Shown: positions 1-64,000 of the stretch, piece after piece
How positions within the stretch are numbered: the stretch's first letter is position 1
Layout of the letters: each line of letters starts with the position of its first letter
Source: Stegostoma tigrinum
Lineage: Eukaryota
Direction: 5' to 3'
DNA: 64,000 nt
Assembly (NCBI RefSeq): GCF_030684315.1
Contig: NC_081358.1
Location: 76,507,817 to 76,571,816, forward strand
Translations under genes and position numbers: made by a program
Notes under the pieces: generated by a model
What the model was told of the DNA's origin: nothing
Seen by the model: only the letters and a program-made list of their open reading frames with translations
Database searches by the model: none

Positions 1-299
1 AAATGTCCTTTCCATTATATCTCGTGTCCTCCCATATGCTGCTGATGTCCTCCCCCAAGTGCTGAATTTCCCCATTCACTATTCTTGCCCCTTCAACAAC
101 CCAGGTTGCCATCTCCAATCACCAGCAAGGACATCCTCCACTTCCCTGCCACATTGGTGCCCACAAATACTCTACCTCCCAACTTGCCCTCACCACCCCA
201 CCTCCTCTGCCCCCAGTACCCACACCCCCTTTAACTTTCATCCAGGACTGACCGTGGCTCACACCTTTGACTGACTTGGATGGACAGCCTTGATGGATG

Positions 300-910
300 A
301 CTGTCTGAATTCTTGGAGCACTGTCCACATCTAATTCCCTGAATGACGATCTGCTAACACCCTGACTGCTGACATCGGCTTGCTGGAGTTACCATGGCCG
401 ACTCACCAGAGTGCAGTGAGACGTAGCCCCTGACCCTGCCTGCCCCGTGTGAACTAATGAACATGCTGAAGCCCTTGAAATGTGAACTGATGCTGCCCTT
501 TACTGACTGAGCCAGGAACCCCAATAACTGATGGCAGCTCTCCCTGACCTGACTTGATCGCTTTGACTTTGGGATGTGGCCCCTTAGGCTGCTGCCACGT
601 GTTGTAGGTTTGAGATTGACACAGCTACATGCTGTACAGCAACATGTCCACCCCCTTGACCGGTTTCTGCTGGCAAAGATGACAAACTGCCTGCTTTTGA
701 GTCTGCGCTGTAAAGCAAGACAACGCAGAAATGCTGTAAACCTTTAAGGTCTGTCTGACAGGACAAAGCCGAAAAGGCAAGGCAAGGCAAGGCTGGATCA
801 GGCAGGAAAGCACAAAGTGAGCATGCTGGAAGACTATGCTGAGCTACAGCCTGGTCCAATCCATGAGCTGGCTGCCTGTCCCTATGTACAAAGTGTCCAA
901 GCAGCAGTCT
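300..910. repeat. Old unclassified interspersed repeat, homologous to ~59540-60200
   Basis: Collinear shared blocks with 59.5-60.2 kb: tttgaga.tgaca.agc, cagcaaca, tgacaaactgcctg, ccaatccat.ag.tgg, atgtacaaa...cagcag. Confidence 0.6.
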
Positions 911-1287
911 TTCAATGAGAGATATTATTGCACTCCAACGAGCGTGCAGTAAGTGGATCGGGGATATGCCATGATGCAGTGAACTGGTATATATATTGGA
1001 TACAAATGTCTAGGGACATAGGGTCTGCCCAGCCACTGCCCAGAAAGCATACCTTGAAGTGTTGGGGTCAGGTTTGCAAGATGGAGGTCCAGAAGAGCTG
1101 GAGTTCTCAGATACCTCTTCACTTGCATCTCAAAATTCTTGGTGTTTTGCTTTTATCCAGTAAGAAAAGAAGCCTGCATGTGAATCAGGTAACAGTAGTG
1201 GTAAAGGTGGTGATAATGGGATTGATGACCACCATCAGTAGACTTCTCACTGCTCACTATCAAGAATCTCTTCTTGACATCTGAGAC

Positions 1288-2068
1288 TAGCCAGGGAACT
1301 ACAGGCTGGTGAGTCTGACATCAGTGGTGAGTAAGTTGTTGGAGGGAAATCCGAGAGATAGGATTCACATACATCTGGAAAGGCAAGGACTGATCAGGGA
1401 TAGTCAGCATGACTTTGTGCATGGGAAATCAAGTCTCACTAAATTGATTCAGTTTTTTGAAGAGGTGACCAAGAAGATAGATAAGCACTAAATATTGTCT
1501 ACTGACTCTAGCAAGGATTTTGATAAGGTTCCGCATGGTAGACAGGTTAGTGAAGTTAGATCATATGGGATCCAGGGTGAGCTTGTCAATTGGATACAAG
1601 TGTGCAAAAAGATCTACAATGGTGTTACTGAGACTGGAGGTTTGAGTTGGAAAGAGAGGCTGGATAGTTGAGATTTTTTTCCTTTGACCATAGGAAGCTG
1701 ATGGGTGATGTTATAGAGGTTTATAAAACATGAAGAGCTAAAATAAGGTGAATAGCCAGGGTCTTTTCCCCAGGGTAGGGGACTCTAAAACTAGAGGGCA
1801 TAGGTTTAAGGTGAGAGGGGAAAGGGACAACTTTTTCACAAAAAGAGTGGTCTATGTATGGAATGAGCTGCCAGAGGAAGTGGTGGAAGCAAGCACAATT
1901 ACAACATTTAAAAAACATTTGGACAGGTACATAAATAGGAAAACATTAGATGGATATGAGCTAAACGCTAAGGCAAATGTCCAGCTCAGTTTAGGAATGG
2001 ATGAGTTGTTATGGATGAGTTGGGCCAAAGGCCTTGTTTCTGTACTGTATAACTTTAAGACTCTTTGA
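1288..2068 (+). mobile_element. CR1 LINE fragment, RT N-terminus joined to the 3' end, internally deleted
   Basis: PGNYRLVSLTSVVSKLLE..SQHDFVHGKS; after ~1600 it jumps to C-terminal LFPRVGDSKTRGHRFKVRGE..WNELPEEVV and a CR1 3'UTR (gggccaaaggccttgtttctgtactgta). Confidence 0.9.
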
Positions 2069-2739
2069 CTAGTTTGAAAAAAGTGATTTTTTGGCCTTAA
2101 TCTTCAAGAAGGCCCTCACTCAATATTTCATTCTATATTTCCAAATTTCTCACCATAGCCTACATCAACCAGGGCCTGGGAAGATTTAGTATATATTGAT
2201 AAGATTTGTAAATGCAATGGAATTATCTCAAGACTTGCTAGGACTTGTTACTTATGCCTTTAGCTCAATCTACAACAGCTTCAGTACTCAGATGAGGGGT
2301 TACTTTATTACCTGGGTTTTAATAGACTTCATACAGATAAGATTTCTGCACCTATGGAGATCAAATGAGAAGTCTACTACTTTGTGCAAGATGATGAGGC
2401 TGCAGTACCGTAGGGAATTGTCACATTTGGCCAACTAAAAGGACAGTAGATATATCAGCCAGCAGGCCGGAACAGGCACCACCACAGAAGCAGCCAGGAC
2501 AGTATCAGTTACGAGGCTAACACCATTACAAAAGACTTCCAGACCCACATCTATACCAGTTACACCTTTCACTGTAATGCTGTACTGGCTCAGTGGAGTG
2601 GGTTCTGCAAGACATGCAGAAGAATGCCCTCTCCTTCACATCGATCAGGTTGAGTGGAGTGCCTTGAATAAAAGGGAGAAAGCTTATTTGAAGATGATAA
2701 AGTGTGGTTTGCCTGGAGTGGACTGGGAGCTGGTATTTT

Positions 2740-4625
2740 TAGGTAAACATGTCAGCAGTTTGACACATTCAAGAATGAAATAAGGAGTATACAGGGCCAA
2801 CATATTCCAATAAAGACAAAGAGTATGATGAACAAATCCTGTGAACCCTGGATACCAAGGGGGACACAGCATTGGATAAAGAGAAAAGTGGAGGCTTATG
2901 CCAGATATTGGGGGATCAAATCAGCAGATGCTCTATAGGAATCCAGAATGTGCAAGGGGAGACTTGAAAAGGAGAGAAAAAAGGTGCATGAAAAAATAAT
3001 GGTAGGCATATTAAAGGTAAAAGGATAACTAGGGAAAGAGTAGGGCACATTAACAACCACAGTGGTGATTTTTGTGTGGAACTGTAGGATGTAGGTAGGG
3101 TTTTAAGTGAATGTTTTGTATCAGTGTTCACTAGTGAGAGAGATGACGTGAGTATACAATCAGGAGAAGGATAGATATATTTAAAGAGTTTAACGTAGAC
3201 ACAGGGGTGGTTCTGAGTAGCCTGGCAGGCTTAAAAGTAGATAAATCTTCGGGACTGGAAGAAATGTATCTCAGGTTGTTAAGTGAGACAAGGGAGGAAA
3301 TAGCGGGAGTGTTGGCTATAATTGTTCCCTGGCTATAGGGGAGGTGCTAAAGGACAGCCAATGTGGACCAGTCAGTCTAACCTCAGTGTTGGGGAAACTA
3401 TTGGAAGTGATTGTGAGAGTCAAAATCAATCTATACTTGGTGAGGAAGAGTTTAGCCAGGAACAGGCAGCATGGTTTTGTTAAGGGCCAAACAACTTGTT
3501 TGAATTCTTCAAAGAGGTGACCAGGTGTGTAGATGAGGGCAATTTGATGTGGTCTACTTGGACTTCAGCAAGGCTTTTGAGAAGGCCCCACATGGGAGAC
3601 TGATAGCGAAGGTAAGACCCCAAGAAAATTTGACTAATTGGATCTGGAATTGGTTGAGTGGCAGGAAGCAGAGGATGATGGTCAAAGGGTATTTTTGTAA
3701 CAGAAAGCCTGTTTCTACTGGACTTCCATAGGGATCAGTGCGGTGGGCCTTGCTGTTTGTTTCATATATATATATAAATAATGTACACTTGGATGTAGAA
3801 GGACTGATCACTAAGTATGCGGATGTTATGAAAGTTGGTGGGCTGGTAAATAGGGAAAATAGTTGCCTTAGTTTACAGGAGAATTTAGATAGCTGGTTAG
3901 ATGGGCTGATCAGTGCCTAATGGAATTTAATCTGGAGAAGTGTGAACTTGGACAAGTGAAACAAACAAGGGAACACATAATGAACAGTGGGACCCTGGGA
4001 AGCACTGAGTATCAGTGTGCATGTCCACTGGCCCATTATGGTATCGGGACAGATGGACAAAGTGGTTCCGAAGGCGTGTGGGATATTTGTCTGTATTAGT
4101 CCAGACATAGAGTTTACGAACGGGAGAATATGCTTGAACTGTGTAAAATGTTGATTAGACCACATGTCAAGTATTTGTGCATTGTGGACTCCTCATTATC
4201 GGAAGAATGTGGCCGTGCTGGAGAGGGCGTGGAGCAGATTTGCCAGGATGTTGCCTAGACTTTTACTTCTGCAGAGAGATTGGATAGATTTGAGTTGTTT
4301 TCCTTGGCGGCAAGGGGGAGATTTGAGAGAGACTTATAAAATTAAGCGGGTTGGATGCACATAGATCAGAAGAAATTCTTCTCCTTAGTGCAGGGAACAT
4401 TCGTCAGAGGCATAGATGTACTGTAAGGGCCAAGAGGTTTATAGGGATCTGAGGAAGATGGTTTTCAGCCAGAGGATCATGAGGATCTGGAACTTAGTAT
4501 CTGTAAGGGCAGTAGGGGCAGAAATCCTCATAACAGTTAAACAGTGTTTATATGTCCACTTGTGATGGCAAGGCGTTACAAGGCTATTGGCCAAGAGCAG
4601 GAAGGTAGGATTACAATGGTAAGGT
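2740..4625 (+). mobile_element. Degraded CR1 LINE ORF2 and 3'UTR, interrupted by a PLE and resuming at 8220-8308
   Basis: VYLDFSKAFEKAPHGRL, KYADVMKVGG, WTPHYRKNVAVLERAW; 3'UTR continues after 8220 (gggccttttttctgtgctg..ctatgattcta). Confidence 0.9.
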
Positions 4626-4684
4626 AATAAAATGTGAAGCTGGATGAACATAGCAGGCCCAGCAGCATCTCAGGAGCACAAAAG

Positions 4685-4714
4685 CTGACGTTTCGGGCCT
4701 AGACCCTTCATCAG
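4685..4714 (-). ncRNA. Minimal type I hammerhead ribozyme motif in the PLE terminal repeat
   Basis: Minus strand reads CUGAUGA-A-GGGU(CUAG)GCCC-GAAACGUC-AG; intact core, ACGU palindrome as stem III, GUC site; stem I only about 2 bp. Confidence 0.7.
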
Positions 4715-4944
4715 AGAGGGGGATGGGGTGACGGTTCTAGAATAAATAGGGAGAGAGGGGGAGGCGGACTGAAGATGGAGAGAAAAGAAGATAGGTGGAG
4801 AGGAGAGTATAGGTGGGGAGGTAGGGAGGGGATAGGTCAGTCCAGGGAAGACGGACAGGTCAAGGAGGTGGGATGAGGTTAGTAGGTAGGAGATGGAGGT
4901 GCAGCTTGGGGTGGGAGGAAGGGATGGGTGAGAGGAAGAACAGG

Positions 4945-7830
4945 TTAGGGAGGCAGAGACAGGCTGGACTGGTTTTGGGATGCAGTGGGTGGAGGGGAAG
5001 AGCATGGCTGGTTGTGTGGTGCAGTTGGGGGAGGGGACGAACGGGGCTGGTTTTGGGATGCGTTGGGGGAAGGGGAGATTTTGAAGCTGGTGAAGTCCAC
5101 ATTGATACCATTGGGCTGCAGGGTTCCCAAGTTGAATATGAGTTGCTGTTCCTGCAACCTTCGGGTGGCATCATTGTGGCACTGCAGGAGGCCCATGATG
5201 GACATGTCATCTAGGGAATGGGAGGGGGAGTGGAAATGGTTCGCGACTGGGAGGTGCAGTTGTTTATTGCGAACCGAGCGGAGGTGTTCTGCAAAGCGGT
5301 CCCCAAGCCTCCGCTTGGTTTCCCCAATGTAGAGGAAGCCACACCGGGTACAATGGATACAGTATACCGCATTGGCAGATGTGCAGGTGAACCTCTGCTT
5401 AATATGGAATGTCATCTTGGGGCCTGGGATAGGGGTGAGGGAGGAGGTGTGGGGGCAAGTGTAGCATTTCCTGTGGTTGCAGGTGAAGGCGCCGGATGTG
5501 GTGGGGTTGGAGGGCAGTGTGGAGCGAACAAGGGAGTCACGGAGAGAGTGGTCTCTCCGGAAAGCAGACAAGGGTGGGGATGGAAAAATGTCTTGGGTGG
5601 TGGGGTCGGATTGTAGATAGCGGAAGTGTTGGAGGATGATACGTTGTATCTGGAAGTTGGTGGGGTGGTGTGTGAGAACGAGGGGGATCCTCTTTGGGCG
5701 GTTGTGGCGGGGGCGGGGTGTGAGGGATGTGTTGCGGGAAATGCGGGAGACGCGGTCAAGGGTGGGATGTACGGGAGTAGAATGCCTCATCATGGGAGCA
5801 GATGCGGCAGAGGCGGAGGAGTTGGGAATAAGGGATGGAATTTTTGCAGGAGGGTGGGTGGGAGGAGGTGTATTCTAGGTAGCTGTGGGAGTTGGTGGGC
5901 TTGAAATGGACATCAGTTACAAGCTGGTTGCCTAAGATGGAGACTGAGAGGTCCAGGAAGGTGAGGGATGTGCTGGAGATGGCCCATGTGAACTGAAGGT
6001 TGGGGTGGAAGGTGGTGGTGAAGTGGACGAACTGTTCGAGCTCCTCTGGGGAGCAAGAGGCGGCGGCGATACAGTCATCAATGTAACGGAGGACGAGGTG
6101 GTGTTTGGGGCCTGTGTAGGTGCGGAAGAGGGACTGTTCCACGTAACCTACAAAGAGGCAGGCATAGCTGGGGCCCATGCGGGTGCCCATGGCCACCACC
6201 TTAGTCTGTAGGAAGTGGGAAGAATAAAAAGAGAAGTTGTTGAGGGTGAGGACGAGTTCGGCTAGGCGGATGAGTGTGTCGGTGGAGGGAGACTGGTCGG
6301 GCCTGCGGGACAGGAAGAAGCGGAGGGCCTTGAGGCCATCTGCATGTGGAATACAGGTGTATAGGGACTGGACGTCCATGGTGAAGATGAGGTGTTGGGG
6401 GCCAGGGAATTGGAAGTTCTGGAGGAGGTGGAGGGCGTGGGTGGTGTCACGGACATAGGTAGGGAGTTCCTAGACCAAAGGGGAGAAAATGGAGTCCAGA
6501 TAGGTGGAGATGAGTTCGGTGGGGCAGGAACAGGCTGAGGCAATGGGTCGACCAGGGCAGGCAAGTTTGTGGATTTTGGGAAGGAGATAGAAACGGGCCG
6601 TGCGGGGTTGGGGAACAATGAGGTTGGAGGCTGTGGGTGGGAGGTCCCCTGAGGTGATGAATGGTGTTGGAGATGATGGTTTGGTCCTCAGGGGTGGGGT
6701 CATGATCAAGGGGGCAGTAGGAGGAGGTGTCAGAGAGTTGGCATTTGGCCTCAGCGTTGTAGAGGTCAGTGCGCCATACTACCACTGCGCCACCCTTGTC
6801 TGCGGGTTTGATCGTGAGGTTGGGGTTGGAGTGGAGAGAGCGGAGGGCTGCCCGTTCTGCAGGGGAGAGGTTGGAGTGGGTGAGAGGGGAGGAGAGGTTG
6901 AGGTGGTTGATGTCTCGATGGCAGTTGGAGATGAAGAGGTCGAGGGAGGGTAGGAGGCCTGGGGGTGGTGTCCAGGAGGAGGACTTGTGTTGGAAGCGGC
7001 GAAGGGGTCAGTGGAGGGAGGGTTAGGTTCCCGGTTAAAGAAGTAAGCGTGGAGGCGAAGGCGGCGGAAATACTGCTCTATGTCCAACCATGACTGGTAT
7101 TCGTTGATGTGTGGGCAGAGGGGGACAAAGGTGAGCCCCTTGCTGAGGACTGACTGTTCGTCCTCAGTCAGTGGGAGGTCTGCAGGGTTGGTGAAGATTC
7201 GGCAGGGCCCAGTGTGGCTGCCTCCTCTGGGGTTGCTGGCTGTGGAGGTTGTGGGCAGAGCGATGAGGTTGTCGGCCGTGGGCGGGGTTCCATCGACGGT
7301 GGGAGGAGCAGGGTAGGCGGCAACAGCGGCAGTGAGGGTGGTGTTTTTCGTGCTGTAACTGGAAGTGGAGGCGGTGACTGAAGCAGCGGTCGCGTCTGCG
7401 GTCCCAGAAGTGGCGTGCCTGGCGGTGGCGGATTTGACGTCATCGGCGGGGTCACCGGCCGTGTCCTCGTGGTCAATGGCGGCGGGTGCATGGTGGGGGT
7501 GGGGCAGGGACAGGTTCTGGGTTTGGGAGGTGCAGGAATCCTCTTGTAGGTGGCAGGGGCCAGTGAGTTTGTTGTACTTATGATTTTTGATGTCCATTAA
7601 AGCTCAGTAGAACTGGGTGTTCAGTCTGTGGATCCTGCGGAGGATAAAAAACAAGAGAGGTCCTTTGCAGGTTTGGGAGCGGGAGGCTCTGAGCTGGGGC
7701 AGGCTGGATTGCAGTGCCTGGAGGTGCCGGCGCATGGCTGCGAGTGTCTGTTTCAGGACTCGCAGGGAGAAACGCTTCTGAAGGGTCTGAATTTTCTGGG
7801 TGTAGAGGTGGTCACGGTTGGGGCCAAATT
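4945..7830 (-). pseudogene. PLE reverse transcriptase / GIY-YIG endonuclease ORF, frameshifted
   Basis: ORFs 6779-7597 (LSKGLTFVP), 6470-6709 (FYLLPKIHK..GRPI), 5756-6379 (MDVQSLYTCIP, AMGTRMGPSYA, RYIDD), 4945-5793 (CNHRKCYTC linker, VYCIHCTRCGFLYIGET). Confidence 0.93.
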
Positions 7831-7843
7831 GGGAAGGCTAGAA

Positions 7844-8219
7844 TGTCTCTGCCTCCCTAACCTGTTCTTCCTCTCACCCATCCCTTCCTCCCACCCCAAG
7901 CTGCACCTCCATCTCCTACCTACTAACCTCATCCCACCTCCTTGACCTGTCCGTCTTCCCTGGACTGACCTATCCCCTCCCTACCTCCCCACCTATACTC
8001 TCCTCTCTACCTATCTTCTTTTCTCTCCATCTTCGGTCTGCCTCCCCCTCTCTCCCTATTTATTCCAGAACCCTCACCCCATCCCCCTCTCTGATGAAGG
8101 GTCTAGGCCCGAAATGTCAGCTTTTGTGCTCCTGAGATGCTGCTGGGCCTGCTGTGTTCATCCAGCCTCACATTTCATTATCTTGGATTCTCCAGCATCT
8201 GCAGTTCCCATTAGCACTG
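7844..8219 (+). repeat. Inverted PLE pseudo-LTR copy with ~40-nt tail
   Basis: Reverse complement of 4626-4961 (about 9 mismatches in 336 nt by manual alignment), plus extra cttggattctccagcatctgcagttcccattagcactg. Confidence 0.92.
8091..8120 (+). ncRNA. Hammerhead ribozyme motif, inverted copy
   Basis: ctgatgaagggtctaggcccgaaatgtcag; core intact, ACGU changed to AUGU. Confidence 0.6.
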
Positions 8220-10065
8220 TTACAATGGTAAGGTGTTTCTTTTTGACTGGCACAGATTCGATTGGAAAAAGGGCCTTTTTTCTGTGCTGAAGATCTCTAT
8301 GATTCTAAAAGCAACAAGTATAGTGCTGTCTGGAAAATAGCTACTCACCAGGATGATTAATAGAACAGTTTATTTGTTTATTTATGCCACTGGTGTGTGT
8401 GTACTCTTTCAAGATGCCAATTGCTGTGGTGTTGGCTTTCATCATAGCTGTGAGTATTCTGTGCAACATCCTACAGTTGTGAAATTTGTTACATAAGTTC
8501 ACTCTTTTTATCCCCAATGTTCTGTGATCACCTCAGCATAATGGTTATCATGACCTTGCAATATTTGTTTCACTCGCTTAAAGGTAAATAAAATCCATTT
8601 CAGGATAGTTATTTGCTTTGTGCTAATTTTATCAAACTGAATATGCATTTCTTTTTGGTGAAATCATTTAATCACTTGGAATAATGCTGGTTGGGATGGG
8701 TATATTGTCCACATTCTCTTTTGTGAGTATTTGGGACTAGTTACCATTTAGAGTATCAACTACTTTGTGATGTTCCTTAGCTTTCTACCTGCTGTCTGTT
8801 TTAAGAACCTTACATCTTCTTTGACTGGTTATTACTGTACCAAAGTAATACCGAAAAAAATTCTTGCTGTTATGTTTCCTGTCTAGTTATAATGATTCCC
8901 AGTGTTCTTTACATGTGAAGGAAAGTGAAAAAGGTTTGTGTACCTTTTGAAAGTCAGACTGGCTGCCCTTGACATTAGCCCCTGTAAATATTTAACAGTG
9001 AGGAAATCAGTCTTACAGTACAGTACAGTGATCAGTCTTAATTTCAACTTACATATGCAATCACCATAACTCACTAATGTAAGTTTAAAATTCTACAAAT
9101 GAAGCCACCTCACTGAAACAGTTTAACTAACTGTCCACTTATGCAATGTGAGTGGTGATGATGTGACATGAGTAAACAAATAAATGTACGATCTGAGTAA
9201 TGTGTTATTCAAAGCCCCATTAAAGTTGCTGATTAAATTAAGTTTGAATTGCACTAGAATTGGCATAAATCCAAAACTATTGACTGACAGTAAAGCAAAC
9301 CATTAGATGCAGACAGACATGCAAGTGTTAGAATCCATTAACAGTTATTGATGCCAACACCATCTGGTCTAGTCTGATTTTCACTGTCACATTTAAACAA
9401 TGAATTTTAATAAAGTTACAATCAGGAACACGGATTCGAGAAGGATTCAGCTTCATAACAGAGTAATCTGCATGATTACTGAAGTGTAAAATATATGATA
9501 GAAACTAGAGTTCCTGGCCTACTATTATTGTTCATAAACTATGGCAAGGACAACAAGGAAAATAATTTTTACAAGCTCAAACTGAGTTGTTTAGCAAGGG
9601 TTCTAAGTTAATTAAGGGCAGAAAAAGGGAAGGTTATCCTATTAAATTTCTGATGTTTATATCATTAAATACAGTGAAGAATGTTTGTGTTTGTAAAGAC
9701 ATTAGCAACTATTAATATTTAAAGAAGCATTCTCAACGAAGTAAGCCAACATTTCTGGACTTGTGGGATATATACACATTCATCATGTGCATAGTGGTCA
9801 GTCTCTATCAATTTAACAAAAATCAAGCAAAGCAGAAAGGAAGTATAAGGAAATGACAACACTGCTGCACCGATTTCTTGTTCTAGATCCTTAAAACCAC
9901 AATTCCCTGAGATCCTTATGGAAACCATTAAAACCTCCTATTTATTTGTTTTGAAGACCATAAACTCCAAATTATTACAAATAGTTGTACCAGATAAAAG
10001 CTTAATGTGGTTTCAAGAGATTCCCGTATTCAGTGTTTCAATGGTACCAATAAATCGTTACTTTT

Positions 10066-10445
10066 AAATTCATTCATTTGGAAGTGAGCATCAGTAGCTG
10101 GAACAGCATTTATTGCCCACTCCTAAACTGATTGGTTTGCAAAGGTCATTTCAGAGCACAGTTAGGAGTCAACGATGTTGTTGTGGATCTGGAGTCACAT
10201 TTAGGCGAGACCAGGAAACAATGGTATATTTCCTTCCTTAAAGGAGATCAGAAAATCATATGGTCTTTCTCAACAGTCAGTCATGGTAACATGGCTGCCA
10301 TTCAGCTGGCTTTTAATTTGAGATCATTATGGAATTCAGGTTTCACCTGCTATCACGGTGGGTTTCAAACTCAAGCCCCAGAACATTAGACTGAGCCTCA
10401 GAATTACTAGTCCAGTATCATTATCACCACAACATTGCCTCTCAA
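10066..10445 (-). mobile_element. tRNA-derived SINE, same family as 62108-62445 and 56475-56670
   Basis: cagcatttattgccc..ggagtcaac..ctggagtcacat..ccttcctta core and a tRNA-like head (ttcaaactc..ctagtccagt) at the right end. Confidence 0.8.
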
Positions 10446-11794
10446 GTTAATATCCTTTTGAAGATAGTGAACAGGTAATTGTGATATAAATAATCGACTA
10501 AAATGACAAAGTATAATCTTGTGCCTCATTTTTAAAAACTAAATTACAATTTATTTGTTTTTCATGAGTGGTGTTGTGATGAAGAACTGATATTTTCAAT
10601 ACATTATCTTCATATTGGTTTTCATTGGATTCTACATGTGTTTGAATAATGTCTCCATATTGTTATTTAGCTCAATGAGCAATGGGCAGACCAGAAAGGA
10701 AATTCTGTTAAAGATAAATCATAATGGTTGTTGACTTACTTATCATGCAGCAAACATTGTAACTTATGCCAGCATCATTTTATAGCTAAACCTTACAGTC
10801 ATCCTGTACCTCCTTCCAGCTATCCTCTCTACACAATCTATTTTGTACACTCATTCCTCTCCGCTTTCCGCATCTGTAACGCTGGGAACCTCTGGAAGAG
10901 GCTGAGATGCATATGCATAACGAACACTTACCTTGTATTGTATAATGTTATAGCTTTGAAGGGGTTAATGTTCAAGTCACATTTGTTTCTACTGCTCTAT
11001 TGGCGTCTCAAAAACAGTAGTTGTAAACAAGGAGGTCTACTCTTGCTTTCTGTACTGGGGCACCCCAAGGCCCTATTAAATAAACCTAAATAGACATAAT
11101 TCTACTTATTGCTAATACACAATAAACTTTGTTATTTAAGAACAGTGTGTTTTCTGTAGATATTTTATGATGATGTATGCTCTACTGCTAATCACTAGAC
11201 CAGCCCAAGTCAAAGCAAAGAACACGTTGGATTGGTGGTAATGAATTACTTCAAACCACCCTGACCCAATACCAGTGGTAGAAATGGCAAATGCCACTTG
11301 GTCATCTGGGGGAATACCTCAGCCCAAAGTGCTATCATCACTAACATATATGTCATAATAAGCATTAACTGAGTTTGAACCCTTTCGTCAGGTTGATTCT
11401 AATCCATCTCTTCAAGCTTCTTCAAGGATAGCATTAGGAAGAGAACAAACTCTCAGAGATGAATAAGTATACCCACAGTACTCATGCAGTCTAACACAGA
11501 ATCACAAAGCTTAGTTGATCCTGCATTAACTACAAGTGGGCAATGGTATGGTGAGGTGCATGTCACAAATGAGCAGCAGTAGGTGGTGGACATTTGGGCA
11601 AGAACAGATTATTTGTGTCAGAAGGGCAGAGCACTGCAAATACTGATCAGCTTCCCCAATGACCAAATCTGCTTCAGCATTGGTGCAAGTCCAAAATATA
11701 GTGAATGTGCACCAAGGGAATCACATGTCAGATCTAGAAAATGAACAATCAGCCTCCAGTTCTGTTAAATCCACAATGGATGGCACCATGTAAG

Positions 11795-12000
11795 ATGAGG
11801 AGTGAGTTCCTCATTCAGAGGGTCGTGAATCTTTGAAATACTCGACCTCAAAGTGTTTTGGAAGCTTGGTTATATAACATACTTTGGAATATAGAGATAG
11901 TGCCAGAAAGTGGTGTAGCGGTAGATGATCAGCCATGATTGAACTCAACTGTGCAGCAGTTTCTACAGGCTGAATGGACTACTCTTACTCCTATGTTCTT
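11795..12000 (+). mobile_element. CR1 3'-end fragment
   Basis: cagagggtcgtgaatctttg..gatcagccatgattgaa..ggctgaatggactactcttactcctatgttc. Confidence 0.7.
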
Positions 12001-12628
12001 TGGAAGTGGACAACGAAACCTTCTTCATTGTACAAGGGGATTGATTCCCTTTGGAGTTAGAACAATGCCAATATCAATTTCTAGATTGTTAAGGGCCTAA
12101 CAAATGATTGGAGTTGTGCAGTAGGGCCATGCTGAAGTCATGACCTACTGACCTCTACAGGAATTTGTCTAGAATTTCCAATGGGCAATTGTCCTGCTCC
12201 CTGGAACCCTGCCCTTGCAGTTAGAGATGGAGATTTCAGCAAGTTCTATCTCATTAACCTCAATAGTTATCCAGGAGACATCAGACAGAAAAATTCTACC
12301 GTAGCTCCAGGGTAATGCTAGAATAGGCACCACAAACACTCACGCCATCCATCTCACCTCTCCCCACTCCCAACTTCCTCCTCAACCCCACCAAATACCA
12401 CCTGACAATCCCAATAATCCTTGCAGACTGGATCTTGGCAACTGCGCCTGACCAGCCAACTATTCCTCTGTCGGCCACTTAACCCCTGACTGTCCTGATT
12501 CCCCAACTAACGCCCTTGACAAATCCCTGACTGCCAACTACCACCAAGCCCCAATTACTCCTCCAACATCTCAATTAATTACTGTCCTAAATCATTGGCT
12601 ACCACAACTTGAAGATGCATGCACTTAC

Positions 12629-12850
12629 CTTGACCACTTGTGTGAGACTATTGATCTTCTTGCCATACTGTGTACAGTTTGTCAGAATTGGCAATGACTT
12701 CAACCATCTGCTCTTACTGTGCTTTCACAATGTTCTTCTGGAATCTACTGATATGAAACACCTCTCTCCTTCCATCAAGCTCCTGCTATACTGCCTTTGG
12801 TATTGTGTGAAATAACCTTGGAACACACTCAGTACTGTGTCATGCCATTT
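12629..12850 (-). pseudogene. Decayed Harbinger/PIF-type Myb/SANT DNA-binding exon
   Basis: Minus strand ends TQYGKKINSLTQVVK|gtaagtg, similar to the QCRKKFNDL end of Myb/SANT-like domains, followed by a consensus donor; upstream is disrupted. Confidence 0.5.
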
Positions 12851-13191
12851 CAAAGTTCTCCTGCTGCTTGGAGACTCTTCTACAGCAATTTTGAGCACTT
12901 GCTCCAGTCAAAACTTATCGCTGCTTTAGGAGACACAATTTGTTTCAAGCAGTTCAAATAAGCTTTATGTAATGCTAACCACACAGGATTCTGTTTCCAT
13001 TCTCATGGGTGAAGCTAGTCAGCAATATTTAGCACTGAATACAAACCTCACTCATAGTAACAAACAGGCAGTGTGACGTTTATGTGTAACCTGTATCAGA
13101 ACATGATGAGAAGGTGCTGGTGTTGGACTAGGGTGGATAAGGTCAAAAATCGCACGACACCAGGTTATAGCCCAACAGGTTTATTTGAAGA

Positions 13192-13223
13192 CACAAGCTT
13201 TCAGGCTCTCACTCCTTCTTCAG
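13192..13223 (-). ncRNA. Hammerhead-like motif of the second PLE family
   Basis: Minus strand CUGAAGA-AGG(AGUGAGAG)CCU-GAAAGCUU-GUG; AGCU palindrome as stem III. Confidence 0.5.
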
Positions 13224-13672
13224 ATATCAGTGAGAGAGGTGGCATCAGACACAGAAATCATAAGTAAAAGGTAAAAGGGTCATAGAACTCTTGCGAATGT
13301 GTTGAACAAACCCAAGGTGGCTGTTAAATCTTTAATCAGTTAGAAAAGATTAATATGCAAATCTCAGAATTTCTTTCAAGTCACTGCCCCGAAATAACTA
13401 AAGGTTTTAACAGTATTCCAGAGGTGACATCTGAGGTAGACAATGCATTTTATGTGTGAGGCTTTGTTTAGAATTTGGCAGTGTATTAACTTGGAGTCAG
13501 ACCATTTTTATTTTGAAAGTAGGAATTTATAAAATGCCACATTGACAGTCTAGAAAGTGTATGCTTTTTGAGCAAAATATGATGCATCAGTAATTACAAA
13601 CCTGCAAATGCAAATTCACCCCATAGATTTTTACGTGTGTGTATATGTGCGCACATGTGGAGGAGAGAGGGG

Positions 13673-13674
<2 letters not shown>

Positions 13675-13754
<80 letters not shown>
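13675..13754. repeat. (GT)40 microsatellite
   Basis: Perfect dinucleotide run of 80 bp. Confidence 0.99.
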
Positions 13755-13755
<1 letters not shown>

Positions 13756-14559
13756 AATGGTCTGGCACGTCTTGCAGACATTGCCATGATAGGGTTTTAT
13801 GGTGCTGTGGTTAGTGTTGTCCTTAAGGCTGGGTAATTTGCTGTGAACAGTGGTCTGTTTAAGGTTTGGTGGATGTTTGAAGGTGAGAAGTGGAGTGGTG
13901 GGGAAGATCTTGGCGAGGTTCTCATCGTCATCAATAATGTGTTGAAGGCTGTGAAGAACATGGTGTAGCTTCTCCACTCCTGGGAATTACTGGACGATGA
14001 AAGGTGCCCTATCGGTCCCACCCTGTGTCTGTCTTCTGAGGAGGTCATTATGGTTTACCGCTGTAGCATGTTGGAACTGGCAATTGATGAGTTGAGCATC
14101 ATATCCCTTTCTTATGAGGGAATCCTTCAGCACTTTCAGGTCTCCATCATGTTCCTCCTCATCTGAACAGACCCTGTATATGTGTAAGGCTTGGTACAGG
14201 GGGTGGCTTTTTTTATTATGTTTAGAGTGGAAGCTGGAGAAGTGCAGCATCTTGTGGTTATCTGTAGGCTTACGGTAGAGTGAAGTACTGAGGTGTCTAT
14301 CCTTGATGGAGATGTGTGTGTTATAGAATTCCATTGTGACCAAAGTACATTATTGACAAGATGTATGGTCCATGCAGAAATCAGCAGGATACAGCATTTG
14401 CTTTCTTGAGCTTTGGAGACCTAATATTTAGTCCCATTTGCGTTGATTTTATAATGTTTATGTTTACAAGTTGCAAGAAAAACTGAACCAATATAATCTA
14501 AAAATGAATCACTGCATTTAGAGAGCAATTTTTCTTTACTTTGTAAATCGCAAGTAATT

Positions 14560-14930
14560 GCACAGCTGGTTAAGCACTACTCTGGTGCAATCAATGCTGG
14601 AATGTAAGTAAATGTGGATCCATTTTGAACACAGCAAAGTCTCACAAGTAACAGTGAGATATGTGACAAGAAAATATATTTTTAGCCATGACGCTTGGAG
14701 GGTAAATAACGAAATACCATCACTTTTAATTGAAAAATGACACCTTTTACATCTGTCTTAGAAAGCAGAAGCAATTTGATTTAATAGTTCAGTCAAAAGG
14801 GATTCTACAACAATACAGGAGTTCCTCTAAAATGCCACATTTGGTTTTGTGCTCGCATATCTAAAGTCCAGCTTAAATCAACAACTTTCAAAATTGAGTG
14901 ACAAATGTATATCACTGAGCAAAGACTGAT
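14560..14930 (-). mobile_element. Degraded Deu-domain (SacSINE1-like) SINE
   Basis: cacagcaaagtctcacaagtaacagtgagat..ggagggtaaata..cttttacatc..ttttgtgctc; matches the Deu-SINE layout from memory. Confidence 0.55.
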
Positions 14931-16163
14931 ATCAGACTTCCTTTATAAAAGTGCATTGTGTATTTCATGCGATAATCAATGTTTTCTGTTCCACACAAGA
15001 TCTAATCCAGTAAAATGCTTTAACAGTGTCTTGCAATTTTATTTTGGAAAGCACCAAGAAACAGTTAGCTATGAGACCGTGAGCCATTTGCTCTTTATTT
15101 TTGGCTTCTCACTTCTCCATATTTACAGTCGGGTTAATGCAATTCACTATTGTTAAATATTACTAACTATAAGTAAAATGTTCAGTTCCATGTCTCTTGC
15201 AATTTCTTGCTGCTATCTGCAGAACACATAAATCTCTTAACTAACCATATCTCCACTTTACATTCTCAGCTTGTTATATTTAGATTAACTGATGCTGTAG
15301 AAACATCTGTAATGTTTGGAAAAGATAAAATCTGTAGCAAGGTTGTCAGAATAAATTATGTTACTTTTAAGTTTGACTGAGCCTAAAAGGAATTGATTTA
15401 ACTGCATTAAACTCAATATTTTTTAGAGCAAATGCTATTAACACAAATTTCTAAGAGGCTTCCCTGTGTAAAATAATTCTCGTGTTTGTGTGCCAGAGAA
15501 ATAAGTTTCATGATGATCTTAAATAACTTGTAGAAAATATATTCATAATAGTTTAAGAAGTATTATAAATTCCATCCATAAAAAATGTTTCTACCATTCA
15601 ACTGTAAAATAAATCTTAATGCCAGTGCATGAGTGAATTGTAATCCTACTCCCAAGTGATGTGATCATTCACTGAAGTGAAATTAAATTGCTAATTCACT
15701 GAAGTGAATAACATCACTTACAGTCAAACTCAGGAGATATTAAAAATGCCAGAATGAATTGTGCTTTAAGATAAATAGAACATCACCTCAATTAAGTTAT
15801 TAATATTTTACATAAATCAAATACCATAACGCATCACTACCATGACCTGTCTGTCCTTTCAAACATCTGACATCTCTGCTGTTTCTGGTCACAGACAGGA
15901 CGCCAATAAAATGCATTAACACTTTGTGAATCTTCATGTGCTTAAAGAGCAATCACTCTTTTATACACAGTTCCTTATTATTTTGCACAAATCTAAAGAC
16001 TTTGTTTCATATCAACCTTAAGCACTTTATGGACATGTCTAATCATTTGATGCTTTAAGTCAAGAATAAGCATTGGTTGTACTATTCACATGCAGCCACT
16101 AATCTTCAAGAGCTGCGCAACAACAGTCTTAGATTTTCATCTCCCTTAAATCAGATTAGTAAT

Positions 16164-16302
16164 TTGAAACAAAAACAAACAGAAATTGGGTGAACTAGTT
16201 GTGTCGAAGGAACAGAAGGCTGCGAGCTTGGCCTACTGAGTTTCTCCAGGAATTTCTGTTTTGTTTGTTCCAGATCCCCAGCATCCACAGTTCTTTGTTT
16301 TA
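16164..16302 (+). mobile_element. Short PLE-terminus-derived fold-back element
   Basis: aaacaaacagaaatt..aatttctgttttgtttg inverted arms followed by tail gatccccagcatccacagttc. Confidence 0.55.
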
Positions 16303-17209
16303 TGAAACAGAAATGATTGTTTGATTCCAAATCATAAGATATTTCCCATGCACAACTTTGCTGGAACGAAGATTGAGGGAGTAGTATTATTTTCAGACAA
16401 CACACATTTGACCTCACAAGACTTTCCTTGATCTAAATATTTCTAAAACTAAATGCCCCAGTATGCACTACATTCATTAGAATTATATAGCAGGATAAAC
16501 CATGGGCTACCAAGATGTCTCAGACATGATCCCATCACAAGTCCTGCAGATGGAGTATTTACATACAAAGAATTGATGCTACTGCTCCTGGGGTCCTCTG
16601 CTGCACAATAGATATGCAGGATGCCAAAGTGGTGCCTTTCAGTTTCCAAGGAGTAGAGCCAAAGGCCAGCAAAAATGAAGAGCCTTTGAATGGCCTCTGT
16701 TGCTTGTTCACAATGTTGGGCTGTATATTATCACTCAGCTTCTCTCAGTTTTAATCATCTCAATTTCAGGAGGAGGTTGCTTAAGCCCTCTGGGCAGAGA
16801 TGGTGGACAGTAATGTATGGCCTGGCCTGGGCACACAGACTATGTTGATATGTCAGCGCAGTACTAAGGAATACTCCAGTTTTGGAGATGGTGGCCCCAG
16901 GCTTGATGCTGAGGTAGCAATAGAAAATTGCAAAATGTTAATCAAAGAGTTCTCCTTGAGTCCAAACAATGGTCCTTACCAAATACCACCATCACAACAG
17001 GTTAGTTTACAATTTATCCAATTGTTACTTTCTAGGAATTTGTTTACACAAATTTGCTGCTTAATTGTTTTGCTAACAATAACTGGTCTACGAAGGATTT
17101 CACTGGATTTTGAAAATGTGAGAGGTGCCATTTACTTTATGTGCGTGAACAGGATGTGGCAAAGCTGACAATCGCTAATTCTCCTTCAAGAAGTTCCAAG
17201 TTACATCAG

Positions 17210-17560
17210 TCCCTAAGAGGTCCTGACTGTGTACATGTGGGTAGGATGTTTCCTCTTCTGAGAAAATGGCGCAGCGGGGGTCACTGTTTAAACATCAGGA
17301 CCACCCGTTTAAAACATAGATTCTGCAATTCTTTTTTTCTCTCTCAGAAGGTCATGAGTCTTTGGAATGGTGGCAACAGTGTCCTCAAATATGTTCATGG
17401 CACAGGTAGCTGGATTCTTGTTTAGCAAAAGAATGAATGGTTATCGGTCAGGTAATATTGGAAGATTCGAAGTTACAATCAGATCAGCTGCTTTCTCGTT
17501 AGATGGATTTTCGGCTTGAGGGGTAGAATGGCCTTCTCCTGGTCCTAATTTTTATGTTCA
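17210..17560 (+). mobile_element. CR1 3' fragment
   Basis: RMFPLLRKWRSGGHCLNIR..FFLSQKVMSLWN; gggtagaatggccttctcctggtcctaatt 3'UTR. Confidence 0.75.
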
Positions 17561-17564
17561 GGAA

Positions 17565-18570
17565 GGTGAGCAATGTAAAGGAAAACCCACAGGTCGGTGT
17601 TTCTGTGTTTTGCTGTTCTAGTTGGTCAAGGTTGTGGGTTTAGAAGACACAGTGAAAGAAACCTGGTCTGGTTGGTGCAGTGAAATGATGTTGCAATCAC
17701 AGTTTGCTGACAGTGCAGGAAATAAATGTTTAAGGTGGGGAACCAACCAAGTGGGTTGGCTGGTGTCAAGCCTGTTTTTGAGTGTTGGAGCAGCTCATAG
17801 CCAGCCAGATAGGTAGTACTGCAGCTATAGAGTCATAGGGTCATATAGCACAGAAGCTGATGCTTCGGTCCAACTAGTCCATGTTCTCAAATTAAGCCAA
17901 TCCCACCTGCCTGTGCTTGGCCCATACCCCTCCGAACATTTCTTATTCATGTACTTATCCGAATGTCTCTTAAACATTGTAACTGTACCCACATCCACCA
18001 CTTCCTGTGGCAGTTCATTCCACTTACGACCACTTCCTGTGATGAAAAGTTGTCTCCCATATCCTTTTTAAATCTTTCTTCCCCTCACCTTAAAAATATG
18101 CCCCCAGTCTTGAAATCACCCACCAGGGAGAAAAGACACCTACAATTCATCTTATCTATACCCTTCATGATTTTAAAAACCCCTATAAAGTCACCCCTCA
18201 ACCTCTACACTCTAGTGAAAAAAGACTCAGTCTATTCAGCCTGTCTCTATAACATAAACCTTCCATTCCTGGCAACATTCTGGTAAATCTTTGCTGAACC
18301 ATATTCAGTTTAATAATAACCTTCCTATAAGAAGGACCCCAGAGCTAGACACAATGCTCCAGAAGTGGTCTCACCAATGTCCCTGTATAATTTCAAAATG
18401 ACTCCCAACTCTTGATTGGGGCTTGTTTGAAATGACATGAGTTACTCGCCATTGAATTCCCAACCTGTGACCTACTCTTGCACTCACACCTTTTTTATGG
18501 CTGGTCCAGTTATGTTTCTGGTCTAAGGCAACCCCGTGATGTTGATGATAGAGGATTCAATGATGCAATA
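17565..18570 (-). mobile_element. Second LINE family (CR1/L2 group) fragment split by younger CR1 insertions: 17565-17820, 18415-18570 and ~20003-20035
   Basis: Similar to 22535-23280 (gagttactc..aattccc..cctg..ctctt..ggtccagtt..tttctggtc..gatgttgatg..gattca). Confidence 0.6.
17828..18410 (-). mobile_element. CR1 3' fragment
   Basis: atagagtcatagggtcatatagcacag terminus; caccacttcctgtggcagttcattcca (antisense WNELPQEVV). Confidence 0.85.
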
Positions 18571-18574
18571 CTTA

Positions 18575-20001
18575 ACATAGAACGTTACATCACAGTACAG
18601 GCCCTTCGGCCCTCGATGTTGTGCCGACCTGTCATACCGATCTGAAGCCCATCTAACCTACACTATTCCATGTACGTCCATATGATCATCCAATGACAAC
18701 TTAAATGTACCTAAAGTTGGCAAATCTACAACCGTTGCAGGCAAAGCGTTCCATTCCCTTACTACTCTCTGAGTAAAGAAACTACTCTGACATCTGTCCT
18801 ATATCTTTCACCCCTCAATTTAAAGCTATGCTCCCTTGTGCTCGCCGTCACCATCCTAGGAAAAAGGCTCTCCCTATCCACTCTATCTAACCCTCTGATT
18901 ATTTTATATGTTTCAATTAAGTCACCTCTCAACTTTCTTCTCTCTAACGAAAACAGCCTCAAGTCCCTCAGCCTTTCCTCGTAAGACCTTCCCTCCATAC
19001 CAGGCAACATCCTAGTAAATCTCCTCTGCACCCTTTCCAAAGCTTCCACATCCTTCTTATAATGCAATGACCAGAACTGTACGCAATACTCCAAGTGTGG
19101 CCGCACCAGAGTTTTGTACAGCTGCAGCATAACCTCTTGGTTCCAGAACTCGATCCCTCCATTAATAAAAGCTAAAACACTGTATGCCTTCTTAACAGCC
19201 CTGTCAACCTGGGTGGCAACTTTCAAGGATCTGTGTACATGGACACCGAGATCTCTCTGCTCATCTACACTACTAAGAATCTTACCATTAGCCCAGTATT
19301 TTGCCTTCCGGTTACTCCTACCAAAGTGCATCACCTCACACTTGTCTGCATTAAACTCCGTTTGCCACCTCTCAGGCCAGCTCTGCAGCTTATCTATGTC
19401 TCTCTGCAACCTACAGCATCCTTCGTCACTATCCACAACTCCACCGACCTTAGTGTCGTCTGCAAATTTACTAACCCATCCTTCTACGCCCTCATCCAGG
19501 TCATTTGTAAAAATGACAAACAGCAGTGGACCCAACACCGACCCTTGCGGTACACCACTAGTAACTGGTCTCCAGGATGAACATTTCCCATCAACTACCA
19601 CCCTCTGCCTTCTTTAAGCAAGCCAATTTCCGAACCAAACTGCTATATCTCCCACAATTCCATTCCTCCGCATTTTGTACAATAGCCTACTGTGGGGAAC
19701 CTTATCGAACGCCTTGCTGAAATCCATATACACCACATCAACTGGTTTACTCTCATCTACCTGTTTGGTCACCTTCTCAAAGAACTCAATAAGGTTTGTG
19801 AGGCACGACCTACCGTGCTGACTATCCTGAATCAATTTATTCTTTTCTAGATGATTATAAATCCTATCCCTTATAACCTTTTCCAACACTTTACCAACAA
19901 CTGAGGTAAGGCTCACTGGTCTATAATTGCCAGGGTTGTCTCTACTCCCCTTCTTGAACAGGGGAACCACATTTGCTATCCTCCAGTTGTCTGGCACTAT
20001 T
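18575..20001 (-). mobile_element. Relatively young 5'-truncated CR1 LINE with RT domain
   Basis: ORFs 19614-19997 ([23 protein letters not shown]) and 18762-19601 (GVPQGSVLGP, KFADDTK, LVRPHLEYC); 3' end aacatagaac..ggcccttcggccc. Confidence 0.96.
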
Positions 20002-20097
20002 CACTGTTGCTGAATGTTATCAGGAGGTAGTTAGCATTTAGCAGATGAAGATCATTATATTAAATTAGACAGTAAAAGACATTTCACAGATGTAGAA

Positions 20098-20290
20098 ATA
20101 GTAGGAACTGCAGATGCTGGAGAATCTGAGATAACAAGGTGTAGAGCTGGATGAACACAGCAGGTCAAGCAGTATCTGAGAAGCAGGAAAGTTCACGTTT
20201 CAGGTCTGGACCCCTTTGAAATGTCAGCTTTCCTGCTCCTCTGATGCTACCAGGCCTGCTGTGTTCATATAGTTGTACACCTTGTTATCA
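20098..20290. mobile_element. Non-coding PLE-derived fold-back element with ~75-bp arms, tail and imperfect 14-bp TSD
   Basis: gataacaaggtgtagagctggatgaacacagcagg...cctgctgtgttcatatagttgtacaccttgttatc; centre ggtctggaccc is hammerhead stem II; tcacagatgtagaa (20084) vs tcacagaagtggaa (20288). Confidence 0.8.
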
Positions 20291-20324
20291 CAGAAGTGGA
20301 AGTGGCTTAATTGCGAATCTATAG

Positions 20325-20530
20325 TTTAAAAGGTAAAGTCACCATAGACTCACCAGGCTATAAGGCTGCTCTCTCATGAGGGGCCATTGGGGTGGTTTAA
20401 CTGTAGGGTCACCATGCTTCAAGGTTGTGAAGAAAATTTGTTCATGGTAACCTCAGCTAGTGCAAGAATTGAACCCATGCTGTTGACATTAATCTGCGTT
20501 ACAAGCTAGCCAGCTTAGCGAACCTGTCCC
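20325..20530 (-). mobile_element. tRNA-derived SINE, third family
   Basis: aaagtcaccatag..ggctgct..ggtttaac..aacctcagc..gaattgaaccc (antisense B box gggttcaattc). Confidence 0.6.
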
Positions 20531-20571
20531 CAGACCCATAGCTTATCAAATCAAATAATTACAGAATTGTA

Positions 20572-21330
20572 CTGAAGAAGGGTCCAGACCCAAAATGTCA
20601 GCTTTCCTGCTCCTCTGATGCTCCTTGGCCAGACTGGGTCTGCAGCTGGTGGTGAGGGAACCAACAAGAGGGAAAAACATACTTGACCTCATCCCTACCA
20701 AACCATCGGCTGCAGATGCATCTGGCCAGGACCGTATCAGTAAGAGTGACCATCGCACAGTCCTTGTGGAGACCAAGTCTCACCTTCACATTGAGATCAA
20801 TCTCCATTGTGATATGTGGCACTATCACCATGCTAAATGGGACAGACTTTGCACAAATCCAGCCACTCCAAGACTGGGCATCCATGAGGTGCTGTGGGCC
20901 ATCAACAGCAGCAAAATTGTACTCCAACACAATCTACAATCTCACGGCCTAGTATACCCCCTACTCACCATTACCATCAAGCCAGGGGATCAACCCTGGT
21001 TCAATGAAGAGTGCAGGACGACATGCCAGGAGCAGTACCAGGCATACCTGAAGATGAGGTATCAACCTGATGAAGCCACCAAACGGGGCTACTTGCATGC
21101 CAAACAGCGAAAGCAGCGCATGACAGACAGAGCTAAGCAATCCCACAACCAACAGATAAGATCTAATCTCTGCAGTCCTTCCACACTCAGCCATGAATGG
21201 TGGTGGACAATTAAACAACTCACTGGAGAAGGAGGATCCACAAATATCCCCATCCTCAATGATGGAAGAGCCTAGCACATCAACTGAAGGTTGCAAGTGG
21301 TGTTCATCCAGCTCTACACCTTGTTATCTT
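20572..21330 (+). mobile_element. PLE terminal fragment (20572-20630 plus 21299-21330) split by an internal LINE fragment
   Basis: ctgaagaagggtccagacccaaaatgtcagctttcctgctcctctgatgctccttggcc | insert | tgttcatccagctctacaccttgttatct. Confidence 0.75.
20631..21285 (+). pseudogene. Second LINE family ORF2 fragment: AP-endonuclease C-terminus and linker
   Basis: ORF 20625-21275: LQLVVREPTRGKNILDLI..SDHRTVLVE..KPGDQPWFNEEC..EWWWTIKQL. Confidence 0.88.
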
Positions 21331-21394
21331 AGCTTCAAATTTCATTCTTTATTGACTGACTGCTTCTCTCTCCGTGGCAACAGATTCAGATGAA

Positions 21395-22047
21395 ACCAGT
21401 TTGTTTGCAACCTTGGAGTCACATTTGCCCTCAAGATACCTGCATGTTCACTAAGACTATCTATTTTTAATTCAGTAACGTCATCTGACTCCAGTCTGTC
21501 TTAGCTGATCTGTTGCTGAAATCTCTGCCTTCATCACCTTCAGACCTAATTATTCCAATGTACACTCAACCCTGACTAAACTTGAGATGATTTAAATTTC
21601 TGTTCCCTTGTGCTTTAACTAACATCAAGACATTTTTGGCAATCACTCCTTTGCTCACTGACTTACACTGACTCCCTTTCAAGCCATATATTGTCTTAAA
21701 ATTTTCATCCTTGTTCTCAAATCCCTCCCTGGCTTTGCCACCCCTCTGTAATGTCCACCAGCCCCACAACAGAGATACCAGTGCTCCTTTAATTCAGGCC
21801 CCTTGTCCATCCACAGTATTAATTACTCCACCATCAGTGGTTGTGTTTTCAGATGCCTGGTGGATAAGCCCAGGAATATCCTCCCCAAATCTCCTTGTCC
21901 CTCCAATTTGCTTACCTCCTTAAAACCTGCTTCTTTGACCAAGTTTTGGCAATCCGATCCATTATTTCATTAATTGATAGAATGTCATGCTTCGCTTTGT
22001 AAAATCCTGAGAAACACTTATGAGCATATTATCATATTAAAGACAGT
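21395..22047 (+). mobile_element. Degraded L2 (LINE2) 3' region
   Basis: NLGVTF, actaagac..tatttt (TKTAYF-like), TPLLTDLH*LPF (LHWLP motif); ends taaagacagtatgcaaatatacgttgttgt. Confidence 0.75.
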
Positions 22048-22288
22048 ATGCAAATATACGTTGTTGTCATTGCCTCACAACTGGGTTACTATGTGCAAAA
22101 GCAAGTGCTGAGAGTGTTATTTATCCACTGAGAGACTGCGGAGAGTGAAATGAATGTACTGGTTGATGTTACACGGTAAGATCTCTACCAAATTTCAGCA
22201 GTGCCTGTGCCTCTGTCACTTGGTAAAGTGATATTAATTATGTAGTGAGCTGCTTGTGCTGAATATTGAATTATTTCCTTTCTCTTAC

Positions 22289-22341
22289 CTTCTTATTGAC
22301 ATGCCACTTCAAAAAAGTAGCAATCTGCTCTTGGCCTTATG
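22289..22341 (-). other. Candidate 53-nt spliced exon (non-coding, or a start exon)
   Basis: Minus strand: ccttaac branch site, ctttcctttctcttgctttag acceptor, AAG|gtaaga donor; stops in all frames from the exon start; internal ATG gives MSIR in phase 2. Confidence 0.3.
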
Positions 22342-22534
22342 CTAAAGCAAGAGAAAGGAAAGTGGTTCCAGTCGGCTGCGTTAAGGCCAACACCAGGAGA
22401 ACTCACATAAATAAGAAATCATGATGCCGGATAATGCCGACACATGAAATTGATTAATAGCCTGATAATAACTTTCATGATACTTTCCTTCTCAACAGAT
22501 AAACCAAAATAATTGATTATCAACTCTAGTTTCC

Positions 22535-23280
22535 TTTTATCATCATTTGTGGGACATGGGCATTGCTGGCTAGCCAGTATTTATTGCCTGTCCTTAGATG
22601 CCCTTGAGAAGGTGGTAGTGAGTTACCTTCTTGAATGATTACAATCCATTTGGTATAGATGCACCCACAATGTCATTAGGGAAGAAGTTCCAGAATTTTG
22701 ACTCAGCAACACTGAAGGAACTGAAAGTGATATATTTCCAGGTTAGGCTGATGAGTGGTTTGTAGGGAAACGTGTAGGTCGTGGTTGTCTTATGTATCTT
22801 TTCTGCATTTGCCCTTCTGTACGGTAATGGTTTTAGGTTTGGTAGGTGCTGTCTAAGGAGCCTTAATGAATTTCTGCAGTGCACCTTATGCATGGTACAA
22901 ACTGCTGCTACAAGAGTGTCAGTGGTGGTGGGAATAAATGTTTGAAGGTATGATGCCTATTAAGCAAGAGGTTTTGTCCTGGGGATGGCGTTAAGCTTCT
23001 TGAATGTTGTTGGAGTTCCACTTATCCAGGTAACAGGACAGCATTCCATCAATTTTCTGACTTGTGTTCTGCCGATAGTGGTGGAATTTGGGGAGTCAGG
23101 AGGTGAGTTACTCATTGCAAGTTTTCGAGCCTCTTGTAGCCACAATATTATATCTAGTCCAGTTGAGTTTACGGTCATTTTTAACACTCATGTGATTGTC
23201 GTGGGTGATTCAGCAATGGTAATGTCATCGAGCATCAAATGGTGGTGGTTATATTATCTATCTTTTGGCAATGGTCATTG
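22535..23280 (-). mobile_element. Second LINE family 3' part
   Basis: gggcattgctggctagccagtatttattgcc terminus; HCRNSLRLLRQHLPN, QVRKLMECCPVTW. Confidence 0.8.
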
Positions 23281-23562
23281 TCAGATGTAATTTTCTCCAT
23301 CTCTCCTGAACATACACAGGCAAGCTGATTCATTTTCTTTTCTCTGATTTTGAATACTTTGGGGCTGCTAAAGCATTTTACGACTTCCAGTTGGCTCTGA
23401 TGGTGTGAAATCTTCAACAAACTAAAGTGCCCCTCTCCTATTTCAGATCTTTTCTTCTGAACTCAACTTGCTTGCCGCCATTGGCCATCTGTGACTGTAA
23501 ATCGTGAAAGTTCCACTTGATAAAGACCTCAACAACATTTCACCAGCTAGCTTACCTAGTTA

Positions 23563-23740
23563 GCAGGTCTGGCAGTATGTGTGGAGAGAAAGCAGAGTTA
23601 GCCCTATGAGTTCTGAAGATAGTCACTGCGCTCAGGGTGTTAACTCTGCTTTCTTTCTGCAGATGCTGCCAGATCTGCTGAGTTTCTCCAGCAATTTCTG
23701 TTTGTTTCAGATCTCCAGCATCTGCAATTGTTTCTTTTAT
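23563..23740 (+). mobile_element. Short PLE-terminus-derived fold-back element with decayed hammerhead
   Basis: caggtctggcag..gagagaaagcagagtta / taactctgctttct..gctgccagatctg arms; gagtt-CTGAAGA..gtt-aactc; tail gatctccagcatctgcaattg. Confidence 0.7.
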
Positions 23741-24147
23741 ATTTGTCTTATATTAGCTTATCTAGTCATTTGATTTAAGTCACATGATTTTTTGGAAAGG
23801 TCGATTTAGCTCACTTGAAAGATCAGACATTCAGAAAGTTGAAAGCCAAAAACCCATCCACATTTACTACAGGAATTGAAGTTTCCAAATCATAGCAATA
23901 TAGAATTTTTCATCACAGACGACATATTATGACACAGTTATGCCTGTTATATGATTAAAGTACACATAAGGTGTGATATGATAAGTCGATTTGGTTATTA
24001 TTGAATGTATTAGTCTAGTATTATGTAAGAGCGTAGTCAACTCACTTCAGTACAGATTGTCTTCAAAGAGGATATTAATAATAAAATGGCTAAGAAGCCA
24101 ATAATCATAAAGTGTCAGGAGACATATCAATGAATGATCAAGACACT

Positions 24148-27100
24148 TAACATGGACAATTGGGGCTCATTCTGGGGAAGGTGGGACCTCTACAAACAGG
24201 ACGGTCTCCACTTGAACCAGAGGGGCACTAATATCCTGGGTGGGAAATTTGCTAGTGCTATTCAGGTGGATTTAAACTAGCTCAGAAGGGGGATGGGAAA
24301 CTGAGGTGTAGTCCTAGTACACAGGAGGATGAGTGTAGGGAGGACATGGTCAGGACCTCACTGTCACAGGAGTGTGCTGGCAGACAGCAAGCTGGATTGA
24401 AGTGTGTCTACTTTAATGCCAGGAGTATCCGGAATAAGGTAGGTGAGCTTGCAGCTTGGAGAGGTACCTGGGACTTCGATGTTGTGGCCATTTCGGAGAC
24501 ATGGATAGAGCAGGGTCAGGAATGGATGTTGCAGGTTCCAGGGTTTAGATCTTTCATTAAGGTCAGGGAAGGTGGTAAAAGAGGGGGAGGTGTGGCTTTG
24601 TTGGTCAAGGACAGTATAACGGCGGCTGAAAGAACCTTTGAGGAGTCGTCTACTGAGGTGGTATGGGCTGAGGTTGCCGAGGAAGGTTTGTCGGCTGAGT
24701 CAGTATGGGTGGAAGTTAGGAACAGCAATGGAGCAGTCACCTCACTGGGGGTTTTCTACAGACCCCCAAATAGCAGTAAGGAGATCGAAGAACTCATAGG
24801 CCGGCAGATTGTTGAAAAGTGCAAGGTTGTTGTTATGGGTGACTTCAACTTTCCCAATATAGATTGGAACCTCCTTAGTGCAGATGGTTTGGATGGAGCC
24901 GTTTTTGTCAGGTGTGTTCAGAAGGGTTTCCTTACTCAGTATGTGGACAGGCTGACGAGGGGGGAGGCCATTTTGGATTTGGTGCTCGGCAATGAACCAG
25001 GACAGGTGTCAGATCTCGTGGTGGGAGAACACTTTGGCGACAGTGACCACAACAGCCTCACATTTACCATAGCCATGGAAAGGGAAAGGAGCAGTTACCA
25101 GGGGAAGATATTTAACTGGGGAAAAGGAAACTATGACGCTATCAGACAGGAGTTGGGAAGTACAGATTGGGAGCAATTGTTCCACAGAAAGGGCACAGCA
25201 GACATGTGGAGGCTGTTTAAGGAGCAGTTGTTGCAAGTGATGTATAAATTTGTTCCTCTGAGACAGGTAAGAAGGGGTAAAATTAAGGAGCCTTGGATGA
25301 CGGGTACAGAGGTGGTTCTTGTCAAAACGAAAAAGGCAGCTTATGTAAGGTGGAGGAAGCAAGGGTCTAGCACGGCTTTGGAGTATTACAGGCTTGCTTG
25401 GAAGGAGCTCAAAAGTGGACTGAGGAGGGCCAGGACAGCGCACGAAAAAGGCTTGGCAGGAAGGATTAGGGAGAACCCGAAGGCATTTTACTCATACGTG
25501 AGGAATAAGAGAATGATCAGGGAGAAGGGTAGGGCCAATCAGGGGTAGCGTAGGGAACTTGTGTGTGGAGTCTGAGCAGATAGGGGAAGCCCTAAATGAG
25601 TTTTTTGCTTCGGTTTTCACTAAGGAAAGGGACCTTGTTGTGAATGAGAACTTTGAGGAGCAGGAAAACAGGCTTGAACAGATCAAGATTGAGGAAGTTG
25701 ATGTGCTGGAAATTTTGGTAAACATTAAGATTGGTAAGTCCCCAGGGCCAGACCAGATTTATCCTAGGCTGCTCCGGGAAGCGAGAAAGGAGGTTGCTAA
25801 GCCGCTGGCAAAGATCTTTGCTTCCTCACTCTCCACGGGAGCCATACCAGAAGATTGGAGAGAGGCAAATGTTGTTCCTCTTTTCAAGAAAGAGAATAGG
25901 GAAATCCCTGGAAATTACAGACCAGTCAGTCTTATGTCTGTGGTCAGCAAGGTTTTGAAAAGAATTCTGAGGGATAGGATTTATGACTATTTGGAAACAT
26001 AGCGTGATTAAAGGGAGTCAGCATGGCTTTTTGAGGGGCCGATCATGCCTTACAAATCTTATTGAGTTCTTTGAGGAAGTCACGAGACAGGTTGACGAGG
26101 GTCAAGCAGTGGATGTGGTGTACATGGACTTCAGCAAGGCATTTGATAAGGTTCCCCACGGCAGGCTCATTCATAAAGTAAGGGGGTATGGGGTACAGGG
26201 TGATTTGGCTGTCTGGATTCAGAATTGGTTGGCTGACAGGAGGCAGAGAGTGGTTGTAGATGATAAATATTCTGCCTGGAGGTCAGTGCTGAGTGGTGTC
26301 CCGCAGGGCTCTGTTCTTGGGCCTCTGCTGTATGTAGTTTTTATAAATGACTTGGATGAGGAGGTTGAGGGGTGGGTTAGTATGTTTGCTGATGACACAA
26401 AGATTGGAGGTGCCGTTGATAGTATCGAGGGCTATTGCAGGCTTCAGCGAGACATTGACAGAATGCAGAGCTGGGCTGAGAAATGGCAGATGGAGTTCAA
26501 CCTGGATAAATGTGAAGTGATGCATTTTGGAAGGTTGAAATTAAATGCTGAATATAGGATTAAAGGCAGGATTCTCGGCAGTGTGGAGGAACAGCGGGAT
26601 CTTGGTGTTCAAGCGCATAGCTCCCTCAAAGTTGCCAACCAGGTGGATAAGGTTGTTAAGAAAGCATATGGTGTTTAGGCTTTCATTAACAGGGGGATCA
26701 AGTTTAAGAGCCATGAGGTTATGCTGCAGCTGTACAAAACCCTGGTGAGACCAGACTTGGAATATTGTGTCCAGTTCTGGTCGCCCTATTATAGGAAAGA
26801 TGTGGAGGCTTTGGAGACGGTGCAAAGGAGGTTTAGCAGGATGCTGCCTGGATTGGAGGGCTTGTCTTATGAGGAGAGGTTGACTGAGCTCGGACTTTTC
26901 TCTCTGGAGAGAAGGAAGAAGAGAGGTGACCTGATCGAGGTGTACAAGGTAATGTGAGGCATGGATAGAGTCGATAGCCAGAGACTTTTCCCCAGGTCAG
27001 GATTGACTGCCACGAGAGGTCATAGTTTTAAGGTGTTAGGAGGAAGGTATAGAGGAGAGGTCAGAGGGAGATTCTTTCCCCAGAGAGTTGTGAGTGCATG

Positions 27101-27302
27101 GAATAGTTTACCAGTGGTAGTCGTGGAAGCAGAGTCATTAGAGACTTTTAAGCGACTGCTGGACATGCATATGGACAGCAGTGAATTGAGGGGAATGTAG
27201 GTTAGGTTATTTTATTTTTGGATTAGGAATATTCCACGGCACAACATTGTGGGCCGAAGGGCCTGTACTGTGCTGTACTTTTCTATGTTCTATATATGTT
27301 CT
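24148..27302 (+). mobile_element. Near full-length CR1 LINE (end of ORF1, ORF2, 3'UTR) with 8-bp TSD
   Basis: ORF1 tail WGRWDLYKQDGLHLN (DxxH esterase motif) ending at 24280; EN and RT; ttctatg repeats at the 3' end; aagacact at 24140-24147 and 27303-27310. Confidence 0.97.
24346..27200 (+). pseudogene. CR1 ORF2 (APE endonuclease plus RT) with frameshifts and stops
   Basis: YFNARSIRNK, ISETW, FYRPP, MGDFN, SDHN; [31 protein letters not shown], split over five ORFs. Confidence 0.95.
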
Positions 27303-27310
27303 AAGACACT

Positions 27311-27940
27311 CATAAGAAGGGTCTCATTCAGCAAATTTTGAAACCTCTATGAGCCAAATAGACTGGAGTCAAAGATTGATGAGAAAAACTGTAGATGAAC
27401 AATGGACTACCTTCACAGAAGAGATGGCTTGGATACAGTTAAGGTATATTCCCTTAAAAAGAAAAGGTGTGAAAAATAAATCCAGAACTTCCTCAATATA
27501 AAAGGAGATAGAATTAGAATAAAGTAGTGAAACTGTACTTCTGACAGGTATCAGGTGGAAGGTACAATTGAGATCCAAGCTGAAAACAAAAAGGTCAAAA
27601 GATGGTTAAAAATAAGCCAATAAGGGAAGTAAAAAATAATTATGAGAGAAAGAAATAACTGGCAGCAAGTATAAAGGAGAATCCTCAAGTTTCCTCCAGT
27701 CACAAGAGACTAGTAAAAGGTTGGTGGAAGGAGCATTCAGGCCAATCAGGGTCAACAGGGTTTTGTACAGAAAGGTAGGAGGCATGGCTGAGGCATTAAA
27801 TGATTTTTTTTGCATTTTCCTTTACCAAGGAAAGTGATGTCTCCCAAGCGATGGTGACAAAGGAGAAAACTCAGGCTGTCACTAGAGAGCAGAAGTTTGA
27901 TAAGAAGAAGGATTGGATAAGCAAGTTGAAAATAAAACCT
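27311..27940 (+). mobile_element. Older CR1 linker fragment, the host site of the 24-27 kb insertion
   Basis: KTVDEQWTTFTEE-like segment, ggcatggctgaggcattaaatga..tttaccaagga (MAEALN..FTKE). Confidence 0.65.
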
Positions 27941-30492
27941 CCTTTCTTTAAGGCTAAAGTGGATTTATTATCTTCTGTTGAAGTTAATTGGGCATTGCAG
28001 AGAGATTCCACCAGCAAAAGGCATTGATGTGCCCTCAGATTTTTACTGTCTTCCCCGGTCATGCAAATAATTCCATCTTCAGGATCTATGCACTGATCTC
28101 TCACCTGGAGACAAGACAATAGGGGTCTCTGTGCTCATAAAGCCAAGCACATAAATTTTGGATTGAATATTTTTAAATCTGAAGGTAATCCCCCAAGGAC
28201 AATATTGTATTTGGATTTGCTCAAAATCTCTAATTAAGAGGAAGAAAATGAAAATGTGGTATTTGAAAGAAAGGCAATAAAATGAGTCATTTGATTTATT
28301 TTGTTCTACGTACCTTTTTATCATTTAACTTTCTCATTTCACATTTATGTTAGTGTTAACTAGAAAAAAAAGAGACTGTAAACACATGGGAGGGTATTAC
28401 ACAATGTTTCATGCATTCATTCAAAATTCTTCGCTATTATTTTAGCGCTGATAATTTTTTTAGACCAAGACATTGAGCTTTTGATTAATAGTATGACATA
28501 GGTAAGACCAATGAACTGTGAAACAAATGAAGTCGGATATTCTTCCTGATATTACAAGATGGCTATAATCTTCCAAGAGGATCTCTAGCCTTCTGTGACT
28601 TAGAGGAAGTATTTTAATCAAATTTATACAAAACATAATTCAAAGATATGTGGAGCATTTTAAAAGTATGTTTCATTTTTCAAATGAAAAACAAGTTTAG
28701 CTTCATAAAAATGAAAATGAAATTTTGTATGTCAGAATAGTGTTTGGATGAGCAAGCACCTTGTGTGAGTGAAAATGAATAAACTTTGCTATGCCTTATG
28801 GCAGGTTGCACACTTATACTCTCTGCAGGGAAGAAGGGACCTAATCTAAAAAAAAATCAGTGTTTAATTGAGTTGAGGAAAATCCAAAGGAGACAATTAT
28901 TTTCTTTCCTCAAACATTCAGCAATATCAAACATAAATGTCTGGCTTCGACTGAAATAAATAATTCAATTTCATTTCCTCTAAAGAACAAGTCTGTTTCA
29001 CTCACATTACATTGCATGCTTATCAAAAGTTAATGGCATGGGTTGTATCAATCATGCATGGTGATGGAAGGTCATTTATGGCACATGTGATATTAAGAAT
29101 ATTGCATGTGAAAATGATAAAAAAAAATTGGTGTATATAGAATTTATCATGCAATAATGAAATTGGTCTGCATTTCTACCACTGAAAATTTAACATCTGT
29201 AAAATATTTATTGGTTTAAAAGTACTTCTCAAATCTTAGGTGGAACTCAGTTATGATTTGGCATCATTGAGAAGTGTTACTTCAGATAAATCAGTTGACA
29301 TAAAAAAGGATTTTGCTGATTTCCTAAAACTTTATTTAAATTTTTTTCTGTTTCGGTCGAATGAGGCCCATCTTGTTGGAGTCATCTTGCCCTGAATTTA
29401 TACTGCATGACTTGTCTATTTCTAACTTCTCACCCCTAGGTTATTAACCCATTGATAAGACGCCAATTGCAACTTTGACTGAATTTTTGCAGCTTCTGAA
29501 GAACAGATGATAAAATATGGTGAGAACAAAAGAACATGAGATTCTCAACCAGGAAAGCAAAGTATTAATAATGAGACGTGAGTCCCACTAGTGAATGACA
29601 GGAACCTACTTTACATATTAACATCTCATCAACACCTAATTGCATCTCATTTATATACAGTTCGCCTTTTACCAGGCAGTGGAGCGAAGCTAGGTGGTGA
29701 TATTTCTAAACGTGGAGGTTTGAGAGGGTACCTTTCGGCTGAAACCTATATGGACAGCTATATGGATGTTATATGGACAGTGACTACCTGCATCCTTTCT
29801 TCATGAAGGTTGGCATCAGAAACAAATCAACCTGACCACATCGCTGGCACATCTTTGGCTCACTTCACTTTGCAGCAAACTGACACCTTTCATTTTAATA
29901 TTACTGCTTGGCAACTTTGCACACAGGGACAGGCCATTTTGTGTGTTGCTGCTTCACTTAGAACTTACATGCTCATAATACCTGCATCTTTCTTTGCCTT
30001 TTAGCAAGCACTAAGTGGAATAGCTTGAGTAGTTGTCAGCAATGGTTAGTCAAAGTGGTAGGCATGTTACTGTATGGCACCGTGCCATGTCAATGTCACA
30101 CCCATAGCATGTGCCAGCAGCTTACCTTGGTAAGCAAATTGCATGTGCTTCAAGCAAATGGCCACAGCTCTAAGTTTAAGGTGAGTAGTTTTCAGTTAAG
30201 GGGAACTGTTTCCAGTCAGGCTCTTGGACATGGTCAATCAGCCACTGGGATAGTCAGGGACAGGAGTTCCATTATCACCACTGTCCAAGAAGTGGATCAC
30301 TGTCAGTTTTGAAAGTCAAATACAATAAATCAAGGGATTACTGATAATTCAACTGGGAAGCTGCACAGACATCAGTCAAGGGTCTGGTATTCATCAGCCA
30401 ATGTCAGTCGGCTAGGTGAATTCTAAGGTTGTGCTCATTGAAAGTCAAAGGGGTTTATCAAGGGCCATCACTGCGGCACAAAAGGTGAAGAT

Positions 30493-31726
30493 AACAAAGT
30501 GTGTAGCTGGATGACCACCGCAGGCAAAGCAGCATCTCAGGAGCACAAAAGCTGATGTTTTGGGCCTAGACTGAGTGAAGGTGTTCTGCAAAGCAGTCCC
30601 CAAGCCTCCGCTTGGTTTTCCCAATGTAGAGGAAGCCACACCGGGTACAATGGATACAGTATACCACATTGGCAGATGTGCAGGTGAACATCTGCTTAAT
30701 ATGGAAAGTCATCTTGGAGTCTGGGATGGGGGTGAGGGAGGAGGTGTGGGGTCAAGTGTAGCACTTCCTGCAGTTGCAGGGGAAGGTGCCGGGTGTGGTG
30801 GGGTTAGAGGGCAGTGTGGAGTGGACAAGGGAGTGAAGGAGAGATTGGTCTCTCCGCAAGGCAGACAAGGGTGGGGATGGAAAAATGTCTTGGGTGGCGG
30901 ATTAAGAATCCCCCTTCTTCTCACATACCACCCCACCAACCTCCAGATACAACGCATCATCCTCCAACACTTCCGCCATCTACAATCTGACCCCACCACC
31001 CAAGACATTTTTCCATCCCCACCCTCGTCTGCCTTGCGGAGAGATCACTCTCTCCTTGACTCCCTTGTCCCCACACCTCCGCTCCATTCGCAATAAACAA
31101 CTGCACCTCCCATTTTAACTCCCCATCCCATTCCCTAGATGACATGTCCATCATGGGCCTCCTGCAGTGCCACAATGATGCCACCCGAAGGTTGCAGGAA
31201 CAGCAACTCATATTCCGCTTGGGAACCCTGCAGCCCAATGGTATCATTGTGGACTTCACAAGCTTCAAAATCTCCCCCTCCCCCACTGCATCCCAAAACC
31301 AGCCCAGCTTGTACCCTCCCCCCACTGCATCACAAAACCAGCCCAGCTCGTCCCCGCCTCCCTAACCTGTTCTTCCTCTCACCTATCCCCTCCTCCCACC
31401 TTAAGCCACACCTCCATTTCCCACCTACCAACCTCATCCCGCCTCCTTGACCTGTCTGTCCTCCCCGGACTGACCCATCCCCTCCCCAGCTCCCCACCTA
31501 AACTCTCCTCTCCACCTATCTTCTCCTCTATCCATCTTTGGTCCACCTCCCCTCTCTCCCTATTTATTTCAGAACGGTCTTTCCATCCCCCTCTCTAATG
31601 AAGGGTCTAGGCCCGAAACGTCAGCTTTTGTGCTCCTGAGATGCTGCTTGGCCTGCTGTGTTCATCCAGCTTCACACTTTGTTATCTTGGATTCTCCAGG
31701 ATCTGCAGTTCCCATTATCTCTGATC
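30493..31726. mobile_element. Internally deleted fold-back PLE of family 1: minus arm 30493-30903, plus arm 30904-31726
   Basis: GIY-YIG region antisense at 30575-30900, then sense RIPLLLTYHPTNLQ..MSIMGLLQCHND, pLTR and tail; acaaaaggtgaagat (30478) vs accaaagttgaagat (31727). Confidence 0.9.
31595..31624 (+). ncRNA. Hammerhead motif with G5-to-A core mutation, likely inactive
   Basis: ctaatgaagggtctaggcccgaaacgtcag. Confidence 0.5.
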
Positions 31727-31997
31727 ACCAAAGTTGAAGATGTCAGTTTGGGGGATTGGAGGCAAAATGCTGGGATGTGAAGGGGACAATATTTGTAACA
31801 GGTGACACTTTAACATATAAGGGTGAAGGTTGATACTACACACTAGAGGGCATGGGTTACTCCGAGAGGGACGATCATTGACAAGCACCACAACTCCAAA
31901 TTCAACAGTAGGGTTGGTGCATCATGATGTTTGGTATGACCAAGGAGTAGACATGAGAAGTATTGCTGGAAGATGGAGACCTAAAGGAAGACCTAAA

Positions 31998-32147
31998 GGA
32001 GGAGAGTTTAGGTGGGGAGCTGGGGAGGGGATGGGTCAGTCCGGGGAGGATGGACAGGTCAAGGAGGCGGGATGAGGTTGGTAGGTGGGAAATGGAGGTG
32101 TGGCTTGAGGTGGGAGGAGGGGATAGGTGAGAGGAAGAACAGGTTAG
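31998..32147 (-). repeat. PLE pLTR fragment, inverted near-copy of ~31364-31513
   Basis: Shares tttaggtggggagctgggg and gtccgggg variants with the neighbouring arm. Confidence 0.85.
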
Positions 32148-32474
32148 AAGAACATGTAGAAGGTCAGACTGACCGGGTCAACAAGGGACATGAAGGTTTT
32201 GGAGGGGGGCCACCTTGGTAACAGGCTGAGCCTGTGATTCACTCTCTGATTAGCAATCTGGGTTGCCTCCCATCCTATGTTGAAATATCATTTCTTTGTG
32301 ATGCAAATACTGAGTGCTCAGATTAATAAAAGCCTGATCTGTTCTAATGTTCTTCACACAAGGTCATTGCATGCATGAACATCTGCCTCAGTGAAGGCAG
32401 ACTCAACACAAAGTAACCATTTACCTTCAAGAGACAAAGTCCTATTTTCACATACACATACGACCTTTTCTCTA

Positions 32475-32860
32475 CCACTGACACTCTGTAACAGCAATGT
32501 GTACTATCTACCAGCTGCACTACAGAAATTCACCTAAGATCCTTAGACAGCACCTTCCAAACACATGGCCACTTCCATCTAGAAATACAAGGGCAACAGA
32601 TACATGGGAACACCATCACCTGCAAGATCCTCTCCAAGCTGCTCACCATCCTGATTTGGAAATATATCGCTGTTCTTACAATGTCGCTGAGTCGAAATGC
32701 TGGAATTCCCTCTCGAAGGGCATTGTGGGTCAACCCACAATATATGGACTGCAGTAGTTCAAGATGGAAGCTCACCACCACCTCTGAAGAGCATTTAGGG
32801 ATGGACAATAAACGCTGGGCCAGCCAACAACACCCATATCCTACGAGAGAATTTAAAAGA
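32475..32860 (+). mobile_element. Second LINE family 3' end
   Basis: CTIYQLHYRNSPKILRQHLPN..SKCWNSL; gggatggacaataaacgctgggccagcc..aaaagaaaa. Confidence 0.85.
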
Positions 32861-34249
32861 AAAGTTATTCGCCATCAGGTTCTCCTGTGCTGGCTGCAGG
32901 AGCGAATATCCACAGCCACCTCTGTACTGGCTGCATTGGTCAGTGGAGATGGCCTCTTGTTGCTATCCATAGGGAAAAAAAACTTCCATTCTCAAGTCAA
33001 ATAGCCTTCAGGAGTAGCACTCAGGAAGCATCACTAAAGCATGGCTCTGTTGTTTTACCTTGCCTGGGACTTCTGCAGCAGTGGATGTGAGAAGTGAGCA
33101 GAAGCTGAGTAATTTTCCTGGATTGTAGACAGTGAAGAGCTGTCTGTACGTCTTTTAAATAGGAAGCCTAGAATTTGTAGCAGGGAAGGGTGAGAATTTT
33201 ATGCCTGCCCTCTCCTTCGATTTGGTGTTTTGCTCTCTTGTGAATATTTGAGAAGCTGAGCAGAATGCTGTCATGTGGGATAATCTTGCACCAACCCGAG
33301 CGGAGGTCCTTGCAGTTACTCCACCACCATCATATTCAGGCTCAGAAATGAAAGCTTCTGCTCAATGCATCCCCGGCCCAACTTTGTACAAATCAAAACC
33401 AATGTCAAGCAGGTTTGGAATAGTTCATGAGTAACATCTTAAAAGAGCTCCTGTGGTAAACTAATTACTTGCATTTCGTTTCAAAAACAGTCAGGCCAAG
33501 GCCACAGCATGTTGACTGGTGTGCACTAACATGCTGGGAAAAGCTGAAGAAGAAATAAAAGAAAGCACAGCGTGATGTCAGGATCAGCAGACCCACAGGG
33601 AGCCTGGAGAATAATGCTCTGCACCTCATAATAAAATGTTGCAATTCTCTGAAGCCAGAATGATTGGACATCTCTTGCCTTAATCCTTATGAGTTGCCAT
33701 AACAACAGAATCTACCCACCTTAAACAGCAAGGGAGAAGGCAAAATTATAAAATAATTTCAGCTACTCTACCACCCACTTTCCTCCTGTTTAACCTTGTG
33801 TGCCAGCTAATATATGGTTCATTAGCAGGATTTGGAGGGGAGCTGTTAGGATACACAGAGGAAAAGCAACTCATTAAGAGAGAATTGGATTTATTTTTAA
33901 AAAATCTCTACCTCAATCATCACTTCTCTCTCTCTCACTAAACTAAATATATTGCTAAGGAAAGCAAGATGTTGAACGGACACAGGAGAAACAAAGATTT
34001 AACATTAAGTAAAGCTGTTAATGGTTAACTGACAGTAGATGACACTGGTTCTTGTGTGTGATTCACTGGGGAAGGTTAAAGGGTGATGTAGAAATTCATT
34101 GACATGGCTGATTTGCATCATGTGCCTCAGGTGTGCTATCCACCATATTTCATAGATATCCGTGACCCTCACTTTAAAAAAGGGAGTAGGCCTTTGCAAG
34201 TGTAGAGAAAGGGTCTTTCCCTTGGTCCAGGATATCATTCCATAATTAA

Positions 34250-35660
34250 AACATAGAACATAGAACAGTACAGCACAGAACAGGCCCTTCAGCCCATGAT
34301 GTTGTGCCGACCATTGATCCTCATGTATGCACCCTCAAATTTCTGTGACCATATGCATGTCCAGCAGTCTCTTAAATGTCCCCAATGACCTTGCTTCCAC
34401 AACTGCTGCTGGCAATGCATTCCATGCTCTCACAACTCTCTGTGTAAAGAACCCGCCTCTGACATGCCCTCTATACTTTCCTCCAACCAGCTTAAAACTA
34501 TGACCCCTCGTGTTAGCCATTTCTGCCCTGGGAAATAGTCTCTGGCTATCAACTCTACCTATGCCTCTCATTATCTTGTATACCTCAATTAGGTCCCCTC
34601 TCCTCCTCCTTTTCTCCAATGAAAAGAGTCCGAGCTCAGTCAACCTCTCTTCATAAGATAAGCCCTCCAGTCCAGGCAGCATCCTGGTAAACCTCCTCTG
34701 AACCCTCTCCAAAGCATCCACATCTTTCCTATAATAGGGTGACCAGAACTGGACGCAGTATTCCAAGTGCGGTCTAACCAAAGTTTTATAGATCTGCAAC
34801 AAGATCTCACGACTCTTAAACTCAATCCCCCTGCTAATGAAAGCCAAAACACCATATGCTTTCTTAACAACCCTGTCCACTTGGGTGGCCATTTTCAGGG
34901 ATCTATGTATCTGCACACCAAGATCCCTCTGTTCCTCCACACTGCCAAGAATCCTATCCCCTCACCCAAGTCATTAATAAAAATTACAAACAGTAGAGGC
35001 CCAAGGACAAAGCCCTGTGGAACACCACTCACCACTGACTTCCAGGCAGAATATTTTCCTTTTACTACCACTCGCTGTCTTCTGATGGCCAGCCAATTCT
35101 GTATCCAGACAGCTAAGTTCCCCTGTATCCCATTCCTCCTGACCTTCTGAATGAGCCTACCATGGGGAACCTTATCAAATGTCTTACTGAAGTCCATATA
35201 CACCACATCCACAGCTCGACCCTCATCAACTTTTCTAGTCACATCCTCAAAGAACTCGATAAGGTTTGTGAGGCATGACCTGCCCCTCACAAAGCCGTGT
35301 TGACTGCATTTAATCAAGCCATGCTCTTCCAGATGGTCATAAATCCTATCCCTCAGAATCCTTTCTAACACCTCGCAGATGACAGACGTGAGACTTACTG
35401 GTCTGTAATTGCCGGGGATTTCCCTATTTCCTTTCTTGAAGAGAGGAATTACATTTGCCTCTCTCCAGTCCTCAGGTACAACTCCAGTGGAGAGCGAGGA
35501 TGCAAAGATCTTCGCAAGTGGCGAAGCAATTGCATTTCTCATTTCCCAAAGCAGCCGAGGACAAATCTGGTCCGGGCCTGGGGACTTGTCAATCTTAATG
35601 TTTGACAAAATTTTCAGCACATCAGCTTCCTCTATCTCTGTCCATTCCAGCATGCACACC
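34250..35660 (-). mobile_element. 5'-truncated CR1 with the RT catalytic segment deleted
   Basis: ORFs 34895-35665 and 34335-34940; INDLGEGI joins directly to ILGSVEEQ; catagaacatagaac terminus. Confidence 0.96.
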
Positions 35661-37438
35661 TGCACTGAATGTAGCCAACACTAGGCCAATCACATTGATG
35701 ATAATCGTGTCTAAACGCAATCTAAATATTTGCTCCTAAATGAATCACCAAAGGCCCTCTTCAAAGCAGATACATTTACAAAATGCTCAACTGAAAGTTG
35801 AACTGGCAAAACCAGAAATATTCATTGCTGACATTGATTGTAAAACAAAATGTTGACATTTCTTTGTGGGAGTGCTTTGTGCTGGCATATGGAATAATAC
35901 TGTGGAATGACAAATAAATTCCTCTTTGCGAGCATTGAATACAGCACCATGATCACCAAGAATGATCAAAGAGGAATCCATATGTTGTGTTAGACTACCA
36001 TTTGTAGTCATGCATCCCTGTTTCTTGGCACTGTTCTGCAATGTCTTAGCTATACAACTATTCAGCTTTCGTAAAGGTCAGTGATGGATTAAGATGCATG
36101 TTCCCATATAAGCTTTTGAAATTTTTGTTCCCATCCTTGTGACATCCTATTAAAGTTGCACCGTTGTATGCCAAGCAGGCAAAATAAGAACCATCAGCAA
36201 TCTAGATTCAAGCAAATGTTCAACAATGTAAAGTTGTATTGAGGGTCAGCAATATTCATCACAATACCATGATTTGACAAATGTTGGAACTTGATAGAAA
36301 ACACAATTGAATGTTTCAATATCTGAAGGAAATTTTGCAGTTGTGTGCACACTAGGAAGCAAATGTTATTATCTTGGAGGCATTTGATTTAAACTCAAAC
36401 TAATCCTTTGTAACAACTGCAGAAATAATTGTAGCAAGGACAGCGATACCCCAAGGAGGGGGGAGGCAGAAGATGGAGGAGGTTTCTCTTAAATTTGTTT
36501 GAGCTCCCTTCTAGTTATAAGCTGAAACTAGCAAAGTGCCATTTCATTTGTTTTTTGATAATCTTTCACTTTTCTCATTGTGGGGAAAAAAACAGAGCTC
36601 TTGTACCGCTCTTTAATCTGGGAATGTTATTGAGCTGATTTGGACACAGTTCTTGTTTATTTGTTTCTCCAAATATACTGCTTCATAGTCAGGATGTGCT
36701 TATTTGAACGTTGCATTAATTTGAAGAACAAATCTAAACATGATCCAGTGACACTTACAAATTGCTGCTTTGTCCATGAACATTGAAGTAATATCTCCAT
36801 CTCCAGCATCTGGCAGTGGATACTTGTTTAATTCACAGGTATGCCTTCAATATCTCTCCTTACAGCACTGCATTGATATTGAGACAAAACATTGCAGTAA
36901 TAATTAAATACCAGCAGTTCTCAGACTGTTGCTTCAAATCTGTTCGACGTCAAAATGAATGACAGTTGCAGGGCATGTGATGAAAAATTTCATGGAAAAT
37001 GGCAGGATGGCTACTCCTGACCATTTCTGAGAAACCCGCTTTAGTTTTAAGTTTAATGTCATGTAAATGTTATGTGCATGCCCAGTCAATAGATCCTGAT
37101 GTCAGCTAGAATCTAATATTTAAATAATACACAAATTGCCATTTTCAACTTCACTGCTCCAGCAAGTGCACTGTCTTAAACATGAACTCGGCATGAACGT
37201 GCATTCAATAACTCAGAGATACGCCATTTAAAGTTTGATTTCTTTGTAGAACTTCGTATGAGTTGCAAGATGTTGGAAACATTGAGTGTTAGACCTTGTT
37301 TTCTCATTTCTCTACTTCTTACCTCTCGGCTTGCTTAAAATCTTTTTTCAATTTTTTTTTCTAGGGCTAGATTTAAAACCATGTCAAACACCTTTGGCCT
37401 AATGCACTGAATATAGCCAACATTAGGCCAATCACATT
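35661..37438 (+). repeat. Pair of 36-bp direct repeats (35661-35696 and 37403-37438)
   Basis: tgcactgaatRtagccaacaYtaggccaatcacatt, 2 mismatches. Confidence 0.9.
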
Positions 37439-37664
37439 AGGATTGGGCATTAGGAAAACAATAGTTGTTACAGGAAAACCACTGAGTATACCATTTGCTT
37501 CCAGTCAGCGGGGGCTACAGTACAATTCCTTTGGGCTCCAACTTTTGAGGGAGAGGGAGCAAAAGAAGTGTACACTTTACAAAGGTGAGCCTGTAGATTT
37601 TTCTCAACAACCATATTGAGACTTGTACAAAAATTGGGACAGCCATCAACGGCCTGGTATAAAA

Positions 37665-37775
37665 TGAGAGCAAAATGCATTGGATACTGGAAATCTGAAA
37701 CAAGCGTAGAGAGTGCTAGAGAAACTCAGCTGGTCTGGCAGCATCTGTGGAGAGAGACACAGAGAGTTAACATTT
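37665..37775 (-). mobile_element. Short PLE-terminus-derived fragment
   Basis: gatactggaaatctgaaac..gaaactcagctggtctggcagcatctgtggagagagacacagagagttaacatttc; same family as 23563-23740. Confidence 0.65.
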
Positions 37776-37804
37776 CCAGTCCACCGTTATCTGTTTTAAA
37801 ATTT

Positions 37805-38660
37805 TTAGAATACTATATACAATTCTGGCCACCCTGCTATAGGGAAGATGTTGTGAAATTTGAAAATATTCAGAAAGCATTAGAACGATGTTTCCAGGGC
37901 TGAAAGGTTTTTGCTATAGGGAGAGGCTGAATAAACTGGGGCTATTTTCCCTGGAGCGCCGGAGGCTGAGGAGTGAACTTACAGAGGTTTATAAAATCAT
38001 GAGGGGCATGGACAGGGCGAAGAGCCAAGGTGTTTTCCCCAAGATAGGGGAATCCAAAACTAGAGGGCATAGGTTTAAGGTGGAAGATTTAAAAGAGACC
38101 TGAGAAGCAACTTTTTCATTCAGAGGTGGTTCATGTACAGAATGAGCTGCCAGAGGAAGTGGTGGAGGTTGTTGCTACAACATTATTTTTAAAGATTAGA
38201 TTCCCTACAGTGTGGAAACAGGCCCTGTGGCCCAACAGGTCCACACCGCCCCTTGGAGCATCCCACCCAGACCCATCCCCCTACAACCCACACACCCCTG
38301 AACACCACGGGCAATTTAGCATGGCCGATCCACCTAACCTGCACATCATTGGTCTGTGGGAGGAAACCAGAGCACCTGGAGGAAACTCACACAGACACGG
38401 GGAGAACGTGCAAACTCAGCACGGACAGTTGCCCGAGGCTGGAATGGAACCTGGGTCCTTGGCGGTCTGAGACTGCAATGCTAACCACTGAGCCACTGTG
38501 CCGCCCCTAAAGACATTTGGATGGGTATATGAATAGGAAGGATTTAAAGGGATATGGGGCAAATGCTGACATTTGGGACTAGATGAATTTAGGATATCAG
38601 GTCAGTATGGGTGATTTGGACTGAAGGGTCTGATTCTGTGCTGTACAACTTTATGACTGT
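37805..38660 (+). mobile_element. CR1 3' fragment interrupted by an HE1 SINE
   Basis: LEYYIQFWPPCYRED, LGLFSLERRRLR, TRGHRFKV. Confidence 0.9.
38196..38507 (-). mobile_element. HE1-type V-SINE with 6-bp TSD
   Basis: Antisense tRNA head (gcggcacagtggctcagtggttagc), V-domain and CR1-like tail; taaaga at 38190 and 38508. Confidence 0.92.
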
Positions 38661-38699
38661 CTGATATAGACATACCAATCAAAGCGTACATAGCAGCCA

Positions 38700-39590
38700 A
38701 TATCTCAGATTTTTACATGACTGCTGTTGAATTGGTGGCATTATTGTTTACAGCTGGAATGGAGTGGACCTGAAACTCCTCAACATTGATTCTGGACACT
38801 GGAGACCATGAAGTCTTGAGGTATCATGTGAAACATGGGCAAGAAACTTTCTGCAGATTACCCCCTACCTCAGCTGATGAGTCAATAATCCTCCATGTTG
38901 AACATCACTTGGACAAAGGGCAGAGAATGTATGTAAAGCGGGAGACTTCAATGTCATCAACGAGAGTGTATTGGTGGCACTGCTACTGACCGAATATTAA
39001 GGGACATATCTACCAGAGTAGCTCAGTAAGTCAGTAAAGTAGCTAAGAAGACATGCAGCATGCTTTCCTTCATTAGCTGAAGTGTACAATATGTAGGGAA
39101 GCTGTCCTGGAAGTGTATACAGTTAGATCACATCCTGAGTACTGCATATGTTCGGATTACAATATTAAGGAAACAATTTGGTTGCACTGGAAAAGGTATG
39201 AAATAAACTTATGAGGATGTTGCCAGGTCTGATAATTTAAACTACGAGGAAAGCTTTCGGTTGTCTTCCATGTAACAATGGAGGCTAAGAAATGACCTAA
39301 ATAAAATTATGCGGAACTGAGACAGAAGATTTATTTACTTTAGCAGAAGCATTGGAAACCAGGGACACAGACTTAAAGCAACTGGTATAAGGATCAATTG
39401 AAAAATTGGAATTATCTTTTCATCTAGAGGATGGCTAGACCTAGAACTCACTGCCTGAAAGGTAATGAGGCAGAAACTCTCCTCATTTTTCTACCTGCAG
39501 CTCATAGGACTAATGGAGGAAGTCAGAGTTAGACTGAATATGTCTTCATTGATCAGGATGGGCACGATAGGCCAAAGGTGTTTGACATGG
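38700..39590 (+). mobile_element. Old LINE fragments: second-family endonuclease piece (~38700-39000), then CR1 3' piece (~39040-39590)
   Basis: PPTSADESIILHVEHHL, gacttcaatgtc (DFNV); then gttagatcacatcctgagtactgc..aggatgttgccagg. Confidence 0.65.
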
Positions 39591-41344
39591 TTTAAAATCT
39601 AGCCCTGGAAAAAAAAATTGAAAAGATTTTAAGCAAGTGGAGAGGTAAGAAAGAGAAATGAGAAAACAAGGTCTAAACAAGGATAGAAGGCAGAAGAGAC
39701 TGGAGAGAGGTGATGGTGCAAGGCAAAAGGATGTAGTAATGGAATAGGTAAAGAAAGAAAATATTGGTTTAAAAAACTGTGAATTGCAACAGCAAAACTA
39801 TTACCAGCAATAATTCTCTGAAAAGAATAGGAGCAGTGATTACAATCTGAAGTTTCTGGAATCAATTTTGAGCTTGGAAGGTTGTAAAGTGAGTGAGATT
39901 CAATTCTGCTTCTGTATTTTGTTCATACTGGAACTTGTTCTGTTTCTGCCTCAGGGCACCGAAATACCAACAGTGCATTGTTTGTTTAGCAACATTTCAA
40001 AATGTGACATTCTCAGCAAAGTACAAAGGGTAAGTAATCTAGAAGGAAATTGAGAAGCGTGCAAAAATAAGATAAATATGAGAGTATATGACTTTTTATT
40101 ATGCAGCCTAAAGGAATCAGCATTGGAACATTGATTATTAATATCATCAATGAGACACTGAAAACACACAATGATCCCCAGTTTCCAACTGGTAAATATG
40201 AGGCTGAAATAAATGCTGCTTTTACCGAAATGAGATAATTGTGTATTAAGAAAACTAATTAAAACTATCAATTCTACATTTCCACCAATGAGAAACAAGG
40301 CCTTGATATAACAAATGAATCCTTCATAGTGAGCAATTATACTTTGAAAGGAACATCCAACTGTGGCATTGTGGAAGGAAATTTAATCAAAGACAGGATG
40401 GTTATTGAGATATGCAGAAGGCTTTTATGAGAACAAAGACTGACAGGGATGGCTGACATGATGTAAAGCTCATAAATTAGCAGTAAGGAAGCTGAAAAAG
40501 GAGCTACTAGATGTTTATGAAAGACATTGGAGAAAATGTCTCTAGAAATTTTTGAAATATTCTGAAGTATAAGTACTGCAGAAACCATCAATGTAGATTG
40601 AGTGATTCTGTTCTGCTTTAGTCAAAATAGAACAAAGAGTATACTCTCAACCAAATATCCAGAGTCCAGAAGTTGGAGAAAAAGCAAACAGCAGGTCTAT
40701 ACAATTGAGGGAATTGCAGCCGACTCAAAAGAGGGTTATGATCCCCTATTTGAACTTTCAAATATTCATTCTATCAATCTGATTGTCCGGCTGCTCTACC
40801 AGTCCAAGCAGTGCCAGAACTGAGTCGGAAACCCACACAGAATTTTAATGGATCCCAGAGCTGAATAGTGCTGGTATTTTAAGCTGGGTGCATACAGACA
40901 GGGCACATGAGGCGAAAATTAAGCAGGGAGAAATAAAAGTGGAGATTAACACCTTGGGGAGGGGTTGAGGTATATCCCTAGTGCACAGGGTACAAACCAA
41001 ATATTGTGCCCTTTCTTTCCCTCCAGCCTTTCCCAAAATGTTTATCAAAAGCAAGTTGTCACCCTCATCCACCTTCACACTCCAACCTGTTCATGGTATG
41101 GTACATGAAGTATGGATCATTAATATGCTCACAAGTTTCCAATTGTAGAAACAGTGGTCAGGTAGCCAGTTTTAATTCTGACCCACTAACCAGGGATCCG
41201 GCCAGGGTGGAGACAAAGTATGTGAGATTGCTATGCCTCATACTTAACATGCAACTCCCAACCCTAACCACCCTTCCCAAATGAAAGCGTAGTCTGTAGG
41301 GGTTCATAAGATGTAACCCAGTAGCACTGAGCCAATTCATTGAA

Positions 41345-41950
41345 ACATACCAGTATTATAGGGCAGACAGAGATCATTTGGCTCATTTTGTCTGCACTGG
41401 CTCTTCAAATGAGCATAATTACCTCCAGCCAGTCTCCAGAGTTTTCCCTATATCCTTGCAAATAATCATCTGATATCCTTAAAAATGCCTGAGTTGAATT
41501 TTCCTCCACCACACCGCCATACTGTAACTACGCAATGTGTCAAAAAGTTTTTTTTTCTCACGTCACATTTGTTTCTTTTGCAGATCACTTTAAATCTGTG
41601 CCCTTTGGCTCTTGATCCATTTAAGACCAGAAACAGTTTCTCCCCACCTGCACCATCCAGCTCACTCATGATTTTGAAAACCTCCACCAGAACAGTGTCA
41701 ATTTATTCAATCTATCGTCATAACTAAAATCTCTCAGCTTTAGAAACTTTTTTTTGTAAATTGAGTCTGCACTCCCTGCATTGTGTTCGTGTCTTATCTA
41801 TAGTGTGGTGCTCAGAGCTGTACACAATGTTTCAGATCTGTTGTGTGGTGCTGTATCAAATGCCTTCTGAAAGTCCGTGTACATCTTATCGACAGCATTA
41901 TGCTCATCAAGCCTTCCTGTTACCTCTTCAAAAAAACTACAGCAAGCTAC
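41345..41950 (-). mobile_element. Degraded CR1 3' fragment with internal deletion
   Basis: EVFKIMSELDG..KLF..SRAKGHRFKV; gtatcaaatgccttctgaaagtcc (antisense DFQKAFD). Confidence 0.75.
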
Positions 41951-42340
41951 TTAAATACTCTCAAATGTTCGCCCACTAGTATCACAGTGATCCTAGTAAC
42001 TAGTTCGACAATTGTTTGCTGGACCTGCTGTGGACTCGTCTGAAAAAGCCTCCTGTGCAAAGCACTGTACAAAGTTGCTGCTGAATTTTTTTTTGCTCTT
42101 GACTGATGGCTTTCTGGCAAGCTAACCAATACACCAAGCATTCTATTGCATTTATAGGTTTGTGTACCTCTGCAGCTTGCTCCTTTGTCAGTTCCTAATT
42201 TGAATCTTTTTGCAGCAGAACTCATGCATGACTCTGTTTAATGATGGGTTGGGACTTGTGTTTTTTTTGGTATCTGCTCTGGCTACAGGATGTTCATGGC
42301 CACTTCATGCAAACCCCGTCTCTTGACTATTCTCTACAGC

Positions 42341-43351
42341 CTCAGTTTATGAGCTGGCAGCTGCAAGTGTACAATTGTGAAATGGCACAGGCTTTTAATT
42401 GCTGTCATATTGCTACCCACCAACAGCCCGGGTCTGCTGCATTTCTTAGGTATGGTCATGTGAAAGGGAAAAGCAAATGGTGATATTATGGTGCAGGGAG
42501 GTGGTAAAGTAAGAGGTGCACACTTACTTCTTTTCCAACTTCTAACTCAGAAGAGAATGCAGAATGAAGGAAAGTTGAAATATGAGGACTATAAGGTATT
42601 GCTCTTATAAGTAAGATGTATGTTAAAGCAATTGACAAATTAATATTAGAAACCATTTTCCAACTTAGAACAAGACTGAAGAATATTAAATCTTAATAAT
42701 ATGCTGATTACACAGAATTTCTTGAGGCCTATGAGTTTATAAATATGTGAAAACCCATTGGGTCTGGTAGTGGAAATTCATTATTAGCCATTTAGCAGAA
42801 ATAGGCAAGTAAAGGCAACTTTTAAAGCTTGAAAACCTCACGGCCCCCATAGTTTACCTGGCAGAAAGTGTTAGAATGAATAGGTCAGAATTACAAAGGG
42901 GCTATGGGGCTATGACTGGTGTCAGCAGGAATTAAGTATTGCTGCCCATCGTCAACAGTTACCTGTGATTTTAATGCCCCTGAAAAAGTTCTGAATAAAA
43001 GGGCTAGCAGCTGGTGGTAAAAGGATGGGGAAATGGTCACTGAAATGGTTCCTTTTGCTCATTAATGAGCTTCTTAAAGGGTCTGTCAGTTTGAAATTGA
43101 TAATATTGAATGTTTTTCTTCATGAGCCAAAACATTTTTCTCTATGTTTATGTACAGCTGTCAGTTTCATAGGAGACTCCGGTAAATTGCTTTGCATTTA
43201 TTTTTAACTTTATCTGTCCAATTGTGCCAGCACAAGAGTGTCAGTCTATGAGCTGGTAGGGGTAAGTGTTAAATTGGGTAATGGTGTGAGCTTGTGATTG
43301 CTGTCATATTGCTATCCCTCTACAGCCTCAGGGTGCTGCATTTCTCAGGTA
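42341..43351 (+). repeat. Diverged ~110-bp direct repeat pair (42341-42452 and 43240-43351)
   Basis: tcagtYtatgagctggYag..aagtgt..aattg..aatgg..attgctgtcatattgcta..acagcc..tgctgcatttctYaggtat in both copies. Confidence 0.8.
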
Positions 43352-43399
43352 TTTTCTAGCCTTCTTATTCATGGACACTTTCCAGTGAGTTCTGCCTCA

Positions 43400-43560
43400 T
43401 AGCAGCTGGATCAAAATCCTAGAACTCCTTCCCCAACAACAGTTTGGGTCTACCATCAAAAATGGACTGCAGTGGTTCAAGAAGGCAGCTACTGCCCCAT
43501 TTGTAAGGGCAACAGTGGATGGGCAATAAATACTGGCTATGCCCACATGCCATGGAAGAA
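43400..43560 (+). mobile_element. Second LINE family 3' terminus
   Basis: tcaaaatcctagaactcc..ggactgcagtggttcaagaaggcagct..gatgggcaataaatactggc. Confidence 0.8.
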
Positions 43561-44542
43561 CACATAAAAGAGAGTAATCATGACATAATTCAGTATAATG
43601 CAGCCTGGAACATTTTTGTCAGGCTGATGTGAGAACCAAGTCTCATCAGTTCAGTGGGGGAAGCTGAACTGAATCAAGTGCCTTTCCAGCAATTAATTTA
43701 ATTTGCTACCACCATGCCTTCCCCAGCTGGCAGCTAGGAATCTCACAATAGCCTCAGCTGCCCTCCAGCCATTCCGACATTGTGCAATTTGTCATCTTTT
43801 GGCAATGGCTTTTTCAGATACTGCAAGTGTTTCTCCTGCTACATCCTCTGCTGTGTCAGACTTCGCAGCAGCATCTTCCATCTGTTCATCGATGAAGCCG
43901 TTGCTCTTTAGCTCCATATGTGTTCCTATTTGAATGACTAGCTCATGACAATGAAGACAAACACAATGGGGTAGACGTGTTGTGACCCCGAGCATAGACA
44001 GCATTCACATAATCACATGGATAGAGCACATTTGATTCTTTACAACAAATAAAGACAACAGGATCTGAAAAAAAATTGCTGCCTGCTACATAATCCTTAA
44101 ATTTACCAGTGTGAGAGCCCTCATGAAGGAGCTGAAGATGAAGGAAGCTCAGCTTCAGAGCCTGCATAGTGGTCAATATTCAAAATGCCATTCTCTGATG
44201 TGAATTTCTTGGCCTTCGCAATAACCCTGACTGAAATACTCTAATACACAACCTCAAAAATATTCTTCTTTTAGCATTGTGTAGGTGTAATTTTCATTGC
44301 CTCCCACTTTCTTTCACATCACTTTCACTGGGCTAGATCTTCAATGTGTGATTGGGAATCCAATGCATATGGTATTTTTTGACTTTCAAACTCACATCCA
44401 ATCTGTGTTACTCTCAGAATGTCATTTGTGAAAGCAAATGATCTAATTGGCCAGGAGTTGAGCGGAGTGCGCAATTTAGGTATTGTGTGCCTCCAGGAAT
44501 ACGGTTACTGCCAGCAAGGTACCAACAGCAAAGGCAGGTAGG

Positions 44543-44986
44543 AGTGGTAATGGGAACTGCAGATGCTGGAGAATCCAAGATAACAAAGTGTGAAGCTGGA
44601 TGAACACAGCAGGCCAAGCAGCATCTCAGGAGCACAAAAGTTGACGTTTCGGGCCTAGACCCTTCATCAGAGAGGGGGATGGGGAGAGGGAACTGGAATA
44701 AATAGGGAGAGACGGGGAGGCAGACCAACGATGGAGAGGAAACAAGATAGGTAGACAGGAGCGTATAGGTGGGGAGGTAGGGAGGGAATAGGTCAGTCCA
44801 GAGAAGATGGACAGGTCAAGGAGGCGAGATGAGGTGGTAGGTAGGAAATGGAGGTGCGGCTTGGGGTGGGAGGAAGGGATGGGTGAAAGGAAGAACAGGT
44901 TAGGGAAGCAGAGACAGGCTGGGCTGGTTTTGGGATGCAGTGGGGGGAGGGGATGAGCTGGGTTGGTTTTGTGATGCAGTGGGGGT
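44543..44986 (-). mobile_element. Solo PLE family-1 pseudo-LTR with tail
   Basis: Near-identical to 4626-5030 and includes the tail gggaactgcagatgctggagaatccaag. Confidence 0.92.
44641..44670 (-). ncRNA. Hammerhead ribozyme motif with intact core
   Basis: Minus strand CUGAUGAAGGGUCUAGGCCCGAAACGUCAA. Confidence 0.62.
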
Positions 44987-47214
44987 TTCATGCTTTCTGT
45001 TTCCCTTCCAGTTTCCTCTTCCTCCATCCTAACTGGTGCGGCTAACAAATAAGTTCCCTTTGGAAAATCCTTATGAAGAATCACAATGTCTTAGTCGGGT
45101 ATTACTTGATGCTTGCGACAGGAACCAATTCTTTACCTTGCCGTTGCTGGTACTGGGTTCAAGGGGAGTGGCTATTATGGATTTTGGTATAACACCACCG
45201 TTCTCTTAGTCTGCATTAATTGAAATCATTTTCCACATAGAAAAGATAGGCAGAGAAAATCTGGGCCTCACACTAGGCCTACATTTAGACTACTAGCTGG
45301 AACAAATTGGACAACAGGTGTAAATCAGTCCTATTCCAGGTTTTAGTCCAAGCTTTTTGTCCACTTGTAAATAATAGTTACATGATGAACAGCAGTACTG
45401 TAGATATACAAACATTATGAGGTGCATAGATAGACAAGAAAAAGCTTTTCCCCTTGGAGGAGTACTCAAAGACTGGGGGCATAGATTTAAAGTAAGGAGC
45501 AGAAAGTTTTGAGGGAATGTTTGATTAATGTACCATTATAAAACAGGTTTTGATTTTAAACAATTCTATTGGAGAATTTTCAGACATTTTCCTTTATTTC
45601 CCCTTCATAACGCAAGAAGCTTTTGTGTACTTCAACTAAGGAGGTTTGTTATCCATCTCACACTTGCCAAACAGGTAAATAAAACCTTGGCATCTCATTG
45701 ACTTGATTCTCCTCAATAGCACTCTCAAAAAAAATGAAGATACCATAATAATTATATACCAATATACCATTAGATTGAAATTCAGACTCTTAAACAACAA
45801 TGTAATTTATAAATAAAAACTTCATATGCTTTTCATCATTTGGGCAAATTCAATGCTAGTTGATATGTACAGTCTGGTATATTTATCTATTGCAGTTATC
45901 CTATAGTTGGATTAAATGACTAAATGAATTACTTGATGTTGCACTTCAATTACTGCATCTTGTCTAAGATTTTGAAGAATTGCTGCATTGAAATTTGTCT
46001 TATTCATGTGCTTATTGGACTTTTCAGGATAATACTTTTTTCTTTTCCATTCTGACTTTTTCACTTTTATAAATTGAAGACATAAATTGCATTGGGTTCT
46101 GAACATGAGCATTTAGAGAAGTTTTGGCATTTACTTTTGGGGTTGTAATTCATCAGCAAATCTGCTCAAGCCTTTTATTTAAAGTGATTATTTTGAGTCA
46201 TCCATTGCGTAGATGCTGTCAAATGTTATCCACATTTCTGATTAATTTAAGGAATCCTTGCATCCGTTTCTGGTGCAATTTGTATCAAATGTACTCACTC
46301 ATTGATTGTGGCAAGCTGTAGTTCCATCAGTGTCAGTGTGGCTGGCCGAATGTTTGAAGGGGATTGCCAGCTTTATACTTTTTTTTTGCCAGGTTGCCTT
46401 ACAAAGCCTCAATAACTTATCAAATACTAATCGAAAGTCAGAAACTTAACCATGACAACAAAATGGAGATGTAGCATTGAGGAACAATTGGAAAGAAAAA
46501 ATTGTGGAGAAGATGATGTATTTGGCTCACAATGGGATACATTATGACAGCGTGTTGGAATGAGAGATTGTCATGTACACTTTCCTTTCAATGGGAGAAA
46601 AGATGAAGAAACTTCTGAATTGCATATATTCCTTAGACTACATCCAAGATCAGGTTCAACCAAAAATAGAACATTGAGGAGCCAAGAAGCTTTGTGCCCA
46701 CTACTTATCAAGACTAGGACGCCATAAACAAGAGTAAACACAGGAAAGATGTACTAAACAACCAGGAAATCCAGAACCAGGGGTCACAGTCAAAAGAAAA
46801 GGTGTAGCACATTTGGGACTGAGATGAAGAGAAATTTCCACATTCAAAGAATGGTGATCCTGTGGAATTCTCTACCATAGAAAGCAGTTTAAGCCAAAAT
46901 ATTGAATGTTTTCGAAAGTGTAAAGTGTTGTTCTTAGAGTTCTTTGGAATCATTCTTAAGAATCAAAGGGTGAAGGAAGGAAGCAAGAACAATATATTGT
47001 GTAGGGTGCTCAGCCATGATCATGTTGAATGTTGGAACAGGCTTGAAGGGCCAAATGTTACAGCTGCTAAGAATTTCTGTGTTAAACAGAATTTAAAAAA
47101 AAAATTATACCAATTCATATTGCAGAAAAATGGAGTTCTGTTTGATTGGGCTATCATTAACATTAAGATGCAAAACAGTTAATTAACAAACTTAGCTCTC
47201 AAACTAGGCAGGTG

Positions 47215-49450
47215 TACTCTGACCAGCAATGGTGTTCTCATGGGAATGCAGCAGGGATTGGCAGTCTCCAAAATTCCTGTTTTTCCAATGAGAAATGTAT
47301 AATGTATACATTCATTTTACAATATAAAATATAGACCAGTACATTAATACATGTAGCTCCTAGTATGTGCTTTAGCATCATACTACAGGCCTGACCAGTA
47401 ATTGTAAACTGGTTTCTGATGTAGTTCCAAGCACACATCTGGATTATTTAATAAATTATATCCAATAACAAAATGATATCAAGTGATGGACATAGTTTTC
47501 AGGTTTGCAAGCACAGGCTAATTGATTATGATTGGTATGCCGGCAAATAGTCGATTAGATGTGTTGTTTGATATGTTCTATCAGCCTTTGCATCACACAG
47601 ATTACACACCTGGTATCACTCTACCTCTAAAACTCATAGACCAATTTCTCATTTATTTGGTAGGCCAATATCTTTTATGGCTTGACAACAGCAGCCTGTT
47701 AGTGGAGTAAACAATGCTTGGTTTTCTGCAAAGTATCGATGTGAGATAGCTAGCTTCACTTGTTCAAATCTTGGATACACCTTCTCCTTCCAGCGTAATC
47801 TGAAGTAAACCGAACACCAGTAAGGGTTGTTGGTCCTTTCCTGAGTTTTTCAGCTATGCAGTAAGTCCTAATTTGATCAGGGTAGGCACTATCGTGCAAA
47901 AGAGTTTTGTATGCCCTATGTCATCATCAAACTTACATGGTGAGCAGATATCTAGGTCCCTGTTTATGAGGTTGGGAATAAGATTGGGCTGCAAAAATCC
48001 AACATATAGACCGGTGAATGCAAGGTTTTTGGGAGATAGTAGTAGCAAATGTATCGGTAGATTTCTCAACTCATACATTGATGAAAGAGAGTCCGTTTGA
48101 TTGCTCCATTTAAAATGTGCATTTGAATGCAGAATGGTATTTATTAAGCTGTACGGAGAAATTCTTGATGCAGCTACAGTTTCAAATATTGCAAGTTGCA
48201 TGTCAGAAAATGGTTAGTGGTCATTCAATTCAAGATGTACTTCTCATGATAGCCAACAAAGAGGTTAGCAAAATCTGGGCTGACGGTTGATTCTATGGTA
48301 ATGGCATCGATTTGGGAGTATATACTGTCTTGAACCTGAACTCGACTGCATGAGTTGCTCAGTTTATGAGTTTGATTGCCATGATATAGTGGTAAAGGTC
48401 AATGGCCTGCTTGGGTGGTACATTGGTAAATGAGCTTGCAATGTTGAGGCGACACATTGGCTCGGTGGTCAGCACTGCTGCTTCACAGCGCCAGGGACCT
48501 GGGTTCGCATTCACATTGCACATTCTCCCTGCGTCTGCATGGGTTTGCTCCCACAGGGCTGTGCAGGTTAGGCGAATTAGACATGGGAAATACAGGGAAA
48601 GGGTAGGAGGATGGGTCTGAGTGGGATACTCTTCAGAAGGGCAATTTGGACTTGTTGGGCTGAATGGCCTGTTTACACACTGTAGGTGTTCTATGATCTT
48701 CTATGTGGAAAGAGCACATGGGCATGCTATTGCTCTTGATATGTACATATTGCGTGCTCTTTGTGAAAGTGAAGGAACCCCTCACAGTGTATATGGAAAA
48801 TTCATTTAAAACCATTGCAACAGCACAATTTGACCAATTTATGCTGTGCTGAGCCAATCATAGACAAAACAGGATGTAAAGGCATATTATGTCTTCAATA
48901 GCTCCTATGTGTGGGGTCACAGTGAACTGTTAGGATTAATATATATTGCCAGGGTAGGTTGCTATTCTTCTGCAAGGCAAACAGCACATTTGCAACTTGC
49001 CCTTGAATGTGGCTGTGTGACCATGCATAGTTGTAAATCCTATAGATATAAATTTGTATGGTCATTGAACATTGTTTATGTAGTCAATTCTGTTGAATGA
49101 CTACTGCTGTCTGTTTGTCTGTTTGCATGTTTGTGAATCAGAGTTTGCCTTGTGATCACATGTAGCTGCCAGCTATTTGCGTTGTGGATGAAAGTCTGTC
49201 ATGTCAAAAGCCGCTCCACAATATGCATGTGTCAGATCTGCTTGGTGTATTCTCAGGATCTCAGCAGCTTTGGTGGACATTGATTTCTGATGAGATTGCT
49301 GGTAATGACGAAGCTTGAACTCAGTGAATTCCTCTCCCCATTTACTGTGGGGCAAGGGCACACCAAAGTCAAAATCAAGTGAAAGAACAAGCTCTTTGTA
49401 TTCAAAGGAAACATGGTAGGAGAAATGTGTCATATGTTGAACAGCATTCT
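47215..49450 (-). mobile_element. Third, highly degraded PLE family (Penelope/Poseidon-like)
   Basis: Minus-strand remnants: LVLSLDFDFGVP..EFK..ADLTHAY (pre-RT), NIASSFTNVPPKQAID (SLFTNVP motif), AFTGLY, NQFTITGQACS..HILGATCIN (GIY-YIG C-terminus). Confidence 0.7.
48446..48705 (+). mobile_element. HE1-type SINE, internally deleted, inserted in the old PLE
   Basis: ggctcggtggtcagcactgctgcttcacagcgccagggacctgggttcg..cacattctccc..gggctgaatggcctgtt. Confidence 0.85.
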
Positions 49451-49839
49451 TAAGTGTGCTACCAAACCACTTAATTAAGTTTATAATGTGGATGTGATTC
49501 AAGAGGTTATTGTTTATGGTGCAGTTCAGCATAAATGGATTAAATTGAAGAATAAAACAAATTTGTCCACTTCAGAGCTAGCAGAATGTAGGGCATGGTG
49601 GAGATTTTTATCTCCGTTATCATCTCTTCCATAAAAGTGTGTTTGACTGGTGATTGTGTCTCACATTATCTCTGCTAATTTGCTTGGAAATGAATACCAG
49701 AAAGACCTTGGGTCTAATATACTTGCAGGAAAATTTAATAGGTAGTTTACTAGCTTTTAACTTTCCTGTGAGTCTGACTATGTCATTATCCCTAATATAG
49801 TCTTTGATATACCTTTTTCTCAGGTATATAAGTAATTAC

Positions 49840-50230
49840 CAGGAAGTACAGAATTCAGATGTACTAGAAATTACAAATGCTAATATAAAGAACGCTGTTT
49901 TACATTGGCAAAAAATAATTCATACAGATATTGCACATTTCACATGCTGACAAAGGGGCTGTGAAGACTGCCAGCCACTACTGCGATCCCATGGTAACGT
50001 ACAGAATCAACCTCCCTGCTCCAAGAATGAAGATTGACAGTTCTTGCTGTGTCTCCATGCCAATGATGACCCAGCAATCAGAGCCCTCTTCTTATGCTGT
50101 ATAAATTATTGTCCCTTAACAAGGCTGTTACTTACGTTCTTGTCCTGATGAGTGAAGGATGAAAAATTTTACCTTCTTATTTCCTTTTAGCAATGTTTTA
50201 GTTCTGTACTATCAAGCAATTATTTTGAAA
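49840..50230 (+). mobile_element. 3' end / pLTR of the third PLE family in inverted orientation, with a decayed hammerhead at 50145-50170
   Basis: Resembles the reverse complement of 47215-47380 (tactag..tac, catttc, agactgcca); gtc-CTGATGA-gtgaaggat-GAAA. Confidence 0.5.
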
Positions 50231-51111
50231 CAAAAAATATACTGAAATCATTGACAGATCCCAAATCTCCAGCTGATTTGATTATACTTCACATCTTAAA
50301 AGATTCCTTATGTAGGAATATTAGTTAAACAGACTTTCTAGCTGGATTAAATATAACATTGGGACTCCACATTTTTAATCAAGTCATAAGGTATATCTCT
50401 TCTCAAATCCTATAAATTTTAATTGCTCAGTTCATCCAAACTGCGTCTTTTCTAATGGCAGGATAATTTACTCATTTGCCTTTTATTTGAATTCTAAATT
50501 AGTTACGCATTTTCATTGCAAATAGTTTACTACAATGATACTTCCTGAGTTATTGAATATCAACATTACATTTTTTTTTGCATTCGTACATTCTGAAATG
50601 CTAACTGTAATAATGGTTGAGACTGGTGGCTATCAATCCAGCCGGGCAGTGGGTCTTGGGAAGATTTGTATTGTCCAACTGCGTACCTCTCTTACACAGT
50701 TATGTCCAAACACAGAAGACCCTACAGAAGGAACATACAGTATCCACAGGTAGGCTGCTAGGGGTTCAGAGTACATTCTCACCCTCTCTACCACTGTTTT
50801 GATTTAGCTCCTTAAGTTTGCTTAGTTTTGTTGGTCCATTTTCAAATGCTTCTAGTAGATAATTTTATTTCTAATTTGGTTTAATTTTAAAAATATACAT
50901 TATGACAAGTTATATGGTGCACCTGGTTCCTGATGTGTATTTCAACCATCAATGTTTGGTGACAAAGAGATTTCCCTGAAATTGAGAATGGCTCAAGGTT
51001 GCTGGTTGATTTGCTGTATGCCTCACAAAGAATCACCTGGTGAGGGCAATGAAATCACTGCATTAATTGCCAATCAAATTTGCCATTGAGTGTTAGAGCT
51101 GGTACCAAATA

Positions 51112-52062
51112 GCATAAGACCATAAGATATAGGAGTAAACAAAGTCCATTCACTCCATCGGGTCCATCAGGAATTAGGCCATTCAATCATCTTTCTCAAC
51201 CCCATTCTCCTGTCTTCTCCCCATAACCCTTAATCTCTTTACTAATCAAGGGTCTATCTATTGCTGTCTTAAATTTACTCAATGACTTGGCTTCCACAGC
51301 CTTCTTCGGAAATGAGTTCCACAGATTCACCACTCTCTCGCTGAAGAAATTCCTTTTCATCTCAGTTCAAAAAGGTCATTCCTTCACTCTGAGGTTGTGC
51401 CCTTCAGCCCTAGTTTCTCCTACTCGTGGAAATGTCTTCCCCACATCCACTCTATCCAGGTCTGTCAGTATTCTGTAAGTTTCAATCAGATTCCCCGCCA
51501 TCCTTCTAAACTCCATCAAGTACAGACCCAGAGTCCTCAAATATTGCTTACTTGACAAGATCATTGTTGTAAAGTCCTTTGGACTCCCCACTCCCCAAGG
51601 CCAGCACATTCTTTCTTAAATAAGGGGCACAAAACTTCTCATAATATTCCCAATATGGTTTGACCAGAGCCTTTTACAGCCTGAGCAGTATATCTTGTAC
51701 TCATGCATTCTAACCCTCTTGAAATAAATATTGACACTGGATTTGGTTTCCTAATTGTTAGCTGAACATGCATGTGAATTAGGAGAATTTTGATTGAGGA
51801 CTCCTAAGTCTCTTTGTGCTTCAGATTTCCCCATTTAGAAAATAGCCAGTGCCTCTATTCTTCCCACCAAAATGAATAACCTTACACTTTGCCACACTGT
51901 ATTTTGTCTGCCTCTTCTTTGACCACTCTCCTAGCCAGTCCAAGTCCTTCTGCAGCCTCCCTCCTCTTCAACACCACTGCCCCTTATCCTATCTTTGTGT
52001 CACCTGCAAACTTAGCAACAATGCCCTCTATTCCTTCATCCAGATTGTTAATGTTTAATGTG
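51112..52062 (-). mobile_element. Degraded CR1 3' half
   Basis: INNLDEGIEGIVAKFAGDTKIG; LIETYRILTDLDRVDVGKTFP; cataagaccataag terminus. Confidence 0.88.
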
Positions 52063-53060
52063 AATGAGCAGATTTGAAAGAAGCAAATTGCTGTCCCTGC
52101 AATACCAATCAACCTTTTGAGTCCGGTAAGGGAACATTTTAAATTGTGGATATGTGTTCCTGCAGGAAATAGATGAATGTTAGGCATTTTGTAAAAGCTA
52201 CATTTTTTTTGTCATACTTTTCCTTTCTGTAGCTTTATTTTTCCCTTTCATCCAATCATTTTTTACTTTTTTTTTATTTCTCTGGACCTGGTTTAACTAT
52301 CCTTTACCTTATTCCCTTTTCCATCATTCATCTGTTTCTTTCTGAACCTTTAAATTTCATTGATTAAGGAGATAAACAGTTGATCCAGTCATTTCACTCG
52401 GCCCATAGTTGCTCAACATTTTGCATTTTCAGTAGCTTACAGAGCAAAACGTGTTTCAACTGAAGTCCATCTGTATAAATTCAGAAGACTCCAGCAAAAC
52501 CTGCCCTATTAGCTCATATAACTTGCCTTCTACAACTTTGCTGTAATGTGATTTCATATTGAACGTGTCAATTTTCCTTCATTGTTGCATTAATTTGAAG
52601 CTAACCAGCTGAATAATTGGATCCATAAACAGCAAGCTGCAGTAGGAACAGAAGTTGATCCTGCACTGTCTGCACTATTATGAATTTTGCAAATGAATGC
52701 ATTTTGCCACAGGGATATCAGGATAGGAAAATAATTCTTGCCAGTTGTTTAAAAAGAGACAAAAAGAACTTACATTTAAAAATGATTTGATTTCATTTGA
52801 TTTACTGTTGTCATATGTAACTAAGTATCGCGAAAAAGTGTGTTTGCAAGTGGCACAGGCAGATCATTGCAAACAAGGACAATAAGGATATTCCAAAGCA
52901 TTTTACGCCCAATGACGTACATTTGAAGAGTAATCATGGTTGTAATGTAGATTATCTTATATACGTAACATCATTTTATAAATTTGAGTTTTCCATTTTT
53001 AAGTTAATAAACTGGGTTTTCTATGTATCTGAAGTTAAAATTTGACTTATAAGTATTTTT

Positions 53061-54220
53061 GTAGCCATGGTGATTTATTTTGTTGTGGCTTTTGAGGGCC
53101 TAGATTTAGAACTAATGTGTTTGTATGTACATTGTTCAGGTTTTAGGCAGGAAAAGGATAAACAAGCTCAAGTTCTAAGATTTGGAAAGGTTTCTTTAAG
53201 CTTAAGGGAAACACTCATAGCTTTGGTAGTGATTTTGTTTTCAGTTTTACTATAGTTTTAAGCAATCTTATAAAATTCTTGGATGAAGATGTTTGTACAG
53301 ACCGGTGCTCCCTGAGAAGAGAAGGGTTTAGTGATATTAGACTATCTCAGAGTGATAAGTCAGTTTCAGTCCTAGATCATAATGGTTGGGATAAAACCCT
53401 GAAGAGAATACTTGAAGCTGAGTACATTTAAGCTCAGGTGTATACTAGCTCCAAGAAGAAGCAGTTCCTATCATTAAGTTAAAGTCACTAGCTAGTTAAA
53501 ATTATTGAGGTGTTAGAGACTCTGATGTAAGCCCTACATAAGTGGTATTTTGGGTACTAAACAAGTTTCATGTTTGGGTATATGCCAGAGGTGTGATTTG
53601 GGTACTACACAAAAACTGTTGTTCCTCGTTTCACTTTGTCAATGAGTATCTGGGGATTAATGGGATTATATTTTTACTGTGTGTTTAATTTGTGTTACAA
53701 GTTGATAGTTTGGTCTATTCTATTTTATCTAATTTTTTGTTAATGAACTTCTGTTTTATTATTAAAGGAAAATCAGCAGCATCGTGTGATTAGGTTACAT
53801 TGCAACGCTTCTTTGTTAAAACCAAAGCAAAACAACTTCAGCGCTCCTGAAACAACCACTACAACAGTTGCTACATATTTCCATCTACACTTCATGAATG
53901 ACCTGTGCAGATTGATATATCATTTTTTCAACATTTATCTATTTTTGTCCCAGTTCTTACCCCCAATTTGTGTGTACTTATGTGCTGCATTTTTATTATT
54001 GTCTCACTTAGTAACTAATAAACTGGCTATTTTGTTAATTCAAGAAAGCCTGGTTAAATTGCCTCCTTTTAAAATATGAAACCATTTTGTCTGGGAAAAG
54101 AGTTAATGGTGATTTAAGAAGATGAGATAGTTAAGAACTTAAGAGTCAGGATAGTTAGCAACTTAATTATTTAGGTTATCCTGACTGGAATCATAATAAC
54201 TTGGGGAACCTCACCTTGGA
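53061..54220 (+). mobile_element. Probable LTR relic followed by a decayed tRNA-Pro-like primer-binding site
   Basis: Begins tgtagcc; T-rich U5-like part (aatgaacttctgttttattattaaa); ends gaatcataata then acttggggaacctcaccttggat, similar to tgggggctcgtccgggat. Confidence 0.45.
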
Positions 54221-54864
54221 TCTTTTGGAGATCTTTTAACTTTGTTGTTTGTTTGGCTTGACATGTTCATTCCATGTAGACCTTCAATCTCAATAAGTCA
54301 GCATATCTTAATGGCTTGCTTTCCTGCATCAGATACACTCAAGCCCGAAACCATTGCTCTGAATGCTCTTATATATTGTAAATTCTGTTAGACGTCTTCT
54401 GTAGCATTTTTGTGGATAGTTTAACAATATGCCTTTAATATTTGCCCCAGTGCAAACCTGATCATTTGCCTCTCTTAAGTGAATCAAACTGGGCTGTCAA
54501 CAAAGAATTACTAGCATGCTGTGTTTTTAACACACTTGAAAACACATCAACGTTGTCTCAGTGAATTCAACTTGACTTAAGACTGTCAACCATTTAGATT
54601 AACTCACTAGCTGGCAGTTTCAAATGCAATAACCTTCATCAGTACAATGTTTTCACTGCTGTCCACCATGCCATATTCATGATAATGTTCTAATAATCAC
54701 TCACCAGGGATTGATTAACTCCATGGGTTAATCTATTTAAAGGTTATGTTAGAATTTATCAACAGACATTACAGCAAACCAACTAATTTTTGTATGCACA
54801 GCTTGCAAATCCACTGCAGGCAAGCTGCTGGCTGAATCCCAACATTGTAATCTTTTCAATCCTG

Positions 54865-55385
54865 CAGATGATACAAACCTTGGCGGAAATCTAAGTTGTG
54901 AAGAGGATGCAAAGATGCTTCGGGGGCATTTGGACGGACTGAGAGAGTGGGGAAGATCACGGCAGATAAAATGTAATGTGGATAAGGGTGAAGTTACCCA
55001 CTGTACTCAGAGGATGAAAGATGCAGAGCAAATGGTGAGAGATTGGACCGTGTTGATGTCCAATAAAACCCAGGTATCTTTGCTTATATGTCACTGAAAG
55101 TGAACATGCAGGTGTAGTGAGCAATTTGGAAGCCAAAACATATGTTAGCCTTTATTACATGAGGAGTTGAGTGCAGGAGCAAAGAACAGGTGTTTCAGTT
55201 GTTTAGAACACTGGTGAGACTGTAACTGGAGTTGTGTGGAATTCTGGTCTCCTTGTCTAAGGAAGAATATACATGCTATAGAGAGATTGCAGCAGATGCT
55301 CACCAGCTTGATTCTTGAGATCTATCCAATAAGGAGGGTCAGGAAACTGGGTCTCTTTTCACCATAGTTTGAAAGAACAAGAAGG
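54865..55385 (+). mobile_element. Old CR1 RT fragment
   Basis: gcagatgatacaaac (ADDT), LREWGRSRQIKCNVDKGEVTH, ctggtgagac..ctggagt. Confidence 0.8.
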
Positions 55386-55956
55386 TGAATTCTCTTGGGG
55401 TGAAATATGAAAACTGAAGGACAACTAAGCTGAGAGGGATGACTATGAACCATGAAATCAATGCCTATCTGCCAAATATAACTTAGAAAAAAGGTCTAAA
55501 TGTTACAATCTATATTCAGTTGTCTCACTGGTTATAATGTACAGGTATTCAATGCAGTCACAAAATGCATGAACTCTCATTGTGTTCCTGAGTATTTGTT
55601 AATCTGTGGCTACGTTCATTAATTAATTCTAAAACATACAATAACTCAATCTCTTTTAAAAAATTATCCTAGATTGCTCAATGCTTAATCTAAAAACCAA
55701 CTTTGGCCTGAAGTTTCCTGCAGTATTATGTAGGTGGGAACTCTAAAGGTAGTAGGACGAAACCCCAGTGCCTTCACACTGTCATGGCATATTACCAGTG
55801 GTGCAAACCTCTGTGGCAAAGCAGCTCACTGGCTGCCCAGTTTGCCCAAATAAGAGCTACTTGCCAATCCCTGGTACTTTTTTTTCCCTCATCAGGAGGG
55901 CCAGCTGCCATGAATATACACCTGACTTAGAACCACATGAGAATAATACATCTTGG

Positions 55957-56050
55957 ATATAACACAATGTGGAGCTGAGGAACATAGCAGGCCAGAAAGC
56001 ATCAGAGGAGCAGGAAAGTTGATTTTTCAGGTTGGAACCCTTCTTCAGAA
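55957..56050 (-). mobile_element. Short PLE terminal fragment with hammerhead-like core
   Basis: Minus strand CUGAAGAA-GGGU(UCCA)ACCU-GAAAAAUC-aactttcctgctcctctgatgc. Confidence 0.7.
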
Positions 56051-56474
56051 AAGGTATCAGAAAACGTAAGGATACCTGTCCTTTAACCATTAAACTAGGA
56101 GTTAAGTAATTGACTATTGACAGTTCTTTTGAATTGTAAAAACATAAGATCAAAGTACATTTGCAGCGCTGTAATGTTGTTTGTTCTAAAAACTCCCAAC
56201 TGCCCTCCAGATGTTTTGGAACATCTTTCGGAAGTCTGTGCTGTGATGTCTCCTGGCTTTGGTATTTGTTGTTTTAGATTAGAACCAAAATCTCTTACAC
56301 TTCAATAACTGCATGTGCACTGCTGCATTTTCATTATCAATAACAATGCACACATTCATATGAAAGTAAGTTATTACAGTGGCTATTATCTGAAAAATTT
56401 CTTGTTCTTGGTGCTATTTGTGTCTGTTTGCCAAGATTCAATGGTGTGATTCCTTAATCTCTGCTCTCTGCAGG

Positions 56475-56670
56475 GCTTGAGTGAATCAGATGGGTTTTTT
56501 TACAAAACTCAACAATGATTTCATGGTTATCATTAGTATTTTAACTTCAGATTTTTATTGGACTTAAATCCCAATGTGTGCAATGGTGAGATTCGTGACT
56601 GAGTCCATGGTTATCACCTGAGTCCCTGGACGACTAGTCCAGTAACAAATCCATTAAACCATCACTTCTC
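56475..56670 (-). mobile_element. 5' half of a tRNA-derived SINE (62108-62445 family)
   Basis: gtgaatcagatgggttttt..tcatggttatcatt..cagatttttattg..gactagtccagt. Confidence 0.7.
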
Positions 56671-57566
56671 TGGAAGTCTGGAAGCTAAATGACTGATTTT
56701 CTTTCCTTCTAACTGTCAGATCTGCACCGACACAACAATAGAATATAAAATAATAGTTCCTTTCATTATCAATTGGTGCGCACATGTAATAAATTTACTA
56801 TTTATAACTGTTCTTTAATAAGCAAGTATCCCACTGATGTCATTAAGTGGGAATTGTCAATATATCTTCCAATAATGGGAGATCAAGACACTTTAGGTAA
56901 TTTTTACATTGTATCTACAGATTTAAAAAGCGACCCAAGGGAAAGTACAAAGCACTGTACTAAACAAGGTTTGTTAAAAAAAAATCATTTTGAAAATAGA
57001 AGATTAGTATTTAGGAAAGATGGTTGCTGCTGAACAGTTTGAAAGTGGTTCTTCATTAAATTTAGCGATATGTTTGAGAGTAAGGATCAAGCATAGAGAG
57101 AAGAATTAAATTAAGGCAGTGCCTTGGGGAGCCATTTTACTGTCTGATGTCCAAAGGAGAAGAAATGTAGGCTGTTTGTGGTAATTCATGGCTGGCAGTG
57201 TAAACAAGCTTTTACTTCTAAGACGCACTGCTGAAGAAAGCAGTGTGCAAGTCATAAGACTGATAAACCCAATGTCTTCCTTAGTGAAAGGATGTATGAA
57301 TCAGTGAATGAATAGATATCATGTGTATCCAATGCAAAATGGACTGATTCGAATGACCAGAGTTCAGGTGCTGAAACAAGCTACTCAGGATTAGAATCCA
57401 GGGAGTGAAAATTGCCAAAGATTGGCTAAGTGTCACTTTTTGTGAGTTCCTTGGGAAATTTCTCTCTGTGAGGCCGAGCAAGTTTTCCCATACTACTGTC
57501 TCCATTTTGCCCGATTAGCTATGTACCATACCTCAACGGCACTGTTTGCACTGTCATATACTGAAT

Positions 57567-57897
57567 AGGTGGCACACTGGTTAGCACTGCTGCCTCACAT
57601 GCCAGGGACCCAGGTTCGATTACACCCTCGGGTGACTGTCTGTATGGAGTTTGTACATCCTGCCTGTGTCTGTGTACGATTCCTCCGGGCGCCCCGGTTT
57701 CCTCAGTCCAAAGATACACAGGTTAAGTGGATTCGCCATGCTAAATTGCTCATTGCTTCCAGGGACGTGTAGGTTAGCCACAGGAAATGCAGGGTTATAG
57801 AGATAGGGTGGGTGGTGGGGCTGGGTGGGATGATCTTTAGCGGGTTGGTGTGAAGTGATGGACTGAATGGCCTGCTTCCACACTGTAGGGCTTCTGT
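57567..57897 (+). mobile_element. HE1-type V-SINE
   Basis: ggttagcactgctgcctcac..ggttcgatt (A/B boxes), V-domain, ccacactgtaggg tail. Confidence 0.9.
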
Positions 57898-59539
57898 AAG
57901 TACTCGCTGGTATCGCAATGCCCCATGATTCTCAGCACTGGAGCCCAGTCATGCAGCAGGGCAGGAGCTGGCCTTTACAGTGCATTAGTGGGAGGGAGAT
58001 GAAAAAGAAACAGTTCTGAAAGCACATTGGTGCAAGGCTGCCATTTCACGCAAATGCAATTGCAGTCGCAAATGTAATGTAGTTGAGAATGAATTTACCC
58101 GCCGTAGTATGATCTCATCACAGGATCGTGACTAAGGAAGCACTGTTCTTTCCTGGATGCCCAGTGTGGCCTGACAGATTACATACTAGAAGGCTTCAAA
58201 AGGTTGAAACGGTTCAGTTTTATTCAACAATGGCATAAGTGAAAAAGTCAGGCAAATAAAAGCTGTAATTTATTCTGGGGGAAAACAAGGACTTCTTGCC
58301 TATTGATCAGCAACAAAGTTTAAGTTAATGAATGATCATAGCATCATAACAAGAACAATGATAACCCCTGTTTTTGCTGGATCCATTCATTATGTTTCCA
58401 CTGGAATATCAGAAACAGAACAAGTCCTTGGTAATGTAAGCAGTTCACATTCACATCACATCAAAATTATGGTGAAGCATATTCCTCCATACAGTGAGAC
58501 ATTGAGGACTCCAACAAGAAGAGCCATGGGATGCCATTGCATTGACATTGACATGAATCTTATTCCAATGTATGCATTAGAACACATGTCACACAAATAC
58601 AGTGAAAAGAGTGCACGCAATAGATTTGCTGATACCTTGTCCCCACCCACATCGCCCAGCATTGCATATAAGGGCATCAAATACCTGCAGTTCAAGGTGA
58701 GCAGAATTCAGCTCCAAACCCTATGTACAGTGATGAGATCTTGGATCATCTTTGTGAATTGTAGCCCTCTAGTGACAATTCCCTGCTCATCTGTAATTAC
58801 TTCTGCTTCCCAGTGATGACTGTGGTCAATCTGTAATGACTGACGACATTGTCAAGGTTGTTTGTGGCCAGGATTTGTAAGCCACACATTTAGAAATTGC
58901 ATGCATTTCACTGACTGGGTGCTATGCTTACAGATGTGTTTAGCCGCTACTGTGTAAGTATCTGATTGACACAGCTGCTCCTTGAAGAGCCTCACATTGG
59001 TGACAAATAGAACCCAGCTGGTCAGACAGGAAAAAAACACCTCCTCCATCCACTCTTAAGTGTGGATGCAGCTACTTTCTATTTCCAGTGCGTGTACGTG
59101 AAGAGGGGAGTCAGAGCGAATCGAACTTGGCATAATGATTGACATGCACAGCTTTGGCAGCCAGGACCCTTCACCCCCAGAACTCCATGTTCTTTTATTC
59201 CTTTCACTGTTGGTCCTGAGTCAATCAGTACTGAGTTACTACTGTTCCAATACATCTCTCTGAATAATGATTATCCCCTGAGCCCTGGCGCTACAGCTTA
59301 GTCATAATAACAATCATGGTGCAGTGTCCCCAAGTCGAGGCCATGGTGATTCTGATCATTGATGAGCCACCCTTCCCACAATAATCCATGTCCTCCAATG
59401 CACACCTGTCTCCCCCATCTGTGTGTCGAGTCTTTCCCCCTTCACAATTATTGCCTCCTCGTCATTCCAACATACTGTCTCCAATCTCCACAATCACTTC
59501 CCTAGCACTTCACCATCATTGAGCTGACACTGATCCCAA

Positions 59540-60200
59540 TGGCAGATACTCCCAAGTGGGCAGGCCCTTGACTAGTATCTGTGCAGCTTCTGCACTGACT
59601 TAGTGTAAATCTGTGAACTGATTGAACTGGGCATTCAGGGGATCTTACTCCCTCACCCTGACTGCCCTAAAGAGTGGACTGATTATTTCTAAACCCATGG
59701 TACTGGATGCTAGTCTTGCGGGACCCACTGACTGGAGGCTGTCTCCATTGACTTGTCCATGGATGACACCCTCTAGGCTTTGAGACATGGCTATTTGGTT
59801 AAAGCGTACACATTGTGCTTGCTGTGTAAGCTGCTGGTACGTGGTGCACATTTGAGACTGACATAGCAGGCTGTCATGCAGCAACAGTGGCCACCCACTA
59901 GACTCTCAACGCTGAATACTGTGACAAACTGCCTGGCTTTATGTCTGCAAGGTCGAAGTACTTTGAGCCTTCAAGCAACGGCTGAGGGGGAATAGCACAA
60001 AAAGATAAGGCATGTGATTTTGAAGATTGAAGAGTGTAGGCTGCAATGAAAAGGGGGCAATTTAAGTAGGTGCAAAGTAACTGAGTGAAGAGTGCAAGCA
60101 AGGAGCCCTGAGTGTGTCAGATCCAATCCATTAGTTGGGAGTGTCTGCCCCATGTACAAAATCTCCTCACAGCAGCATTACAGTGGAAGGTACTGACATG
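59540..60200. repeat. Old unclassified repeat, homologous to ~300-910
   Basis: Same ordered blocks and same orientation as 300-910. Confidence 0.6.
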
Positions 60201-60510
60201 CTCCAAATTGAAGCTTTGAAGTGGATAACTCCATGTAATTTGGTTGGAGATGTACCACAAGGGTGGGGTGAGGCTGCTACATCCAATGCCAACCTCTGTG
60301 GGTGCACAGTGCAGATGGTCACTGCCCATTAAGCTTCACCTGTGATCTTGGGCACTGCTGTCCAAGATGGAGCAAGCAGTGAGCTAGATTAACCAGCTAT
60401 CCACTTCAATTTTCATCTCAGCAATTGTCACTACAAGTACATTCTGCCATAATGTGATAGTTACGTTCCTGCGCAACATCACGTTATGGAAAATCACGCT
60501 GTAGAAATAG

Positions 60511-60821
60511 GGAGTGGCATGGTGGCTCAGTGGTTAGCACTGCAGCTTCACAGTGCCAGGGACCTGGGTTCAATTCCTGCCTCGGGTAACTGTCTGTGTG
60601 GAGTTTGCACATTCTCCCCGTGTCTGCATGGGTTTTCTCCGGGTGCTCCAGTTTCCTCCCACAGTCCAAAGATGTGCAGGTTAGGTGGATTGGCCATGCC
60701 AAATTGCCCATAGTGTTCAGGGGCGTATGGGGGATGGGTCTGGGTGGGATGCTTCAACAGGTGGTGTGGACTTGTTGGGCCAAAGGGCCTGTTTCCACAC
60801 TGTAGGGAATCTAATCTAATC
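60511..60821 (+). mobile_element. Full-length HE1-type V-SINE with 6-bp TSD
   Basis: gtggctcagtggtt A box, ggttcaattcc B box, V-domain gtgtggagtttgcacattctccccgtgtctgc, (aatct)n tail; aaatag at 60505 and 60822. Confidence 0.95.
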
Positions 60822-60975
60822 AAATAGCGGGACCTATGGAAAAAGTGGGGTTGGGGCAGACCACCAAAACTTATGACTCAAAATCACTCAGAAGCTTAAC
60901 ACATAGAATAGCATAGTTTGAATAAATGTTTAATTCATATCTAATAATGAAATAAAAGTAAATTTAACACCTTAC

Positions 60976-61121
60976 CCTGAAAGATGACTTGATGGCGGAG
61001 GAGGTTTTGAGGTCGCTCTGGTGTTAATGCAGGGGCTGAGGGCTGGCATGGAGGCTCCTTCGGCACTAACATTTGCCATGCTTAGGACAAAGCCCGCGAA
61101 ATGATCATGTAATGTCGACAT
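60976..61121 (-). other. Candidate exon of an unidentified minus-strand gene
   Basis: Unique, CpG-enriched sequence; open from ATG (MSTLHDHFAGFVLSMANVSAEG..PPPPSSHLS) to the donor CAGG|gtaagg; no homolog recognised. Confidence 0.25.
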
Positions 61122-61829
61122 GTACTCTCCTCCGTGCACTAATGGAGTTGTGTTATAGCCAACACAAGTTTGCGTTTTAGAAGTAGCATTCCACTGTCTG
61201 TCAGTTGTGTTTTTGCCAGTTCACACTACTGGAATGCATATTACAGAGTTTCACTCCAGCTCATGGGAAAATGGGTAAATGCATAGCAATGAGATGAGGT
61301 TGAAGAGATGTTAATGCATGCAGGGAGGCCTCTGCACCTCACTAGCAAGGCTCTTGTCTCTTGCCCTTCAAAACTTAGTTACAGAATCTGGCTTTTTGTT
61401 AATCATTGCGAGAATCTCATTTTTCTGATCTCACCATTTCTTTCAACTAACATGTTATTGCCCACATTTTTCAGGAGCTGGGAAGATTCTATCCTCGGAA
61501 ACAATATCTGTGGTCAACTTCATCTTTGGCTTCAGCTGAGAAAACTATACCCTAACTTTAACATTTTTTCTCATTTGTCTTGTTAACAGAACCAATGATA
61601 TTGTCCATCTCGAATTACATAGGAGATGTTGGTGTTGAGTCTTGAGTGACTGCACTTTATCTGTTTATAGATTCAGTCACAGTCGGGTGGGAGTTCCAGG
61701 ATTTCCACTCAGCCACAATGAAGCAATGGCAATGCAGTTCCAAGCAAAGATCGTGCATTTACCCTTTCAGATGGCTACAAAAGTTGTCTGGGCTACCAAT
61801 AAAGTGAGCTTTCTCCAAGATGATGTGAA

Positions 61830-63320
61830 ATTTCTTGAATGCTCTCCACAGCCCAGCACAACTCCCATCCTACTATCAAGCCAGGGGAACAACGCTGGTT
61901 CAGTGAAGTGTGCAGGAGGGCATGCCAGCAGCTGCACCAGGCATACCTGAAAAGATTAAAATGTCACCCTAGTAAAAATACAAAACAAGACCACCTGCAT
62001 GCCAGACAGTATAAGCAGCAAGTAGTAGAAATGGCTAAGTAATCCCTCAACCAATGGAATAGATCAAAGCTCTGCTGTTGTGCTATATGCAGAAATGAAT
62101 GGTGATTTTTTTCCCCTTTATTCATTCACGATACGAAGGTGTTACTGTTAGGCAGCATTTATTGCCCATCCCTAATTGCCCAGAGGTCAAGAGTCAACCA
62201 CATTGCTGTGGGTCTGGAGTCACATGTAGGGCAGACCGGGTAAGGATGGCAGTTTCCTTCCCTAAAGGACATTAATGAGCCAGATGGGTTTTTCCGACAA
62301 TCAACAATGGATTCACAGTCATCATTAGATTCTTAATTCCAGATATTTATTGAAAACCAATTCCACCATCTGCTGTGGCAGGATTCAAACCCAGTTCACC
62401 AGAGCACTACCTGGGTCTCTGGATTAAGTAGGCCATTGCCTCCTATGGGCAATTAACAGCTCATGAGAGGGAAGGCTCCACAAATATCCCTTTCTCAATA
62501 CTGGGGGATACCCAGCACATTAGTGCAAAAGATAAGGCTCATGCATTCTCAGCCATCTTCAGCCAGAAGTGCTGTGTCGCTGATCCATCTCAGCCTTTGC
62601 CGTAGGTCAGCAGTATCACACATGCCTGTCTTCAGCCAATTCGATTCACTCCACTTGACATCAAGAAATAGCTGAAGGCACTGGATACTGCAAAGGTGAT
62701 GGGTCCTGACACTTTTCTGGCAATAGTCTTGAAGACTTAAGTTCTAGAATTTGCTGTATCCCTAGAAAAGCTGCTCTAATCTAGCTACAACGTTGGCATC
62801 TACCCAACAATGTTGGAAACTGCCCAGATATGTTCTGGACAAATTCAATTATCACCCCTTTAGTCTACTTTTGATCAATAGTAAAGGGATGTAACATGTC
62901 ATCAGGAATGCTATCAAGCAGCATTTGCTTAGCATTGAACTACTCACTGATCCTCAGTTTGGGTTCCACCAGCAAAGCTAGGCCTTGAGGAGATGTTGTG
63001 GGCTACCAACAGCTGCAGTAATATGTTCAACAAAACTCTGTAATCTCATGTTGCAGCACTCGACCATTGCTAACAAGGGAAGTGATCCTGATTCAATGAT
63101 GAGTGCAAGATGGTATGCCAAGTGCAGCAACAGGCAAATCCAAAAAAAAAGATGCCAGCCTGGTGAAGCTACAGCAGAGGACCAAAGACACATTAAAATA
63201 TGGGGGCCACAAACTGGAGACAGACTGAAATCATTCTACAATCAATGAATTAGCTCAAAGCTGTGCATTCTGACCAAATCTAATTCTGAAAGGAGCTAGT
63301 GAATGGAAGAACTAAATTTC
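61830..63320 (+). mobile_element. Degraded second LINE family fragments, with the linker segment present twice
   Basis: TIKPGEQRWFSEVCRRACQQ (61839-62042) homologous to 20960-21140; the same segment recurs at ~62980-63300. Confidence 0.75.
62108..62445 (-). mobile_element. tRNA-derived SINE inserted in its presumed partner LINE
   Basis: Antisense head with gggtttgaatcc B box, conserved core, and tail gggatgggcaataaatgc..gaatgaataaa followed by an A-run. Confidence 0.88.
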
Positions 63321-63929
63321 CACGAAAATCCTGTCATACATTGCTTTGTACAGAAAATTACTTTCTATACTTATTGATTGAAAACCACTGAATTCCAAGA
63401 GAGCGAAACAGCATTTCAGTGAGTTGAAACAGCAGTTTTGAACATGGTTGACCATCTGGTTTGCTGTATTTCATAAATTCTAAAGTGTTTGAACAGCAGC
63501 CAATGTGTCAAAAAAAAGCCTACCTTAATCAAACAAGCTAATCGTGTTTACCTCATCGTAGCTCATTCACAAAGTATCCAGGCAATCATCTGGGTACTCA
63601 ACTGGGTGAGGATCAAGAATTAGTTGTAATCATCTCTGACAAAGAGAAAGGAAGTAATCTGTCCAAATCTAATTGCGTAAACCAAGGATTTGGAATTCAC
63701 AAACCAAGACAATAAGTCAATTGGAGGGAGGGGATCAGTGACAAGCTAACCAGTCTGCATTCTCATTTAAGAATTTTCTTTATTTTTGGTTACTGAGCAG
63801 AAGAGATGAAGAAGAAGCAGGATCTCTGACTGAGACCACTTTTAGCCCTCTTCCTCTCAATTCAGCATAGACATTTGAGCCTTGTCTGGTGTTCAACCTC
63901 CAACAAATCATTGGCAGTGTTTCAAGAAT

Positions 63930-64000
63930 TTTTATTTATTTTTTCTTATACTCATTCATGGGCGGTGGGTGTTAATGGCTGGGCCAGCATTTATTGTGCA
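63930..64000 (-). mobile_element. 3' terminus of the second LINE family or its SINE, cut by the window edge
   Basis: ctcattcatgggc..ggctgggccagcatttattg. Confidence 0.65.

Follow-up and report, generated by a model that had tools for sequence, protein, structure and literature searches.

The hammerhead motif and its host element

The window, by which we mean the whole 64,000-nucleotide stretch of Stegostoma tigrinum DNA analysed here, carries on its minus strand a minimal type I hammerhead motif (4685..4716), of which the 30 nt from 4714 to 4685 match exactly those given in an earlier, sequence-only reading. Parts and positions are named according to the standard hammerhead numbering scheme: the 5′ strand of stem I lies at 4716-4715, CUGAUGA at 4714-4708, an extra A at 4707, stem II at 4706-4703/4698-4695 with a 4-nt loop, GAAA at 4694-4691, the palindromic stem III at 4691-4688, C17 at 4687 and the 3′ strand of stem I at 4686-4685, so that cleavage would be expected after GUC, between 4687 and 4686. 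For the comparison of copies, offsets are counted from C3 as 0 (window 4714), which puts the core at 0..6, the extra A at +7, stem II at +8..+19, GAAA at +20..+23 and the predicted cut between +27 and +28 (4687/4686). The motif has the CUGANGA ... GAAA ... UH core of its class, an extra nucleotide between A9 and G10.1 and a short helix I; it is a real motif of a known kind, in a dead copy.

The motif lies on the sense strand of what we read, from its anatomy, as a dead, 5′-truncated Penelope-like element (PLE) of the Neptune type, in its 3′ pseudo-LTR (pLTR; 4626..4970, minus strand, tail excluded, delimited as an inverted repeat), which bears out the earlier placement in a PLE terminal repeat. 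The 3.6-kb insertion is flanked by a perfect 15-bp target-site duplication (TSD; 4611..4625 and 8220..8234, 100% identical) and has inverted arms of 350 nt: the inverted pLTR (7835..8184, plus strand) is 96% complementary to the 3′ pLTR and a 35-nt tail (8185..8219, plus strand) is found on this distal arm only. The remaining features, all on the minus strand, are a frameshifted N-terminal ORF part (6447..7834), a reverse transcriptase (RT) core (5756..6469; PF00078, E 6.4e-07) and a Cx4CxxC linker with a GIY-YIG endonuclease (4945..5874; PF01541, E 0.00089, below the curated cut-off). The linker fits the CX2-5CxxC class between RT and endonuclease, and such a linker before GIY-YIG is a trait of Neptune and Nematis PLEs (PMC8557442). 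The element (4626..8219) is truncated about 361 nt downstream of the full element's hammerhead, without a start codon or 5′ pLTR, and is dead because the truncation removes the start codon at +166. As the hammerhead at 8091 is on the opposite strand, the copy at 4714-4685 has no partner in the same transcript. Three 39-nt tandem units (4949-5076) lie at the end of the PLE ORF.

The element has a single ORF with RT and C-terminal GIY-YIG, the frame being open from the start codon through the RT in locus L036, one of the fuller copies elsewhere in the genome. In these fuller copies the hammerhead is present in the 5′ repeat too, 166 nt upstream of the ORF start. Direct or inverted pLTRs, a tail at one end and a TSD are all present in the element family. 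Among the 15 loci of fuller copies that reach +17, five end at −12..+17 and ten extend into a further unit in tandem upstream. An upstream ORF of 27 codons (+46..+129 from C3), in the frame of the main ORF and ending in UGA at the tail end, is also present in L036 and other fuller copies; this stop is found in 15/16 loci and is missing in one older copy. Subfamilies with N7 = U, and no others, have a 13-codon ORF that begins within the core of the hammerhead.

The other copies listed in the sequence-only reading fared differently. The copy in the inverted pLTR (8091..8120, plus strand) is present but is not identical, C15.2 to U having broken the stem III palindrome, and the copy at 44641..44670 (minus strand) is of the same family with an intact core but carries G1.2 to A. 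The copy correctly given as mutated lies on the plus strand (31595..31624) and has G5 changed to A. Two of the related cores are older-subfamily copies, one of which (20572..20601, plus strand) begins at C3 and has N7 = A but is damaged by G12 to A, while the other, from 56048 (56021..56048, minus strand), has lost the stem III palindrome with its CG. The third, claimed at about 20195-20215, does not hold up: this is a short inverted pair of older pLTR stubs (20094..20268) joined within stem II, and the piece begins within stem II without CUGANGA. Another pLTR stub (30488..30571, minus strand) also begins within stem II. A hammerhead of a different family (family C, below) with a G15.2-C16.2 palindrome at 13195..13223 (minus strand) was absent from the earlier list. 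The window also holds LINE-like endonuclease/RT ORF pieces (18762-19613, 24256-26678, 34335-35680 and 20619-21275), which we take to be CR1-like. A match to Rfam MIR1437 (30858-31035) was below threshold and was rejected, the long perfect hairpin there being the inversion junction of another PLE copy.

Abundance and dispersal

Exact matches to a 28-mer of the motif number 92,176 in the 3.2-Gb genome and a reversed control gives 0. More detailed counts come from a sample of 1.564 Mb, made up of the window and 150 stretches, each 10 kb long, drawn from 15 contigs, in which a structure-aware de novo scan returned 146 minimal hammerheads against 1 in the reversed sequence, 139 of the 146 having one extra nucleotide after A9. 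The core is intact in 75 of the 174 copies that cover it, or about 48 per Mb, which extrapolates to about 150,000. A partner on the same strand was found within 200 nt for 0/184 hammerhead-bearing copies and within 1 kb for 11/184, and retrozyme-type tandem arrays were rejected on these counts. The motif had been described as a high-copy self-cleaving RNA; the high copy number is amply confirmed, but ‘self-cleaving’ is an overstatement given that the core shows no extra conservation (see below), that the copy at 4714-4685 lacks a same-strand partner and that copying went beyond the cut site in 155/164 young arms reaching it. A rare natural tandem, two exact same-strand hammerheads 59 bp apart (G000:C1:2722793 and 2722852), was present among 100 matches listed and, to judge from its arrangement, could form a dimer in cis. 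Identical insertions at regular spacing in G000:C14:30.03-30.09 Mb (L204-L209) reveal a threefold repeat of a unit about 24 kb long.

Conservation within family A and covariation between families

In total 392 terminal-repeat pieces were gathered by their downstream part only, and the 310 that were long enough were clustered on downstream letters only. Every core letter except N7 and H17 is the majority letter in 6/6 subfamily clusters, in an alignment that is projected onto one reference and hence biased towards it; the letters that do vary among the clusters are N7 (U, A or G) and H17 (C or U), together with those of the loop and of one pairing partner in stem II, U-G alternating with U-A at the fourth pair of that stem. 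The closing pair G10.1-C11.1, which was not prescribed in this count, is G-C or G-U in 236/260. The core is the majority sequence in all six clusters, but it is not uniquely conserved within this lineage (family A) because several downstream pLTR motifs are equally invariant. Selection on single copies was rejected, as non-CpG core changes (23/915) compared with downstream changes (62/3,942) differ in the wrong direction (p 0.067), and G12, a CpG site, is changed in 7/91 copies. Conservation is at the level of the family, and single copies decay neutrally.

Comparison of family A with two further families, B and C, supplied the covariation that had been called for, with stems I, II and III all covarying (base pairs were counted by script, and the raw counts ignore phylogeny). 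In stem I, pair 2.1-1.1 is U-A in 53/57 family A copies, A-U in 6/6 of family B and C-G in 11/19 of family C, and pair 2.2-1.2 is C-G in A and B and A-U in C, both positions having been left free in the search. In stem III, pair 15.2-16.2, likewise left free, is C-G in A and B and G-C in C, giving the palindrome ACGU or AGCU. It should be noted that the three-family count required G and C at 10.1-11.1 and is uninformative for that pair. Families A, B and C have a stem I of 2, 3 and 3-4 bp, respectively, with different pairs; the earlier estimate of about 2 bp stands, as the third position is paired in only 3/57 intact young copies of family A, and stem III in this family is palindromic and loopless. 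Family B (L061:2085-2130, L062:1893-1938 and others) has an extra U and a 6-bp stem II. Family C (window 13195-13223, minus strand; L211-L230) has the AGCU palindrome and a variable stem II, and its pattern gives 908 matches genome-wide with 0 in the control. Weak GIY-YIG similarity lies just upstream of the hammerhead in 2/15 family B loci and 1/20 family C loci.

Predicted folding

Folding predictions for the 32-nt monomer give a rod in which CUGAUG is paired with CGUCAG above stem II (−11.0 kcal/mol), with a stem I probability of 0.000. With nearest-neighbour energies, which ignore tertiary contacts, the cleavage-competent dimer is at −4.5 kcal/mol, whereas two rods reach −22.0 and the best duplex −37.2. 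In longer contexts the probability of the rod ranges from 0.01 to 0.70 depending on the ends, while that of stem I remains 0.000. N7 = A makes the rod weaker, and a rod of this kind is absent from families B and C. An active monomer fold or a longer stem I was sought and was found neither in the predictions nor in the copies. These energies agree with the weak dimer activity of minimal hammerheads in vitro (PMC4209133) and with the cleavage of an anole PLE hammerhead only in the presence of the element's protein (PMC11167929). The suggestion that cleavage needs a dimer or a protein thus gains support from the inactive rod and from the anole precedent (PMC11167929), and by this analogy, with the monomer predicted to be an inactive rod, a protein helper is likely.

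Insertion ends at the front edge of the hammerhead

In a family of about a hundred thousand young copies, the ends of insertions provide a base-resolution read-out of the RNA templates. From 335 mapped pieces, the 213 with at least 88% identity to a reference were kept and 11 duplicates were dropped, leaving 202 young arms. The 3′ ends of these arms lie at about +91 or +127 and the tail is on exactly one arm in 50/53 inverted pairs, a pattern that matches the two RT start sites reported for the anole element (PMC11167929). Of the 5′ ends, 78/140 fall at −8..+8 and then 1/62 at −40..−9; for copies joined directly to genomic DNA, 24/68 end at −8..+8. Genome-wide, with patterns that demand three non-matching letters ahead of a given position, there are 5,151 apparent starts at −1 versus 50 at −12, where the −12 pattern is longer and stricter than that for −1 at an estimated cost of about twofold. 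Front-edge copies hold the whole hammerhead, and therefore their templates were uncut. Together with the location of PLE promoters in the pLTR (PMC2377424), these ends suggest that the RNA of the element starts at the front edge of the hammerhead; an alternative for the pile-up is that the RT is released once past the hairpin. Cleavage was rejected as the origin of the majority of short copies, since these start at −8..+8, and splicing was rejected because the copies ending here have no upstream exon in common and the acceptor-like AG near −23 shows no peak. No obvious front-edge pile-up was seen in 15 family B and 20 family C loci.

A run of G precedes the −1 junction in part of the listed matches, which may be a copied cap or may stem from the partner arm in inverted orientation. 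Among the short inverted pairs of the 1.564-Mb sample, the ends of both arms lie no more than 2 nt apart in 13/39 cases versus 5.1 expected (p 0.001), as if both arms had copied one RNA end or one arm had folded back.

Insertion ends at the predicted cut site

A second set of ends coincides with the first base past the predicted cut. There are 3,740 apparent starts at +28 in the genome, compared with 567 at +30 and 246 at +26, the latter figure being an upper bound in which true junctions and small indels are counted together. On inspection 28/30 of the +28 loci were true junctions, as against 8/15 of the +30 loci. The 30 loci at +28 are mostly inverted joins, with three head-to-tail joins, two joins to genomic DNA with a 7-9 bp duplication and one unclear case; no Tx1 LINE was seen at any of the 30. 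Mirror joins centred just after the cut, at an AGCU palindrome, number 727, compared with 53 at the neighbouring upstream ACGU, 24 at a downstream GGCC and 23 at the blunt centre +34, and AAA, the mark of mirror joins at the 4-nt palindrome, precedes 64 of 100 listed +28 matches. When the microhomology classes are removed, about 10/30 loci are left, which is still roughly a fourfold excess.

Several results weigh against cleavage as the origin of this peak. In the sample, the end density per base at +33..+38 (16/180) nearly equals that at +27..+29 (9/164); the predicted rod has its 3′ foot at the very position of the cut (+28..+29), where pausing of the RT could give a similar peak; and stem I is shorter in family A than in B and C, which could mean that activity has been lost. 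Starts at +28 were found in 0/68 young copies joined to genomic DNA and in 0/29 elements that hold the ORF start. With these points taken into account, we lean slightly towards the reading that the insertion starts at +28, which occur by the thousand, record germ-line cleavage of a minimal PLE hammerhead with a 2-bp stem I in a few percent of the reverse-transcribed RNA, while the other short copies map the 5′ end of the RNA to the front edge. If the peak does reflect cleavage, then cleavage would be a minor side path rather than the main route of transposition. Roughly one in five of the +26 matches listed (those beginning CTC) resembles a precise loss of the hairpin, as if the RT had skipped the hammerhead, a resemblance that is drawn from three letters.

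Interpretation and alternatives

The account that we consider probable is that this is a minimal hammerhead in the pLTR of a young Neptune-type PLE, dead in the copy studied here, and that cutting of the RNA of active elements, after GUC, takes place just occasionally and in a dimer that is assisted by protein. Two hammerheads, from both pLTRs of one transcript or from two transcripts, would pair through the ACGU palindrome to form stem III, and as the monomer would be held in the inactive rod the element's protein would be needed for refolding. Reverse transcription would begin 64-100 nt downstream of the cut site and would mostly copy uncut RNA, often leaving the template at the hammerhead's front edge, the probable start of the RNA; a few percent of the templates would already have been cut, and their copies would begin at the first base past the cut.

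It is less likely, though it deserves serious weight, that the motif of the young subfamily no longer cuts and has been retained for a structural or protein-binding role, or through recent descent, in which case the +28 peak would come from RT stalling at the base of the CUGAUG/CGUCAG rod together with palindrome-assisted joining. A stem I of just 2 bp, the dominance of the rod in short RNA (probability 0.93-1.00) and the predominance of mirror joins among the +28 matches all fit such a loss, as do the success of Naiad PLEs, which thrive without hammerheads (PMC8557442), and the finding that mutating the hammerhead leaves insertion in vitro unaffected (PMC11167929). However, an RT arriving from downstream first meets the rod at +30, and yet the peak is at +28 (3,740 versus 567), the ACGU palindrome five bases upstream yields 14 times fewer mirror joins, and the catalytic letters are fixed while N7 and H17 vary between subfamilies.

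Efficient cutting as a normal step that frees or circularizes the element RNA, with most copies being live ribozymes, is improbable. Such a model was put forward in PMC4209133, and it would accommodate both the density of intact cores (75/174, about 48 per Mb) and the 3/30 loci at +28 in which a head-to-tail join restarts at the cut, as from ligated or circular RNA, but it is hard to reconcile with the 155/164 young arms copied beyond the cut site, with the neutral decay of copies, which extends to G12 (7/91), and with the scarcity of same-strand partners (0/184 within 200 nt and 11/184 within 1 kb). That the match to a hammerhead is a coincidence, the letters of the repeat being fixed for other reasons, can be dismissed: within the window the Rfam hammerhead covariance models are silent (no match at E ≤ 1) and a loose pattern gives 4 matches versus 1.31 expected, a count only marginally above shuffles (2/100 of which reach 4), but the scan of the sample gave 146 versus 1, and three otherwise dissimilar families have only the core in common and keep all three stems with different pairs.

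The motif itself is ordinary for PLEs, and what merits further work is the indirect hint of infrequent cleavage in vivo, together with an RNA 5′ end at the edge of the hammerhead. For PLE hammerheads in general, evidence of cleavage in vivo is described as absent in PMC4209133, and PMC8557442 describes their function as unclear.

Comparison with known systems

Minimal hammerheads in the pLTRs of metazoan PLEs, including Neptune, Poseidon and Xena of fish, were described by Cervera and De la Pena (2014; PMC4209133). The sequence-only reading had flagged the extra core A and the very short stem I; neither is new, since that paper already describes a nucleotide between 9 and 10.1, with a viroid precedent, and a 2-bp helix I in D. 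virilis. The motif studied here shares with those hammerheads the type I arrangement, the lack of a loop 3, the palindromic 15.2-16.2, the extra nucleotide between 9 and 10.1, the G10.1-C11.1 pair and a short helix I, and also the occurrence mostly as single dispersed copies or as pairs on opposite strands. It differs in having a stem II of 4 bp, compared with 6-8 bp, and in its exact copy number of 92,176, compared with about 4,000 in the coelacanth and about 9,000 in X. tropicalis. In the parts of that paper drawn on here, no cartilaginous fish is named and there is no analysis of insertion ends. Small PLE-linked variants that have a diminished stem III, as here, and that cleave as dimers were described by Lunse, Weinberg and Breaker (2017; via PMC6765202); that work may already list the present sequence family, and a prior listing of this hammerhead family is quite possible. 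Our literature search turned up no account of PLE hammerheads in sharks or of PLE copies whose start coincides with the cut site.

A parallel is offered by PAc, a Poseidon element of the anole with a hammerhead whose cleavage depends on the protein of the element (Frangieh et al. 2024; PMC11167929). Here as in PAc the hammerhead lies at the junction of pLTR and ORF, uncut RNA is the main RT template and two RT start sites about 35 nt apart account for an optional tail. In PAc, however, the ORF begins in stem II, whereas in the present Neptune-type element it begins 166 nt past C3. The authors of PMC11167929 saw no sign of cleavage in vivo and found no RNA-seq reads that end at the cut, in contrast to the insertion ends that peak at the cut in the present genome. 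With the endonuclease-bearing PLEs of the Neptune clade (PMC8557442, PMC3846280) the family has in common 5′ truncation, an adjacent inverted pLTR, a TSD, partial tandems, a tail of 30-40 bp at one end and CX2-5CxxC before GIY-YIG; in the corresponding sections of these two papers no pile-up of 5′ ends is reported at the front edge of the hammerhead or at the cut site.

One cartilaginous fish is among the genomes with hammerhead repeats in a 2026 preprint (bioRxiv 10.64898/2026.07.22.740005). The animal non-LTR retrozymes (PMC7229834 and the same preprint), proposed to derive from PLE pLTRs, also have type I hammerheads and reach a similar copy number, up to 120,000 in the axolotl. Retrozymes are tandem arrays of 50-1000 bp units, whereas the copies of family A are dispersed or inverted, without a close partner on the same strand.
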